A model generated the notes under the pieces. That model did not search any database and was not told the origin of the DNA. It saw nothing but the letters and a program-made list of their open reading frames with translations. 64,000 nucleotides of DNA, taken from contig OY843751.1 of assembly GCA_963693055.1 (NCBI GenBank), positions 768,001-832,000 of the forward strand, in the 5' to 3' direction. This document shows, one piece after another, positions 1 to 64,000 of this stretch. This stretch comes from a bacterium. GTDB taxonomy: Bacteria; Zhuqueibacterota; Zhuqueibacteria; Residuimicrobiales; Krinioviventaceae. The position numbers and the translations under genes are program-made. Within the stretch, counting starts at the first letter, position 1, and each line of letters begins with the position of its first letter.

Positions 1-3000
1 TCCGTGGATTGTTTAAACCGTCACAGATCCCGGAATCTGATGCTGAAGTTGTGCGCAGAAGGCAACATGCATTCGGCTATACGGATGAAGAATTAAAGAT
101 GATCATTAGTCCCATGGCTTCTCGTGGTCAGGAAGCAATTGGTTCTATGGGTAATGATGCTCCGCTGGCAGTGCTGTCTGATAGACCCCAACTGTTATTT
201 AATTATTTTAAACAATTGTTTGCTCAGGTGACGAATCCGCCGATTGATCCCTTGCGTGAAGAACTGGTTATGTCTCTTGAAAGTTTTGTGGGTCGTGAAA
301 AGAACTTTTTGGAAGAAACACCAGAGCATTACCGTGGTCTAAAACTGAGCCACCCCATTCTTACTCCTGAAGATATGGCGCTGATCCGTGAATCTGATCA
401 TCCTGATATTGATGCTAGAAACATTGATATTCTATTTTCTATCAAGGGTGGCGGCAAAGCTCTGGAAAAAGCTCTGAATCAGGTTTTTGAAACAGCCAAA
501 AAACATATTGAAGATGGTGCCACCTTGTTGGTATTGACAGACAAGAATATGGATGCGGACCATGCACCTATTCCTGTTCTGCTTGCGGCTTCAGGTTTAC
601 ATCATTTTCTTATTAATAATGGAATACGTAACAGTGCGGGTATTATTGTAGAGACCGGTGAAGTTCGTGAAGTTATGCACTATTGTTTGCAGGTTGCTTT
701 TGGTACAGATGCAATTTGTCCTTACCTGGCTTTTCATACGGTTCGCGAATTGTCCGAATCTAATTTGCTGGAACAGAATGTAACCTCTGAAGAGGCTATG
801 GATAATTACATACAGGCTATTAAGAAAGGTTTCTTGAAAACCCTGAGCCGTATGGGACTGTCAACCTTGCATAGCTTTTTTGGCTCACAAATATTCGAAG
901 CTATTGGTATTCATAAAGATGTGGTTGATAATTATTTCTGTAATACCGCATCGCGAATTGGCGGTGTGAGGTTGGAAGAGATTGCGCTGGAAGTTTATGC
1001 ACGTCATGCCAAGGCTTTTCCACAACACAGAAATCCGGAATCTTTACTTGAACCGGGTGGCAGTTATCATATCCGTATCAATGGCGAAAAACACATGTGG
1101 TCAACTGAAGCTATTTACAAGCTGCAAATGGCTACCCGAAATAATGATTATTCAATTTTTAAAGAATATACAGCCTTGCTGGATGATGCATCCAAGAACC
1201 GCGCTACATTGAGAAGTTTGTTTTCATTTAAAAAAGGCACCCCCATACCAATAGATGAGGTGGAACCGGTAGAAGAAATTACAAAGCGTTTTGTTGGCGC
1301 GGCAATGTCTTTTGGTTCTATCAGTCGTGAAGCACATGAAGCTATTGCAATTGGTATGAATCGTTTGGGCGCAAGAAGCAATTCCGGAGAAGGTGGTGAA
1401 GATCCGGCACGCTATATTCCACTTCCCAATGGAGATTCTAAAAAGTCACGTATTAAACAGTTTGCGTCAGGTCGTTTTGGCGTAACCACTGAATATGCGA
1501 TAAACGCTGACGAACTTCAGATCAAGATTGCCCAGGGCGCAAAGCCGGGTGAAGGTGGTCAGTTACCGGGTCATAAAGTTAGTAAAGATATCGCGCGCGT
1601 GCGTCATACAACTCCCGGCGTAACTTTGATTTCACCGCCGCCGCATCATGATATTTATTCTATTGAAGATATTGCACAATTGATTTATGATATGAAATCA
1701 GTAAATCCCAAGGCACGTGTATCGGTCAAGCTGGTTTCCGAAGTGGGTGTTGGTACCATTGCTTCGGGTGTAGCCAAAGCAAAATCCGATACTGTGTTGA
1801 TATCCGGACATGACGGAGGTACAGGTGCTTCTCCGTTAACATCGATCAAACATGCCGGTCTGCCATGGGAACTTGGACTCGCAGAAACACAGCAGTCCCT
1901 GATATTTAATAAACTTCGTGATCGTATCCGTGTTCAGACTGACGGACAATTAAAAACCGGACGTGATCTTGCAATTGCAGCGTTACTGGGTGCGGAAGAA
2001 TATGGCTTTGGTACCTCAATGCTGATCACCCTGGGTTGTATTATGATGCGTAAATGTCATCTCAATACATGCCCTGTTGGTGTTGCTACCCAAAATGATA
2101 CCCTGCGTTCACGATTTACCGGCAAACCGGATTATGTTGAGCGTTTTCTGCGGTTTATTGCCCAGGAATTGCGTGAACATATGGCCGAGTTGGGTTTCCG
2201 TACCATTGATGAGATGGTAGGACGTGTAGATATGCTCGACTTTCAACCGGCTATTGATCACTGGAAAGCAAAAAATGTTGACCTGACCCCGTTATTACAA
2301 CAGTTTAATACAGATGGACAAAATGTAGCATTGCGTTGCATTCGTCCCCAGGATCCGGATGAAAATGAAGTACTGGATCTGAAACTGATTGAACTGGCAA
2401 AACCGGCTATTGACGATATGAAGCCGGTGGACATTCACCTGCCCGTCCGCAATATTCACCGTACTGTTGGTGCACGTTTGAGCGGTCTGGTTACTGAAAA
2501 GCATGGCGCTAAAGGATTACCCGAAAATACCATCAATATTAAACTGGAAGGTTCGGTTGGCCAGAGCTTTGGTGCATTTTTGGCACCGGGTGTAACCATT
2601 CGTGTTGAAGGTGATGCGAATGATTACCTGGGTAAATCCATGTCTGGCGGTCGTATTGAATTGGTGCCACCAGCCAAAGCAACATTTCAACCTCATAATA
2701 ATGTGATTGTAGGAAATGTGGTTCTTTATGGCGCAACCGGAGGCGAAATTTATATAAATGGTATGGCCGGAGAGCGTTTTGCTGTTAGAAATAGCGGCGC
2801 TCAAGCCGTGGTTGAAGGTGTTGGTGACCATGGTTGTGAATACATGACTGGCGGAACCGTGGTTGTAATTGGTTCAACCGGACACAACTTTGCAGCCGGT
2901 ATGAGCGGTGGTATCGCTTATGTTTATGATGAAAACGAACTCTTTGACACCAAATGTAATCTGGATATGGTTGATCTGGAAAGCGTTTGGCACAAGGAAG

Positions 3001-3212
3001 ATAAAAAAGTATTAAAGAGCATGCTTGAAGCTCATTACAAATATACAAACAGTCCACGGGCAAAAGCTTTACTTGATGACTGGGATACCCATTTACCCCT
3101 GTTTGTTAAAGTTATGCCTATTGATTATCGCAAGGTGTTGGAACGTATGAAACTTGAAGAAGATACAGCCCGAGACACCGTATCTGCTACTGAGGAGGTT
3201 TTCGATGGCTAA
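1..3212 (+). CDS. gltB: Glutamate synthase large subunit (5'-truncated by window edge)
   Basis: FAQVTNPPIDPLREE, QIKIAQGAKPGEGGQLPGHKV, 3Fe-4S motif CIMMRKCHLNTCPVG, C-terminal GXGXG beta-helix; frame open from the window start. Confidence 0.97.
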   Translation, partial: RGLFKPSQIPESDAEVVRRRQHAFGYTDEELKMIISPMASRGQEAIGSMGNDAPLAVLSDRPQLLFNYFKQLFAQVTNPPIDPLREELVMSLESFVGREKNFLEETPEHYRGLKLSHPILTPEDMALIRESDHPDIDARNIDILFSIKGGGKALEKALNQVFETAKKHIEDGATLLVLTDKNMDADHAPIPVLLAASGLHHFLINNGIRNSAGIIVETGEVREVMHYCLQVAFGTDAICPYLAFHTVRELSESNLLEQNVTSEEAMDNYIQAIKKGFLKTLSRMGLSTLHSFFGSQIFEAIGIHKDVVDNYFCNTASRIGGVRLEEIALEVYARHAKAFPQHRNPESLLEPGGSYHIRINGEKHMWSTEAIYKLQMATRNNDYSIFKEYTALLDDASKNRATLRSLFSFKKGTPIPIDEVEPVEEITKRFVGAAMSFGSISREAHEAIAIGMNRLGARSNSGEGGEDPARYIPLPNGDSKKSRIKQFASGRFGVTTEYAINADELQIKIAQGAKPGEGGQLPGHKVSKDIARVRHTTPGVTLISPPPHHDIYSIEDIAQLIYDMKSVNPKARVSVKLVSEVGVGTIASGVAKAKSDTVLISGHDGGTGASPLTSIKHAGLPWELGLAETQQSLIFNKLRDRIRVQTDGQLKTGRDLAIAALLGAEEYGFGTSMLITLGCIMMRKCHLNTCPVGVATQNDTLRSRFTGKPDYVERFLRFIAQELREHMAELGFRTIDEMVGRVDMLDFQPAIDHWKAKNVDLTPLLQQFNTDGQNVALRCIRPQDPDENEVLDLKLIELAKPAIDDMKPVDIHLPVRNIHRTVGARLSGLVTEKHGAKGLPENTINIKLEGSVGQSFGAFLAPGVTIRVEGDANDYLGKSMSGGRIELVPPAKATFQPHNNVIVGNVVLYGATGGEIYINGMAGERFAVRNSGAQAVVEGVGDHGCEYMTGGTVVVIGSTGHNFAAGMSGGIAYVYDENELFDTKCNLDMVDLESVWHKEDKKVLKSMLEAHYKYTNSPRAKALLDDWDTHLPLFVKVMPIDYRKVLERMKLEEDTARDTVSATEEVFDG

Positions 3213-4632
3213 GCCTACAGGGTTTTTAGAATATACACGAGAGGATGCACCCAAAAGATTGGTGCATGAGCGTGTTAAAGATTATCGTGAATTTGAAACC
3301 ATGCTGCCACCGGAAGGCATTCATAATCAGGCGGCACGTTGTATGGATTGTGGTGTACCTTCGTGTCATGCGTTTGGATGTCCTACTCAAAACCGTATAC
3401 CGGATTGGAATGATTTGGTATACCGTGAACAGTGGCAACGGGCATTGGATGTGTTGCATTCTACTGATAATTTTCCGGAATTTACAGGGCGTGTTTGTCC
3501 TGCTCCCTGTGAAGCAGCATGTACGTTGAGTATCAATCAGCCAGCGGTAACCATCCGCCAGATTGAATTGCAGATTATTGAAAGAGGCTGGAAAGAAGGA
3601 TGGGTCATTCCGCAGCCTTCTGAATATAAATCCGGTAAAAAAGTGGCGATTGTAGGTTCTGGTCCTGCCGGTATGGCAGCAGCACAACAGATTGCCCGTA
3701 TGGGACACGAAGCCATTCTTTTTGAAAAATCAGATCGAATTGGTGGGTTGCTGCGTTATGGAATTCCGGATTTCAAGCTTGATAAAGGTATAATTGACCG
3801 TCGTTTAAAGCAACTTGAAGCAGAAGGTGTTATCTTTGAAACCGGCGTTGATGTGGGTGTAGATATTTCCGTACGCTATCTGCAGCGTACTTTTGATGCG
3901 GTTGTGATCACTGCAGGTTCTACTGTTCCTCGTAATCTTGAAGTTACGGGAAGAGACCTGGATGGTGTTTACTATGCAATGCAGTTTTTGACACAACAAA
4001 ATAAATTAAACGCCGGTGATGAAATTCCCGCTGACCAGTTGATCTCTGCCAAAGACAAACATGTACTGGTTATTGGTGGTGGTGATACAGGTTCGGATTG
4101 TATTGGTACCAGTATTCGTCAGGGTGCGCGCCATGTAACCCAGATTGAAATTATGCCCAAACCACCGGTAGAACGCACGGCTGATAATCCCTGGCCGTTG
4201 TGGCCCAACATTCAGCGCACATCCTCTTCTCAGGAAGAAGGCTGTGACAGGGACTGGTCTGTTATGACCAAGGAATTTGTTGGTAAAGATAAAGTGGAAA
4301 AAGTCAAAGCCGTCAAGCTGGAATGGTCAGAACCGGATGCGAATGGCCGACGTAACTTTACTGAAATTGCGGGTTCCGAGTACGAGATCAAGGCTGATCT
4401 GGTATTGCTGGCAATGGGATTTATACATGTTGAGCACGGTCCGTTGGTTACTGATTATGAGCTCAAATGTGATGAACGTAATAATATTATTGTAGACAAG
4501 AACTTTATGACTAATGTACCGGGTGTTTTTGCCGCTGGTGACAGTGTTTTAGGCGCTTCACTGGTAGTACGTGCTCTTCATCAAGGGCGTAAAGCTGCTG
4601 AAGGTGTAGACAAGTATTTGCAAACACTCTAG
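3205..4632 (+). CDS. gltD: Glutamate synthase small subunit
   Basis: RCMDCGVPSC, GRVCPAPCE, GSGPAG and GGGDTGSDC motifs; ATG at 3205 follows GAGGAGG and overlaps the gltB stop. Confidence 0.96.
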   Translation: MAKPTGFLEYTREDAPKRLVHERVKDYREFETMLPPEGIHNQAARCMDCGVPSCHAFGCPTQNRIPDWNDLVYREQWQRALDVLHSTDNFPEFTGRVCPAPCEAACTLSINQPAVTIRQIELQIIERGWKEGWVIPQPSEYKSGKKVAIVGSGPAGMAAAQQIARMGHEAILFEKSDRIGGLLRYGIPDFKLDKGIIDRRLKQLEAEGVIFETGVDVGVDISVRYLQRTFDAVVITAGSTVPRNLEVTGRDLDGVYYAMQFLTQQNKLNAGDEIPADQLISAKDKHVLVIGGGDTGSDCIGTSIRQGARHVTQIEIMPKPPVERTADNPWPLWPNIQRTSSSQEEGCDRDWSVMTKEFVGKDKVEKVKAVKLEWSEPDANGRRNFTEIAGSEYEIKADLVLLAMGFIHVEHGPLVTDYELKCDERNNIIVDKNFMTNVPGVFAAGDSVLGASLVVRALHQGRKAAEGVDKYLQTL

Positions 4633-4655
4633 TCGTTAAAATATACATCAAACAG

Positions 4656-4691
4656 GGCCCCTTTTACATCATGAAAAAGGGGCCTTTTTTT
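4656..4691 (+). terminator. Intrinsic terminator of gltBD
   Basis: GGCCCCTTTT/AAAAGGGGCC stem followed by a T-run. Confidence 0.85.
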
Positions 4692-4806
4692 ATGTGAAAA
4701 TTTAATATTGCATAATATTGAAAAAAATGTAAATTAATATAAATCCGGGTGGTTTATCGGGGACTGGTAATATATTATATCTCTATCTATTTTTAAGGGG
4801 AAAATA

Positions 4807-5748
4807 ATGAAGGAAAAAATATTTTATTTGTATTTGCTGACAATTGTTTTTTTATTAAATGTCTCGGCTAATTACGCGCAGAATAATTACATGGCAGGCT
4901 ATGTGAATAATGCGCGTTCCATTGCAATGGGGCATACTGCTTCAGCCTCATTTTCTGATGCTTTTTCAGGGTATTTGAATCCTGCATCTCTTTCGCAAGC
5001 CCAAGCTATAACATCATCACTGTTTTATACCTCATTTAAAGATGATGAAAGTTTCAAAGGGGCAGGAATCGCCATTCCTGTGCCGGATTTTGGTACATTG
5101 GGGATCAGCTATATTGACAACACCGCACAACTCAATGTAACGTTTGCTGATAATGCCGGATTTGTTTTGGAAGAATATAAAGAACAGCAATTTTTATTGT
5201 CTTATGCCAGATTATTGGGATACAATCTCGCAATCGGTATGAACGTTAAATATATTGCCTGTGATTATCAAAATTATTATGAAAGCAATATGGACTATTC
5301 CGGGATTGATATCAGCCTGCAATATCAACCGGTTATAAGAAATGTTGTGTTTAGAAATACTGCAATTGGTCTTGCTGTAAATAACGCTCTGGAAATTTCG
5401 GCCCCAACTGGGCAAAGTTTATTGAAACATTACAATATTATTGTAGACAAGAAAATGTCATTAGTAAACAATGTTTTATCTTTGATAGCGAATGTTGTTT
5501 TCCATGAGCAATATGTCCATGAAAATCAATATAGCATAGAAATGGTGAAAGAAGTGAGCAAACCCCGGTTTTTCTGGGGTGCCGAGTACAGAATGTCTCA
5601 TTTCTATTTTCGGGCGGGACATGCAATCAGTTCAATAGCAGGAGGGATTGGAATCATGTATAAATCCATAAGATTGGAATATTCTCATGGTCCACTTGCT
5701 ATTGATTCTTTTACGGCGAACAGTTTTTCTGTCAGTTATGGATTTTAG
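4807..5748 (+). CDS. PorV/PorQ-like (UPF0164) outer-membrane beta-barrel protein
   Basis: Signal peptide, ARSIAMG...YLNPASL motif, amphipathic strands, terminal SYGF. Confidence 0.7.
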   Translation: MKEKIFYLYLLTIVFLLNVSANYAQNNYMAGYVNNARSIAMGHTASASFSDAFSGYLNPASLSQAQAITSSLFYTSFKDDESFKGAGIAIPVPDFGTLGISYIDNTAQLNVTFADNAGFVLEEYKEQQFLLSYARLLGYNLAIGMNVKYIACDYQNYYESNMDYSGIDISLQYQPVIRNVVFRNTAIGLAVNNALEISAPTGQSLLKHYNIIVDKKMSLVNNVLSLIANVVFHEQYVHENQYSIEMVKEVSKPRFFWGAEYRMSHFYFRAGHAISSIAGGIGIMYKSIRLEYSHGPLAIDSFTANSFSVSYGF

Positions 5749-5759
5749 TTTATAATTAT

Positions 5760-6827
5760 TTATTCTCCAAATCGTTTGCGTACCGGGGTGCGTTTGTAAT
5801 CTGTGCGGTTTAAATTGACATCCGTACGGGGATCATACGATTCATTGTCCGTATAGATCACATCTCCATTGGGGTTCGTCCAGCGATAGTGCCACTGGTT
5901 CGATCCGGTTTCCACATTGTTTGTAAAGGGATTGACATATTCTTCCTGATCTGTCAGTGTGAGGAACATATCGTTATGGATTTCCGCATTCATTTTCTGT
6001 CGGTGGTCTACAATAGCCTGTTCAATTTTCTGCGTTTCCCGTAAAACCTCTATCATGGTGGCACTGCGCTGTGATTGTCCACGTATTTCACCTTTTAACC
6101 ATTTCGCGTTGAGCTGTACTGAATTTTGTATCAAGCTGAGCAGGGGCTGCCATTGATTGAATTCATCTTCCGGTGCCCTGATTAGCAAGGTTTCCTTGTT
6201 GCCCCACAGACCGGCACCCAGTTGACCCCAGTTTTCGATAATGGTTATGATTTTTTCTCTATATTGGGTACCATTTTCGGTATAGGTCAAAGTTGCCAGG
6301 CATGCATTATAGCTCATGGTGAGTTGCGGCTTGTAGGTTTGCACGTGTTTCAGAAAAGCCTGTTCGAGATCTGGCAGCGGTTTTTGCTCTGTGATATTGT
6401 AATTTGATAATCCGGGATGCGCATAAGGGATTACCTGGTTTTGTATGAATTGCTCGGCAGTCATTACCGGGTAAACACTCATGCCGTTATAATTACTGCC
6501 ATTGGGGAACAATCCCATTTGCCCTGCTGGAGAATAGCGCATGTCGAAATAGAGCATGTCCGGCAGCCAACGGATAATGACCGTGCCTTGATTGTTCTTG
6601 ACAGTGAAATCCACTTTGGCGGCTATGGCGTTACCGGCCCCGCCAATCTGGTTGGGATCGAGTCTAAAGATACCTCCATCCGTTTGCCAGCCCTGTGGTA
6701 CCAGCAAGGTAAAGGCTTTTTCGTTTGGTTCTGTTTTTTGTTGTAACAACAGTGTGTTGTTTGTGGAAGAGAACAAAAGCGTAGGCAGCAGAATCACACT
6801 CGTCAGGAATAGTGAAAAAAAATTCAT
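5760..6827 (-). CDS. Secreted hypothetical protein
   Basis: Long ORF; likely start MNFFSLF at 6827 after GAGGT; hydrophobic signal peptide. Confidence 0.75.
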   Translation of the reverse strand: MNFFSLFLTSVILLPTLLFSSTNNTLLLQQKTEPNEKAFTLLVPQGWQTDGGIFRLDPNQIGGAGNAIAAKVDFTVKNNQGTVIIRWLPDMLYFDMRYSPAGQMGLFPNGSNYNGMSVYPVMTAEQFIQNQVIPYAHPGLSNYNITEQKPLPDLEQAFLKHVQTYKPQLTMSYNACLATLTYTENGTQYREKIITIIENWGQLGAGLWGNKETLLIRAPEDEFNQWQPLLSLIQNSVQLNAKWLKGEIRGQSQRSATMIEVLRETQKIEQAIVDHRQKMNAEIHNDMFLTLTDQEEYVNPFTNNVETGSNQWHYRWTNPNGDVIYTDNESYDPRTDVNLNRTDYKRTPVRKRFGE

Positions 6828-6835
6828 AATACACC

Positions 6836-8344
6836 TCAATTGTTGAGAGGTAATTCAATTTTAAAAGTGCTTCCTTTGTTTAATTCTGATGAAACCGTAA
6901 GGTTCCCCTTGTGCTCCTGTATGATCTGGTAACAGATTGACAGGCCTAACCCCACACCTACCCCAACGCTCCAGTTTGTGAATCCCGGTTCAAAAATATG
7001 AGCTAAATCTTTTTCTTCTATCCCTTTTCCCGTATCTGCTATTTCTATGGTTATATATGAATCATGAACGGCTGTTTTAATTTGTATTTCTCCATTCCCA
7101 TTCATTGCTTTTTTAGCATTATCAAAAAGCTGCCAATAGACCTGGTTCAACTTGGCGGGGTAACAGGCAATTAGTGGGAGGTCTGCATAATCTTTGGTAA
7201 ATTCAAATTGATTGTCTGACCTGGCTGAAAACAATTCTATGGTAGTATCAATACCTTCGTGGATATCAATGCGCTGGCGTTCACCTTCATCAAGCTGGAT
7301 AAAGGATTTCATCTTTTGCACCATATCTCCAACCCTTTTTGCGCCTTCACCGTTTACTCTTACAAGATCGTTCATTACGTTTAATAATTTTTGCAGTTGG
7401 GTAGTTTTTGAATCCGAGTCCGGCTCTGTTAATGTATCTTTGAGTTTATTAATACTGGATGACAGCGTTGAATTTGTACTTTGTACCGCTCCTATGGGAT
7501 TGTTAATTTCGTGCGCGAATCCCGCAATTAAGCGACCCATTGATGCCATTTTTTCGCTTTGAACAAGTTGGGCCTGAGCTTCGTGCAGGTGTCTGGTACG
7601 TTCTTCAACCTTGTGCTCAAGACTGACATTCAGATCGGTAATGGTACTGTATTGATATTGGTTGATTGACAAGTAAAAGATAACAGCGGCAACAACGATT
7701 GATACATCTACAAGGGGCCCGCTTTCAAATCCTGTTAATGGCAAAAGAATACCTAGTACAGGTCCGGACAATAGAATGATAAAAAGTCCGATGGATATTG
7801 ATTTTAAAAACGCTTTATAATGACCATTTGGAGCTTTGATATATGATTTGTATAACAGTAGAATAACAATAAAGACGAAAAACAGGGCTATACTCTCGAT
7901 TGGAAACATCCAGGGAGAGTATTGCATTTCAATAATACCCTCAGGATTTTTATATATTCGGGTTACAAACAAATCAGAAAATCCCAGAATCAGTATACCA
8001 ATTGCAAGTATGGGGGCCAATGATTTAAAGTAAAAACCGAGAGATAGACCTGCAATTTTTTCATCCATGCGATCTATATACCCGGTTAGAACAAAAATAA
8101 AGTATACAATCATAAAGAATTCTAAACTATTCAACAGGATAGCAAATCTTAACCATACCCGATACGTATCAATATTGGTGAGTTGCTGCATGAAAAAGTT
8201 GTTTAAACTTGCGGCAGAAAGCGAAAGCATGAGCAAGCCCAGCGCGGTTTGCATGCGTTTTTGATAATGACGATTGAGCCAGGCCATCAAGGCCAGTATA
8301 AATGTCATAAAGGAGGCAATTACAGATGTATATTCAAGCTGCAT
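6836..8344 (-). CDS. Sensor histidine kinase with multi-TM N-terminal domain
   Basis: About 7 TM helices, QSEKMASMGRLIAGFAHEINNP H-box, DTGKGI and GLGLSI HATPase boxes. Confidence 0.9.
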   Translation of the reverse strand: MQLEYTSVIASFMTFILALMAWLNRHYQKRMQTALGLLMLSLSAASLNNFFMQQLTNIDTYRVWLRFAILLNSLEFFMIVYFIFVLTGYIDRMDEKIAGLSLGFYFKSLAPILAIGILILGFSDLFVTRIYKNPEGIIEMQYSPWMFPIESIALFFVFIVILLLYKSYIKAPNGHYKAFLKSISIGLFIILLSGPVLGILLPLTGFESGPLVDVSIVVAAVIFYLSINQYQYSTITDLNVSLEHKVEERTRHLHEAQAQLVQSEKMASMGRLIAGFAHEINNPIGAVQSTNSTLSSSINKLKDTLTEPDSDSKTTQLQKLLNVMNDLVRVNGEGAKRVGDMVQKMKSFIQLDEGERQRIDIHEGIDTTIELFSARSDNQFEFTKDYADLPLIACYPAKLNQVYWQLFDNAKKAMNGNGEIQIKTAVHDSYITIEIADTGKGIEEKDLAHIFEPGFTNWSVGVGVGLGLSICYQIIQEHKGNLTVSSELNKGSTFKIELPLNN

Positions 8345-8442
8345 AACGACCCGAGTTTAGTTATTAGTAAAATTAGCGTTTTTTTAGGTTTGATGCAATG
8401 GGGAATTTGAATAGAGGGGATTTATATTGAAGATGATATTGT

Positions 8443-8910
8443 TTATTCCTTTTTTAAAGATTTTAAACCGAAACCACTTCCTAAGCCACCAACAAAGGCT
8501 ATGAAAATTTTAATAATGTCTAGTAATAATTCATTGTTTCTTGGCAATAAAAAAATTATAAGAAATAAAAATACAGAGATCCCCAATATCGTATAAACTA
8601 ATACAAACCAACGATTTGAACTTTTTAACTTGTAATCATTTTCGTCATCTCTTTGGGTGTAATCTAAGAATTTATCAATATGTTCTTTCGTAAATTTTTC
8701 AAAAAGAGGGTGCCCTATTCCACTTCCTCTCAAAGATGTTTGCATTAATGACATGCTTATAGAATTCTTTTTATCTTGTGGCATGTCCTCAAATATTTCA
8801 GATAAAACGTCTGGGAAATCTTGGGTTTCTTTTTCTTTAGTCACCTCTGTTGGGTGTTCAGAAGTAGTATTTTTTTGTTTCTTGTCTTTACTATCTAGAT
8901 CATCAGTCAT
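8443..8910 (-). CDS. Small membrane protein, DUF2335-like
   Basis: Charged N-terminus, two C-terminal TM helices; family call tentative. Confidence 0.55.
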   Translation of the reverse strand: MTDDLDSKDKKQKNTTSEHPTEVTKEKETQDFPDVLSEIFEDMPQDKKNSISMSLMQTSLRGSGIGHPLFEKFTKEHIDKFLDYTQRDDENDYKLKSSNRWFVLVYTILGISVFLFLIIFLLPRNNELLLDIIKIFIAFVGGLGSGFGLKSLKKE

Positions 8911-8923
8911 ATTGTATCCTGAA

Positions 8924-9166
8924 TTATTTGTTTAAATTTGATTCGATTTTTTTATCAAATCGTTCAAGTTTTCTTATATACTTTATATTTATTTGTTGTT
9001 CAAATGATGAGATAATAAAAAGTTTAATGAACTGATTAAATGTTTTATCTGAAATAGCATCTTGATGATACAAGTTGAGTAATTTATTTGTAAAATCATG
9101 AGTATTAATGTTATATGATGCCTCTGAATTTAATAATTGATTTATTAACAACGAATAATTGTTCAT
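8924..9166 (-). CDS. Hypothetical protein (80 aa)
   Basis: Open 80-codon frame in very AT-rich DNA, 13 nt upstream of the 155-aa ORF on the same strand. Confidence 0.45.
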   Translation of the reverse strand: MNNYSLLINQLLNSEASYNINTHDFTNKLLNLYHQDAISDKTFNQFIKLFIISSFEQQINIKYIRKLERFDKKIESNLNK

Positions 9167-9371
9167 CTTTATACTCTTAGTTTATATTATGATTATATTA
9201 AGGTTCAAAAAAAATATATGAAAATCAAGCAATTTTTTATTGATAAATAAAAACCATAATTGTTAATTTTATTAAATAATTAATTGGTTTATAACATATT
9301 TTTTCTAATAAATTTTACAAAAGTTCCCGTTTTAGCAAAATATTTCATCTTATTTCCCAAGTTATTATCAA

Positions 9372-9542
9372 TTATTTTAAAACCACCCACAATCCATGGA
9401 TAATGCCCGGAATAAAGAACAAGAGACAGAGCAGGATATTGATAACCAGATCTTTACCCACTCCTTTTTTCATAAATACACCTACAGGTAGAAGGATTAG
9501 TACCAGGATGATCTGTAAGATTTTTTCGGTTTTTTTAGTCAT
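9372..9542 (-). CDS. YqaE/Pmp3 family proteolipid
   Basis: ILLPVGVF...INILLCLLFFIPGIIHGLWVV signature; ATG at 9542 after AGAGG. Confidence 0.88.
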   Translation of the reverse strand: MTKKTEKILQIILVLILLPVGVFMKKGVGKDLVINILLCLLFFIPGIIHGLWVVLK

Positions 9543-9592
9543 TATATATCCTCTGTTTTTTTTATTGTTCTGCAGTTTTGTGTTGTTACAGT

Positions 9593-11071
9593 TTATAGTG
9601 GTTGTTCCAGGGCTGGTTTGACGGTCCATAATTGCATTTTGGTCATTTCTGCCAAATTGGTCATGTCCAGATCGGGACGGTGAACAATCCAGTGTTTAAA
9701 ATCCATAACTTCTTTAATGATTGCTTTTTCGTTTTCTACGGGATACGGATCAAAAGCAACAACCGGATATACCTGTTTGGGATTGTTTGTTAAAACATCG
9801 AGATACACTGTGCTGAACAATTGTAATAATGAACCTGTACCAATTATGCTGTTATCTGCTGTTAATGCTGCGGGCAAGGCGTTATATTCGTTAATATAAG
9901 CTGAAGCCTGACCGGCAAGCAATAATGCCTGCTCTAGAGAAATGTTCTCTATTGCCGGAGCTTCGATGGGCATCTGCAAGGGGCCAAAAACATCCTGACG
10001 CTGCATTGTCAGTGCGAGAGAATTGTTGATTTTGTACAAGCTGAGAGATTGGGCAAGCGCGGTAAATATTTCTGCTGGAGTAAAATAATCATTAATCACC
10101 ACCTCTTGTTTTGCCAATATCTCTTTGGCAATAGCGCTCAACTCGTCTTGAGTGATTTCCTGTTTTTGCCAGGAAAATTTTTGAATCAAATCCCGATAGG
10201 TGGCAAATTCTACGTAATCATGACTTTTTACATATTGCATTAACCGGCGAAAGTTTTCTTGCGCAGTTTTCATGGTTTCCCTGGGGCGTAGTTCCGGTGC
10301 TTTCCATTCACTGGCAGGGGGATTAGCACCTTCATAGAAATTAAAATCCCAGAATTGTTCACTGCGAACTTTGCAGGGATGGCAGGCAAAAAACGAAACA
10401 ACATCTTTGTTTTGAATGTCGTTATCAAAACGCTCTTTCAGGCTTGCCAATGCGGGTTCGAACAGTTCATCATTGTAATATGTGTTGTCAAACCCACCAT
10501 ACTCGCCGTGAAAATTGAGGGTATTACAGAACCAGGTTGCGTTTTTGTTTTCGAGATGAATAGGGGAATAGATATACGCTTTACCCATTTCACCCAACGC
10601 GCGAACCAATTGGGGGCCATAACTCCCTCCGTGGCGGGCCAATGCACTTACCGGAACGTTAAAGATCCGTTCAAGTTCATTAAACCCTATAGATTCGTTT
10701 TTGAGCATAGCCTCGTAACCGGTTTGCCAGTCAGCGTTTTCTAATATTTCTGTCACTGTTGGATGTATGGAACCCATATTGGTGTGGCTGCCAATATCGT
10801 GACTGGCCATAGCGGCAATTACGTCAGTGCGACCTCGTTTTTCAAATGATCTTGCTTTTTCACCAATTACAAAAAAAGTACCGGTTACACCTTCTTCTGT
10901 CATAATTTCTGCAAGCCATTTGGGGATATTGTCAATACCCTCGGATTCAGGGGTAATATAATCTTCAACATCAAATACAACAACGACATAGGTTTTGTCT
11001 TTGGCAAAAAGCAAAGTTGTTGTAAGGATTAAAAGGGCGATCAGGGATTGGATTTTCATGATTCTCTCCAT
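9593..11071 (-). CDS. Secreted NodB/CE4-like deacetylase-fold protein
   Basis: Signal peptide, FDVED, GTFFVIG and HDIGSHT..H motifs. Confidence 0.65.
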   Translation of the reverse strand: MERIMKIQSLIALLILTTTLLFAKDKTYVVVVFDVEDYITPESEGIDNIPKWLAEIMTEEGVTGTFFVIGEKARSFEKRGRTDVIAAMASHDIGSHTNMGSIHPTVTEILENADWQTGYEAMLKNESIGFNELERIFNVPVSALARHGGSYGPQLVRALGEMGKAYIYSPIHLENKNATWFCNTLNFHGEYGGFDNTYYNDELFEPALASLKERFDNDIQNKDVVSFFACHPCKVRSEQFWDFNFYEGANPPASEWKAPELRPRETMKTAQENFRRLMQYVKSHDYVEFATYRDLIQKFSWQKQEITQDELSAIAKEILAKQEVVINDYFTPAEIFTALAQSLSLYKINNSLALTMQRQDVFGPLQMPIEAPAIENISLEQALLLAGQASAYINEYNALPAALTADNSIIGTGSLLQLFSTVYLDVLTNNPKQVYPVVAFDPYPVENEKAIIKEVMDFKHWIVHRPDLDMTNLAEMTKMQLWTVKPALEQPL

Positions 11072-11168
11072 ATTGATCCATGTATTTATGGAAATTTTAC
11101 ATTGTCCAAATTTTGATTAAAGAAAAATAATTGCTTTTCAGTATAAAAGCAATTATTTTTTCTAGCGG

Positions 11169-11885
11169 TTAATGCTCAGTGGAGAAAAGGTACCCGGCGC
11201 TTCTTACGCTTTTGAATATTTGGGGAGATTTGGGATTGATTTCAAAATATTTTCGAAGGCGTGCCATGAAAATATCAACCGTTCGGGTTTCAACCGGTTT
11301 GTCAATCTGCCAGACATTTTCAAGCAATTCCTGCCTCGAGACTACGGTGTCTTTGTGCTCAATCATGTATTTTAACAACATGGCTTCGTGAGGAGTTAGC
11401 CGAAATTCATTCCTGGAAGATACACAAAGTAAATTGTTAAAATTGACTGTGTAATTACCAATGACAAGGGTTGGATTTTCATTGGCTGTGGATTTGTACC
11501 ATGCTTTGCGCCGCAGCATGCCTTTTACCCTGAGCAGCAATTCATCAAGATGAAAGGGCTTGGCAATGTAATCGTCAGCGCCGGTTTCAAGCCCTTTAAT
11601 CCGGTCTTTGATACCCGTACGGGCCGTAAGCATAAGGATAGGGATTTGTGGATCAGTTTGACGCATGTGTTCAGCTACTTCATAACCATTCAAATAGGGC
11701 AGCATAATGTCGAGTATTACCAGATCAAACGGTTCTTTATCAAATTTATCAATAGCTTGCCTGCCATCCGGTGCAATAGATACCTGATATCCCTCTTCGT
11801 TTAGATTAAACTCTAATCCTACAGCGAGGGACTCTTCATCCTCAACAATCAAGATGCGACTGCCATGAAAATCATGATCATTCAT
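11169..11885 (-). CDS. OmpR/PhoB-family response regulator
   Basis: ILIVEDE, LDIMLP, GADDYIAKPF receiver; winged helix RTVDIFMARLRK; start overlaps the kinase stop. Confidence 0.94.
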   Translation of the reverse strand: MNDHDFHGSRILIVEDEESLAVGLEFNLNEEGYQVSIAPDGRQAIDKFDKEPFDLVILDIMLPYLNGYEVAEHMRQTDPQIPILMLTARTGIKDRIKGLETGADDYIAKPFHLDELLLRVKGMLRRKAWYKSTANENPTLVIGNYTVNFNNLLCVSSRNEFRLTPHEAMLLKYMIEHKDTVVSRQELLENVWQIDKPVETRTVDIFMARLRKYFEINPKSPQIFKSVRSAGYLFSTEH

Positions 11886-12900
11886 TGATTTCTTCCTGTC
11901 TTTTTTTGCGTTTTTGGGCAAGCTTTAACAAGTTGTTGATATAACGTTGTTTTACTGCCTGGTATATAGGCAATTCTATTCGAAAAGTTGTTCCTTTTCC
12001 TATACCTTCACTTTGAACGGTTACTCTGCCGCCATGTGTTTTAATAATTTCTTTGACAAAATACAGTCCTAATCCGGTTCCCTTGACATTGGGTACTGAA
12101 CGGTTATAAACACGGTGGAATTTCTTGAAAATGTGTTTTTGTTCTTCCTGATCTATACCAATTCCATTATCAGTAAACTTTACAATAACGTGGTTTCTGA
12201 CAATTGACAGATCCATTGTTATTTGAGGGGAGGATTTGGAATATTTGATTGCATTGTCTACTAAATTGTCAATAACCATTCGCATAGTATTGGGATCAAT
12301 TACACAGGAATAAGGTGCGCTGCCTGTAATTGATACAGATTCTGCACCCAGTTTAAGTTGACTGGTGCTTTCTCTAAACAAGCGCTGAAGGGTTTCACCG
12401 GCATCTACCAATTGGTAATCAAAGGGGATCTTTTTTAATTCCATACCTGAAATTGAAAGAATGGATTCGATCAGGTTTTTTAAGCGTGCAGCGTCTCTGA
12501 TCATTATATTTACAAACTCTTTTTGTTTTTCAGGAGAAACGCTTCTGGTATTTAGCGTCTCCAGATAGAGTTGTATGGATGATAAAGGAGATTTAAGTTC
12601 GTGGGTCACATTGGCGATAAAATTGTCATACATGATGGTTATTTTTAACTGGCTGGTAAGATTTCTGAAAATTAATGCCATGGCAACGGACACAGTAATC
12701 ATGAGTACCAATCCACCTACCAATGCAACGACATTGGCACTTTTGGAAATAATCTGTATGGAATAATGTTCACCCACATATTCAGAAATCATATTGCTGG
12801 TTATATACCTATAAATCCACAAACCCACCATCACAAACCAGGCGACCTGGGCCAAAACAAAAATAAATATGGGGTAAAACAGGGTACGGCTTTTTTTCAT
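11878..12900 (-). CDS. Sensor histidine kinase (2 TM)
   Basis: NVTHELKSPL H-box, NLVDNAIKY, DNGIGI, GTGLGL. Confidence 0.94.
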   Translation of the reverse strand: MKKSRTLFYPIFIFVLAQVAWFVMVGLWIYRYITSNMISEYVGEHYSIQIISKSANVVALVGGLVLMITVSVAMALIFRNLTSQLKITIMYDNFIANVTHELKSPLSSIQLYLETLNTRSVSPEKQKEFVNIMIRDAARLKNLIESILSISGMELKKIPFDYQLVDAGETLQRLFRESTSQLKLGAESVSITGSAPYSCVIDPNTMRMVIDNLVDNAIKYSKSSPQITMDLSIVRNHVIVKFTDNGIGIDQEEQKHIFKKFHRVYNRSVPNVKGTGLGLYFVKEIIKTHGGRVTVQSEGIGKGTTFRIELPIYQAVKQRYINNLLKLAQKRKKRQEEINE

Positions 12901-12963
12901 GCGTTGAATCCGTTTTTTGTGTGCTATTTCAAAGTAAAGTTTTTTTATAAATTATAAAAGAGG

Positions 12964-12985
12964 TTTTACACTACTTTTACAGTAC
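12964..12985. promoter_or_regulatory. 11-bp direct repeat, candidate OmpR-family binding site
   Basis: TTTTACACTAC TTTTACAGTAC in the divergent intergenic region between the two-component genes and the radical SAM gene. Confidence 0.55.
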
Positions 12986-13035
12986 TCTTTTATTTTAATG
13001 TTTATATTGAAATGAATCAAGTGAAAGGGTATGGT

Positions 13036-14514
13036 ATGAAAATATTATTTGTTTATCCTGAGACACCCACAACTTTTTGGAGTTTCAGGCATGCCCTGCG
13101 GTTCATTTCTAAAAAATCAAGTGAACCGCCTTTGGGTTTGGTTACGGTTGCGTCATTGCTCCCAAAAGATTGGGAGAAAAAACTGATTGATATGAATGTG
13201 ACAGTCCTGAAAGATAAACATTTGCTTTGGGCAGATTATGTGTTTCTGACGGGGATGAATGTTCATCTGGAATCATTTAAAAAAGTGGTTAATCGATGCA
13301 ATATTTTAGGTGTTAAAGTTGTAGCCGGCGGTCCCATGTGCACAACGGATTATGAACAATTTCAGGGTATTGATCATTTTATTTTAAATGAAGCAGAAAT
13401 TACTTTGCCCATGTTTCTCAACGATCTTGAGCAGGGCACTCCCCAGGCAGTATATAAATCGGACGAGTTTCCGGATTTGAGTAAAACCCCGGTCCCTGAC
13501 TGGAGTTTGCTGGATATGAAAAAATATGCTTCGATGAGTGTGCAGTACTCTCGTGGCTGTCCATTTAACTGTGAATTTTGCAGTGTTACCATGTTAAATG
13601 GCCATAAACCTCGTACAAAATCAGTTTCTCAATTTATTGGCGAGCTTGATTCTTTGTATTCAGCAGGATGGCGGGGCGGTATTTTTATTGTTGATGATAA
13701 CTTTATTGGAAACAAGCACCGGGTAAAAACAGAATTGCTTCCTGCATTGATTGATTGGCAGGAAATACATAGTCAACCTTATGAGTTTTTGACCGAAGTC
13801 TCTATCAACCTTGCGGATGATGAGGAACTTGTAACATTACTGGTTAAAGCTGGTTTACGAACCGTTTTTATTGGTATTGAGACCCCCAATGAAGCCAGTT
13901 TGAACGAGTGTGGTAAAGGCCAAAATCTTAAACGAGACATTGTAGAATCGGTTAAAACCCTGCAGAGGCTTGGACTGGTTGTGCATGGCGGATTTATAGT
14001 CGGTTTTGATAATGACCCTCAAACTATCTTTGAAGATCAGATCAAATTTATACAGAATAGTGGTATTGCCACTGCAATGGTTGGGCTGTTAACAGCATTA
14101 TCTGGTACCAAATTATTCAAACGTTTAAAATCAGAAAATCGATTGTTAAACCTCTCTTCCGGCAATAATATGGATGGGTCCTTGAATTTTGTTCCGGCAA
14201 TGAATTATACTAAACTAGTCAAAGGGTATAAATCGCTTTTAGATACAATATATTCTCAAAAGGCATATTACGAACGGGTAAAAATTTTTTTAAATGAATA
14301 TCATTTGCCGGAGCGGCAAAAAATGAGAATCACTTTTTATGATATCCGTGCATTTTTCAGATCCATGATTGTATTGGGTATTTTGGAAAAGGGGAGAAGT
14401 TATTATTGGAGATTGCTTTTTTACACTATAGTAAAATATCCCCGAAAGTTATATTTAGCTGTAACTCTGTCAATATATGGTTTTCATTTTCGGAGAATTG
14501 TTAAAACGGTCTAG
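13036..14514 (+). CDS. B12-binding radical SAM protein (DUF4070 / HpnP-like architecture)
   Basis: PPLGL and VAGGP cobalamin-binding region, SRGCPFNCEFC CxxxCxxC motif, VDDNFIG, GFIVGFDND. Confidence 0.88.
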   Translation: MKILFVYPETPTTFWSFRHALRFISKKSSEPPLGLVTVASLLPKDWEKKLIDMNVTVLKDKHLLWADYVFLTGMNVHLESFKKVVNRCNILGVKVVAGGPMCTTDYEQFQGIDHFILNEAEITLPMFLNDLEQGTPQAVYKSDEFPDLSKTPVPDWSLLDMKKYASMSVQYSRGCPFNCEFCSVTMLNGHKPRTKSVSQFIGELDSLYSAGWRGGIFIVDDNFIGNKHRVKTELLPALIDWQEIHSQPYEFLTEVSINLADDEELVTLLVKAGLRTVFIGIETPNEASLNECGKGQNLKRDIVESVKTLQRLGLVVHGGFIVGFDNDPQTIFEDQIKFIQNSGIATAMVGLLTALSGTKLFKRLKSENRLLNLSSGNNMDGSLNFVPAMNYTKLVKGYKSLLDTIYSQKAYYERVKIFLNEYHLPERQKMRITFYDIRAFFRSMIVLGILEKGRSYYWRLLFYTIVKYPRKLYLAVTLSIYGFHFRRIVKTV

Positions 14515-14550
14515 TTTGACAGGTGAATAAGGAAAAGAAAGTAGGAAATT

Positions 14551-15693
14551 ATGATAATGAACCATTTCCCAGAAATGCAAATTGGCAATTTAAAATTAGA
14601 AACTCCAATAATTCAGGGTGGAATGGGAGTTGGTGTGTCGCTGGCGGGTTTAGCTGCAGCGGTTGCAAATGAAGGGGGAATAGGCGTAATAGCAACACCC
14701 GGTATTGGTTTGTTTGAAGCAGATTTGAGAAAAAATTATAAAAATGCCAATGCCCGTGCTTTAAAAAAAGAGATTTTAAAAGCCAAGAGCATGACACCCG
14801 GCGCAATTGGTGTTAATATAATGATTGCGTTAACAGATCATGAGACTTTGCTGCATGCGGCTCTTGATGCCGGTGCGGACGTGGTTTTTATGGGAGCGGG
14901 ATTGCCGTTAAAAGTCCCGCAGATGATAACACCTGAACGTTTACAGCTTGAATCTACCCGCATTGTTCCCATTATTTCTTCAGGGAGAGCGGCCCAGGCT
15001 ATATGTAAAGCATGGTCAAAACATGATTGTGTGCCTGATGCCTTTGTTGTAGAAGGGCCTATGGCTGGCGGACACCTGGGATTCAAGAAGGAACAACTTG
15101 ATGATCCGGATTTTCAACTTGAAAAGCTGGTTACAGAAACGCTTGACGCATTGAAACCCTTTGAAGAAAAAGCTGGTAAAAAAATACCGGTTATTGCTGC
15201 CGGAGGAGTTTTTACCGGTGCAGATATTAAACGTTTTCTCGATCTGGGCGCTGCCGGTGTGCAGATGGCAACACGATTTGTTGCTACACATGAATGCGAT
15301 GTAGATGACAGCTTTAAACAGGCTTATGTCAATGCTGGTAAAGAAGATGTGATGATTATTGACAGTCCGGTAGGCTTACCGGGCCGGGCAATTCGTAATC
15401 CGTTTTTAACCAAGGTTGAGGCAGGAGAGCATCCTTCATTCAAATGCCCCTGGAAATGTCTGCGGACCTGTGATTTTAGAACAGCGCCCTATTGCATTGC
15501 AGAAGCGTTAACCAATGCGAAAATGGGCAAGCTTGAAGACGGTTTTGCATTTGCCGGTGCAAATGCCTGGCGGGTTAACGAGATTGTTTCTGTTAAGGAA
15601 TTGGTTGAAACACTGGCAAAAGAGTATGTTGCGGCTTGTGATAAACAAACTCCCCAATCCGGTTTAAATTCAATCAGCGCAGATGCGGCTTGA
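14551..15693 (+). CDS. Nitronate monooxygenase/FabK-family FMN enzyme, FabX-like with Cys cluster
   Basis: IIQGGMGVGVS, VEGPMAGGHLG, GVQMATRF, CPWKCLRTC...YC. Confidence 0.85.
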   Translation: MIMNHFPEMQIGNLKLETPIIQGGMGVGVSLAGLAAAVANEGGIGVIATPGIGLFEADLRKNYKNANARALKKEILKAKSMTPGAIGVNIMIALTDHETLLHAALDAGADVVFMGAGLPLKVPQMITPERLQLESTRIVPIISSGRAAQAICKAWSKHDCVPDAFVVEGPMAGGHLGFKKEQLDDPDFQLEKLVTETLDALKPFEEKAGKKIPVIAAGGVFTGADIKRFLDLGAAGVQMATRFVATHECDVDDSFKQAYVNAGKEDVMIIDSPVGLPGRAIRNPFLTKVEAGEHPSFKCPWKCLRTCDFRTAPYCIAEALTNAKMGKLEDGFAFAGANAWRVNEIVSVKELVETLAKEYVAACDKQTPQSGLNSISADAA

Positions 15694-15706
15694 TGTATAT
15701 ATTAAT

Positions 15707-15737
15707 ACCCGGAATGTGTTAATTCCGGGTTTATTTT
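15707..15737 (+). terminator. Intrinsic terminator between convergent genes
   Basis: ACCCGGAAT/ATTCCGGGT stem then TTATTTT. Confidence 0.7.
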
Positions 15738-18238
15738 CCTTTGCTCATGGCTTCCTGAATTGCAGTGAGCAGACCTGACTGGTCAAAGGGCTTTCTTACC
15801 AGCCGGTAACCTTCTTCGGGAAGGTGACCGGTATCTAACATGTCATGACTGTAGCCACTGGCAAAGACAATGGGGAGGTGGGGGTGATTTATTCGAATAT
15901 GATCATGCACCATGCGTCCGCTTTTTTTCGGCATAACAACATCCAAAAGGACAAGATCTATAGCCTTTACATGTTTTTCAAATTTCTCAATTGCGTTTTC
16001 GCCGTCAATAGCAGTAATAATATTGTATCCTGCTTGTTCTAAAATGAGTTCGGCGAGTTCACGTACCTGCTCGTCATCTTCTGCTAATAGTATTGTTTCA
16101 CCGGTACCTTTTAATTCTTTGTATTGTTTTTGTTTTTCTGCTTCAATGGTACTGGTTTGATCTGAATTGGCCGGCAGATAGATTTTAAAAACAGTACCCA
16201 TACCTTCTTCGCTATAAAGATTAATAAATCCACCATGTCGTTTGGTTATTGCATACACGGTTGACAAGCCCAGCCCGGTACCTTCGCCAACCGCTTTGGT
16301 AGTAAAAAAGGGCTCAAAAATACGGTCTTTAATTTCTTTGGGAATGCCTTTACCGGTATCGCTCACATTTATTGCTACATAGTTCCCTTCCTGTGCTTCC
16401 GCATGGATTTGACAGTATTCTTTTGAAAGCAGAATGTTTTCAGTCTCTATAGTAAGCTTGCCTCCATCGGGCATTGCGTCTCTGGCATTTACACAAAGAT
16501 TGAGTATAATTTGCTCTACCTGTCCGGGATCAGCTTGTAATATTTGTAGATCAGCACCGGGATGAAAACTCAGATCTATATGTTCACCAATAATCCTGCG
16601 AATCATTTTTAACAGCCCGCTGGTAAGATCGTTCAGGTCGATTTGTTTCAACTGCAAGGTTTCACGTCTGCTAAAGGCTAGTAATTGGCGCACGAGTGCT
16701 GTTGCCCGTTCTGATGCTTTGGCTACATGGTCAAGGGTTTTTCTGGCAGGGTTATCTTCTCCCAAGATATCCTGGGTCATCTCTGTGTATCCGGCAATGA
16801 CCTGAAGCATATTGTTAAAATCATGCGCTACACCTCCGGCAAGTTGACCAATGGCTTCCATCTTTTGGGACTGGCGGATTTGCCCCTCTAGTTCCAATTC
16901 ACGAGTAATATCATGATTTACGCTGACAAAGTTGGTAATATTTCCATCTTCATCGCGAATTGGAGATATCTCTACCTCTTCTGTGTACAGTGTTCCGTCC
17001 TTTTTCTTGTTTATGACCTGAGATTTCCAGATTTTACCGGATAAAATTGTCTTCCATAATGCCTTGTAATATTCAGGATCATGTTCGCCACTTTTTAATA
17101 TTCTTGGGTTTTCGCCAATTGCCTCTTTGCGACTGTATCCGCTCAACCTTTCAAAAGCCGGATTTACATACTGCATGGTACCTTCAATATCCGTAATAAT
17201 TACAACTTCTGATGCTTGCTCAATCGCTCTGGCAAGACGAGTGTTCTCTTCAAGGGCTTTTTTCTGTGCTGATATGTCAACCAAGATTCCATCAACATAG
17301 TTCATTGTTGGGCCTTTAACCAGTGTAGCCCAGATTTTGCAATAAAGGGGAGTACCATCTTTTTTCTTTAATGCCAGGTCAAAATTGTCAACTTTGCTGT
17401 TCTCGAGTAATAATTTGTTAAATTCTTTAAACTTGAACGCGTCCAGATAAAAATTTGATAAAGGGTTTTTTGAAAATTCTTCAAAGGAACTAAAGCCAAA
17501 CATTTTAAAAGCAGCAGGATTAGCAAGTATCATTTTCCCATTTTCCTGATAGTGTCTACGATAAATGCCAACAGGAAGCTGGTTCAATAATGTGCGGTAT
17601 TTGTTTTCGCTTTCGATTAATGCCTTTTCTGAATTTTTTGTTTCTGTTATATCCCTTATAACACTGTGAATCTGATCAAGTTCTCCTAAATTGTTAGTGC
17701 TGGGTCTGCTTTCCAGTTCAATTATTAGAATATTACTATTATTGCTACGAATTTCCAGTTCTGTTGTAATATTATCAATATTGTTTTTCAGATTTTGGAT
17801 ATGTTGCTCAAGCAGTTTAATGGATCTTGAAGTGAGAAGGTCTGAAAAATGTCGTCCGATAACATCGTAACGGGTATATTCAAAACTATCAAGCCATGTT
17901 TGATTTATATCAATCAGCACTCCCGTGGAATCCATGCTTTGATAGGCAATAGGTGCTTTTTCAAAAAGATCCTGAAATCTTAATTCGCTGTATACAAGTT
18001 TTTGAGCATAGATATTAAGGCGTTTAAGCAATAACCCGGTAATTAATCCAATGATACCACCAACTGTTATTGGTATTAAATACCATTTGGGTTCTATGGG
18101 GATACTAAAAATTGTTCGTTGTATTGTGGCAACTGTTGCAAGTGTTGTCGAACCTATTAAAAAGGAAAATATACCCCGTTTTATCCAGGGGAGTAGTGGA
18201 TGTGATGATTTCGGGCTTTTGAGTGCATGTTGGTTCAT
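15731..18238 (-). CDS. Hybrid histidine kinase: 2 TM, 3 PAS, HisKA, HATPase, receiver
   Basis: QSQKMEAIGQLAGGVAHDFNN, NLCVNARDAM, FEPFFTTK, C-terminal ILLAEDD receiver; start 18238 after AAGGAG. Confidence 0.93.
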   Translation of the reverse strand: MNQHALKSPKSSHPLLPWIKRGIFSFLIGSTTLATVATIQRTIFSIPIEPKWYLIPITVGGIIGLITGLLLKRLNIYAQKLVYSELRFQDLFEKAPIAYQSMDSTGVLIDINQTWLDSFEYTRYDVIGRHFSDLLTSRSIKLLEQHIQNLKNNIDNITTELEIRSNNSNILIIELESRPSTNNLGELDQIHSVIRDITETKNSEKALIESENKYRTLLNQLPVGIYRRHYQENGKMILANPAAFKMFGFSSFEEFSKNPLSNFYLDAFKFKEFNKLLLENSKVDNFDLALKKKDGTPLYCKIWATLVKGPTMNYVDGILVDISAQKKALEENTRLARAIEQASEVVIITDIEGTMQYVNPAFERLSGYSRKEAIGENPRILKSGEHDPEYYKALWKTILSGKIWKSQVINKKKDGTLYTEEVEISPIRDEDGNITNFVSVNHDITRELELEGQIRQSQKMEAIGQLAGGVAHDFNNMLQVIAGYTEMTQDILGEDNPARKTLDHVAKASERATALVRQLLAFSRRETLQLKQIDLNDLTSGLLKMIRRIIGEHIDLSFHPGADLQILQADPGQVEQIILNLCVNARDAMPDGGKLTIETENILLSKEYCQIHAEAQEGNYVAINVSDTGKGIPKEIKDRIFEPFFTTKAVGEGTGLGLSTVYAITKRHGGFINLYSEEGMGTVFKIYLPANSDQTSTIEAEKQKQYKELKGTGETILLAEDDEQVRELAELILEQAGYNIITAIDGENAIEKFEKHVKAIDLVLLDVVMPKKSGRMVHDHIRINHPHLPIVFASGYSHDMLDTGHLPEEGYRLVRKPFDQSGLLTAIQEAMSKGK

Positions 18239-18424
18239 TGACTGTCTCCTTTTACAATAGAAATCTATTATGTCCATTTGGAGGCCAATAAATTATATAT
18301 AAGCAATTCCTAATATTGCAGGTAAGGACAAACCCTGATATTTTTTCCCATGGCCTTGTTATGTAATTATATGATTTTCTTTGATTGTGTGCAAGTTAAA
18401 TATTTGTTTTTTATAAAATATGCA

Positions 18425-18455
18425 ACCATGTCCGGCAATGAGAACCGAACATGGT
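18425..18455 (-). terminator. Hairpin ending the 103-aa gene
   Basis: Minus strand ACCATGTTCGG/CCGGACATGGT, 11 bp with one U-G pair, right after the stop; weak U-tract. Confidence 0.6.
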
Positions 18456-18462
18456 TTGCAAT

Positions 18463-18774
18463 TCAGGACGAAAATGCCTGATGTGCATCAATGCAACCGA
18501 GTTCAACTGCTTCCTGTAAAATATCAACATGTCCCAATCGTTTAAAATAGAGGGACGCATAATTGCGTTGTACCAGGCTGCCTTGAAATAAATAGTAGCG
18601 AATTCTTGCACGGCCTTCCTGCGAGTCAACCAGTCCCAGCGCGTAATCAAGAATTTTATAGCTGCCAATACCTTTGGCGTCGTTCAGATACTGCATCAAA
18701 ATGTCAATATTTTCTGCAGTGCCTGCTTTTGCTATTTGGCTGAGTTTGTCCATGGTTAACAGGTGGGTCGTCAT
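18463..18774 (-). CDS. Uncharacterised 103-aa helical protein downstream of tandem attenuators
   Basis: Strong RBS AAAGGGAGGT before ATG; protein-like composition; own 3' hairpin. Confidence 0.8.
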   Translation of the reverse strand: MTTHLLTMDKLSQIAKAGTAENIDILMQYLNDAKGIGSYKILDYALGLVDSQEGRARIRYYLFQGSLVQRNYASLYFKRLGHVDILQEAVELGCIDAHQAFSS

Positions 18775-18808
18775 TTTACCACCTCCCTTTCTTGAGTTAG
18801 TTTATATC

Positions 18809-18845
18809 AAAAAAAAAGCCCCGTTCTTTGCGTGAACGGGGCTTT
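18809..18845 (-). terminator. Attenuator terminator T2
   Basis: Minus strand GCCCCGTTC-7nt-GAACGGGGC followed by 9 T. Confidence 0.92.
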
Positions 18846-18867
18846 AATGAAAAGATAAAAGTGCCTT

Positions 18868-19032
18868 TTATGGCCCCGTTTTATTTAAAATATCGTCAGT
18901 GCAATCACAATCATCATTCATGGTATCTACAGCATCAAATACATTCGAGCAAACCGCGCGAGTTCCAATGCAGATGGATTTGTACATGTTGTCTATGATG
19001 TTTATGAAAATAGTTGATTTGTTGAATTGCAT
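18868..19032 (-). CDS. Leader peptide 2 (54 aa, Asp-rich): MQFNKSTIFINIIDNMYKSICIGTRAVCSNVFDAVDTMNDDCDCTDDILNKTGP
   Basis: Translated by hand; RBS AAGGA 6 nt before ATG; last codons contain AACGGGGC, complementary to the T2 5' arm. Confidence 0.75.
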   Translation of the reverse strand: MQFNKSTIFINIIDNMYKSICIGTRAVCSNVFDAVDTMNDDCDCTDDILNKTGP

Positions 19033-19054
19033 GATTTTTCCTTGTATATAAATG

Positions 19055-19090
19055 AAAAAAGCCCCGCTCCTGATTGGGAACGAGGCTTTT
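19055..19090 (-). terminator. Attenuator terminator T1
   Basis: Minus strand GCCTCGTTCC-6nt-GGAGCGGGGC then TTTTTT; two G-U pairs form only on the minus strand, fixing the orientation. Confidence 0.9.
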
Positions 19091-19111
19091 AAAAATTTAT
19101 TTGTAAATTTT

Positions 19112-19225
19112 TTATTGCCTCAATCCCAGCGGTGCATTATCATCAATATCAAAATCAACAACATCAAAGCAGACTGGTGCCCATGCATTGATAATAATGT
19201 TGAGATATGTTGTTGTTGTTTTCAT
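19112..19225 (-). CDS. Leader peptide 1 (37 aa, Thr/Ile then Asp-rich): MKTTTTYLNIIINAWAPVCFDVVDFDIDDNAPLGLRQ
   Basis: Translated by hand; last codons contain TGGGATTGAGGC, complementary to the T1 5' arm GCCTCGTTCCCA; AAGGA lies 15 nt upstream (long spacing). Confidence 0.72.
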   Translation of the reverse strand: MKTTTTYLNIIINAWAPVCFDVVDFDIDDNAPLGLRQ

Positions 19226-19265
19226 ATTGATTGTTTTATTTCCTTAAAAATTTTAATGAGCAATA

Positions 19266-19293
19266 AATATAGCAAATTTTTAGATTAATGCAA
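19266..19293 (-). promoter_or_regulatory. Sigma70-type promoter of the leader module
   Basis: TTGCAT-N16-TATATT with TGn extended -10 on the minus strand. Confidence 0.6.
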
Positions 19294-19305
19294 CATTTTT
19301 TTGTA

Positions 19306-22128
19306 TTATTTTAATAAAACCATCCTCTGAATAGATGTGTATGGATCTGCTTTTAGTTTTAACCAATAAATACCGGAACTGACGGGTAAATTTGATTGAT
19401 TGGTCCCGTTCCAGAAAAGTTGATGACTTCCCAAAGACATATTCCTGTTAATTAATTCTTTAACAACTCTGCCATAAACATCATAAATTGTTAGTTTTAC
19501 TTTTGCAGGTTTTGGCAGGTCAAAGCGGATGCTGGTTCCTGCATTAAATGGATTGGGGAAATTGGGATAGAGTTGAAATTCAATCGGCAGTTTTTCATTG
19601 TTATCATCAATTCCTGTGCCTTTTTGAATAGAGAAATTAAAGGCTTGCTCGCATTCAGTTAAATGATCGTCCAGGTCAATTGCGGTAACGCTCCACTGGT
19701 AGCTGTCACCTGCTAAAAGATTTGTGTTGATCTGAAAGGAATTGCCTACAACATATTGGTCAATAATTATCGTTTCAATTCCTGTCATTTGTTTTACAAC
19801 AAGATGATAAGTAATGTTATCACCGAGATCATTATCGTCCGCCTTTTCCCATCTTAATTCCGGAGTTAATGTGGAAAGTGTACTTTGGTCTTCCGGAGTC
19901 ATGAGCCGAAATCCATCAGGGGCCTTATTGTCAATAAACATTGCACCCAGATCCCAATTGCCGAATGTCTGGCGGTCGCGACCATAATAATCTGTTAAGA
20001 ACCAGTCAAGTGCCGGTCCATTTTGGCGGGCAGGAGAAAGTGTCAGCAGGTAAACATCTGATACCATGTTGGGCATATTGTTACCATACACAAGTAAAGG
20101 ATCACCATCGAGTGAACCTAAAGTATTAATGGTGTTATTTTTATTTCTCCAGTATTCCTGGAACAGTTCTATGGTTGAGAAATTTCGTTCATAGGTAGGC
20201 AGTTCTTCATCGCGGTAATGAATAATTGCATTATTAACCGATAATGGGCCCGTACCATATAAATTATGGTGCATAATATGCGAGTGTCCGGCAACATCTG
20301 CAATGCTGAGCTGGAATTCGGCATTGTTGTAAATAATATTGCCAATAATCGTTTCAGCTTCAATCTGCCGTGACCCGGATATTGTGGTTACTAAAGCCAG
20401 TCCTGCTTTGTAACCTGCATGCTCGCTTATTCCATTTGCCACAATGGTATTGTAAAGAACTTGGCAATATTTACTGGCAGTTATAGCGATACCTGCTCCT
20501 TCATTTCCGAAACAGATATTATTATAAATCCAGGTGCTGTCTGCGCCCTGATCTGCAATAATGCCATTGCCGTCGCTCCACCAGTCGGCACCCACAGTGC
20601 CGGCAGTACCCTGGTTATTATTGCTGCTAACATTACGTTTGACAATATTTCCTATACTTGTTCCATGAATGTTAATTCCGCTGCAACCGCCATGCATCCA
20701 GCCATTGTTCCAGACCGAGTTATGTTCAACAATATTGTGTGAGCCATTGACACTGATACCCCATGCGCCATTGTTCAGGCTTTGATTATGAGAAACACTG
20801 CCATTATTTGAATTGGATAACGATAATCCCGAGGCACCGCAATCCTGGACCACATTGTTTTCAATAACAATACCGGAAAGGGGAGAATCTTCCGAATATA
20901 CATAAATACCATGACCGGCCCGACCACCGTCTTTGGGATATTTGATCCATGAACTGTCGTATTCGGTTTTATCGATAGTAGCGGGGTAGCTGATTTTACT
21001 GATAGTATTTTCATTAATTGTTATATCGTTTGTGTTTTGAACATGTATTGCAGAAAAACTGTTCACAATTTCAAAGCCCGAGTTATCGGGATCTCCGGAG
21101 ATATTATTCAAGATGATCTGGTTTCCTGGACCGGCATTGGTAACCGCAATATGTGAAGAATGTTGTTCCACAGGAGAGCCATTCTCCCAAAATGTGCATG
21201 ACTGAACAAGATTATCTGTCGAATTACTGCCAATAATGGAAAGGGCAGATTCTCCCATATTGTTGGAAAAGTTGCATATGTTGACTCTTGTTGTATTTGC
21301 ATGACTTAGCAGGCAGCAAATCCCTGAATTGTTGTTAAAGCGATTGTCAAAAACACTATTTTCAATGGGGATAGAGTTTGACTCTTTGAACTCATCCGGC
21401 TCTATTCCAATAGATAATGCAATGCCTGAAAGATTGGAAAATTCATTATAGGAGATATCGGTAAATGAGGTGTGGGAACACCATACACCGCGCTCGGTTA
21501 TGGTATCTGATTGTGTAAATGTATTTTTCAGAATGCGGTTATAATCTCCCGCAGAATCAAGGTATATATGTGCATCCCATACTCTTTCTACATTTCCTGT
21601 ATTGGTAAAGGTACATTCAGAGATTTCATTGTATGATGATGTATTAAAAACATGGATTGCGGCAGAACCCTGGTTATTTGTAAATGAACAATTGCTGATT
21701 TTATTGTAATGTGAATTGTCGAGCAAGATGGGTTTACGATTTTTCAAACAGTTTGCGAATATAAAATTTTGAATATGTATAAATGAGGCGTCTGTCAAAT
21801 CAAGTGCATACGTACCGTCCCATGAATCAGCTGTCAGCGTTGGGATTTCGTTTTCGTAAGCCATGATCACAATGGGATTCAGAGCGGTACCAGATGCATT
21901 AACCTCTATTTTTTCAGAATAGGTACCGTAACGAACAAAAAGTGTATCACCCTGAACAAGGTAGGGTACTGCATGAGATATTGTTTTGAACGGACCGTGA
22001 TTATCGGTTACAATCGGTGCAAGGCCATCAAATGCATCGTTACCGCCGCTTTGAGCGACATACCAGGTTTCGGAATAGAGTGTGGCTGTTGAGAATAGTA
22101 GTATAATGAGCAAGAATCGTTTAATCAT
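19306..22128 (-). CDS. Secreted right-handed beta-helix (pectin lyase-like) protein with FN3-like and T9SS/FlgD-Ig C-terminal domain
   Basis: Signal peptide MIKRFLL, WYVA..G.D..DG...PFKTI, Asn-ladder repeats, YPNFPNPFN...GIYWLKL C-terminus. Confidence 0.85.
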   Translation of the reverse strand: MIKRFLLIILLFSTATLYSETWYVAQSGGNDAFDGLAPIVTDNHGPFKTISHAVPYLVQGDTLFVRYGTYSEKIEVNASGTALNPIVIMAYENEIPTLTADSWDGTYALDLTDASFIHIQNFIFANCLKNRKPILLDNSHYNKISNCSFTNNQGSAAIHVFNTSSYNEISECTFTNTGNVERVWDAHIYLDSAGDYNRILKNTFTQSDTITERGVWCSHTSFTDISYNEFSNLSGIALSIGIEPDEFKESNSIPIENSVFDNRFNNNSGICCLLSHANTTRVNICNFSNNMGESALSIIGSNSTDNLVQSCTFWENGSPVEQHSSHIAVTNAGPGNQIILNNISGDPDNSGFEIVNSFSAIHVQNTNDITINENTISKISYPATIDKTEYDSSWIKYPKDGGRAGHGIYVYSEDSPLSGIVIENNVVQDCGASGLSLSNSNNGSVSHNQSLNNGAWGISVNGSHNIVEHNSVWNNGWMHGGCSGINIHGTSIGNIVKRNVSSNNNQGTAGTVGADWWSDGNGIIADQGADSTWIYNNICFGNEGAGIAITASKYCQVLYNTIVANGISEHAGYKAGLALVTTISGSRQIEAETIIGNIIYNNAEFQLSIADVAGHSHIMHHNLYGTGPLSVNNAIIHYRDEELPTYERNFSTIELFQEYWRNKNNTINTLGSLDGDPLLVYGNNMPNMVSDVYLLTLSPARQNGPALDWFLTDYYGRDRQTFGNWDLGAMFIDNKAPDGFRLMTPEDQSTLSTLTPELRWEKADDNDLGDNITYHLVVKQMTGIETIIIDQYVVGNSFQINTNLLAGDSYQWSVTAIDLDDHLTECEQAFNFSIQKGTGIDDNNEKLPIEFQLYPNFPNPFNAGTSIRFDLPKPAKVKLTIYDVYGRVVKELINRNMSLGSHQLFWNGTNQSNLPVSSGIYWLKLKADPYTSIQRMVLLK

Positions 22129-22197
22129 GGTTCCTTTCCGGTATTGGTAAATGCTGATAGTATACAAATTGTGTGCCAAATTCCAAATGAAAAAGCG

Positions 22198-22253
22198 TTG
22201 TGAAATTGAAACATTTTCATTATACTGACGTATAGTTGCTGACTGTTAGTCAG
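22198..22253 (+). promoter_or_regulatory. Promoter and palindromic TetR operator candidate
   Basis: TTGTGA-N17-TATACT, then palindrome CTGAC-TGTTA-GTCAG (22239-22253) upstream of tetR. Confidence 0.55.
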
Positions 22254-22288
22254 TTGTTGTGTGATCGTTTAATTGATTTGAGGTATTC

Positions 22289-22945
22289 ATGGGAGTGCAA
22301 GAACGCAGAGAACGTGAAAAAGAACAGCGTAAAAATGATATTCTGGATGCCGCTGAACAGGTTTTCTTTGAAAAAGGTTTATCCTTGTCTACAATGGATG
22401 ATGTTGCAGATGCGGCTGAATTGAGTAAAGGAACATTGTATCTGTATTTCAAAAGCAAGCAGGAGCTATATCTGGGAATCCATCAACGTGGATTTGTAAA
22501 AATGCATGAAATGTTTGCAGCCGCCGCGGCATTGCATAATCTGGGCGTAGACAAGATCCGGGCTATTGGTCACGCGTATTACGAGTTTGCCAAACAATAT
22601 CCGGATTATTACAAAGCGATTATGTATTTTGAAGGTTCTGTGCTGGATTTTACTTCTGACAGCGAAATGATAGAGATTTACCACCAGGATGGCCATCAAG
22701 TCATGGAGTTTGTGCAAAAGGTTTTACATAAAGGTATAGATGACGGTTCAATTGTAACAGATTTTCAAGTAGATAGACTGGCCTTTATATTGTGGGGACA
22801 AATTTCAGGTGTTATACAAATTATTTCCAAAATATCACAACATCCGGAAAAATCAATAAAATTTAATCCATACGAGTTGTTTGATGACTATATGCAGCTT
22901 ATGGGTAAATTGCTCGTTAATCCTGACAAGGAGGATAAATCTTGA
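22289..22945 (+). CDS. TetR/AcrR-family regulator
   Basis: ILDAAEQVFFEKG...TMDDVADAAELSKGTLYLYFKSK HTH. Confidence 0.95.
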   Translation: MGVQERREREKEQRKNDILDAAEQVFFEKGLSLSTMDDVADAAELSKGTLYLYFKSKQELYLGIHQRGFVKMHEMFAAAAALHNLGVDKIRAIGHAYYEFAKQYPDYYKAIMYFEGSVLDFTSDSEMIEIYHQDGHQVMEFVQKVLHKGIDDGSIVTDFQVDRLAFILWGQISGVIQIISKISQHPEKSIKFNPYELFDDYMQLMGKLLVNPDKEDKS

Positions 22946-24006
22946 GAATGCGATTTGTTTTTTTACATATACTCGTCTTGATGATAATATTGGTTTTTAT
23001 GTCAAGCTGCAACCGGCAGCAGGAAATTATCAAAGAGGATTTAACGGTACCGGTAAAAGCAACAGAGATAGAAATGCAAGATGTGCAGGAGGCATTGCAT
23101 GCGTCTGGCACATTACAGTCAGGACAAATCAGCAAGCTATCTTTCAAGATAGGTGGTATTATAAAGAAGATTTATATAGATGAAGCAGACGCAGTAAAGA
23201 CAGGGCAGATCCTGGCAGAACTGTATCCTGACGAGATTGATGCGCAATTGAAAAGCGCGCAGACCCAATTTGATAAAGCCAAACGTGATTTTGAACGGGC
23301 CAAAAATCTGATCAAAGACAATGCAATATCTGTTCAACAACGTCAGGATGCGGAATCGGCTTTTGATGCAGCAAAAGCAACTTTGCAGATTGCCGAATTT
23401 AATTCGAAACATGCCAGAATAATTGCCCCTTCTTCCGGTAAGGTATTGAAAATTATTGCGGAAGAAAATGAGATGACTGGTGCGGGAACTCCGGTGTTGG
23501 TATTTGCATCTACCGGCAGTGCCTGGTTGGTTAAAATTAATATGCCGGATAAAGATTTGGTCAAGCTTTCGATTGGGGATCCCGCGGATATTCAATTTGA
23601 TGCATTTCCCGGAAAGATTTTTAGAGCACATATCAGTGAAATATCAGAATCTGCAGATAGTATGACAGGTTTGTACGCGGTTGAATTACAGCTGGATGAC
23701 AAATTGGAGCGAAATATCAATGGGCTTGTTGCTTCAGTAGACATTAAACCGCAGAAAAAGACACACTGTTTCCTTTTGCCAACCCGTGCTTTAGTCAGTG
23801 CGGTTGGTCAGTCTGGGTATGTTTACAAATTAGATGGATCCAATAACGCTGTCAAAGTATCCATAAATATATTGGGGTTTTACAATGATCAGTTGATGGT
23901 TACCGGAGATTTATCGGATGGGGACAAGATCATCACAACCGGTGCCGCATACCTAAAGGAAGACAGCAAAATATTGGTTACTTCCAATGCGGAGGTTGGT
24001 AAATGA
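22942..24006 (+). CDS. RND efflux periplasmic adaptor (MFP), lipoprotein-like
   Basis: Lipobox-like MSSC, LSFKIGGII, VKTGQILAEL, coiled hairpin, IIAPSSGKV. Confidence 0.92.
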   Translation: MRMRFVFLHILVLMIILVFMSSCNRQQEIIKEDLTVPVKATEIEMQDVQEALHASGTLQSGQISKLSFKIGGIIKKIYIDEADAVKTGQILAELYPDEIDAQLKSAQTQFDKAKRDFERAKNLIKDNAISVQQRQDAESAFDAAKATLQIAEFNSKHARIIAPSSGKVLKIIAEENEMTGAGTPVLVFASTGSAWLVKINMPDKDLVKLSIGDPADIQFDAFPGKIFRAHISEISESADSMTGLYAVELQLDDKLERNINGLVASVDIKPQKKTHCFLLPTRALVSAVGQSGYVYKLDGSNNAVKVSINILGFYNDQLMVTGDLSDGDKIITTGAAYLKEDSKILVTSNAEVGK

Positions 24007-27000
24007 ACATTTCCCGGTTTTCCATAGAGAACCATCATTTTACACTCATGGTGGTTTTGTTACTGATGCTGTATGGTATATTTGCGGTTGTTGATATGCC
24101 AAAATCCGAGAATCCTGCAATTGAACCTCCGGGTGCATCCATCATCGCACTTTATCCCGGTGCAACACCCCGGGATATGGAAGAACAAGTGACTTCTATA
24201 ATTGAAGAAGAGGTGAATAGCATATCAGATGTTGCAGAAATATATTCCATTAGCGGTAACAGCTATTGCAACATTACGGTCGAATTTGATTTTGGTGTGG
24301 ATATCGATGAAAAGTATTCGCTGCTAGTAGAAAAGGTTAATCGGGCTAAGAGTGATTTGCCGGATGATATCAGCAGCCTGGATGTAGTTAAATGGGATAT
24401 TAATGCGGTTAATATTTTAGAGTTGGCTGTGGTATCGGAAACTGCAGAATTTGTGGATATGGAGACCGAACTCGAAAAGTTAAAAGATGTTATTGAAAAA
24501 ATTGATGGAATTCGTGGAGCAGAGATTGTCGCATACCCTGAACAGCAGGTACGTGTTTCTTTGAATCTGGAAAAGATGGCACAAATGCATATACCTGTTG
24601 ATCGGGTGATAGGCGTAATTCAATCGGCAAATGCCAATATACCTGGCGGAAAGATAGATATTGGCGGTAAGAATTTTAATATCAATACAAGCGGATCTTA
24701 TGAAACATTGGATGATATCCGGAATACTACCCTTCCCATGGGAAACGGATCGATTATTTATTTAAAAGATATTGCAACAGTACAATATGATTATCAAGAT
24801 CTGGAGCACTATGCCCGGTTTAACGGAAAACGAGCTGTTTTACTTGCGGCCAATCAGAAAAATGGTACCAATCTATTTCAAATTATTGATGAAATTAAAG
24901 CGGCTGTTGCTGATTTTAATAAAGATCTGCCGGACAATATGCATGTTGACTTTGTTTATAATCAGGCTGAAAGTGTGGGGGATTTTGTTGTAGAGTTTTT
25001 GATCAACCTGCTTGAAGGGATTTTACTGGTAGGTATTGTGGCCTGGCTGGGGATTGGAACACGTCCTGCTTTGTTGGTAATCTTTACAATACCTGCATCC
25101 ATTGCCATTGCGTTGGGATTTTTAAAGCTGAGCGATTATGGTATACAGCAGATGACTATTGCCGGTTTGGTTATTGTATTGGGTATTCTTGTAGATAATG
25201 CTATTGTTGTTACAGAAAATGTCAACCGCTTTTTACGTATGGGCAAAGACCTGAAAGAAGCATCAGTGCGAGGAGCAACGCAGATTTCCGGTTCAATAAC
25301 CAGTGGTACCATAACAACCTGCCTGGCATTCATGCCCATCTTGTTGATGAATGATGTAGCCGGTCAATACGTGCGCAGTATGCCGCTAACGGTGATCTTT
25401 ACTTTGCTGGCGTCTCTGTTTCTTGCCCTCACTTTTACTCCCTATTTGACCAGTCGGTATCTGTCTGCCAAATCAGCCTCAAATACTAGTTTGATGCAAA
25501 AAACATTGCAGAATTTTATAGAAACCCACTACCGCAGGGTTTTGAAATTCGCATTGAAACGTCCCAAAACCGTGCTCTTGCTCAGTATTCTGATATTTTT
25601 AATCAGTGTAGGACTTGTGCCTTTTGTGGGGGTTAGCATGTTTCCCAAATCGAACAAGCCCATGTTTTATATCAATGTATCTACACCCGAGGGAACCAAC
25701 CTAAAGGTTACGGACCATGTTGTAACCCAGGTAGAAGATTTGCTTGAGGGAAAAGTGTTTGTTAGGCATTTTGTTGCCAATATTGGCGGTGATAATCCAC
25801 GTATATATTATAATGTCATTCCAAAGCAGAACCATGCCAATATTGGGCAGGTATTTGTTGAAGTGTATCCCGATTATTCGCGGCAGGTTGGCGAGATTGT
25901 GAGTGGAATGCGGGAAGAGTTGAAAGAAATTCCCGGTGCTAAATTTGAGGTCAAGCAGTTGGAACAAGGTTACCCCAATGACGCGCCTATTGCAATCAAG
26001 GTTGTTGGTAAAGATATGGATATAATTAAAGACTTGTCAGCCCAGGTGGAATCTGTATTTCGTAACACAGCGGGTGTAATAGAGATTGATGATCCCTTGG
26101 GTAATGAGAAAACAGATTTAAAAATAGATATCAATCGGGAAAAGTGCTCAATGCTTGGATTGACCCTGGCAGAGGTGGACAGAGCCATACGCATCGCATT
26201 GTCCGGTTATGATGTGTCTACATTCAGGAACCGGGATGGCGACCAGTTTGATATTGTTGTACGGTTACCCGTGCATGAATCTCCGAGGGTCTCTGATTTT
26301 GAACGCATCTATTTAACAACACCGGCGGGCTCGCAGGTCCCCTTGAAACAGGTGGCGGGCATTGGTTTTGAATCCAGTCCGCTAAATATTTATCGATATC
26401 AACTCGAGCGGAGCAATACCGTAACCGGTGATGCTGCTCCCGGTTATTCTGTGGACCAACTGACTGGCGAGATTATTGAGAAACTGGAGCAAATGGACTG
26501 GCCGGCCGGATATGGTTATCATGTCAGTGGTGAAAAAGAAAGCCAGGGCAAAGCGTTTGGCGGATTAGGTAATAATTTTATCATTGCAATTATCGGGATC
26601 TTTTCCGTGCTAGTGTTCCAGTTTCGTTCATTTCGCCAGCCGTTTATTATCTTTTCATCCATACCGTTGGCCATCATTGGATCCATACTCGCGCTATTGA
26701 TTACAGGCAATACTTTTTCTTTTACGGCCATGATTGGTTTAACGAGTCTGGCAGGTATAGTGATTAATAACGCAATCATATTGGTGGATTATGCCAATGA
26801 GTTGCGTAATGAAGGAAAAGATTTGGATACTGCAGTTAGTATTTCAGGAGAGACCCGGTTTACTCCCATAATATTAACTGTTGCGACTACTGTTGGGGGG
26901 TTGTTGCCATTGACCTTGTTTGGTGGATTGATGTGGGCGCCTATGGGATGGGCCATTATCGGTGGACTGATGACATCTACCTTTTTAACGCTTGTGGTTG

Positions 27001-27050
27001 TACCGGTTTTGTACAAGGTGTTTACGCCAGCTATACCTGTTATTGAATAA
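24003..27050 (+). CDS. RND efflux permease (AcrB/AcrD/AcrF family)
   Basis: 1015 aa, YPGATP, GILVDNAIVV, GIVINNAIILVD, RFTPIILT. Confidence 0.95.
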   Translation: MNISRFSIENHHFTLMVVLLLMLYGIFAVVDMPKSENPAIEPPGASIIALYPGATPRDMEEQVTSIIEEEVNSISDVAEIYSISGNSYCNITVEFDFGVDIDEKYSLLVEKVNRAKSDLPDDISSLDVVKWDINAVNILELAVVSETAEFVDMETELEKLKDVIEKIDGIRGAEIVAYPEQQVRVSLNLEKMAQMHIPVDRVIGVIQSANANIPGGKIDIGGKNFNINTSGSYETLDDIRNTTLPMGNGSIIYLKDIATVQYDYQDLEHYARFNGKRAVLLAANQKNGTNLFQIIDEIKAAVADFNKDLPDNMHVDFVYNQAESVGDFVVEFLINLLEGILLVGIVAWLGIGTRPALLVIFTIPASIAIALGFLKLSDYGIQQMTIAGLVIVLGILVDNAIVVTENVNRFLRMGKDLKEASVRGATQISGSITSGTITTCLAFMPILLMNDVAGQYVRSMPLTVIFTLLASLFLALTFTPYLTSRYLSAKSASNTSLMQKTLQNFIETHYRRVLKFALKRPKTVLLLSILIFLISVGLVPFVGVSMFPKSNKPMFYINVSTPEGTNLKVTDHVVTQVEDLLEGKVFVRHFVANIGGDNPRIYYNVIPKQNHANIGQVFVEVYPDYSRQVGEIVSGMREELKEIPGAKFEVKQLEQGYPNDAPIAIKVVGKDMDIIKDLSAQVESVFRNTAGVIEIDDPLGNEKTDLKIDINREKCSMLGLTLAEVDRAIRIALSGYDVSTFRNRDGDQFDIVVRLPVHESPRVSDFERIYLTTPAGSQVPLKQVAGIGFESSPLNIYRYQLERSNTVTGDAAPGYSVDQLTGEIIEKLEQMDWPAGYGYHVSGEKESQGKAFGGLGNNFIIAIIGIFSVLVFQFRSFRQPFIIFSSIPLAIIGSILALLITGNTFSFTAMIGLTSLAGIVINNAIILVDYANELRNEGKDLDTAVSISGETRFTPIILTVATTVGGLLPLTLFGGLMWAPMGWAIIGGLMTSTFLTLVVVPVLYKVFTPAIPVIE

Positions 27051-27051
27051 T

Positions 27052-27089
27052 AAAAAAAGCATGCGGTATTTAACTGCATGCTTTTTTTT
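27052..27089. terminator. Bidirectional intrinsic terminator
   Basis: A-run, GCATGC..GCATGC stem, T-run between convergent genes. Confidence 0.85.
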
Positions 27090-27123
27090 ATATAAATTCC
27101 AATTGTATTGAATTGTTCAAGCA

Positions 27124-27735
27124 TTACTTGATTTGTGCGGCCAGGTTTTTGATAAGGACAAATCGTGTTAGATAGTATTGGCAGACTACAAGCCCCACTG
27201 TACCAAAAATGATTGTAATAAGCACGGTTGTATTCGAGAGTTTAAAATCCAGTTGCAGCATGCTCCCCAATTCTTCTCCAATATTTTCATGCAAGAGTGC
27301 AATTACCGCAGTCATCACGCAAAACAAGAGTGTAACCAGGGCTGTAAAGGCTGAAATTTTAATAATCATAAACGCATATTTTTGTAAAGAAACCTTGTTA
27401 ACGCGCATACGTCTACTGTAATAGTAGCCTGCAAGCACACCCATTAACAGGTTAACAATGGGCAAGCCCATAAAAAAACCATAGATATTGATACTGTAAA
27501 ACATGTAAAATGCTACAAGCAGCCAGATGGGTAAAGTGTATATTTTTCGGATCAACTTTTTTAGTAACAGCAGATTGAGTATTATGCCCAATATAATGCC
27601 GGTTACCAGGTAATAGATTACAATGGATTCGTTACGATTGGTATAAAACCAGATCAGGAATGAACCCATAGCCAATACTAATGGAAAACTGCTTCCCATT
27701 ATAAAACCAAAAATAATTTTGTCGAACCGCTTCAT
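27124..27735 (-). CDS. Hypothetical polytopic membrane protein
   Basis: 203 aa, 5-6 hydrophobic segments. Confidence 0.75.
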   Translation of the reverse strand: MKRFDKIIFGFIMGSSFPLVLAMGSFLIWFYTNRNESIVIYYLVTGIILGIILNLLLLKKLIRKIYTLPIWLLVAFYMFYSINIYGFFMGLPIVNLLMGVLAGYYYSRRMRVNKVSLQKYAFMIIKISAFTALVTLLFCVMTAVIALLHENIGEELGSMLQLDFKLSNTTVLITIIFGTVGLVVCQYYLTRFVLIKNLAAQIK

Positions 27736-27749
27736 AATTTTACTGCTAA

Positions 27750-27916
27750 TTTAGATGTGATATTTTAATGCTTTATTCAAAGATCCATTTATCTGTGATT
27801 TTTAATAATCCTTGCTAAATAGATCTTTGGTGGTAACAACCCCGATTGTTATACGACAAAAGAAAACATCTAAACATCTGGGATTTTAATATAAAGATTC
27901 AACTAAACTATTGCAA
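27750..27916 (-). promoter_or_regulatory. Promoter plus structured 5' leader
   Basis: TTGCAA-N17-TATATT (27916-27888), followed by nested inverted repeats over 27750-27874. Confidence 0.5.
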
Positions 27917-27973
27917 TAAAAATTATTTGGGGTGAGGGGAGAGGCGATGCACTCCGGTTGGGGAATAATTTTT

Positions 27974-29659
27974 CTATTTCCTCCCCACCAACGGATTCAG
28001 GATTACCGCTATGCCTACCAATACAACACATCCAATAACGTTGAACCACAGATAGGGGATCTCGGTGAACTGGTAGCTTGCCAGCACAACACCTTCCGCA
28101 ATGATTGCAGCGATAAATGTTGCCGTAGACCCGATACGTTTGAAATAAAACGCTACCAGGAAAATGCCCAGTATGGTTCCGTAAAAGAGCGAACCGAGAA
28201 TGTTCACCGCCTCGATCAATGAGCCCAACCGATTTGCAAAGAGTGCAAAAATGATGGCATAGATGCCCCAGAACAGGGTGGCAACTTTGGATGCAATGAG
28301 ATAATGTTTTTCAGATGCCTGCTTTTTAAACATGCGTTTGTAAATATCTATAACCGATGTTGAGGCAAGGGCGTTCAACTCTGCCGATGTGGAAGACATG
28401 GAGGCCGACAAAATAGCCGCCAGGATCAGGCCTACCAGGCCGACAGGCAGGAAATTGATCACAAAGCTTAAAAAGATATAGTTGGTATCGTTTGTGTCTG
28501 CGTCCGGGTTGGCCTGTGCGATAACGGATTTTGCATTTTCGCGGATTCCAAGTTCAGACTGACGCATTTTCATCAGCTCTTGTCTGCTCGATTGCAGTTG
28601 CGCGGGATTGTCGCCATGCAGTGCATCGAGCATGTTGCGGATTCCCTGTTGTTTTTCAGTATGGACTGTCTGGAAGTCCTGCTCTAGCTGACGATATTGT
28701 TCCGCGTAGAGACTGCTTTTAACTTCCTCGGTAACAACCGGATTAAATACCAGGGGTGGCATGGTAAACTGGTAAAAGACAAAAATCATGGCGCCTATGA
28801 ATAGAATAGAGAACTGCATGGGGATCTTGACCACACCGTTTGCCAGTAAACCCATGCGGCTGGAAGCAACGGATTTCCCGGAGAGGTAGCGCTGTACCTG
28901 GGACTGGTCCGTACCAAAGTACGAGAGCGCCAAAAAGGTACCACCAATCAATCCGGACCATATGTTGTACCGGTCCCGCCAGTCAAAGTCGAATGTTATG
29001 GCATTGAGCTTACCCATTTTGCCTGCTACGTGCGCGGCATCCAGAAAAGAAATGTCCGGGGGCAGCAGGCGAAAGATCATAATAAACGCGGAAAGCATGC
29101 CCGCGGTAATTATGAGCATTTGCAGCAGATGGGTCTTGTTGACAGCGTCTGTCCCACCTGATGTGGTATAGAGGATAACCACTCCGCCAATCATATATAT
29201 AGTCAGACGAATGTCCCAACCCAGCAATACGGAAAGGATCAGCGCCGGTGCAAAAATAGTAAATCCTGCTGCCAGTCCGCGTTGGATGAGAAACAGTATG
29301 GCGCCTAATGCCCGGATTTTGAGATCAAAGCGCTGTTCAAGATATTCATAGGCTGTATATACATTGAGTCTGTGAAAAATCGGCACGGCTGTAACGGATA
29401 AAATAATCATGGCAATGGGAAGGCCCAGATAAAACTGCACAAATCGCATTCCGTCAACAAATGCTTGTCCCGGTGTTGAAAGAAACGTGATAGCACTGGC
29501 CTGGGTTGCCATAATAGAGAGGGTAACCGTATACCAGGGCGTAGAACGGTTTGCCAGCAAATATTCTTGAATATTTTTTTTACCGCGTGTTTTCCAGATT
29601 CCATAACCGGCAACAAATGCTAAAAATGAAAAAAGGACGATCCAGTCTATTTGGGTCAT
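27974..29659 (-). CDS. Sodium:solute symporter family protein
   Basis: SIMATQASAITF, YEYLEQRF, YFGTDQSQVQRYL, LSASMSS. Confidence 0.93.
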   Translation of the reverse strand: MTQIDWIVLFSFLAFVAGYGIWKTRGKKNIQEYLLANRSTPWYTVTLSIMATQASAITFLSTPGQAFVDGMRFVQFYLGLPIAMIILSVTAVPIFHRLNVYTAYEYLEQRFDLKIRALGAILFLIQRGLAAGFTIFAPALILSVLLGWDIRLTIYMIGGVVILYTTSGGTDAVNKTHLLQMLIITAGMLSAFIMIFRLLPPDISFLDAAHVAGKMGKLNAITFDFDWRDRYNIWSGLIGGTFLALSYFGTDQSQVQRYLSGKSVASSRMGLLANGVVKIPMQFSILFIGAMIFVFYQFTMPPLVFNPVVTEEVKSSLYAEQYRQLEQDFQTVHTEKQQGIRNMLDALHGDNPAQLQSSRQELMKMRQSELGIRENAKSVIAQANPDADTNDTNYIFLSFVINFLPVGLVGLILAAILSASMSSTSAELNALASTSVIDIYKRMFKKQASEKHYLIASKVATLFWGIYAIIFALFANRLGSLIEAVNILGSLFYGTILGIFLVAFYFKRIGSTATFIAAIIAEGVVLASYQFTEIPYLWFNVIGCVVLVGIAVILNPLVGRK

Positions 29660-29668
29660 AGTTTAACC

Positions 29669-29794
29669 TTAATTGAAATAAATTGTAAACAGGTAATATA
29701 AAATGATCAATGCCACCAGGTGCAGAAACACAAATGCATAGAGCTGGTTCCAGGATTTTAAAACCGGTGGTTTCTCTTGCTCGTTATTTTTCAT
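29669..29794 (-). CDS. Small single-TM protein (41 aa) MKNNEQEKPPVLKSWNQLYAFVFLHLVALIILYYLFTIYFN
   Basis: Translated by hand; fills the gap between the PIG-L and symporter genes and overlaps the PIG-L stop. Confidence 0.75.
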   Translation of the reverse strand: MKNNEQEKPPVLKSWNQLYAFVFLHLVALIILYYLFTIYFN

Positions 29795-32261
29795 GAGATG
29801 CTCCTGCGGATAACAGGTTCACAAACAGACGGTACGCGCCGGGTACTCCTGCGGGTAACTGCCGGAACCATGAATAGCCTGTGTAAATGAAAACTCCCTT
29901 GCCGTAGCGGGTATATAGTAATCCGCCATTTCTTTCCGGTTCACCCGGATCGTGACTGGATAGCACCGCTTGATAGCGATCATCCCATTCCGAGCAGAAA
30001 TAGAGTCCCCGTTCCTGTACCCAATTCTCAAAATCCTTTTGCGTGATCTTGTTGGGATTGTTCAACAGAGGATGGTTGGGATCAAGCAGTGTAATAGCTG
30101 CGGTTTCATCACTGACGCGGTCACGGCTGATGGTTAAGGGATACGGACCAATCTCTTCTGTCTGCAATCCCCGGTTGACATTATATTGCACCACAAGTGT
30201 GCCTCCATCTTGTACATATTGCATCAGTTTGGGTTGGATATATTTTAAACGTTCTTCAGTGTTCCAGGCCCGTACACCGGTAATTATGGCATCATATTCG
30301 GCAAGAGAGCCATTTTCCAGAGCACCGTTGCTCAGTACCTCAATGGAATACCCCAGTTGAGTCAACGCCTCGGGGATCTCGTCACCAGAACCCATTATAT
30401 AGCCAATGCGCTCACCGGTTTTTTGGATATCAAGATTCACAACCTTGACCGTACTCTCGGGAAACAATACCAACTCGTCGATATGGGGATAAGAGATTTC
30501 GACAAGGGAGTTGGAATAGTTTTGCCCATCAATTTCAGCTATAGCGGTCAGCGTTGCTTCATCAGCGTCAGTAGGGGAAGTGATTTCGAACAAGATTGTT
30601 TTTTCATCATGCTTGTTAACAAGCGTAAAGTGTACCTCTGCGGGAGTAACCTTCCAATTTTCAGGACCGCTGATACGGAGTATGCCGGACTGGTTGTCTG
30701 CACTGCTTTTCAGTTTGACCGGTATGGTTTTGGCCCCATCAGAGAACATGAGCACTTGGGTGTCAAAATTTACTGTTACCGGCGGTCGGATTTCTAAAGG
30801 ACGATACAGTTCGCCAATGGCGCGGTCGGTCCAGCGATAGAGAACCGGCAGTGAGTAAACCAGTTCCTGTCCGTTTGCTTTCAGTGTTACAGAGACAGTC
30901 AGCGCAGGTGGATTTTCCGCAAGGCCAATCTCTTGCTGGTCTGTAACGACAAATGACCCGAATTCGGCTGGTTCTCTCAGCCAGTAGGGTTGAGAGAGGG
31001 GGAAATCCTTTGGGAATTGAACGGACAGGGTCTGACTCTCAATATGATTATTTTTTAATGCTACAAAAAGTGGTTTTTTATAGCTGACAGCGGGAATGCT
31101 TATATTCTCGAGCGTAAAAGGGAAATCGCATCGGTTGACCAGTGTTGTTTGCAGGGACAAGGGACTGCCCGGAGCGGCATCATAATCCTGTGCAATGGCT
31201 TCCATCCAGAGTCCGGCGCAGCCTTGAATAACGGATTTCAGTTCCTTTATTTTAAGACTCGTCCAGTCACTCTGAGGCAGCGAATTCATTTCGGCATAAA
31301 GGTTGATCAGCGCCGGCAGGGATTTATCCGGTTGCCGGGGATCGAAAGCTGCATTGATCTCTTTGAGCATGGCACCAATCTTTTTACCACCCGGGATCCG
31401 GTCCCATGAGGTGTCAATGTTTTCCATAATATCTGTTGCTGCGGGTTCACCAGCCAGCAGGTCAAAATATTCAAAACTCTCGCCACGTCTGCCCGCGGCA
31501 CCAAAGCCCTGGCTTTTGTGCATGGACCGGCTTTCTGCGGCAATTTCTGTGTATGATTTTCCCAACAAGGGATTAAATACGCCAATATCGATTCCCAACA
31601 GGTTTTGTGCCTGCTGTTGATTGGGGCGCCAACTGTTCCAGAACATTCGTTTGGGCTGCCAGGTATCCACATATTTCAACTGTTCCGGAAAACGACTGGC
31701 ATCACCGGCAGCTTTGAACGCATCCATAGCCAGTAACGCGGAAGCGGTGTGATGACCGTGACCACTGTAGCCATCCGGGGTAAAACGGGTAATAATGACA
31801 TCGGGTTTGAATTTACGGATCACCCAAACCACATCCGCTAAAATTTTTTCACGCCCCCAAAACTTAAAAGTCTCTTCCGCGGTTTTAGAGTACCCAAAAT
31901 CCACTGCACGGGTAAAGTACTGTTCAGCACCGTCAATTTGCCGGGCTTCTAACAGCTCGTGGGTACGGATGAGCCCAATCTCGCTGCCTTTTTCAGGACC
32001 GATGAGGTTTTGGCCGCCGTCTCCGCGGGTAAGCGAAAGATAGGCTGAACGGTATTTTCTGTCTTTGGAGAGGTAGGCAAGCAGTCCGGTGTTTTCATCA
32101 TCCGGGTGGGCGGCAAGATAGAGCACACTTGCCAGTACATTCAGCTTTTGCAGAGCGATTTGTAAATCCGCAGAAGTTTGGGTATGTACCGGCTCTACTT
32201 TTGAATACAAGCCAGTGGATAATACCAGAACCAGCAAAATAGTTGATATAGATTTTTTCAT
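29784..32261 (-). CDS. Secreted PIG-L/LmbE-family deacetylase with C-terminal GATase-like domain
   Basis: Signal peptide, AAHPDDE, TRGDGGQN, GHGHH, SMHKSQGFG. Confidence 0.9.
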   Translation of the reverse strand: MKKSISTILLVLVLSTGLYSKVEPVHTQTSADLQIALQKLNVLASVLYLAAHPDDENTGLLAYLSKDRKYRSAYLSLTRGDGGQNLIGPEKGSEIGLIRTHELLEARQIDGAEQYFTRAVDFGYSKTAEETFKFWGREKILADVVWVIRKFKPDVIITRFTPDGYSGHGHHTASALLAMDAFKAAGDASRFPEQLKYVDTWQPKRMFWNSWRPNQQQAQNLLGIDIGVFNPLLGKSYTEIAAESRSMHKSQGFGAAGRRGESFEYFDLLAGEPAATDIMENIDTSWDRIPGGKKIGAMLKEINAAFDPRQPDKSLPALINLYAEMNSLPQSDWTSLKIKELKSVIQGCAGLWMEAIAQDYDAAPGSPLSLQTTLVNRCDFPFTLENISIPAVSYKKPLFVALKNNHIESQTLSVQFPKDFPLSQPYWLREPAEFGSFVVTDQQEIGLAENPPALTVSVTLKANGQELVYSLPVLYRWTDRAIGELYRPLEIRPPVTVNFDTQVLMFSDGAKTIPVKLKSSADNQSGILRISGPENWKVTPAEVHFTLVNKHDEKTILFEITSPTDADEATLTAIAEIDGQNYSNSLVEISYPHIDELVLFPESTVKVVNLDIQKTGERIGYIMGSGDEIPEALTQLGYSIEVLSNGALENGSLAEYDAIITGVRAWNTEERLKYIQPKLMQYVQDGGTLVVQYNVNRGLQTEEIGPYPLTISRDRVSDETAAITLLDPNHPLLNNPNKITQKDFENWVQERGLYFCSEWDDRYQAVLSSHDPGEPERNGGLLYTRYGKGVFIYTGYSWFRQLPAGVPGAYRLFVNLLSAGASHEK

Positions 32262-32483
32262 ACGTTTTCTTTTCCGGAGAATAGATTACAATCCGTTTGA
32301 TATTCAATGAATATTTATGATATATAATAAAATAATGGGAGTAATTATTTCAATAAAATGATAGTGTTGTTCAGGGAAAAAGTATATTAAAATCTCATCT
32401 TTTTTTAATTCTGATTAAACGTTTTTCTTATATTGCAGTATCACTAGTAAACAATGAACAATAAAATTTAAGAGCCGGGGATT

Positions 32484-33062
32484 GTGGGAAAAAAGCAATA
32501 CGCCGAGATTGAAACGGATATTCTTGTAAAAGCTCAAGCGGGTGATGTTGACGCGTTCAGGGTAGTATATGATTTTTATTTTGAACGGGTGAATCATGTT
32601 GTCATGCGAATGATAGGAGAACACTGGCGTAAAGACGCGGTACAGGAAGTGTTTATTCGTGTATTCAAATCTCTGCACCAGTTTAATACGCAAAAAAAGT
32701 TTTTTACCTGGTTGTATAAAATAACAATGAATGTCTGTTTTGATTATTTGAAAAAGAACCGGCACATCTCTAATAATGACACCCTGGAGTCAGAAAATTT
32801 AGATGAGATAGCGTTTTGTTCAATTGGTAACCAGGTTTTTGATCAGGATGATGAATTGTTTGGAATAGTGAATGAATTGATGAAAAGGCTGGGACCCAAT
32901 CAGAGAGCGGTATTTATGATGCGAGATATTGACGGATTTGAGATTAGTGAAATTTCTCAGATTATGAAATGCACAAAATCTACTGTACGCGCACAGCTTC
33001 ATTTTGCTCGTAAAGCTGTACGGAATTGGCTGCTTGAAGAATATCCCGAATATAAAAGGTGA
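32484..33062 (+). CDS. ECF sigma factor
   Basis: DAVQEVFIRVF, FFTWLYKITMN region 2; region 4 HTH. Confidence 0.92.
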   Translation: MGKKQYAEIETDILVKAQAGDVDAFRVVYDFYFERVNHVVMRMIGEHWRKDAVQEVFIRVFKSLHQFNTQKKFFTWLYKITMNVCFDYLKKNRHISNNDTLESENLDEIAFCSIGNQVFDQDDELFGIVNELMKRLGPNQRAVFMMRDIDGFEISEISQIMKCTKSTVRAQLHFARKAVRNWLLEEYPEYKR

Positions 33063-33595
33063 TGAATATGGATTGTAATCATATAAAAGAAAAATTATAT
33101 CTCTTTGTCAGCAATGATCTGCCTAAAAGAGAGAACAAGATTGTTCAGCAACATTTGCGCATATGCGAGACATGTAGGTTGGAACTAAACGATATTAAAG
33201 ATACAATAACAGATATTGCTGCATTAGACAGACCGGTTGTCTTGGATGATGGAAAAGAACAGGTCTGGAACAACATGTTACCGGAACTTAATTTAGTTAA
33301 ATCCCCGGTAAAGAGACAATACAATCCATTTTTGATCATCCGGAAACGTGTACCGGTTTATGGCTGGCTTGCGGTAGCAATGTTGCTGCTCATCATTGCA
33401 ATCGTATCAGAACAGGGCAGAGAAGGGGATGATACAGCTTTACAAATACCAGCCCTAACGGAAAATGATGCTGTGCATGCTGAAAATGAGGTTACGGTAG
33501 TAAATTTTCAGACCAGTGATCCAAACATCCGGATTGTCTGGTTTTTTGACAGTGATTTTTCACTGGACGCGGAAGCATTGAAAACATTGAAATAA
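33059..33595 (+). CDS. zf-HC2 anti-sigma factor, single TM
   Basis: C...HLRICETC (HxxxCxxC) motif, one TM, overlaps the sigma gene stop. Confidence 0.88.
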   Translation: MMNMDCNHIKEKLYLFVSNDLPKRENKIVQQHLRICETCRLELNDIKDTITDIAALDRPVVLDDGKEQVWNNMLPELNLVKSPVKRQYNPFLIIRKRVPVYGWLAVAMLLLIIAIVSEQGREGDDTALQIPALTENDAVHAENEVTVVNFQTSDPNIRIVWFFDSDFSLDAEALKTLK

Positions 33596-33616
33596 CGATT
33601 ATAAAGGAGCTCGATC

Positions 33617-34792
33617 ATGAGATTTAGACTAATTACAACGGTATTGCTGGTATTGTTGTCCGGTTGTGTGGTTTTAGCAGAAGGAACTGGACGATTAGTC
33701 GGTCAAATTACAAAGTTTGATAATGGTAAACCTGTACCTTTTGTGAATATCAATTTAATCGGGACCAGTTTTACTGTACAATCTGATGTGGATGGTAATT
33801 ACATGATTGAAAATATACCAGAAGGTAAGTACAATTGTGTAGCAAAAAGTGCTCTGCTTGGAGGCGGAACACATTTTCGGGTTGAAATTAAAAAGAATAA
33901 AACCAAAAATAAAAATGTTGTTTTAAATTTTCCAATAGATACAAATCCGGTCAAGGTTAAAGGAAAGGTAATTGACCACAAAACACAATTGGGACTCAAG
34001 GGCGCTAAAGTCATTATAGAGAATTCGGACCAGGGCGTTGTAACGGATGAGAACGGTTATTTTGAATTCCCGCCTGTGTTATCAAAAATATATACGTTCA
34101 AAATTGCGGCTGCCGGTTATGAAACTGAATTTGCAAATGATATCGTTCTGGGACCGGAAGCAATAAAGGAAATGGACTTTTATTTAAAACCGCAACCGGT
34201 CCTGATCAGCAATACTTTTGTATTGAAACATAAAACCATACACAATCTCTATCAAAATTTTGAAGTGCTAATGGATGAGGGAATGGTCTTTTCACGCCAA
34301 AGTGATTACCGTTTTACTGTAAAATGCACAAAAGAAAATATGAAAAAGATCGCTAAACTGGTAGAGCAATACGATGTACCCCTAAAACAAGTCTGGATCG
34401 AAGTTCGGCTGGTACTGGCATCTATGGAAAAAAAGGCGGGTAGCACGCTTCCGCAGGAACTCAAAGCGGTAGAAGAACAGTTCAAAACCTTGTTTCGTTA
34501 TCAGAATTACGAGATACTTGATGATGCCAAAGTTATGGTGGTTGAAGATAATGGTTGTTTTCTTACAATTGGGGGCGGTAAATTTGCGGTAAATGTTTCC
34601 AAAGTTGAAATACATAATGATATTATCAATTTGAACAATTTTACACTTGAACAAACCGGTAACGAAGCGAAAACAATTTTGTCAACTTTTGTAAACCTTA
34701 CAATAGGAGATACTGTGGTACTGGGCGCTTCCAATGTGGATAACAGTAAATACGCGCTTATTGTTACGGTTAATGCAAATGTGGTTAAATAA
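33617..34792 (+). CDS. Exported protein: two carboxypeptidase-regulatory-like domains plus secretin-N/NolW-like C-terminal part
   Basis: G.I....G.PVPFVNI..SDVDGNY and G.VID.KT..GL.GA.V..TDENGYF repeats; IAKLVEQYDVPLKQVWIEVRLV. Confidence 0.65.
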   Translation: MRFRLITTVLLVLLSGCVVLAEGTGRLVGQITKFDNGKPVPFVNINLIGTSFTVQSDVDGNYMIENIPEGKYNCVAKSALLGGGTHFRVEIKKNKTKNKNVVLNFPIDTNPVKVKGKVIDHKTQLGLKGAKVIIENSDQGVVTDENGYFEFPPVLSKIYTFKIAAAGYETEFANDIVLGPEAIKEMDFYLKPQPVLISNTFVLKHKTIHNLYQNFEVLMDEGMVFSRQSDYRFTVKCTKENMKKIAKLVEQYDVPLKQVWIEVRLVLASMEKKAGSTLPQELKAVEEQFKTLFRYQNYEILDDAKVMVVEDNGCFLTIGGGKFAVNVSKVEIHNDIINLNNFTLEQTGNEAKTILSTFVNLTIGDTVVLGASNVDNSKYALIVTVNANVVK

Positions 34793-34807
34793 TATCTATT
34801 CTTTATT

Positions 34808-34838
34808 TTACCCTCCGGTTATACCGGAGGGTAATTTC
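34808..34838 (+). terminator. Intrinsic terminator of the ECF locus
   Basis: TTACCCTCCGGT/ACCGGAGGGTAA perfect stem. Confidence 0.75.
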
Positions 34839-34924
34839 CATTCATTAAAATTTCAATCCTTACATTTTTCATTGATTTTCATCTGAAATTTATGTATTAA
34901 TCAATACACAGAAATAATATCAGT

Positions 34925-37351
34925 ATGAGGATGGATTTAATGGAAAATTTTGAAAAGCTGGGTGCGTTTTACCTGGGTAAAAATATGGGACTGGATCAGA
35001 AATTAAGCGATGAATTGTGCCTGCTGGATTCCAAAGACCTGACCACGCATGCCGTGTGTGTGGGCATGACTGGCAGCGGTAAAACCGGTCTTTGTGTGTC
35101 GCTTTTGGAAGAGGCGGCAATGGACAATATTCCTGCGCTGATCATTGATCCCAAAGGTGATATGACCAATCTGCTGCTCAATTTTCCGGATTTGTCTATG
35201 GAAGAGTTTCTACCCTGGATCAACGAGAGTGAAGCGAGCAAAAAGAATTTATCTCCCGAAGAATATGCCGCCAAACAGGCCGAACTGTGGAAAAACGGTC
35301 TGGCGCAGTGGGGCCAGTCCGGTGAGCGGATTCGAGCCATGAAAGAAAAGACCGAGTTTTCTATCTATACGCCGGGCAGTACAGCGGGACTGCCAGTATC
35401 CATACTCAGTTCTTTTGCCGCACCGGATGCGGCTATTCTGAATGATATGGATGCCTTTGGTGATCGAATAGAAGCAACTGTCAGCAGCTTGCTGGGATTG
35501 CTGGATATAGACGCAGACCCCATCCAGAGCAGGGAGCATATATTGCTTTCTACCATTCTGAAACATTTCTGGCAGCAGGGTAAAGACCTTGACCTGCCAA
35601 CACTGATCCTTTCTGTACAGAAACCACCTTTTAAACAGGTGGGTGTATTTGATATTGAACAGTTTTTCCCCGCGAATAACCGGTTCAAGCTGGCCATTAC
35701 CATGAACAATTTAATGGCCTCACCGGGATTTCAGAGCTGGCTTGAGGGAGAGGCGCTGAATATTGACCGGATGCTCTATAATCAGAACGGCAAGCCCCGT
35801 CACTCTATATTTTACATCGCCCATTTGTCAGATACGGAACGCATGTTTTTTGTGTCACTGCTGTTGAATCAGGTCTTGTCTTGGGTGCGCAGTCAGAATG
35901 GTACTTCAAGCCTGCGGGCGTTGCTCTATTTTGACGAGCTGTTTGGATATCTTCCGCCTGTTGGCAATCCTTCTTCCAAAAAGCCATTAATGACGTTGTT
36001 AAAGCAGGCGCGTGCCTTTGGACTGGGTGTGGTCATGGCAACCCAGAATCCTGTTGATCTGGATTATAAAGGCCTGTCGAACACCGGCTGCTGGTTTATT
36101 GGTAGACTGCAGACCGAGCGTGACCGCGAGCGTGTAATTGACGGATTACTTTCCACTGGTGGAGAAAAAGCGGGGTTCGATAAAAAAACTTTGAACACAA
36201 CCATTGCGGGACTGGACAAGCGCGTATTTCTACTGCACAATGTGCATGAAGATGCTCCCGTATTGTTTCATACCCGCTGGGCCATGTCATATTTATGTGG
36301 TCCGCTTACACGGCCGCAAATCCAAAAGCTGAAACAAGGCGCAGTAGCGGCAGCAACTCCTTCCGTATCGGTAAAAACAGCCGCCAAGGCAGAGAAATTA
36401 CCGGCTCCCCCAATGTTTGATCCGGATGTTACGGTCTTGTATGCACCTGTGCGTAAATCAGTTGCAGAGACTGAAAAAATAGAATATCGCCCCTGTTTAT
36501 GGGCGGGCGGTAGTGTGTCGTATTCCAGCAAGAAATATGGTATTGAGCACCAACAGACCCTGCGCAATGTATTCATGATACAGGATGAAATTGTACCGGT
36601 CAACTGGGAGCAGGCATATGTGCCGGATCTGGATGAAAATTATCTGCTGCGAGAACCGGATGTAAATGCAGGCTTTGCACCGGTACCCGCAAAAGCAAAG
36701 GATGGAAAACAATATGCTGCCTGGAAACGCGAGTTAACTGATCATCTTTATAAATTCAACAAGCTGGACCTGTTCAAGAGCCCTACTTTGGATATGGTAT
36801 CGTATCCCGGAGAGAGCGAGCGGGATTTCCGCATCCGGTTGTCACAGGTAGCGCGGGAGCAGCGGGATGAATGGACAGAGCAGCTTCGTGACAGTTATGC
36901 GAAGAAAATCGACAGTCTGGAGAAAAAGCTGGAACGGGCCAAAGATAAGGTTGCCCGTGAAGAACAGCAGGCCAGTCAGCAAAAACTGCAAACCGTAATT
37001 TCCATTGGCACAACGCTGCTGGGCGCGTTTATGGGACGTAAAAAAATCTCCAGCACCACCGTTAGTCGCGCGGGTACGGTTGCACGTCAGGCAGGACGGT
37101 CAATGAAGGAAAGTCAGGACATAAAGATGGCTGAAGAGATCGTACGTGAACTTGAACAGGATTTGCAGGACCTGCAAGACCAGTTCCAATCTGAACTGGA
37201 TGAACGCGAAGCGCAGCTTGATATGCTGAATGAAAAACTGGAAGCCGAAAGTATCAAGCCCTTTAAAAAAGACATCCTGGTGCAGTTGATGACCTTTGTC
37301 TGGGTGCCGTGCAGAATTACTCCTGCTGGGGATGCTGAATTATTGGTTTGA
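34925..37351 (+). CDS. HerA/FtsK-superfamily (DUF87/DUF853-like) ATPase with C-terminal coiled coil
   Basis: Walker A GMTGSGKT, IIDPKGD, Walker B LLYFDE, QARAFGLGVVMATQNP. Confidence 0.85.
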   Translation: MRMDLMENFEKLGAFYLGKNMGLDQKLSDELCLLDSKDLTTHAVCVGMTGSGKTGLCVSLLEEAAMDNIPALIIDPKGDMTNLLLNFPDLSMEEFLPWINESEASKKNLSPEEYAAKQAELWKNGLAQWGQSGERIRAMKEKTEFSIYTPGSTAGLPVSILSSFAAPDAAILNDMDAFGDRIEATVSSLLGLLDIDADPIQSREHILLSTILKHFWQQGKDLDLPTLILSVQKPPFKQVGVFDIEQFFPANNRFKLAITMNNLMASPGFQSWLEGEALNIDRMLYNQNGKPRHSIFYIAHLSDTERMFFVSLLLNQVLSWVRSQNGTSSLRALLYFDELFGYLPPVGNPSSKKPLMTLLKQARAFGLGVVMATQNPVDLDYKGLSNTGCWFIGRLQTERDRERVIDGLLSTGGEKAGFDKKTLNTTIAGLDKRVFLLHNVHEDAPVLFHTRWAMSYLCGPLTRPQIQKLKQGAVAAATPSVSVKTAAKAEKLPAPPMFDPDVTVLYAPVRKSVAETEKIEYRPCLWAGGSVSYSSKKYGIEHQQTLRNVFMIQDEIVPVNWEQAYVPDLDENYLLREPDVNAGFAPVPAKAKDGKQYAAWKRELTDHLYKFNKLDLFKSPTLDMVSYPGESERDFRIRLSQVAREQRDEWTEQLRDSYAKKIDSLEKKLERAKDKVAREEQQASQQKLQTVISIGTTLLGAFMGRKKISSTTVSRAGTVARQAGRSMKESQDIKMAEEIVRELEQDLQDLQDQFQSELDEREAQLDMLNEKLEAESIKPFKKDILVQLMTFVWVPCRITPAGDAELLV

Positions 37352-37363
37352 GTTTTTAGATTT

Positions 37364-38470
37364 TTAGCTGTTGAGTTTTTCCAGGTATTGACGGGGAGAC
37401 ATGCCCGTAGACTCTTTGAACAGTCTGAAAAATGAAGAGCGAGAGTTGAATCCTGCCGCGCTGCTGACAGAGTCTATGGTCATTTCGTTAGGCAGGGATT
37501 GCAGCAGTTCCTTACTTTTTTCAACCCGATAATAATTTATGTAGGAGTGGAAATTGTCGTATCCCGACTTTTTAACGAGTAGAGTCAACCGGTATTTGGG
37601 TATACCGGAATACGCGGACAACTGGCTGATTGTGAGTTTAGGGTCAAGAAAAAGCTCTCGCGATTTCATAAATGCATCCAGGAATTGGATATCGTTACCT
37701 GATTTTGTTGGGGTTTCCGGATTTGTGTGCAATTCTATTTCCGATAGACCTTTGTGAAGAAACGCATGCAGGAATAAAAACAATGAAATAGCAAACATGA
37801 AAAATGAAGATGCTATAAAAACCACTCTGTTGTGTTGAGCTCCAAAAAGAGACAAGGCCTCAATAATACAGCTTGTAGCAATGATTACAATCACATATCG
37901 CATCCATACCAGGTGAGGAGATGTAGAAAAGGTAATCCTGTTAATGTGGAGCTTGAATTTTCTGTACAATAAAACGCTTTGATAGGCATAAACAATGGCT
38001 TGAATAAATGAAATGATGCGTGCGTTTACAAATAAATTCGAGTACCGGTTATAGGGGACCCATCCTGATTTTAGCAGATTGTCAAAAAAGGAATGGTTGG
38101 CTGAGGGATTTTGGTTTGGAAAAGCCGGGGTAATGAATACCGAAATGATAAGCAAAATAACCGGAATTGTAAAATGTAACCAATCCCGCGGCTGCATGTT
38201 TTTGTCCTTTTTTCCCAATTTGTAAAAATAGATCCATATCAGGGGAATGAAAATTACTTTGAATGTACCGGTGATATATAGTAACCACGAAAGATCAGTA
38301 TTAAAAGCAACCATTACCGGGACTGACAGGTAGACTGCCCGCAGTAATATATTGCTGCTGACATATTCAATTCCCTTTTGCGGATAAAATTGGCTGATCA
38401 AAAGCAGAGCAATCCCCAATGTAAAATGGATGATTGCGAGTGTAGAGAATACTATCGGTTGTATAGGCAT
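37364..38470 (-). CDS. Membrane-anchored AraC-family regulator
   Basis: Multi-TM N-terminus; FLDPKLTISQLS, NFHSYINYYRV, GFNSRSSFFRLFKESTGMSP. Confidence 0.9.
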   Translation of the reverse strand: MPIQPIVFSTLAIIHFTLGIALLLISQFYPQKGIEYVSSNILLRAVYLSVPVMVAFNTDLSWLLYITGTFKVIFIPLIWIYFYKLGKKDKNMQPRDWLHFTIPVILLIISVFITPAFPNQNPSANHSFFDNLLKSGWVPYNRYSNLFVNARIISFIQAIVYAYQSVLLYRKFKLHINRITFSTSPHLVWMRYVIVIIATSCIIEALSLFGAQHNRVVFIASSFFMFAISLFLFLHAFLHKGLSEIELHTNPETPTKSGNDIQFLDAFMKSRELFLDPKLTISQLSAYSGIPKYRLTLLVKKSGYDNFHSYINYYRVEKSKELLQSLPNEMTIDSVSSAAGFNSRSSFFRLFKESTGMSPRQYLEKLNS

Positions 38471-38554
38471 TGGTAATTTTCAAATATAGAACAATTTACT
38501 AGCGTAATGTAATAACATTGTGGCAATAATTCAAGTATTTCCGAAAAGGTATAA

Positions 38555-38710
38555 TGGGACATTTTTATCCCCAAAGAAGCTATTTGTCCCACTTTTACAA
38601 ACAGGTAGAATAACTTGATAATGACGGCATTTATTATACTGAATTTTCATGTTGTTGGGACTGGATTTTAGGGTGTTGGGACTTGAAAATCCTCTTAAAT
38701 ACAGTATTAT
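38555..38710 (+). promoter_or_regulatory. Candidate AraC-type operator and promoter
   Basis: TGTTGGGACT at 38653 and 38674 (21-bp period) abutting TTGAAA-N16-TATTAT; inverted pair TGGGACA/TGTCCCA at 38555 and 38585. Confidence 0.6.
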
Positions 38711-38792
38711 TTTTTAATATGGCAATATTATTGACTAATATGTGCTAAACATGTATTCATAATGATATTGTACTAATTGACAGGAGATTCTT

Positions 38793-40829
38793 ATGCTGCT
38801 TGATAATTACGATTATTGCCTGAAAAAGGTGTTAAATGTTATTGTTGTGATATTTTATTTATTTCTGGGGACAGGTGTGTTTGCGCAAGAACTCACCATT
38901 GTGCAGAACTCGGGCAGTTTCAACTCTGGCCTGTGGCAGGTGACAAATAATGCCTCTGTCTCTTCTCAAATTGATTTAACACCAGCGGCCAGAACGCAAA
39001 AAGGAACGGCCTATTACAAACAGCGGGTTTACCTTGATAATGACCGCTCTTTTTCCGCATTTTTCCAGTTTGCATTGACAAATTCCAGTTCTTATTCGCC
39101 CCGCACACCGGGAGCAGATGGATTTTGTTTTGTGCTGCAAACCACGTCAAACACCGCTGGTAGTAGCGGACAAGGAATGGGATATGGCGGTGTTTCGCCT
39201 TCGGTGGCTGTCGAGTTTGATACCTATCAAAATACCTATCCTTCAGATCCTGATGAGGGAAACGTTGACGGCAAAACAGCTGATGGTGGGTACTATGGCC
39301 TGGGTTACAATCATGCCTCTATATTGCAAGGTGGATCTGTTACTAATCACCTGGATTATGAATATATTGATTTGAATAATGACGGAACGGTTGATTCCGA
39401 TAATCCTTTTCAGACCGGTATCTGGTCTGTATGGGTAGATTACAACGGTGTTAGCAATTTATTAGAGGTGCGTTATGTACAAAATTCCACAAGCCGGCCT
39501 GCTTCCGCAAACCTTTCTTATACAATTGATTTGTCTGGCGTTTTTTCGGAACGGGATGTGTTTGTAGGATTTTCTGCTGCTACAGGAAACGCCTGGTCAA
39601 AACACTCGATTACCAAATTCTTATTTGAAAATTCATATGCATCCTCCGGTTTGAGCAGCAGCAGTAGTTATAGTGCCGCTACACCTCCTGCTGCCCCGGA
39701 TGATCAGGAACTCTTTGTAACTTCTGGTGGCACTGTTAGCATTACCGCAGTAAGCAGCAGCGCGGGTGTAGATGAGTACCTTTGGTTTGACAGCAGTACC
39801 AGCGAGAACCCCATTGCTACCGGATCAGTGTATTCTACACCTGCATTGTCAGAAAATACAATATATTATGTAACAGCAGTGAATAACAGTACGGGCTTAC
39901 AAAGTACGTCTCGTGCGATAATTGATATAACTGTAAGCTCCAATCCAACGCCTAATGCGGCGCTGGACCCTTTCCCCGCAACCCATGCGACCGGGACAGA
40001 TCCCAACTCTACTCTGTCCTGGTCTGCTCCTACTGCCGGTGAAACGCCAACCGGGTACAAGTTATATTTGGGAACGGATGATCCTCCAACTAATTTGATA
40101 AATGGAATGGATTTGGGAAATGTAACTGAATATTCTTCTGCTACCTTGGGCGCATCTACATTGTATTATTGGCAAATTGTCCCCTATAATGATAATGGAG
40201 ATTGTACTACTGCACCGGTTTGGGATTTTACCACCAGTGATGCTTCGTTGCCTGTTGAGCTGTCCTTGTTTCAGGCAACAAGAAAGGGAAATACCGTAGA
40301 ACTTGTTTGGACCACCGAAAGTGAAATAGACAATGCAGGTTTTGAGTTGTGGCGCTCTGTTGATCAGGAACAATGGCAGCAGATTGCTTCATATAAAACA
40401 CATTGTGATCTTTTAGGCCAGGGATTCAGTTCGGTCAGCCAGCATTATAGCTTTGTGGATATGCAAGTGCCTGAAGGCGATGTGCGTTACAGACTGTTGG
40501 ATGTTGGTATTGACGGCAGCAAAGGGGAATGGCTCGAAACACAGGTCAGTCAGAGTGCTTTGCCAAAGCAATCTGTATTGTATAAAGCGTACCCCAACCC
40601 GTTTAATCCGCAAACAACGATTCGTTATGAACTTGCGGAAAAAACGAATGTTCAAATCCGGATTTTTAATGTAACCGGACAATGTGTTGCGTCTCTGGTT
40701 GATCAACAGTTGGATGCAGGGGCATATAGTATGGTATGGTCACCTCAAAATATGCCAAGCGGACTTTATTTTGTACACATGCAAACACAAGACTATCAAA
40801 CAACCAATCGGGTTTTATTTTTAAAATAA
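38793..40829 (+). CDS. Secreted legume-lectin (L-type) domain protein with Ig/FN3-like domains and T9SS-type C-terminal domain
   Basis: GADGFCFVLQ, VAVEFDTYQN, VFVGFSAATG; LPVELSLF; YPNPFNPQTTIRY...SGLYFV. Confidence 0.88.
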   Translation: MLLDNYDYCLKKVLNVIVVIFYLFLGTGVFAQELTIVQNSGSFNSGLWQVTNNASVSSQIDLTPAARTQKGTAYYKQRVYLDNDRSFSAFFQFALTNSSSYSPRTPGADGFCFVLQTTSNTAGSSGQGMGYGGVSPSVAVEFDTYQNTYPSDPDEGNVDGKTADGGYYGLGYNHASILQGGSVTNHLDYEYIDLNNDGTVDSDNPFQTGIWSVWVDYNGVSNLLEVRYVQNSTSRPASANLSYTIDLSGVFSERDVFVGFSAATGNAWSKHSITKFLFENSYASSGLSSSSSYSAATPPAAPDDQELFVTSGGTVSITAVSSSAGVDEYLWFDSSTSENPIATGSVYSTPALSENTIYYVTAVNNSTGLQSTSRAIIDITVSSNPTPNAALDPFPATHATGTDPNSTLSWSAPTAGETPTGYKLYLGTDDPPTNLINGMDLGNVTEYSSATLGASTLYYWQIVPYNDNGDCTTAPVWDFTTSDASLPVELSLFQATRKGNTVELVWTTESEIDNAGFELWRSVDQEQWQQIASYKTHCDLLGQGFSSVSQHYSFVDMQVPEGDVRYRLLDVGIDGSKGEWLETQVSQSALPKQSVLYKAYPNPFNPQTTIRYELAEKTNVQIRIFNVTGQCVASLVDQQLDAGAYSMVWSPQNMPSGLYFVHMQTQDYQTTNRVLFLK

Positions 40830-40860
40830 TAAATGTTTTTCTACCGGGATGGTGTAATCC

Positions 40861-40896
40861 AAAAAGGGAAATTCGATTGTTCGGATTTCCCTTTTT
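40861..40896 (+). terminator. Intrinsic terminator
   Basis: AAAAAGGGAAATTCGA/TCGGATTTCCCTTTTT. Confidence 0.85.
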
Positions 40897-41030
40897 GCTT
40901 TTTTAGCCACAGCTTATTACAGGCAGGTGCAATTAAATATATATCGTAAAAGTCCTGCTTTTTCATCACCTTGTCCTTGCGTCTTTAGTCCGAAATTTTT
41001 ATTTTTAAAAATATAAAAAAGGGAGAATAT

Positions 41031-41909
41031 ATGGAACGTATAGGATTTGTAGGCTTGGGCATTATGGGACTGCCCATGTGCAAGAACCTGCTCAAAGCCG
41101 GATACACCGTAACCGCATGGAATCGTACCGCATCCAAAATAGACGAGGCAGTAGCTGCGGGTGCCGTGGCTGGAGAATCGCCGACAGATGTTGCTGCAAA
41201 ATCAGATGTTATCATTACCATTGTTTCAGACACCCCGGATGTAGAGGCTGTTATTTTGGGCGAAAACGGGGTAATCAATGGAGCCAAACCGGGCAATGTG
41301 GTGATTGATATGAGCACCATATCACCGGCCGCCACTAGAGAAATGGCCCAGGCACTGAAAGATAAAAGCATTGATATGCTTGACGCTCCGGTAAGTGGTG
41401 GTGATACAGGCGCAATTGCCGGCACCTTGGCAATTATGGTCGGTGGAGATAAATCGGTTGTAGAACGCTGTATGCCGGTTTTTGAAGCTATGGGCAAGAG
41501 TATAACCCATGTTGGCATTAATGGTATGGGCCAGACCGTCAAGCTGTGCAATCAGATCTTGGTATCTGTAACTAATATGGCAGTATGCGAAGCGGTTACC
41601 TTTGCAAAACGGGCCGGACTCGATCCGCAGGTCATGATTGAAGCCGTCAAAAACGGTGCTGCGGGTTCATGGCAGCTCTCTAATCTGGGTCCTAAAATGG
41701 CTGATCGCGATTTTGCTCCGGGATTTATGATTGATTTGCAGCAAAAAGATCTGAGGCTGGCGCTGGAAGCAGCAAGAGATTCTCAAACCGCATTACCCGG
41801 ATTGGGATTGGTATACCAGTTATTTACCGGCTGCCAGGCAAACGGTCAGGGTAGTGAAGGTACCCAGGGTTTGATAAAAGCTATTGAAAGACTGGCTGGC
41901 GAAATGTAA
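41031..41909 (+). CDS. NAD(P)-dependent beta-hydroxyacid dehydrogenase (GarR/MmsB family)
   Basis: GFVGLGIMGLPM, DAPVSGG, GQTVKLCNQ, KDL. Confidence 0.92.
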   Translation: MERIGFVGLGIMGLPMCKNLLKAGYTVTAWNRTASKIDEAVAAGAVAGESPTDVAAKSDVIITIVSDTPDVEAVILGENGVINGAKPGNVVIDMSTISPAATREMAQALKDKSIDMLDAPVSGGDTGAIAGTLAIMVGGDKSVVERCMPVFEAMGKSITHVGINGMGQTVKLCNQILVSVTNMAVCEAVTFAKRAGLDPQVMIEAVKNGAAGSWQLSNLGPKMADRDFAPGFMIDLQQKDLRLALEAARDSQTALPGLGLVYQLFTGCQANGQGSEGTQGLIKAIERLAGEM

Positions 41910-41941
41910 TTGTACATTCATGAGGGAAAGGCTTTTTTATT

Positions 41942-43075
41942 GTGCGTATTCACAAACTCGTAATCATGATTTTATTGTCGGCTTTTGTTTGGGTGTTTGG
42001 TGCAGAGCTCGAATTTCAGTTGACGGGGCGGGTCATTAACAGCGAAACACACGAAGCGGTTTTTTTTGTACAGGTGTTTCTTGCCAATACAACAATAGGT
42101 ACAACGACAGACAAAGATGGACGTTTTGAAATAAAGCGGGAGCATTTTTCTCCCGGTACATATCAACTGATTGTCCATCATGTGGCGTTTGAAATGCAGA
42201 CCATCGAGCTTGCGGTTTTCCAGAACACAAAGCAGGAAATGAATGTTGAGCTGGCCCCAAAAGTGTGGGAGGGTGAGCAAGTTGAAGTAACCGCTTCTGA
42301 TCCCCGCGAGTGGAAAAATCGTCTTGAACGTTTTCTGGATATTTTTATTGGCCAATCTGATAACGTGAAATATACAACATTGACGAATCCTGAAGTGTTG
42401 AATTTCTATATTGACTCTGAAACGAAAGAGATGGTCGCGCATACAGACAGTGTATTACATGTAGAAAATCTTGCATTGGGCTATGATCTTGAGATTGTAT
42501 TGCATGATTTTCGCTGTTCTGATTTTTCGCGAGAGTATCTTTTTTATCCGCGATTTATTGAAAAAGAACCTGCAAATGAAAAACAGAAAAAGAAATGGGT
42601 GGAAAATCGGGAAAAAGCCTGGTATGGATCGTACCGTCACTTTATGAGAACACTGGTTTTGACTGCCAGTTCTAAAGGTAAAAAACAGGCCAAACGGTTG
42701 GTGAAAAAATGGGAAATGCCTACCGAGTCTACATTCAATATTTTCGATCTTTATCAAAAAGATAAAAAGTTTATTGTGTACCCCGGTTTTATAGATGCCA
42801 GCAAAGATTTTCGACATACATATACCAACGCACCCGCCCCATTTGAAATAAACGAGTTAGAGAGCCAGTATTCGCTGGGTTTTAATGGTTGGTTGCAGGT
42901 ATTTTATAATTATGAGCGACTACCGGAAGCCAGTTATATACGTTTACTAGATGGGCTTAGTTTTACCCTGCTCGATACGCTGGGCAATGAAACCAGTCGT
43001 GCCAGTGTCATGAAAGGGGGACGTTGGCTTCGTGAGGGGATGGCAGAGCTTTTACCCAGAGATTACCTACCATGA
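41942..43075 (+). CDS. Exported carboxypeptidase-regulatory-like domain protein
   Basis: Signal peptide, GRVIN...VFLANTTIGTTTDKDGRF. Confidence 0.75.
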   Translation: MRIHKLVIMILLSAFVWVFGAELEFQLTGRVINSETHEAVFFVQVFLANTTIGTTTDKDGRFEIKREHFSPGTYQLIVHHVAFEMQTIELAVFQNTKQEMNVELAPKVWEGEQVEVTASDPREWKNRLERFLDIFIGQSDNVKYTTLTNPEVLNFYIDSETKEMVAHTDSVLHVENLALGYDLEIVLHDFRCSDFSREYLFYPRFIEKEPANEKQKKKWVENREKAWYGSYRHFMRTLVLTASSKGKKQAKRLVKKWEMPTESTFNIFDLYQKDKKFIVYPGFIDASKDFRHTYTNAPAPFEINELESQYSLGFNGWLQVFYNYERLPEASYIRLLDGLSFTLLDTLGNETSRASVMKGGRWLREGMAELLPRDYLP

Positions 43076-43197
43076 TTGTAAGAAAAACGAAAAAATGTGT
43101 TAAAATTTGAACCGGTTCAGGAAAATACTTGACATTGTTGTCTGAAAAGTATAAACTATGATAATTAGTAATTGGGTAATTAAATAAAGGGTTAATT

Positions 43198-44526
43198 GTG
43201 GAAAAAACAAATCAAACCAGAAGAGAGTTTGTAAAAACTGCAGCAACCGGGGCTGCCGCTGCTGCCATGTTTTCAACCGTGCCTTCCAAGGTATTGGGCG
43301 CCAACGATAAACTGCGTGTTGCTGTTATGGGAACCCGCAGTCGTGGTCGTGCATTGTATACTGAATTTGCAAAATCTCCTCATACCGAGGTTGCATATGT
43401 ATGTGATGTAGATTCACGCGTTATTGAAAAATCTGTCAAAGATTTGGATGAAATGCAGGGCAAAAAACCAAAAGGTGTTGAAGATTTTCGTGAAGCATTG
43501 GACGATAAAGATGTAGATATTCTTGCCATTGCCGCGCCAGACCATTGGCATGCTCCTGCTGCTTTGTTGGGTATGAAGGCGGGAAAACATATTTATGTAG
43601 AAAAACCATGTGGTCATAATCCTCATGAAGGCGAATTGCTGGTTGCCGCGCAGAAAAAATACAACAAGGTTGTACAAATGGGTAATCAACAACGTTCATC
43701 CATCCAAACCATCCAGGCTCTGAAAGAGCTAAAAGAAGGAATTATCGGTCGTCCCTATTATGCCAAAGCATGGTACACAAGCAACCGTGGTCCTATTGGC
43801 AATGGCAAAATTGCTCCTGTTCCGGAATGGTTAAACTGGGAATTGTGGCAGGGACCCGCGCCACGTGTTCCGTATCGCGATAATGTTGTGCATTACAACT
43901 GGCATTGGTTCTGGCGTTGGGGTACTGGTGAGGCCTTGAATAATGGAACCCATGAAGTTGATGTTGCGCGTTGGGCGTTGGGTGTAGATTTTCCACTGAA
44001 AACCACCTCTTCTGGTGGACGTTTTCATTATGATGATGATTGGGAATTTTATGATACTCAGAACATCATGTACGAATTTGAAGGCGGCAAAGCCATCAAC
44101 TGGGAAGGCAGAAGCTGTAACGGTTTTAAATTTTTTGACCGTGGACGCGGTACCATTATCACTGCAACCGAAGGTACCCTGATTGTAGATCGTAATGGTC
44201 ACGAGTTTTATGACAAGAAACACAAACTTATCAAAGAATACAAAGATAGTGCTGAAAATAATACCATGGGCACCACCGGTCTGGGTGATCCCTTGAATGA
44301 ATTGCATGTTGGCAATTTTATTGATGCAATTAAAACCGGTGCAAAACAGAATTCACACATTGAAGAAGGTTTCAAGAGTGTTCTGCTTTGTCAGCTCGGT
44401 AATATTTCTCAAGAAATGGGACGTACCTTGTATACGGATCCACGGAATGGCCGCATTGTTGGTGATCCCGAAGCCATGACCATGTGGTCACGCGATTACG
44501 AACCCGGTTGGGAAATGCGCATCTGA
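43198..44526 (+). CDS. Tat-exported Gfo/Idh/MocA oxidoreductase
   Basis: TRREFVK twin-arginine signal, PDHWH, YVEKP, QMGNQQRS. Confidence 0.93.
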   Translation: MEKTNQTRREFVKTAATGAAAAAMFSTVPSKVLGANDKLRVAVMGTRSRGRALYTEFAKSPHTEVAYVCDVDSRVIEKSVKDLDEMQGKKPKGVEDFREALDDKDVDILAIAAPDHWHAPAALLGMKAGKHIYVEKPCGHNPHEGELLVAAQKKYNKVVQMGNQQRSSIQTIQALKELKEGIIGRPYYAKAWYTSNRGPIGNGKIAPVPEWLNWELWQGPAPRVPYRDNVVHYNWHWFWRWGTGEALNNGTHEVDVARWALGVDFPLKTTSSGGRFHYDDDWEFYDTQNIMYEFEGGKAINWEGRSCNGFKFFDRGRGTIITATEGTLIVDRNGHEFYDKKHKLIKEYKDSAENNTMGTTGLGDPLNELHVGNFIDAIKTGAKQNSHIEEGFKSVLLCQLGNISQEMGRTLYTDPRNGRIVGDPEAMTMWSRDYEPGWEMRI

Positions 44527-44557
44527 TAGATCATAACAGATATTCAAGATTATTTTG

Positions 44558-44590
44558 GCCCCGGTGTGTTCACATATCGGGGCTTATTTG
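44558..44590 (+). terminator. Intrinsic terminator
   Basis: GCCCCGGTGTG/CATATCGGGGC stem then TTATTTG. Confidence 0.7.
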
Positions 44591-44764
44591 TTAGTACGTT
44601 TTCAGTTGTCAGTGTTCAGTTTTCAGAAAATACGCTTTAGCTATTTTGGTAATAATTAACACAAAGAGAATCAATTGCGAAAAAAGGCATTTTCTGTTTT
44701 TATTTTGAGAAAATTTTTGTTAAACTCTATTTATTGAACTGGAATCTGATCAGTAAGGAGTAAC

Positions 44765-45052
44765 ATGGGGCTGTCATTTAAATCGGGAATTCTTTATCAA
44801 TTAAAACGGATCATCAGGCTGGTATTGGGTTTTATTTTTTTGATTTTGGGGATATTGGGATTGTTTTTACCCATTTTACAAGGGATTCTATTTCTCGTTA
44901 TTTCCGCGTTACTGCTTGCACCGGACGTACCTTTTATTCGTCGTCTTCTCAAAAAGCTACGAAGAAAATATCCCCGGGCTGTTCGTATAGCCGAATCCAT
45001 TAGCGGTACATTGGATAAAGAGGAAGATGACGAAGGCAATGCTGATAAATGA
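44765..45052 (+). CDS. Small membrane protein (PGPGW/DUF454-like)
   Basis: AAGGAG RBS; GILGLFLPILQGILF hairpin TM and basic tail. Confidence 0.7.
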   Translation: MGLSFKSGILYQLKRIIRLVLGFIFLILGILGLFLPILQGILFLVISALLLAPDVPFIRRLLKKLRRKYPRAVRIAESISGTLDKEEDDEGNADK

Positions 45053-45079
45053 ATTATTAAATTTATCAAGGGATCTGTT

Positions 45080-46084
45080 ATGAAAAAAATGTCAATACTA
45101 CTGTTTTTATTTTTGATTTCCTGTACTTTAACTGAAAAGTTCCCACGCCTCTCTGGCGAGTATCTGGGGCAAACACCACCCGGAAACACCGCGGAATTGT
45201 TTGCGCCGGGAATTGTATCTACGGGTATGTATACGCGTGATTTGAGCATGACACCGGACGGTAGTGAGATCTATTACAGTGTGATTCTGGGGCAATACAA
45301 ATACACCGCAATTATGGTAACCAAACAGGTGGATGGAATCTGGACAAAACCAGAAGTGACATCATTTTCAAATAATCCGAATTGGGTGGATATAGAGCAC
45401 AGTATCTCTGCTGATGGACAGCAATTCTTTTTCATGTCTAACCGGCCAGACAGCTCTGCCGGAGAGATAGAACCGGGTGATCCCGATATCTGGGTGATGG
45501 ACCGGCAGGGAGATGGTTGGAGCGATCCCCGAAATCTGGGTGCTCCTGTTAATAGTGAGGATGAAGAGTTTTTCCCGTCAGTTACTCAAGACGGTACTCT
45601 ATATTTTACCCGTCAGGGTAAAGGGAATCCTCTTGGCATTATTTATCGATCACGATTCATAGATGGCAAATATACAGAGCCCGAAGAATTACCCGAGCAG
45701 GTCAATTGCGGCCGAAATCGTTTCAACTCTTTTATTGCTAAAGATGAGAGTTATATCATAACCCCGGTAGCTGGCGCTGATGACAGTTACGGAGGCATTG
45801 ATTATTATATCACGTTTCGTAATGAAAATGATAACTGGAGCCAACCCTTGAATATGGGCCCCCAAGTCAATTCTGCGGACCGTAACGAATATTCGCCTTT
45901 TGTTTCTCCAGATGGTAAATATATGTTCTTTATGTCCGGAAGGGCCAATGCTTCTGCAGAGCCGGAAAAGCTGGATGCTGAGATTCTGCAATCAATTCAG
46001 AGCTCATCTGATAATGGGAATCCCAGTATATTTTGGATTTGTACAGATGTGATAGATTCTTTAAAAAATAAAGCAATTTTTTAA
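45080..46084 (+). CDS. Lipoprotein with PD40 (TolB-like) beta-propeller repeats
   Basis: Lipobox LISC; TPDGSEIYY, SADGQQFFF, SPDGKYMFF repeats. Confidence 0.85.
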   Translation: MKKMSILLFLFLISCTLTEKFPRLSGEYLGQTPPGNTAELFAPGIVSTGMYTRDLSMTPDGSEIYYSVILGQYKYTAIMVTKQVDGIWTKPEVTSFSNNPNWVDIEHSISADGQQFFFMSNRPDSSAGEIEPGDPDIWVMDRQGDGWSDPRNLGAPVNSEDEEFFPSVTQDGTLYFTRQGKGNPLGIIYRSRFIDGKYTEPEELPEQVNCGRNRFNSFIAKDESYIITPVAGADDSYGGIDYYITFRNENDNWSQPLNMGPQVNSADRNEYSPFVSPDGKYMFFMSGRANASAEPEKLDAEILQSIQSSSDNGNPSIFWICTDVIDSLKNKAIF

Positions 46085-46173
46085 TATTAGCGGATTGCCG
46101 CTTTACGGGGGATTTTCTTTTAATTATTAATTTATCGTTAAATTTTTGATGCGTACGTCAATATTTTATTTAT

Positions 46174-46189
46174 TGGCATTAACATTGCT
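46174..46189 (+). promoter_or_regulatory. Sigma54 (-24/-12) promoter
   Basis: TGGCATTAACATTGCT with exact GG-N10-GC spacing, about 200 nt upstream of the hydrogenase-MCP gene. Confidence 0.65.
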
Positions 46190-46389
46190 CAATTAGAAGT
46201 GATATTAAAAATTTTTTTTGGGTTAGGGCGCAAGTGATTGAAATACAGTGGCTTAAGTTGATCATTGCATTGTGTGGTGCTTTATATTAGTAACATTATT
46301 TCCCTTGTAGATATATATATTTCCACAAAACAACAACTGATTATAAGTAATATTTTTGATTATCATAATATACGTTATAAGGAAGTGAA

Positions 46390-48549
46390 ATGAAAAGTCT
46401 TGCTGCTGTAATCGATGTAATTGCTGAAAAGTGTAAAAATTGCCATGCTTGCATTACCGCATGTCCGGTTAAATATTGTAATAATGCCAATGGAGACCAT
46501 GTACAGGTAAATCATGATATGTGCATTGGATGTGGATCCTGTATCAAGGCATGTACACATGGGGCACGTACTATTATTGATGATTTTGATCTGTTTATGA
46601 AAAATGTGCGAAACGAAAAAGTTGTTGCTATTGTTGCTCCTGCGGTTGCTCCCAATTTTCCTGACAAACATTTACATTTTAATGGCTGGCTAAAATCGTT
46701 GGGTGTTGATGCGATTTTTGATGTAAGCTTTGGGGCAGAGTTGACGGTAAAATCTTATCTTGAGCATATTAAAGTAAACCAGCCACAGGCAGTCATTGCT
46801 CAACCATGTCCCGCAATTGTTTCCTTTATAGAAATATACAAACCCGAGTTACTCAACGTGCTTGCACCGGCTGACAGCCCCATGATGCATACATTGAAAA
46901 TGATTAAGCAATTTTATCCTGAATATAAATTTCACAAAACCGTCATCATTTCACCGTGTGTTGCTAAAAAACGAGAGTTTGATGACTGTGGCATTGGTAA
47001 TTATAATGTTACTTTTGCAGCCATTGATGATTATATCAATCAGAATGGTATCCGCATTGAAAGTTATCCTGCGGTTGAATTTGATAATCCACCAGCAGAG
47101 CGAGCTGTTTTATTCTCCACACCAGGCGGGTTAATGCGAACTGTTGAACGCGAGTTTCCTGATGTAAACAATATTGCAAGAAAAATTGAAGGGCCAGAGA
47201 TCATTTATGATTATCTTGAACAATTACCCGAAATGATGCAGCGCAAAATGAATCCATTATTGATCGATTGCTTGAATTGTGAAGCGGGTTGTAATGGTGG
47301 TACCGGTACCCATAATCATGAAAAATCTTTTGACGAACTGGAATTTTGGGTAGAAAAGCGTAACAAAGAGATGCAGGAAAAATATGCACAAAAGGGATTG
47401 CTGGATAAAAACAGAGGTAAGAAACAGCTCGAAAAAGCTATAGACAGCCATTGGAAACCCGGTCTTTACGACAGAAAATATAATGACCGCTCTCAAAACA
47501 ATGAAGTGAAAAAGCCCAGTTCTCAAGAGTTGAAAGAAATTTACAAACAGATTAGTAAATTCAGCGAAGATGATATTTATAATTGTGGTGCTTGCGGTTA
47601 TGGCGATTGCGAGTCTATGGCAGTTGCACTTTATAATGGTTTAAATATGCCAGAGAACTGTTTACACCATCAGTTTGCAATCCACAAAGAATTCCATTCG
47701 CGGCTTGCATGCTCATCTACACAGCTTGAAGGAATGGCGCATTCGGTAACAAATCAGTGCTCATCTATCAAAGACCGAACAGATAATGTATCTACAAACA
47801 TTGATGATTTGCGGTTATTGTTGCACCGTATTCTTGAAAATTCGGAAGAAAACAAGAATGTAATTAACAATATATCTATCTCAACAGAAGAAATGAGTGC
47901 AACCATTCAGGATATCTCAGAGAACGCGGAAAAAACCCGCAGTATTACTCAACATGCTGTAGAGAATGTCCGCAATATTCACGAAAGGGCACGGGACCTG
48001 AATGAAGCAACTGCAGATATCCAATCTGTTATAAAATTGATTTTTGAGATTGCAGATCAAACCAAACTATTGGCAATTAATGCAACCATTGAGGCTGCCA
48101 GAGCAGGTGAGGCCGGCAAAGGTTTTGGTGTTGTAGCAAACGAAGTCAAGCATCTGGCAGACCAAACCAATGACGCCACACGGACCATTCGGGAAAAAGT
48201 GGCAAGAATCTCACGTTCCGCTAATGAAACACTGGGTGAAGTGGGAAATATTAATGAGATCATTGAAAATATTAATGACATGATTACTTCCATTGCAACG
48301 GGTGTTGACCAGCAATCTCATACAACGAAGAACATGTCTGTGGATATAATGAAATTTTCTCAAAGAATAGAAGAAATTAGTAATCATCTCACAAATTCTT
48401 CAGAAAAAGCGAGTTCGGTCAGTCAAGATGTATTTCAGGTGAACCAGGTGGTTGGAAATGTAGACTTGTCTGCATCTGAGCTCAAAGTAAATTCAGACCA
48501 GCTATCAAGTTTGTGTAATAAATTGTCGAATAATGGGAACGGACGCTAG
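46390..48549 (+). CDS. Sensory-type [FeFe]-hydrogenase-like domain fused to a methyl-accepting chemotaxis signalling domain
   Basis: 2x CxxCxxCxxxC ferredoxin; AQPCPA, SPCVAKKRE, DCLNCEAGCNGG H-cluster motifs; CGACGYGDC FeS domain; QTKLLAINATIEAARAGEAGKGFGVVANEVK; no TM. Confidence 0.88.
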   Translation: MKSLAAVIDVIAEKCKNCHACITACPVKYCNNANGDHVQVNHDMCIGCGSCIKACTHGARTIIDDFDLFMKNVRNEKVVAIVAPAVAPNFPDKHLHFNGWLKSLGVDAIFDVSFGAELTVKSYLEHIKVNQPQAVIAQPCPAIVSFIEIYKPELLNVLAPADSPMMHTLKMIKQFYPEYKFHKTVIISPCVAKKREFDDCGIGNYNVTFAAIDDYINQNGIRIESYPAVEFDNPPAERAVLFSTPGGLMRTVEREFPDVNNIARKIEGPEIIYDYLEQLPEMMQRKMNPLLIDCLNCEAGCNGGTGTHNHEKSFDELEFWVEKRNKEMQEKYAQKGLLDKNRGKKQLEKAIDSHWKPGLYDRKYNDRSQNNEVKKPSSQELKEIYKQISKFSEDDIYNCGACGYGDCESMAVALYNGLNMPENCLHHQFAIHKEFHSRLACSSTQLEGMAHSVTNQCSSIKDRTDNVSTNIDDLRLLLHRILENSEENKNVINNISISTEEMSATIQDISENAEKTRSITQHAVENVRNIHERARDLNEATADIQSVIKLIFEIADQTKLLAINATIEAARAGEAGKGFGVVANEVKHLADQTNDATRTIREKVARISRSANETLGEVGNINEIIENINDMITSIATGVDQQSHTTKNMSVDIMKFSQRIEEISNHLTNSSEKASSVSQDVFQVNQVVGNVDLSASELKVNSDQLSSLCNKLSNNGNGR

Positions 48550-49901
48550 TTCAAACTACCCGGCATAAGTCGTTCCATTTTAGAGTAAAGTTGGCGCCGG
48601 GTAATGCCTAAAAGCTCGGCAGCCTTTGTTTTGTTGCTTTCAGCTCTTGCAAGGGCCCGCTGGATCATGCGTATTTCCATTTCGTCCAAAGTCATTAGAT
48701 CATCATCGCTGGTTTGCAGGTCAATAGGCATTTCAGCTTCGCCTCGTATATATGGGGGTAAATCCTGAACGGATATAGAACTTCCGCCAGCCATTATTAA
48801 AGCTCTTTCAATTACATTTTCCAATTCACGCACATTTCCCGGCCAGGCAAACTCTATCAAGAGTTTAATGGCTTTTGGATCAATCTTTTGCGGATCAACC
48901 TGCTGAAGAGTCATAAAATGTTCAATCAGTTCAGGCACATCTGTTTTTCTATCCCGGAGTGGGGGAATTACGATTGGAAAAACATTGATCCGATAATAAA
49001 GGTCTTCACGGAATGATTTTTCTTTGACCATCTCTTCCAAATTACGATTGGTAGCGGCAATAGTGCGTGCATGGATTTTTATTGACTGGGTTCCACCTAC
49101 ACGAATTACTTCTTTGGCTTGCAATGCTCGCAAAAGTTTAACCTGGGTTGCGGGAGTCATGTCTCCAATTTCATCTAAAAAGATGGTGCCATTACCGGCA
49201 ACCTCAAACAGTCCGGGTTTTTGCTTGTCTGCTCCTGTGAATGCACCTTTTTCATATCCAAACAATTCACTTTCCAGTAATGTTTCAGGCAATGCACTGC
49301 AATTGACAGCAATAAATTGATTGTCTTTGCGGGGGCTGCAGTGATGGATGGCATGCGCAACCAGTTCTTTACCGGTGCCGCTTTCTCCACGGACCAGTAC
49401 CGTAGCATCGCTTTGAGCTACTTTTTCTACCAGTTGGTAAACCTGCTGCATGGCCCCGCTTTTCCCGACCATATTGTCAAGCGAATATTTGTTTACAAGC
49501 TTCTTTTTTAGAGTTTTGTTTTCCTGCTTTAAATCGTGTTTGTCGAGTATATGTTTAACCTTGTGACGTAATTCATCAATCTCGAAAGGTTTAATAACAT
49601 AATCATATGCACCGTTTTTCATGGCATCAACTGCGGTTTTGGCATCGGCATAGGCTGTCATTAACAGGACTTCGGTTTCAGGAAATGAGGATTTTACTTT
49701 TTCGAGCAGATCCAGTCCACTCATGCCCGGCATTTTTATATCAGAGAGGATGACGTCAAAAGTATCCACATCCAATGCCGCAATGGCAGCTTCACCACTG
49801 TTGGCTGTAGTGACTGAAAGACCAATATTTTCAAAAGCGGTTTTGAGCACAATACACATTTTACGTTCATCATCCACTATTAATATTTTTCCATTACTCA
49901 T
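48546..49901 (-). CDS. NtrC-family sigma54-dependent response regulator
   Basis: Receiver, GESGTGKE, GAFTGA, WPGNVRELEN, Fis HTH. Confidence 0.95.
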   Translation of the reverse strand: MSNGKILIVDDERKMCIVLKTAFENIGLSVTTANSGEAAIAALDVDTFDVILSDIKMPGMSGLDLLEKVKSSFPETEVLLMTAYADAKTAVDAMKNGAYDYVIKPFEIDELRHKVKHILDKHDLKQENKTLKKKLVNKYSLDNMVGKSGAMQQVYQLVEKVAQSDATVLVRGESGTGKELVAHAIHHCSPRKDNQFIAVNCSALPETLLESELFGYEKGAFTGADKQKPGLFEVAGNGTIFLDEIGDMTPATQVKLLRALQAKEVIRVGGTQSIKIHARTIAATNRNLEEMVKEKSFREDLYYRINVFPIVIPPLRDRKTDVPELIEHFMTLQQVDPQKIDPKAIKLLIEFAWPGNVRELENVIERALIMAGGSSISVQDLPPYIRGEAEMPIDLQTSDDDLMTLDEMEIRMIQRALARAESNKTKAAELLGITRRQLYSKMERLMPGSLN

Positions 49902-49915
49902 AAAATCCCTCAAAT

Positions 49916-51262
49916 TTAATGTGCCGGTAATGTAAATGTTATTGTTGCACCTTTGTCCTGATTGTTAGCAGCAGTAATCTTGCCGCCGTGTTTTTCAATA
50001 ATTGTTTTGCTTACGGCTAGCCCTAAACCAGTACCACGGGTTTTTGTTGTAAAGAATGGATTGAAAATTTCTTCCGGTTCAACCTGAATACCTTCTCCAT
50101 TGTCAATAACACTGATGCGTGCATATGTCATACCTCGATTATTTTCACGACTGACATTGATTTGGATATCGGCTGATTCTTCTTTGACTGCCTGACGTGC
50201 ATTGATCAATAGATTTAATAAAACCCTGTAGATGGTATCTCTGTCGCAGTCGGAAATAATTTCGTCTTGTTCCATATTGACTGTTAGGTGTACCTGCTCA
50301 AATTGTTCTGCGTTAAAAGACGTAACAGCATCCTGAACAATGCTTGAAATATTGTGTTGGGCTATTGTTAGTTTGGGTTCTCGAGCAAATGATAAAAAGT
50401 CGTTTACCAACCGGTTCAAACGCGCAATTTCTTCGGTTATAAAATCAAACATTTCATTCGGTTTTTCGGGGTCCTGATAGGTTTCCTTGATGACATCGCT
50501 GGTGCTTTTTATGATGCCAAGCGGATTGCGGATCTCGTGCGCTACGGTTGCTGCCATTTGACCCATCGCAGCCAATCGCTGCGATTGCTGCAATTCGGCC
50601 TCGGTTTTTACCAGCATGCGTGTGGCCCAGGTAACAAAAAATACAATGAGGCCCAGTACTAAAAGACTGATCAGACTGCCCAGGTACATACCCCGTTTAA
50701 AAAATTGTATCGTATTAAAAGAGCGGGCATTGGCTTCCATAACCAAAATTACAGGGTTTGCATAGGTGTCGTAAAGCATTGCATAAGCATTTTTAAAATA
50801 ATTGCCTTCCAGCAGATGCATTTGTGAAGTTGCAATTTCATCGATCTCTATTTTTTTCAAAGCCAGGCTGTCTTCTGTCAGGTACCCACGGCTTATCATT
50901 TCCAGTTCGGGCCTTGCATCTACCAGCACATTCAGTCTGACATTTATCATATAAACCGCTTCAAGAGAGTTTTGTCTGCGGAGCATATCCAGATTTCTGC
51001 GTAAATAGGGATATGCAGAAGTGTTGTAAATGTCGACCAAATTGGGTTCAATAACGCGGATAGCCATTTGGGCTGTGGAGCGGAGCCTGGCATCCAGTTC
51101 CTGTTCTAAAAACTCCCCAATCTGATGGATGAACCAGTATGCGCCCATGTTAAATGCAGCCAGAGAAAAAAAAGTAACACCAATAACAGAGATGATTGTT
51201 AATCTTCTGCGTGTGATCAACTGTTTGGGATTTTGAGGTTTTTTGATTTTTGTCCTGTTCAT
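49916..51262 (-). CDS. Sensor histidine kinase
   Basis: 2 TM, AATVAHEIRNPL, DNGEGI, FNPFFTTK, GTGLGL. Confidence 0.93.
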   Translation of the reverse strand: MNRTKIKKPQNPKQLITRRRLTIISVIGVTFFSLAAFNMGAYWFIHQIGEFLEQELDARLRSTAQMAIRVIEPNLVDIYNTSAYPYLRRNLDMLRRQNSLEAVYMINVRLNVLVDARPELEMISRGYLTEDSLALKKIEIDEIATSQMHLLEGNYFKNAYAMLYDTYANPVILVMEANARSFNTIQFFKRGMYLGSLISLLVLGLIVFFVTWATRMLVKTEAELQQSQRLAAMGQMAATVAHEIRNPLGIIKSTSDVIKETYQDPEKPNEMFDFITEEIARLNRLVNDFLSFAREPKLTIAQHNISSIVQDAVTSFNAEQFEQVHLTVNMEQDEIISDCDRDTIYRVLLNLLINARQAVKEESADIQINVSRENNRGMTYARISVIDNGEGIQVEPEEIFNPFFTTKTRGTGLGLAVSKTIIEKHGGKITAANNQDKGATITFTLPAH

Positions 51263-51273
51263 TGCTTATTTGA

Positions 51274-51771
51274 TCAGGTTTCGTCATTTTCGTTGAAAAG
51301 CCGTTCCCATTCTTCCAGTTCTTTGGGACCTATGTTTACATTGTATTTTTTTTCATATTCCCGGCTGTTTGCCTCTTTATTCATTCTTTGATAAAGTAAT
51401 TCTACACTCCAAACTGTACAACCCATGGACTGTACAATTCGCGCAAGAGAATTGTCTGATGTAACAACCGTAAGGTCTCGTTTGTTTTCAGCTTTTTCAA
51501 CAAGTTTAATAATCATAGGATCCGCTTTTAGCGGTGCTTTAGAGAAGGCAACATGTATGCCACGAGGGCGATGGAGTTTGGTAATGCCTTTGATATCCTG
51601 CCCATCAAAGACAATACTGATCCTTATACTCTTGTTTCCCCTATAAGCTATGACTTGCTGAACAAGCTCTTCGCGGGCTTTCCACAGGTGTTTTTCGTTA
51701 TTTAAATAGGCTGGATTCTGGCGGAAAATAAAGTTATAGCCATCAATGATGATGTGCTGCTGAAGTTTCAT
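51274..51771 (-). CDS. NYN-domain (YacP/Rae1-like) ribonuclease
   Basis: IIIDGYN, IVFDG, AD..I, VVTSD. Confidence 0.85.
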   Translation of the reverse strand: MKLQQHIIIDGYNFIFRQNPAYLNNEKHLWKAREELVQQVIAYRGNKSIRISIVFDGQDIKGITKLHRPRGIHVAFSKAPLKADPMIIKLVEKAENKRDLTVVTSDNSLARIVQSMGCTVWSVELLYQRMNKEANSREYEKKYNVNIGPKELEEWERLFNENDET

Positions 51772-52793
51772 CGTAAATTTGTTTTAGAATTTTTAGTATC
51801 CATTACTGCTTTAAATACCATATCTGAAGTGATGGATTGCATACACTCCATTTTGGGACAAAGATCACGATGACAGCGGCTGCAATCAATTTGGTGAAAG
51901 ACCAGACGATGTCCCTTGTTGGGGCTGTACGGGAACCATATTTCGGGTTCACCCGGCCCGAAAATACCTACAGTAGGTGTGCCAACAGCGGGAGCAAGGT
52001 GCATGGGACCACAATCATTCGATACAAAAACATTTATATGATACAGAATTGCAGCGAGTTTTCTAAGTGAAAGTACCTCTGGTGCAATGGCGTCGTAACG
52101 GTAGTTTTTAATAACAGATTGAACCAGATGATGTTCTCCGGGACCCATTGTGAACAATATTTGAGCATCAGCTTCGGCAGTCAGGCGGGTTGCTAATTCA
52201 CTGAATCGTTCAGGTGACCATCGTTTAGCGGGCCAGGTTGCGCCAGCGTGTATACCAATAATTTTTTTATCCAGATCAAAGCCTTTTTGTTCCAGATATT
52301 TTGCTGCCCACTCTTTCTCATCAGGATGAACAATAATATAAGGATCAACTGGTTCGTGAGGCTTGATATCGAGCGGTGAAAGATAACGCAGGTGAAAATC
52401 AACCGCAGTGCGGGTTTTACCATCATCTTTGATCTTGTGATTGTAAAAGTGCTTTCTGCCTCTAAAGTTACCACCTATGCGTATTTTAGCCCCGGATAAC
52501 CAGGTTAAATAGGCCGAACGTGGATTACCAAACAGATCAATCGCAATATCATATTTTTGTGTTAACAGTTTCACCATCACCCGGTTTTGCGAACCCTTGT
52601 CACTGCGTTTAAAGGATAACAGTCTGTAAATATGTGGGTGGTGCCTCAATAGTGAAATGTAGGGTTCTTCTGCAAGATAAGTGATAGATGCCTGGGGATA
52701 GGTGCGTTTTAATTCATGCAATAAAGGGGTGGTTAAAATAATATCACCCATAAACCGTAATCGTGAGATAAGAATATTATTAACTGTTTCCAA
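51768..52793 (-). CDS. Glycosyltransferase family 9 (heptosyltransferase-like)
   Basis: RFMGDIILTTP, HAGATWPAKRW, NDCGPMHLAPAVGTPTVGIFGP. Confidence 0.92.
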   Translation of the reverse strand: METVNNILISRLRFMGDIILTTPLLHELKRTYPQASITYLAEEPYISLLRHHPHIYRLLSFKRSDKGSQNRVMVKLLTQKYDIAIDLFGNPRSAYLTWLSGAKIRIGGNFRGRKHFYNHKIKDDGKTRTAVDFHLRYLSPLDIKPHEPVDPYIIVHPDEKEWAAKYLEQKGFDLDKKIIGIHAGATWPAKRWSPERFSELATRLTAEADAQILFTMGPGEHHLVQSVIKNYRYDAIAPEVLSLRKLAAILYHINVFVSNDCGPMHLAPAVGTPTVGIFGPGEPEIWFPYSPNKGHRLVFHQIDCSRCHRDLCPKMECMQSITSDMVFKAVMDTKNSKTNLR

Positions 52794-52860
52794 TCGGCCC
52801 TCGTTTTGTATTGATTAGAATAGTAATAAAACTTGATCTATAAATCAAGAAAATTTTCGA

Positions 52861-53718
52861 TTATGTTAAAGAAAAGAGAGAGTAATTTGGTGATTTGACA
52901 CCTTTAATTGTTACAGGGTATCGAATAACTTGCTGATCTGTTAATTTTTGCAATGTTTGCTCAACTGCGAGCGTGTTCCATCTAAATAAGCGTATAATGG
53001 ATTTTGCATCTGAGACGAGTACGGTTTCAAAGTATTTTTTTAGTATCTGAAAATAGGCGTCTTGAATTGAGAGAGTAGAGATGGATTCAAATATCTCTTC
53101 AAATCTGTTGTTGAACAAGTCCCATAAGAATGTAAAGGGATCATAAAACTCGCCTATTTTTAAAACAAACATTTTCATTTGCAATTCAGTCATGGCTTTG
53201 TCAAAATCTGAACGTCGGTCAGGGTTTGATAATCTACTGGCGATTTTTAGATCAGAGGTGATCATGGGATGGTTTTCCATAAGGGCGTCCATAATTGCTT
53301 TGGCGTTTGCAGACAATCTTCCGGCCATATATTCCGCAATATAGGCATTGGGATCGTCAGAATAGCCTTTGGTTTTGTAAAACCAGGGTAGGTATTCAAG
53401 CGAGATCATGGCGGGACGATTTTTCAGCGCCTTTCCATAATAAATTTGTTTTCTGGCTGGTAATACATCCTTGGCCGTCCAAACCAGACCAATAGTGGGA
53501 TCGTGCTGAACATGGTGTGGATATTCCGGATCTCTTGCTCCACATGCCGCATGCCACAAGCAGGGCAGTTCTGATTTGTTAGATTTGAATGCAAAACAAA
53601 ATCCAACCTTGTTGACAAAGTCAAGCGCATTGTCTGTATCGGTTATGCGGAGTTCGGGAGTACGATGGTAAATGGCATCCCGTTTTTCTTCTATATATTC
53701 AATGGTGAATTCGGTCAT
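52861..53718 (-). CDS. AlkZ-related winged-helix protein (putative DNA repair)
   Basis: ALDFVNKVGFC, W..KD.LP...YYGK, FDKAMTELQ; overlaps the mutY stop; family call tentative. Confidence 0.55.
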   Translation of the reverse strand: MTEFTIEYIEEKRDAIYHRTPELRITDTDNALDFVNKVGFCFAFKSNKSELPCLWHAACGARDPEYPHHVQHDPTIGLVWTAKDVLPARKQIYYGKALKNRPAMISLEYLPWFYKTKGYSDDPNAYIAEYMAGRLSANAKAIMDALMENHPMITSDLKIASRLSNPDRRSDFDKAMTELQMKMFVLKIGEFYDPFTFLWDLFNNRFEEIFESISTLSIQDAYFQILKKYFETVLVSDAKSIIRLFRWNTLAVEQTLQKLTDQQVIRYPVTIKGVKSPNYSLFSLT

Positions 53719-54791
53719 GATTGTCTTTTCAGCATTTTGTCCAGTATTTTGCGGTTTGCACGGGGGAATGCAAAATCGTCAATTGTATCCAGAGTTACCC
53801 ATTTCCAATCCGCGCAACCAATGGTTTTTGGGGTACCCGAGAGATATTTGCAATTAAATACCTGCATTGTTATGGAAAAATGGGTATAGGCGTGTTTAAC
53901 CGTATCGAACAATTCATCAACTTGAACATCAATATCCAATTCTTCTTTAATCTCGCGTGCAGCCGCCTGTTCCGGGGATTCATTGTCTTCTACCTTACCA
54001 CCGGGAAACTCCCAGAGCCCACCCAGCAGCCCTTTGTCCGGACGTTTTGCGATCAGGATTTTATCGTCATGGTAAATAATTCCAGCGGCAATCAGATGGT
54101 GCGGCAGAGCTTTTGATGGCGGCTTTACCGGATATTGTTCCATATCCCCATGTTTGTTGGCAGCGCAATACTTGTTTATGGGGCATAACATGCATTTGGG
54201 AGATTTGGGACGGCAAACCATTGCGCCCAATTCCATGATGGCCTGATTATAATCCCCGGGTCGATTCTCGGATAAATGCTGCTGAGCCAGGGTTTCCATC
54301 TCTTTTTTGCCAGTGTGGGATTTGGGATCAGTTGTAATTCGATACAATCTGCACAATACTCGGTTTACATTACCATCTACAACCGCCAACTGTTGATTAA
54401 AAGCAATGCTGAGAATAGCCGCAGCGGTGTAAGGACCAATTCCGCTCAAGCTGCGCACAGAATCTGCCTCGTTTGGGAAAATGCCATTGTGATCATTTAC
54501 AATCTGTTTCGCGGCTTTGTGCAGATTGCGTGCACGGGCATAGTAGCCCAATCCTTCCCAGAGTTTGAGGACCTGGTCCTGATTGGCACCTGCCAGATCA
54601 AATACTTTTGGGAATGCATCAATAAAACGCAGGTAATAGGGAACAACGGTTTTGACCTGTGTCTGCTGCAGCATGATTTCGGATACCCATATGGCATAGG
54701 GATCACTGGTTTGCCGCCAGGGTAGGTCACGGAATTCATTGTCGTACCACTCGAGTAAAGCGGTTTGGATATGGGGGATATGAGCAGTCAT
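53715..54791 (-). CDS. mutY: A/G-specific adenine glycosylase with C-terminal Nudix domain
   Basis: WVSEIMLQQTQV, WEGLGYYARARNL, VDGNVNRV, CRPKSPKCMLCPINKYC. Confidence 0.95.
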   Translation of the reverse strand: MTAHIPHIQTALLEWYDNEFRDLPWRQTSDPYAIWVSEIMLQQTQVKTVVPYYLRFIDAFPKVFDLAGANQDQVLKLWEGLGYYARARNLHKAAKQIVNDHNGIFPNEADSVRSLSGIGPYTAAAILSIAFNQQLAVVDGNVNRVLCRLYRITTDPKSHTGKKEMETLAQQHLSENRPGDYNQAIMELGAMVCRPKSPKCMLCPINKYCAANKHGDMEQYPVKPPSKALPHHLIAAGIIYHDDKILIAKRPDKGLLGGLWEFPGGKVEDNESPEQAAAREIKEELDIDVQVDELFDTVKHAYTHFSITMQVFNCKYLSGTPKTIGCADWKWVTLDTIDDFAFPRANRKILDKMLKRQS

Positions 54792-54994
54792 ATGTTTTTA
54801 TAATTTAGCATAATACATTGATTAACGAAATTTTAAGTATTAAAAAATAGGATTAATTGAAAAGAAAACTAGTATTAATTCAAAGAAACATAGCAACTTG
54901 ATATTTATACTTAAAGTAAGGCTATTAATTTTTTGAAAGATTTTAAATGATTGTTTCATCTAGTCTTGAAAAAGTAAATAGTATATGAAAAAGA

Positions 54995-55318
54995 TTACTC
55001 AATTATCCATTTGCGTTGTTTGTTAATCTCCTCTTTTTCGCGGAATGCTGCCTCCAGATCAATGTCGTAACGGTTGGCTATGGAAAAGAGATAGATCAGA
55101 ATGTCAGCCAGTTCGTGCGAGATATCACCAAAATTGGAACGGGTATCTATTTTTAGTCCTTCAGATTTTCGAACAGCCTTGAACAGCTCCCCAATCTCTT
55201 CTCCTAATAGCAGACATTTATCCCTTGCTGACTGGTCAATGAATCCCCGCTCGATCTCGAGCTGGTTAACATATTCCTGTAAATCTTCCAGTGTAGGGTT
55301 TTCTATTAAATTTGGCAT
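54995..55318 (-). CDS. MazG-like nucleotide pyrophosphohydrolase
   Basis: EEIGEL..AVRK, ELADILIYL, KEEINKQR. Confidence 0.88.
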   Translation of the reverse strand: MPNLIENPTLEDLQEYVNQLEIERGFIDQSARDKCLLLGEEIGELFKAVRKSEGLKIDTRSNFGDISHELADILIYLFSIANRYDIDLEAAFREKEEINKQRKWIIE

Positions 55319-55441
55319 GAGTATTTTCCTGAAAAATAACAAGTGAATTGTTTGGTATAGAATAAATTGATTTTTTGGGGTAAATACAACAAGAATGTAG
55401 TGTGAATTTAATTTATTAGATTGTTTTTAATTTGGAAACTT

Positions 55442-55514
55442 AAAAAACCCCTCAAAGCCTTGGGTCTTTGAGGGGCGTTGATAAAACCCGGCACCTGCCA
55501 TGCGCCGGGTTGTT
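55442..55514 (-). terminator. Two tandem hairpins / terminator after the activase gene
   Basis: AACCCGGC/GCCGGGTT and CCCCTCAAAG/CTTTGAGGGG, each followed by a T-run on the minus strand. Confidence 0.75.
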
Positions 55515-56273
55515 TTAAACTTCACTCCTGGCCTCCTGCGCCAGGAGCGAAGCGCCTAATGCACCGGCAAACTGAGGAAGGTCCGGTACTATTATTTCTC
55601 GATGTAATAATTTTTCCAACAATACCCGAATACATGGATTTTTAGCAACACCCCCTTCAAAGACTATGGGGCCATCTCCGCCAATCCGGTTTATCATGCT
55701 GACTGCCCGTTTGGCTACGGATTTGTGCAGCGCCCATGCAATATCATTCCGTTCATGTCCTTTGGATATCAGAGAGATCACTTCAGATTCTGCAAATACA
55801 GTGCACATACTGTTAATTTGAATCTCGGTTTGAGATTCCAGGGCGTGATCACCAAATTCCTGAATGTTGAATCCCAGGGTAGATGCCATAATCTCTAAAA
55901 ATTTGCCGGTTCCTGCGGCACAACGGTCATTCATTTCAAATTTTTTGACCTTGCCATTATCAAACAAAGAGATAACTTTACAGTCTTGGCCGCCAATATC
56001 CAGAATTAAAGAAGCTGTGGGGAATAGGGCTTTGGCACCCTGGGCATGAGCTTTAATTTCAGTAACTGTGGGGCTGTCATACTCGATCTCCACAAGATTA
56101 CGTCCATAGCCAGTAGCTAAAAGTCTGTCATACCCTAGACCATCCAATAATTGTTTGGTCTGGTTAAGAGGATCGTAACCCGTGTCTGCATGACGATATT
56201 CAAGTATATTGCTATTTTCAGTCACAACAACTTTGATTGTTCTTGAGCCGATATCAATTCCGGCGCACTTCAT
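55515..56273 (-). CDS. ATP-dependent activase/reductase (HgdC/BadF family; DCCP-R-like)
   Basis: GIDIGSRT, ATGYGR, DIGGQD, MNDRCAAGTG, MCTVFAESE. Confidence 0.93.
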   Translation of the reverse strand: MKCAGIDIGSRTIKVVVTENSNILEYRHADTGYDPLNQTKQLLDGLGYDRLLATGYGRNLVEIEYDSPTVTEIKAHAQGAKALFPTASLILDIGGQDCKVISLFDNGKVKKFEMNDRCAAGTGKFLEIMASTLGFNIQEFGDHALESQTEIQINSMCTVFAESEVISLISKGHERNDIAWALHKSVAKRAVSMINRIGGDGPIVFEGGVAKNPCIRVLLEKLLHREIIVPDLPQFAGALGASLLAQEARSEV

Positions 56274-56288
56274 ACTGCCAACTCCTGC

Positions 56289-57572
56289 TTATCTCAACTG
56301 CTCTACAAATGCTTCTACGCGGGTTTTCAGCTGCCCCACATCTTCCATGCTGTAATCGGTTTCCACGCGAAGCACGGGAACACCGGCATCTTCAAGTTTA
56401 TTTTCTACTGGAATGGATTCCATAATATAAGGCTGGCAGAACTGTAATCCGTAATGGATTACTCCATCTGCGTTATAGGCTTTGACCATCTCTTGAATGT
56501 GCTGTGTACGCTCGGAATTAGGAGTGAATATGGCGCAATCTACTTTGAAATAACGATCAATGATGGCATCCATCAATTCATCCAAAGAATTGCCTGTAGC
56601 ATCGGTAAGGTTACGTGTGCCGCGCTCACCTACGCATGATTCTTCACCAACAATCACAGCACCAGAGGATTCAACAATCCATGGGAACTTCCAGTTGGGT
56701 ACTGCCATGGGACAACCAGAGATAAGAATGCGCGGTGTATTTTCCGGGAAAACGCCTTCTTTGTTGGCAATGCGTTCGGTTAATTCGTCACAGATTTTGT
56801 TTACAGAAGCGGTAAAACGTTCGGGATTGTCATAAAAGAATACCTGGTTTGCCAGCAGGGCATCGAGACCGGAAATAGGAGCGGGGCTCGCTTTTCTCAA
56901 TGCGGAAAGCCGATGTATGGCACCACGTTTTTCGTTTACAATTTGAATACCTTTTTTCAGGGATTCCAGTGTTACCTCGTGACCGGTCAGTTCCTGAAGT
57001 GCTTGCATAAAACGATAATATTCGGATTTTAACAGCATACGCCCCTGCTCGGATTTAACCTGGGGGATGTCCATTACATACAGATTATCTACAAGGGTAT
57101 CCAGTGTTTCATAGGCTTTTTTCTTGCCATCGCAGGTATTTTCACCTACAATCATATCTGCGCTTTCCAGATACGGGCACACTTTGCCCAGTTTGAACCC
57201 AAAAGAGGATTTGATCAGCGAACAGGTATTGCGGGGCAGATATTGTTCAACACTTTCTGTGGCAAAATCAGCCCCGGAACATAATCCTACTAGCGAGGCG
57301 TTTGCAGCCAGTACAAGTTCTTCCGGAACAAAAACACAATACGAGCCAACAATTTTGCGACCCTGGTCTTTTTCATCCAGTAATTCTTTGATACGCAGGC
57401 CATGCACTTCGCTCATAACAAAATCGAAATATTGCATGCCTTGTGGACGGTTTTTCTGCGAAAGGTAAATATCCCCATAACCTTGGCCCAGTACTTCAAG
57501 CAGTGCATCGTGGGCACCCAGATCCAGTCCGAGATCGGACCACATTTGCTGATAATTTTCAGACATGTTCAT
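56289..57572 (-). CDS. Double-cubane-cluster reductase (2-hydroxyacyl-CoA dehydratase family, DCCP-like)
   Basis: YCVFVPEE, RNTCSLIKS, CPY, TCDGKKK, SGCP, ESCVG, DCAIF, QFCQPY; paired with an activase. Confidence 0.85.
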   Translation of the reverse strand: MNMSENYQQMWSDLGLDLGAHDALLEVLGQGYGDIYLSQKNRPQGMQYFDFVMSEVHGLRIKELLDEKDQGRKIVGSYCVFVPEELVLAANASLVGLCSGADFATESVEQYLPRNTCSLIKSSFGFKLGKVCPYLESADMIVGENTCDGKKKAYETLDTLVDNLYVMDIPQVKSEQGRMLLKSEYYRFMQALQELTGHEVTLESLKKGIQIVNEKRGAIHRLSALRKASPAPISGLDALLANQVFFYDNPERFTASVNKICDELTERIANKEGVFPENTPRILISGCPMAVPNWKFPWIVESSGAVIVGEESCVGERGTRNLTDATGNSLDELMDAIIDRYFKVDCAIFTPNSERTQHIQEMVKAYNADGVIHYGLQFCQPYIMESIPVENKLEDAGVPVLRVETDYSMEDVGQLKTRVEAFVEQLR

Positions 57573-57981
57573 CCTCCAAATGATGTTGTTCGCTTACATC
57601 CCCACGCGAACACCTTTAATTGGAAAGACAAACGCACAGGAACGTTACGAAAATAAACTGAGAAAAGAGCTGACCAGCCCTTTGATCGGTTGTCAATTAC
57701 ATTGATAAAAAAGTAATTTCATAACGCTTTCCGTTTTCAGAACGTTGTTGAATGAATTACAGGAAAATTTATGTCAGGATTCTCTTTTTTTTACAATTAA
57801 TGCATTTTTTGTACAATATGCAAGTGGAATGTGCTGACTTGCTTTGCAATTTATATTAAATGTATGTTAACAATTGTAAAATGTTCCATGTTGGATGTTA
57901 TTGTCGTGGAAATTTTTGTTACTTTTCAAGTCAGCGTAACTTATCGTTTCAAGTGGATAAGGGGATAGGGTTTCGTTCTAC

Positions 57982-58018
57982 AAAAAAACCTCCCAAAGCT
58001 AACTGCTATGGGAGGTTT
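57982..58018 (-). terminator. Intrinsic terminator after the GHMP kinase operon
   Basis: AAACCTCCCA/TGGGAGGTTT stem with a T-run on the minus strand. Confidence 0.8.
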
Positions 58019-58064
58019 AAAATCTCATCATCTTTATAATTCTATATATCCTAATTCAGACAGG

Positions 58065-59057
58065 CTAGATCTGCGGTTTAATGACCACGGCGCCAATTTT
58101 TGAGAGCTCCTGTTTCAGTTTTTCAAACATCTGCGGTCCGTCATAGGTACCTACAATGGCGCCGCCGCTACCAGAGAATTTGGCGCTGGCACCAACGGAG
58201 CGGGCATGTTCTACCATTTCCAGATTCATACGTGAGATGGGGAAAATCTCTTTACGTTTGTCAAAATTCTGGTTCATGATTTTGCCCAGCTTGTCCGGTT
58301 CATGGTTAATCAGGCAATCGCGTGCCTGTTCTGCCATTTCCGCAAAATACTTCATGGCATCAATTACTTTTTGATCACCGGCCATAAAACGTCCGCGCAG
58401 GTTGCCATGCGCAATACCCGAGATTTCAGCCAGATCGCTGATATAAGCCAGATAGATAGGCGGTAGTACATTGGGATCAATGTTTTCATAATTGCCATAC
58501 CCCTGACTGTCTATCAGTTTTTTATCAAAATCCATATATACCAGGTTTTCGTATACCTGCACCACCCGGTCCTGCAGACCTGCAGAGATTTGCAGCTCGT
58601 CTGTTTCTACACTGAGAATTAGATTAGGGATTTGCGGTTTGGGCACTTCAATGCCGTAAAATGTCATTAATGCGCGTATAGTTGCGGTTACAATTGCACT
58701 TGACCCGGCAAGTCCCACCTGTACAGGTATGTTGGAATTATAACGAACGGTGAAATTCTTGTCTGCCAGAACAATACCTTTGCTCTTGCAGTACTCGAAA
58801 AACTTTTTAGCCGCTGCTTTGATGAGGCGAATACCACCGTAATAACCATGACGTTGTACGTCTTTGACCAGGTGTTCCAGATTTTCAAAATATGAATGGT
58901 CCCGCTGGTTCGGGATGATCTCTATGTCCGGTGTCTCATACAGGGTTACTTCGGCGAAAAAATCTTTAAATGTTACAGACAGGGTCTTGCCAAAGTATCC
59001 GTCAGAAGGATTCCCCGCAAGTCCTGCACGTGTGTATGCTTTTGTTCTTACTATCAT
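58065..59057 (-). CDS. GHMP kinase, glucuronokinase-like
   Basis: GNPSDGYFG, GYYGGIRL, PVQVGLAGSSA, AGLQDRVVQVY, KFSGSGGA; start 59057 after GAGGA. Confidence 0.85.
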   Translation of the reverse strand: MIVRTKAYTRAGLAGNPSDGYFGKTLSVTFKDFFAEVTLYETPDIEIIPNQRDHSYFENLEHLVKDVQRHGYYGGIRLIKAAAKKFFEYCKSKGIVLADKNFTVRYNSNIPVQVGLAGSSAIVTATIRALMTFYGIEVPKPQIPNLILSVETDELQISAGLQDRVVQVYENLVYMDFDKKLIDSQGYGNYENIDPNVLPPIYLAYISDLAEISGIAHGNLRGRFMAGDQKVIDAMKYFAEMAEQARDCLINHEPDKLGKIMNQNFDKRKEIFPISRMNLEMVEHARSVGASAKFSGSGGAIVGTYDGPQMFEKLKQELSKIGAVVIKPQI

Positions 59058-59077
59058 ATGTTCCTCTCTAATTTTTA

Positions 59078-59923
59078 TTAGAGTTTGGATTGTATCCAAT
59101 CCCACAATATATCGAGATTTTGCTTCTTTTCTACTTCGTTAAACAATTCATGATTTGAAATCGGACAAATATACTGCTTTTTATCCTCAGTTCCAAATAA
59201 AGAAAACATTTTTGTGGCGTCATCAATGTTGATGATATTATCATTTTCGCCCAACATTAATAATATAGGAATATTTACCTGATTTGCGTTTTTATGCACA
59301 TCCTCAATTACCTCCAGCATGGATAAAAAGAACGAAACGCTTGCCATGTCATGAACCAGTTCGTCTTTTTTGTACTTTTCTACTTCATTGCGGTCATGCG
59401 AGAGATCGTCAGGATTGATTCCGTTGGGCATGGTAAAAGAGGGAGCAATGTGGTTCAACATTTTTGCAAGTGCGTGCTTCCATGCCGGTACCGGTACTTT
59501 GATTCCAAAAGCCGGAGATGAAAACACAACACCATTTAAGAGATTGTCCGGATATTGTAATAAAAAATCCATTGCAATGAGCCCACCCAGGCTATGTCCC
59601 AACAGGATTGGAGGTTTGTCGTTCCATTTATCCCTTATAAAGCCGCACATGGTTTTCATGTCTCTGGCATAATTATGGAAATGTTTTACATGACCCCGTT
59701 TACCCCCTGATTTTCCATGGCCCTGGTGGTCAAGCGCATACACTGCCATGCCTTTGGGTAACACCAGATCCAGAATGTTGCGGTACCGTCCGGAATGCTC
59801 ACCAATACCATGCGCAATAATGAGGTTACCAATGTGCTCTGTTTCAGGCAGCCAGTATTGATAAAAGATATTAATGCCGTCCTGATTGACAAATTCCCCG
59901 GTCGTATGATTTGTTGTTTTCAT
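59078..59923 (-). CDS. Alpha/beta hydrolase, lysophospholipase/monoglyceride lipase-like
   Basis: HGIGEHSGRY, DHQGHGKS, GHSLGG, HELFNE. Confidence 0.9.
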   Translation of the reverse strand: MKTTNHTTGEFVNQDGINIFYQYWLPETEHIGNLIIAHGIGEHSGRYRNILDLVLPKGMAVYALDHQGHGKSGGKRGHVKHFHNYARDMKTMCGFIRDKWNDKPPILLGHSLGGLIAMDFLLQYPDNLLNGVVFSSPAFGIKVPVPAWKHALAKMLNHIAPSFTMPNGINPDDLSHDRNEVEKYKKDELVHDMASVSFFLSMLEVIEDVHKNANQVNIPILLMLGENDNIINIDDATKMFSLFGTEDKKQYICPISNHELFNEVEKKQNLDILWDWIQSKL

Positions 59924-60624
59924 GCTTTTTCGCTTATATTGTAGGGTAATGATTTGATAATTGTGATTTTACTGGGAGTCACCTCTGCCTGGTATACCAG
60001 AATTTCAACGCCATGATTTTTGGCCATGGCTAGTGTTTCAGCATACAGGGGATCAATATCTGCCGCAGGTTCAAAGCTGTCAGTATCATTGCGCTGCACC
60101 AGATAAAACATCACCGCGCGGTGGCCCAGATCAACCATGTCCATTAACTCTTTGAGGTGTTTGGTTCCGCGAGAAGTAACCGCATCGGGGAACAGGGCAA
60201 GGTTGTCTCTTGCCAGGGTTACGTTTTTAACCTCAACATAACATTTTTCTTCATCGCAGGTCAGCAGAATATCAATCCGGCTGTTTTTACCGTATGCTAC
60301 CTCTCTTTTAAATTCGGTATAGCCGGTTAGTTCAGGGATTTGTCCATCCACAATGGCATCGTAGACAATTTTGTTGGGGTAATGTGTATTTATACCCACC
60401 CAGGTATCGTTTATTTCAATCATTTCCCAGGTATATTTATGTTTGCGTTTGGGATTATCGCTTAGTGATACTTTAACTTTACTTCCGGGGGTTTTGCAGG
60501 AGAGCATACTACCGGAATTTGCACAAAAGGCGGTTATGTTTTCTCCGTTTTCCAGTTTTATGTCAGCTAAAAAGCGTTTGTATCGTTGTATTAATGTACC
60601 TGTGTATAATTCGGGTAAATCCAT
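59920..60624 (-). CDS. sfsA: SfsA family nuclease
   Basis: RYKRFLAD, NSGSM, SRID, YVEVKNVT, FPDAVTSRGTKHL. Confidence 0.95.
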   Translation of the reverse strand: MDLPELYTGTLIQRYKRFLADIKLENGENITAFCANSGSMLSCKTPGSKVKVSLSDNPKRKHKYTWEMIEINDTWVGINTHYPNKIVYDAIVDGQIPELTGYTEFKREVAYGKNSRIDILLTCDEEKCYVEVKNVTLARDNLALFPDAVTSRGTKHLKELMDMVDLGHRAVMFYLVQRNDTDSFEPAADIDPLYAETLAMAKNHGVEILVYQAEVTPSKITIIKSLPYNISEKA

Positions 60625-60627
60625 ATA

Positions 60628-61185
60628 TTATTGTACCTCGTTGAACCAGGCGATCTCTTTTAGATCATGCCTTTTCTTTGTTCTGATATTATCAGATTCC
60701 GGATACCCTACCGCAAACATGGCAACCGGTCTGTATTTTGCGGGAAGTTTTAAAGCTTTTTTTACACCCTTGGCGCTGAACCAGCCAATCCAGCAGGCAC
60801 CAAGATCCAGTGCATGGGCCTGTAATACAAAATGCTCACCGGCTATGCCAGAGTCTATCAGGTAATAATTCAATCCGGTAATTTGTTTGCCAATGCGGTT
60901 GGTCAGAACATCCAGTTTGGCGAGCTGCACAACCAGAATCGGGGCTTTTTCGGCCCAGCGTGTTGCGGCAAAAACGCCTGTAAACGCGTGTTTGGTTAGA
61001 TGTGCTTTTGTTTCGGGATCGTCAATAATTATAAAGCGAGAAGGCTGCGAGTTTTCAGCCGAGGGCGCCAAACGTGCAGCCTCTGCGCATTGCAGCAAAA
61101 GCTCTCGTTCGATGGGCTTGTCGGTAAAGCGGCGCACGCTTTGCCTTTTTTGAAACAGGTCCATCATGGATTGAGAAAAATGCAT
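60628..61185 (-). CDS. Nitroreductase family protein
   Basis: RQSVRRF, APSAENSQP, LGACWIG, VGYP. Confidence 0.92.
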   Translation of the reverse strand: MHFSQSMMDLFQKRQSVRRFTDKPIERELLLQCAEAARLAPSAENSQPSRFIIIDDPETKAHLTKHAFTGVFAATRWAEKAPILVVQLAKLDVLTNRIGKQITGLNYYLIDSGIAGEHFVLQAHALDLGACWIGWFSAKGVKKALKLPAKYRPVAMFAVGYPESDNIRTKKRHDLKEIAWFNEVQ

Positions 61186-61197
61186 TTATACTTCCGT

Positions 61198-62547
61198 TTA
61201 ATGAATATTCAAGAGTTCAGAAACCGTAACCAGTTCGTAGCCGCGGGTTTGCAGGCTGTCTATCAGGGCAGGCAGCATGTGGTGTACCTGATTGTCTTTG
61301 CGCTGGGTATCCAGGTGCATTAATATAATACCGCCATTTAAACCGGATTCTTTGTCGTTATTGAAATTGAGAATTTTATCAAGCACCTGTTCCGGGGTTT
61401 TGTAGATAGAAGAGGTCGAGTCTGTGACCCAGTCGTGTGTGTCAAGGTTTTCTCCGCGACCAACAGTCCAGCCAATCTGCCGGTATCCTAATTCAGATGC
61501 CCATCTGCGAATTTCCAGATTATGCTCTCCGTAAGGAGCGCGCCAGAAACCTGTCATCTTTTCGCCGGTGATTTTATGAAAAAGGTCGGTCGTTTTTACA
61601 AGTTCTTCCTGAACTGTTTTGCGATCAACTCCTTTGGTTGTGATTTGCTGGCGATTATCGGTAAAGGTTGTCAAATGTGGGTGGCTCCAGGTGTGGTTGG
61701 CTATTTCGTGCCCGTCTTTTACCATTCGCTTGACCAATTCGGGATAATGCTTTAAATACGTACCGGTAAGAAATATGGTGCATTTCAGGTTCTTGTCCTG
61801 CAAGTAATTCAGAATTTCTTCCGAAGCCCCATTACCTGCGCCGCCATCAAAGGTTAATGCTATTTTGGGAATGTTTCTGCTACCGCGGGTAAAGTCCCGA
61901 GCCAGATAGTCAAGACGGGGAGGGCCGTAAAAGGTCACCATTTTCTGCAAGACCATGGCATTGCCATGCGAGTCTAGCCCTTGCACAATAATCTCGTTTG
62001 AACCGTAATCAAGTTTAATATTTTCAAAAATGAATTTATTGTTTTCCGGCAGAGTTACAGAACTGATCTTGCCGTTTACTTTGAGGCTGATGATTATGCT
62101 GTCAGCAGCTTCGCCTGCAATATCAACAGTGCTGGTGAGCACCATGGCATCGGGAGCTTGTAATACTCCGGATTCTACAGCGGGCAGCATTCCTGTGGAA
62201 ATTAAACTTTTTTGCTGTTCCGTACGGAGCAGCTTGATCTCTTGTGATAAATTATGAATTGACAGGTATAAAACGATAAAAATTGATAAAATAACAAGAT
62301 TGAAAATTAGTTTTACAGGACGAAAATGGATATGTGGAAAGAGTGATGTTCTGCGCTCGGATGCTGTTTTGGGTTTTATTTTAATCAGCGCAAGAAAGGC
62401 ATGAAACAATGCGGTTGAAAAGCATTTCAGGCTGCAAAAAGTGCGGCCCAGGAATTCAAACTGACATTCACTGCAAACATAATTGTCGCAATGATGGCAT
62501 TTTTTGCGTGTCTTTCTGTCCGGATGGTTTTTGCAATAATGGTCCAT
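61198..62547 (-). CDS. Membrane-anchored polysaccharide deacetylase with N-terminal B-box-like Zn finger
   Basis: CKNH...CHHC..VCSEC...CSLKC; TM; ALTFDGG, HEIANHTWSH, RAPYG, ILMH. Confidence 0.88.
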   Translation of the reverse strand: MDHYCKNHPDRKTRKKCHHCDNYVCSECQFEFLGRTFCSLKCFSTALFHAFLALIKIKPKTASERRTSLFPHIHFRPVKLIFNLVILSIFIVLYLSIHNLSQEIKLLRTEQQKSLISTGMLPAVESGVLQAPDAMVLTSTVDIAGEAADSIIISLKVNGKISSVTLPENNKFIFENIKLDYGSNEIIVQGLDSHGNAMVLQKMVTFYGPPRLDYLARDFTRGSRNIPKIALTFDGGAGNGASEEILNYLQDKNLKCTIFLTGTYLKHYPELVKRMVKDGHEIANHTWSHPHLTTFTDNRQQITTKGVDRKTVQEELVKTTDLFHKITGEKMTGFWRAPYGEHNLEIRRWASELGYRQIGWTVGRGENLDTHDWVTDSTSSIYKTPEQVLDKILNFNNDKESGLNGGIILMHLDTQRKDNQVHHMLPALIDSLQTRGYELVTVSELLNIH

Positions 62548-62718
62548 AACTCAAGGTATCCTGTTATCATTGTTGAAAAAAATAGCGAAATTTTTTGCAA
62601 GAAAAAAGTCCTTTTTTTGGTTTAGAATATATACAGGAAAAGAGCAGTCAATGCAAAATAAATGATTTGAAAAGTGCCAGAATATCCATATAATAAAAGA
62701 ATTATTTTGAGGCAAACT

Positions 62719-63567
62719 ATGAAACAAAAGGTTCGTAAAGCCGCCTGGAGCGGTCAGTTTTATCCTGCTCCCCCTGCTGTATTAGAATCTATGATTCAGG
62801 GCTTTCTGGACAAGGTGACCGTTCAAGATAATGAATTAAAACCCATAGGTATAATTGCCCCGCACGCGGGATACGCATATTCCGGGCAAACGGCAGCAGC
62901 AGCCTTTGCTTATCTTCAAGATCAAGAGTATGATACTGTAATTGTTATCGCCCCTAGTCATGCCGAACTGATTGTCGGCGTATCTGTTTTTGATGGCGAC
63001 AGTTATTCAACTCCTTTTGGAAGTATTCCGGTGAATACAACGCTCGCAAGAGAAATTTGCAAGCATAGCAACCGGTTAAACTATACGTCAATTGGGCATA
63101 GTAAATACACAAAGCGGCCCGAGCATGCATTAGAAGTACAATTGCCGTTTTTGCAGTATTTTTTAAAAGATACGTTTTCCATTGTGCCCATTGTTTTCCA
63201 TGATTATGAATGGCAACTGTGCAGCGAACTTGGAACGGCAATCGCAGAATCGATTTCAGATGTGCATAAAGTACTTTTGGTTGCAAGTACTGATCTGTAT
63301 CATGGTTATTCTTATGACGAATGTAAAAGAGTGGACAATATGACGGTTCATGCAATTGAGGACTTTGATCCACAGTCTTTTATTCAGGGAATACATGATG
63401 ATATTTATCAGGCTTGTGGATCTGGCCCTGTTGCAGCTGTTCAGGTGGCAGCAAAAGCTATGGGGGCCAATAGTGTCAGATTAATTGATCAGACTACTTC
63501 AGCGGATCAGACAGGTATAAGAGGTGATTGGACTGTTGGATACGTTTCGGCATTGATTACCGAATAG
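62719..63567 (+). CDS. MEMO1-family protein (AmmeMemoRadiSam protein B)
   Basis: GQFYP, PHAGYAYSG, APSH, EHALEVQLPFLQ, ASTDLYH, ACG, VGY. Confidence 0.92.
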   Translation: MKQKVRKAAWSGQFYPAPPAVLESMIQGFLDKVTVQDNELKPIGIIAPHAGYAYSGQTAAAAFAYLQDQEYDTVIVIAPSHAELIVGVSVFDGDSYSTPFGSIPVNTTLAREICKHSNRLNYTSIGHSKYTKRPEHALEVQLPFLQYFLKDTFSIVPIVFHDYEWQLCSELGTAIAESISDVHKVLLVASTDLYHGYSYDECKRVDNMTVHAIEDFDPQSFIQGIHDDIYQACGSGPVAAVQVAAKAMGANSVRLIDQTTSADQTGIRGDWTVGYVSALITE

Positions 63568-63574
63568 GAGAAAC

Positions 63575-64000
63575 ATGGCAGAAGAAAAAATTGCAATTAT
63601 TGGAACAGGAAGAGTAGGTACAGCGTTAACCAAAGCCCTGTATGAAACAGGCTTTAATATATCTGTAGTATATGATCATGATTTTGAAAAGGCGAATGAA
63701 TGTGCAGGATTATGTGAAAACAGACCACAAGTGGTGCCGTTTGAGCAGTTTCCTGATGATTTGAGCTTGATATTTTTTACCGTTATGGATGATAAACTTG
63801 CCGGGCTCATCAAAGAGGTTGCTACTAAAATCAAAGTTTCCGATCAAACAATTGTAACCCATTGTTCAGGAGCGTACAGTTCTCAATTGCTTGAACCCTT
63901 TGCTGACCATACATCTCATTTAGCATCAATACATCCGGTGCAGAGTTTTCCCGGTACTCAGGATGATTGGAAACGCCTGTTTGGTATCTATTTTGGCCTC
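63575..64000 (+). CDS. Rossmann-like/DUF2520 oxidoreductase (3'-truncated)
   Basis: Translated by hand: MAEEKIAIIGTGRVGTAL...TVMDD...HCSGA...HPVQSF; AGGAG RBS; runs off the window. Confidence 0.85.
   Translation, partial: MAEEKIAIIGTGRVGTALTKALYETGFNISVVYDHDFEKANECAGLCENRPQVVPFEQFPDDLSLIFFTVMDDKLAGLIKEVATKIKVSDQTIVTHCSGAYSSQLLEPFADHTSHLASIHPVQSFPGTQDDWKRLFGIYFGL

Follow-up and report, generated by a model that had tools for sequence, protein, structure and literature searches.

Attenuators of the trpL, hisL and thrL type have a leader ORF whose end lies a short way 5' of a terminator, and an antiterminator that competes with this terminator. The locus described here, on the minus strand of the window (the whole 64,000-nucleotide stretch of bacterial DNA analysed), resembles them in having a leader ORF just before a terminator and a competing antiterminator, but differs in having neither a conserved run of control codons nor a cognate biosynthetic gene.

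A closer parallel is the whiB7/wblC uORF, whose efficient translation leads to formation of an intrinsic terminator, while stalled or failed translation leads to an antiterminator (10.1101/2023.06.02.543512). The same terminator/antiterminator logic, the lack of a codon run and a non-biosynthetic target are common to both. In the parts of that paper cited here, however, whiB7/wblC is a single, actinobacterial unit with a known transcription factor as its target, and its induction was shown, whereas at the present locus induction is inferred. Leaders of bmrCD, vmlR, tlrB and ytbDE of B. subtilis are described as a leader ORF, an anti-antiterminator, an antiterminator and a terminator (PMC13689557). 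A protector stem comparable to this anti-antiterminator is predicted in many GC-rich members of the family reported below. In contrast, the B. subtilis systems, as presented in the cited sections, have single leaders with known resistance genes downstream, and the units in the window have no protector over the antiterminator strand.

Tandem attenuation is known from Salmonella mgtCBR, where the mgtM and mgtP attenuators precede a non-biosynthetic operon, an arrangement its authors called a singular example (PMC3641672). As here, two short ORFs, each within its own attenuator, occupy one leader. According to the cited text, the mgtCBR units are unlike each other, respond to different signals (ATP and proline) and act additively, whereas those in the window are duplicate-like, with an equal spacing of 25 nt. 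An initial reading of this DNA from sequence alone (the sequence-only reading) had set the locus apart from textbook attenuators as single; two in series are indeed found here, although mgtCBR had already provided a published tandem. In E. coli, ribosomes stall at different places on the toiL uORF, which thereby responds to antibiotics of several classes (PMC12121999), and a DUF1127 uORF is also antibiotic-responsive (PMC12218461). Unlike the units in the window, toiL, in the account cited, acts on translation initiation and Rho-dependent termination rather than through an intrinsic terminator.

Ribosome-type and tandem attenuation are thus already known; what appears to be new is a conserved attenuator family before an unnamed HEAT-like gene. 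A literature search returned nothing on the gene or the leader family, a search by name being impossible for an unnamed gene, and supplements of Term-seq or small-ORF surveys could list it. Leader-peptide attenuators matter here as pointers to the purpose of that gene.

Layout and folding of the two units

The putative promoter consists of TTGCAT (19293-19288), a 16-nt spacer and TATATT (19271-19266), preceded by TG as in an extended -10 element (TG-n-TATATT). It fell below the threshold of the consensus promoter scan because TTGCAT matches at only three of six positions; a promoter-like pair can be read at the equivalent place in the sequences of four other genomes (G001, G005, G014 and G022). 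Leader ORF 1 (19225-19112, 37 codons) is intact in G001, and the purine tract 5' of it is separated from the ATG by 15 nt, a distance poorly suited to a Shine-Dalgarno sequence. Within its Asp-rich codons 21-29 (19165-19139), Asp stands 7 and 9 codons before antiterminator strand 1 (19128-19117), which is predicted from complementarity and folding to pair with the 5' arm of intrinsic terminator T1 (19090-19055; stem 19090-19057 followed by a U tract; -21.4 kcal/mol).

Leader ORF 2 (19032-18868, 54 codons) has AAGGA 7 nt upstream. Its Asp-rich codons 33-47 (18936-18892) include GAT-TGT (Asp-Cys) and place Asp 8 and 10 codons before antiterminator strand 2 (18880-18873), the predicted partner of the 5' arm of intrinsic terminator T2 (18845-18809; stem 18845-18815, nine-U tract to 18809; -20.6 kcal/mol). 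The 103-aa gene follows (18774-18463, with GGAGG at 18786-18782); profile and predicted structure make its product all-helical and HEAT/PBS-lyase-like. The distance from stop codon to terminator stem is 25 nt in both units and the arms of T1 and T2 are near-identical, so that the two units look like duplicates. Promoter, leaders, terminators, gene and both complementary segments had been described in the sequence-only reading and were all present as given there. An independent promoter in the 35 nt between T2 and the gene, the doubt which that reading had raised, was not listed by the promoter scan. A 13-pair hairpin 3' of the gene (18456-18366, minus strand), together with a promoter-like site matching at 10 of 12 positions upstream of the PAS histidine kinase gene (18277-15731), suggests that the 103-aa gene is transcribed alone.

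Complementarity between ORF end and terminator is exceptional in this 6.5-Mb genome. A scan of 1303 terminator-like hairpins yielded 518 pairs with a short ORF ending just upstream, and the duplexes of the two units with their terminator 5' arms (-20.6 kcal/mol for unit 1 and -15.7 kcal/mol for unit 2) ranked first and second among them. For neither unit did any of 200 shuffles do as well. The positive control of the scan was a classical trp-type attenuator outside the window, with a Trp-rich 23-codon leader ORF, an antiterminator and a terminator (G000:C1:4335485, plus strand). No paralogous units were found in the genome by tblastn, blastn or an architecture scan, and the 34 weak Rfam matches to 18200-19400 all stayed below the gathering scores of their families. 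The same genome has a tRNA-Sec gene (G000:C1:2437525-2437620).

Folding of each unit, as the sequence-only reading had proposed, gave different balances of terminator and antiterminator. In naked unit 1, with no ribosome, the antiterminator form (-22.3 kcal/mol) is predicted to be slightly favoured over T1 (-21.4), and with it read-through. In unit 2, T2 (-20.6) outcompetes its antiterminator (-14.3) at equilibrium (P(T2) = 1.00); read-through there would therefore need kinetic trapping, with the antiterminator forming first.

Leader 1 also has a long predicted hairpin (19231-19143, minus strand; -25.0 kcal/mol) formed by base-pairing between its start region and its Asp-rich codons. Its stability was matched by none of 300 base shuffles and by 10 of 500 synonymous recodings, and no substitution in G001 falls within the predicted stem. 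A similar fold in leader 2 was not beyond chance (54 of 300 shuffles and 188 of 500 recodings were as stable). The hairpin leaves antiterminator strand 1 uncovered, hence the slight preference of naked unit 1 for read-through. The sequence-only reading, which saw no strong 1:2 protector, had overlooked this hairpin, which may serve in polymerase pausing or in shutting off re-initiation. While unit 1 has no protector over the antiterminator strand, one is predicted in many GC-rich members.

In the window, the freed 3' arm of T1 is predicted to capture the 5' arm of T2 (0.91-1.00), and this cross-pairing could couple the two units. Folding predicts no such capture in G005 or G014, nor in G001, where the value is 0.08 or less.

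Conservation of the leaders and terminators

The gene was found at 85 loci. After removal of 15 PadR operons, 7 fused genes, 5 loci with short upstream DNA and 3 duplicate records of a place already counted, 55 were assessable, and a leader ORF with a terminator was present at 45 of these, the window included. The conserved arrangement for which the sequence-only reading had proposed to look is therefore present. At three of the remaining ten loci there is a terminator and the leader is cut by the contig end; the other seven have no terminator. Across the 47 distinct units, the stop codon and the stem are always 21-36 nt apart.

From one lineage to another, the antiterminator and its terminator arm vary in concert, as in AACGGGGC/GCCCCGTT, AATGAGGC/GCCTCGTT, TCTCTATGG/CCGTAGAGA, GGTTGCGC/GCGCAGCC and GCCGCGC/GCGCGGC. 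One alignment comprises 35 GC-rich units, probably from Chloroflexota, and 84.9% of its cells for the antiterminator helix can pair, compared with 25-50% for slid controls; counts in these leaders are not independent events because the sequences are related, and the helix has only two double changes in the alignment. From the same alignment, RNAalifold recovered the terminator alone and no shared protector. Tested unit by unit, 26 of 47 beat their shuffles (10 or fewer of 200 as good), including all AT-rich units. Of the conserved Asp-rich ORFs and covarying pairs for which the sequence-only reading had proposed to test homologous loci, the covariation was borne out; Asp-richness was not, most leaders having one or two Asp.

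Tandem units occur at five of the 45 loci: the window, its relatives G001, G005 and G014, and metagenome locus L014. Further contigs added no variant except one like that of G001. G005 and G014 are two genomes of another genus, with the tandem units beside rho. L014 has a very different sequence, with leaders of 37 (GTG start) and 57 codons and spacings of 25 and 26 nt. Single and doubled versions of one switch thus coexist, which makes the benefit of a second attenuator, such as a tighter off state or a steeper response, testable. At L008 the counted terminator is followed, ahead of the gene, by a second terminator-like hairpin, which may be the remnant of another unit; an ORF runs through it and the locus was not counted as tandem.

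Several features point to translation of the leaders. Leader 2 differs between G001 and the window by indels of -3 and +9 nt, which keep the frame. In the GC-rich group the ATG follows closely behind a -10-like box, and these leaders are likely leaderless. A conserved GAT column follows their ATG at a distance of 24, 27, 30 or 33 nt, in frame in every one of the 35 leaders, and in 34 of them the frame holds as far as the antiterminator; the part behind is read in two frames (26 versus 9). A frame kept up to the Asp codon, with two frames in the 3' part, points to translation, and in these sequences constraint seems to act on coding in the 5' half and on the RNA itself in the 3' half.

The features of an attenuator are accordingly found together: a short ORF before an intrinsic terminator, a shared strand with covariation, and a leader with signs of selection for translation. 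An explanation with no switch would have T1 end the transcript of the upstream 957-aa gene, the ORFs be chance or small functional peptides, and T2 only dampen expression. It gains from the poor Shine-Dalgarno spacing of leader 1 and from the terminator scan, which found no terminator between the 957-aa gene and the promoter-like site. However, the identical layout stands behind different upstream genes (rho in G005 and G014, others elsewhere), and antiterminator covariation and frame conservation also argue against this explanation, which we consider highly improbable. Sequence comparison instead indicates that the ribosome-type attenuator family is real and conserved, and doubled at this locus.

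Covariance model R1, run over 75 sources, found copies only before the HEAT-like gene or its operon. The terminator pattern matched in 18 of the 167 genomes of the phylum; the 17 matches away from the gene that were inspected were ordinary terminators without a leader switch, so no regulon was found among these matches. A pattern match in a viral contig lay inside a coding region and was dismissed as chance. Leaderless short ORFs with Asp pairs stand some 90-270 nt 5' of the gene at L055 and L065, where an intrinsic terminator is missing. At L055 the stop codon is followed by a C-rich tract, and this may be a Rho-dependent form of the switch.

Proposed mechanism and candidate signals

A ribosome at the leader stop codon would cover the antiterminator strand, allowing the terminator to form. 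One held anywhere upstream, as far as about five codons before the strand, would leave the antiterminator free to capture the 5' arm of the terminator, before the 3' arm is synthesized. RNA polymerase would then get through to the HEAT-like gene only if translation of both leaders falls behind, and the two units in series could well form an AND gate. Doubling would multiply two read-through probabilities and so give a tighter off state. The conserved Asp, often in Ser-Asp-Cys/Ser, would be the preferred stall site, and the protein may serve a drug or stress response.

The mechanism was modelled by moving a ribosome footprint codon by codon under equilibrium folding. In 46 of 46 units antiterminator pairing reached 0.6 or more over a stretch of mid-leader positions and fell below 0.1 once the ribosome stood at the stop, where the footprint masks the antiterminator by construction. 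The value of 0.00 for unit 2 with no ribosome came from the 3' arm of T1 inside the folded piece. Within the model, stalling over a broad stretch of leader permitted antitermination in all 46 units, as in attenuators of the whiB7/bmrB/vmlR type. Geometry, conservation, frame-keeping indels and the footprint model all fit the proposal of the sequence-only reading that two ribosome-dependent attenuators in series precede a non-biosynthetic gene. On our analysis it is on balance probable, by a modest measure, that the two leader/antiterminator/terminator units are ribosome-controlled attenuators opened by translation stress, for example by ribosome-targeting antibiotics.

The signal had been sought in part in the richness of the leaders in Asp, and this side of the earlier proposal is weakened. 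Asp makes up 2-16% of codons across leaders, those of G005 and G014 have 2 Asp in 41-48 codons and most have one or two. Enrichment in the window is modest (P about 0.08 for leader 1, with 5 of 37 codons, and 0.02 for leader 2, with 8 of 54; genome Asp, 6.2%), and there is no conserved run of any codon across the leaders compared. What recurs is a single Asp 7-10 codons before the antiterminator strand, found in 39 of 47 units and often as Ser-Asp-Cys/Ser; those not counted are, among others, the second units of G005, G014 and L014, besides two rows for which the script put the strand elsewhere.

This spacing is the main argument for a sensor of Asp-codon decoding, responding to Asp-tRNA supply or to slow reading of GAU, for instance by unmodified tRNA-Asp, with the clusters in the window as an amplified single GAT. 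At lineage level it holds for 8 of 10 units (our own grouping; nominal P 2e-4, with the spacing window chosen after the fact). Asp in the GC-rich leaders is encoded by GAT in 31 of 35 and never by GAC, with the third base mostly predicted to be unpaired (mean 0.29), and Asp pairs recur in the terminator-less leaders of L055 and L065. Decoding of Asp nevertheless seems an unlikely signal: most leaders have one or two Asp codons and no runs, unit 2 of G005/G014 and of L014 lacks Asp at that spacing, RNA pairing with the start region explains the Asp codons of leader 1, and neither the gene nor its neighbours, by the domains and neighbours examined, has a tie to Asp, Asn or tRNA metabolism.

The acidic clusters of both leaders could also act through the nascent chain, destabilising the ribosome (IRD) in the manner of MgtL, so that the leaders would report Mg2+ or a similar condition. 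Since naked unit 1 favours read-through (-22.3 versus -21.4 kcal/mol), ribosome drop-off would open T1. However, the risk of IRD, in the portion of the work cited, is maximal at N-termini and becomes cryptic once the chain spans the tunnel (10.1101/2021.02.02.429294). The clusters in the window lie at codons 21-29 and 33-47 with no acidic run near the N-terminus, acidic stretches being 20-47 codons in, and most homologous leaders are not acidic. The MgtL-like option, which the sequence-only reading had included, is weakened by these positions and has very little probability.

The peptide may carry the signal in another way. Ligand-dependent arrest peptides are exemplified by TnaC and SpeFL, and the GC-rich leaders have a peptide-level pattern: behind hydrophobic residues comes Ser in 26 of the 35 leaders, written with AGY as well as with TCT codons, then Asp in 31 and Cys/Ser in 34 of them. 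A hydrophobic stretch with Ser-Asp-Cys could thus form an arrest peptide for a metabolite or xenobiotic bound or handled by the downstream protein. Ser-Asp-Cys is found again in L006 and L046 on unrelated RNA backgrounds, and the downstream domain is fused elsewhere to ligand-sensing regulators and hydrolases. On the other hand, the leader peptides of the window and of G005/G014 have little sequence in common with those of the GC-rich group, the predicted protector stem takes in part of the motif, and no ligand candidate emerged. We regard this reading, too, as rather improbable. The GAT-centred motif is in any case a candidate for a new arrest context.

Translation stress, the third input suggested in the sequence-only reading, is the preferred signal and agrees with Ser before Asp in 26 of 35 GC-rich leaders, which fits the context of chloramphenicol arrest, given in the section cited as Ala, Ser or Thr in the penultimate position (10.1101/2021.06.17.448903). 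Leader 1 of the window has no Ser/Ala/Thr-Asp pair. A drug arrest at the level of the peptide leaves the use of GAT without GAC in 31 of 35 unexplained.

The HEAT-like protein and its gene context

The 103-aa protein belongs to no Pfam, NCBIfam or PADLOC family. Two profile searches collected 382 and 336 relatives, with 111 representatives at 50% clustering and source labels including KSB1, Ardenticatenaceae, Bacteroidales, Prolixibacteraceae, Spirochaetales and Nostoc. The gene is patchy, occurring in 6 of 167 genomes of the phylum, and no match to plasmids was found by protein or DNA.

The AlphaFold model has seven helices (pLDDT 89.5), the family profile matches alphaRep/HEAT-like chains (best E 3e-12, on a repeated target) and the Atlas neighbours of the protein are HEAT_2 clusters. 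In these three respects it is like HEAT_2/PBS-lyase repeats and alphaRep. Unlike HEAT_2/PBS-lyase repeats, the query itself matches no Pfam family (HEAT_2 matches 2 of 122 family members, best E 0.009), and Foldseek against the PDB gave no match at E 0.001. By its modelled structure the product is a HEAT-like helical-repeat protein of an unnamed family.

Among 44 longer matches scanned, the domain stands behind TIR, kinase, caspase, KAP NTPase, alpha/beta hydrolase, GNAT, MarR and TetR domains, and the C-terminal family motif closes 32 of the 44. Together with PadR operons and MFS and ABC genes, the TetR, MarR, GNAT and hydrolase fusions offer hints of a xenobiotic response. The TIR, kinase, caspase and KAP NTPase fusions speak against a drug-stress reading and point to signalling or conflict roles; in proteins P0121-P0215 the domain is C-terminal on such proteins, like an adaptor or sensor module of conflict systems.

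The PadR operon setting was found at 15 loci. A second clade of the gene lies behind a PadR regulator (L015, L017, L019, L050, L054, L058, L059, L063, L073 and others); the promoter of this regulator has a palindromic operator-like box, which L064 and L066 retain without an intact PadR gene. At L009 (the same place as G014) a tetracycline-efflux-like MFS gene lies 80 nt downstream of the HEAT-like gene, and L013 has a DrrA-like ABC gene as neighbour; all such resistance-like matches are below curated cut-offs, differ between loci and are possibly unrelated. Identification of partner hydrolases as macrolide esterases is unsupported, as scores were far below the cut-offs.

If stalling ribosomes do induce the gene, this unnamed family, which comes from bacteria of sediments and digesters, could be put forward as a candidate factor in translation stress or drug response. 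A bolder version, which we advance tentatively and think somewhat doubtful, is that an undescribed, widespread attenuator family senses a specific translation insult by stalling at Ser-Asp-Cys/GAT and induces small HEAT-like resistance or ribosome-rescue proteins, the unit having been duplicated into a two-ribosome coincidence gate in several lineages.

At one further locus (L078, 1347-1497) the same GC-rich leader lies upstream of an alpha/beta hydrolase gene, which is followed by the HEAT-like gene.
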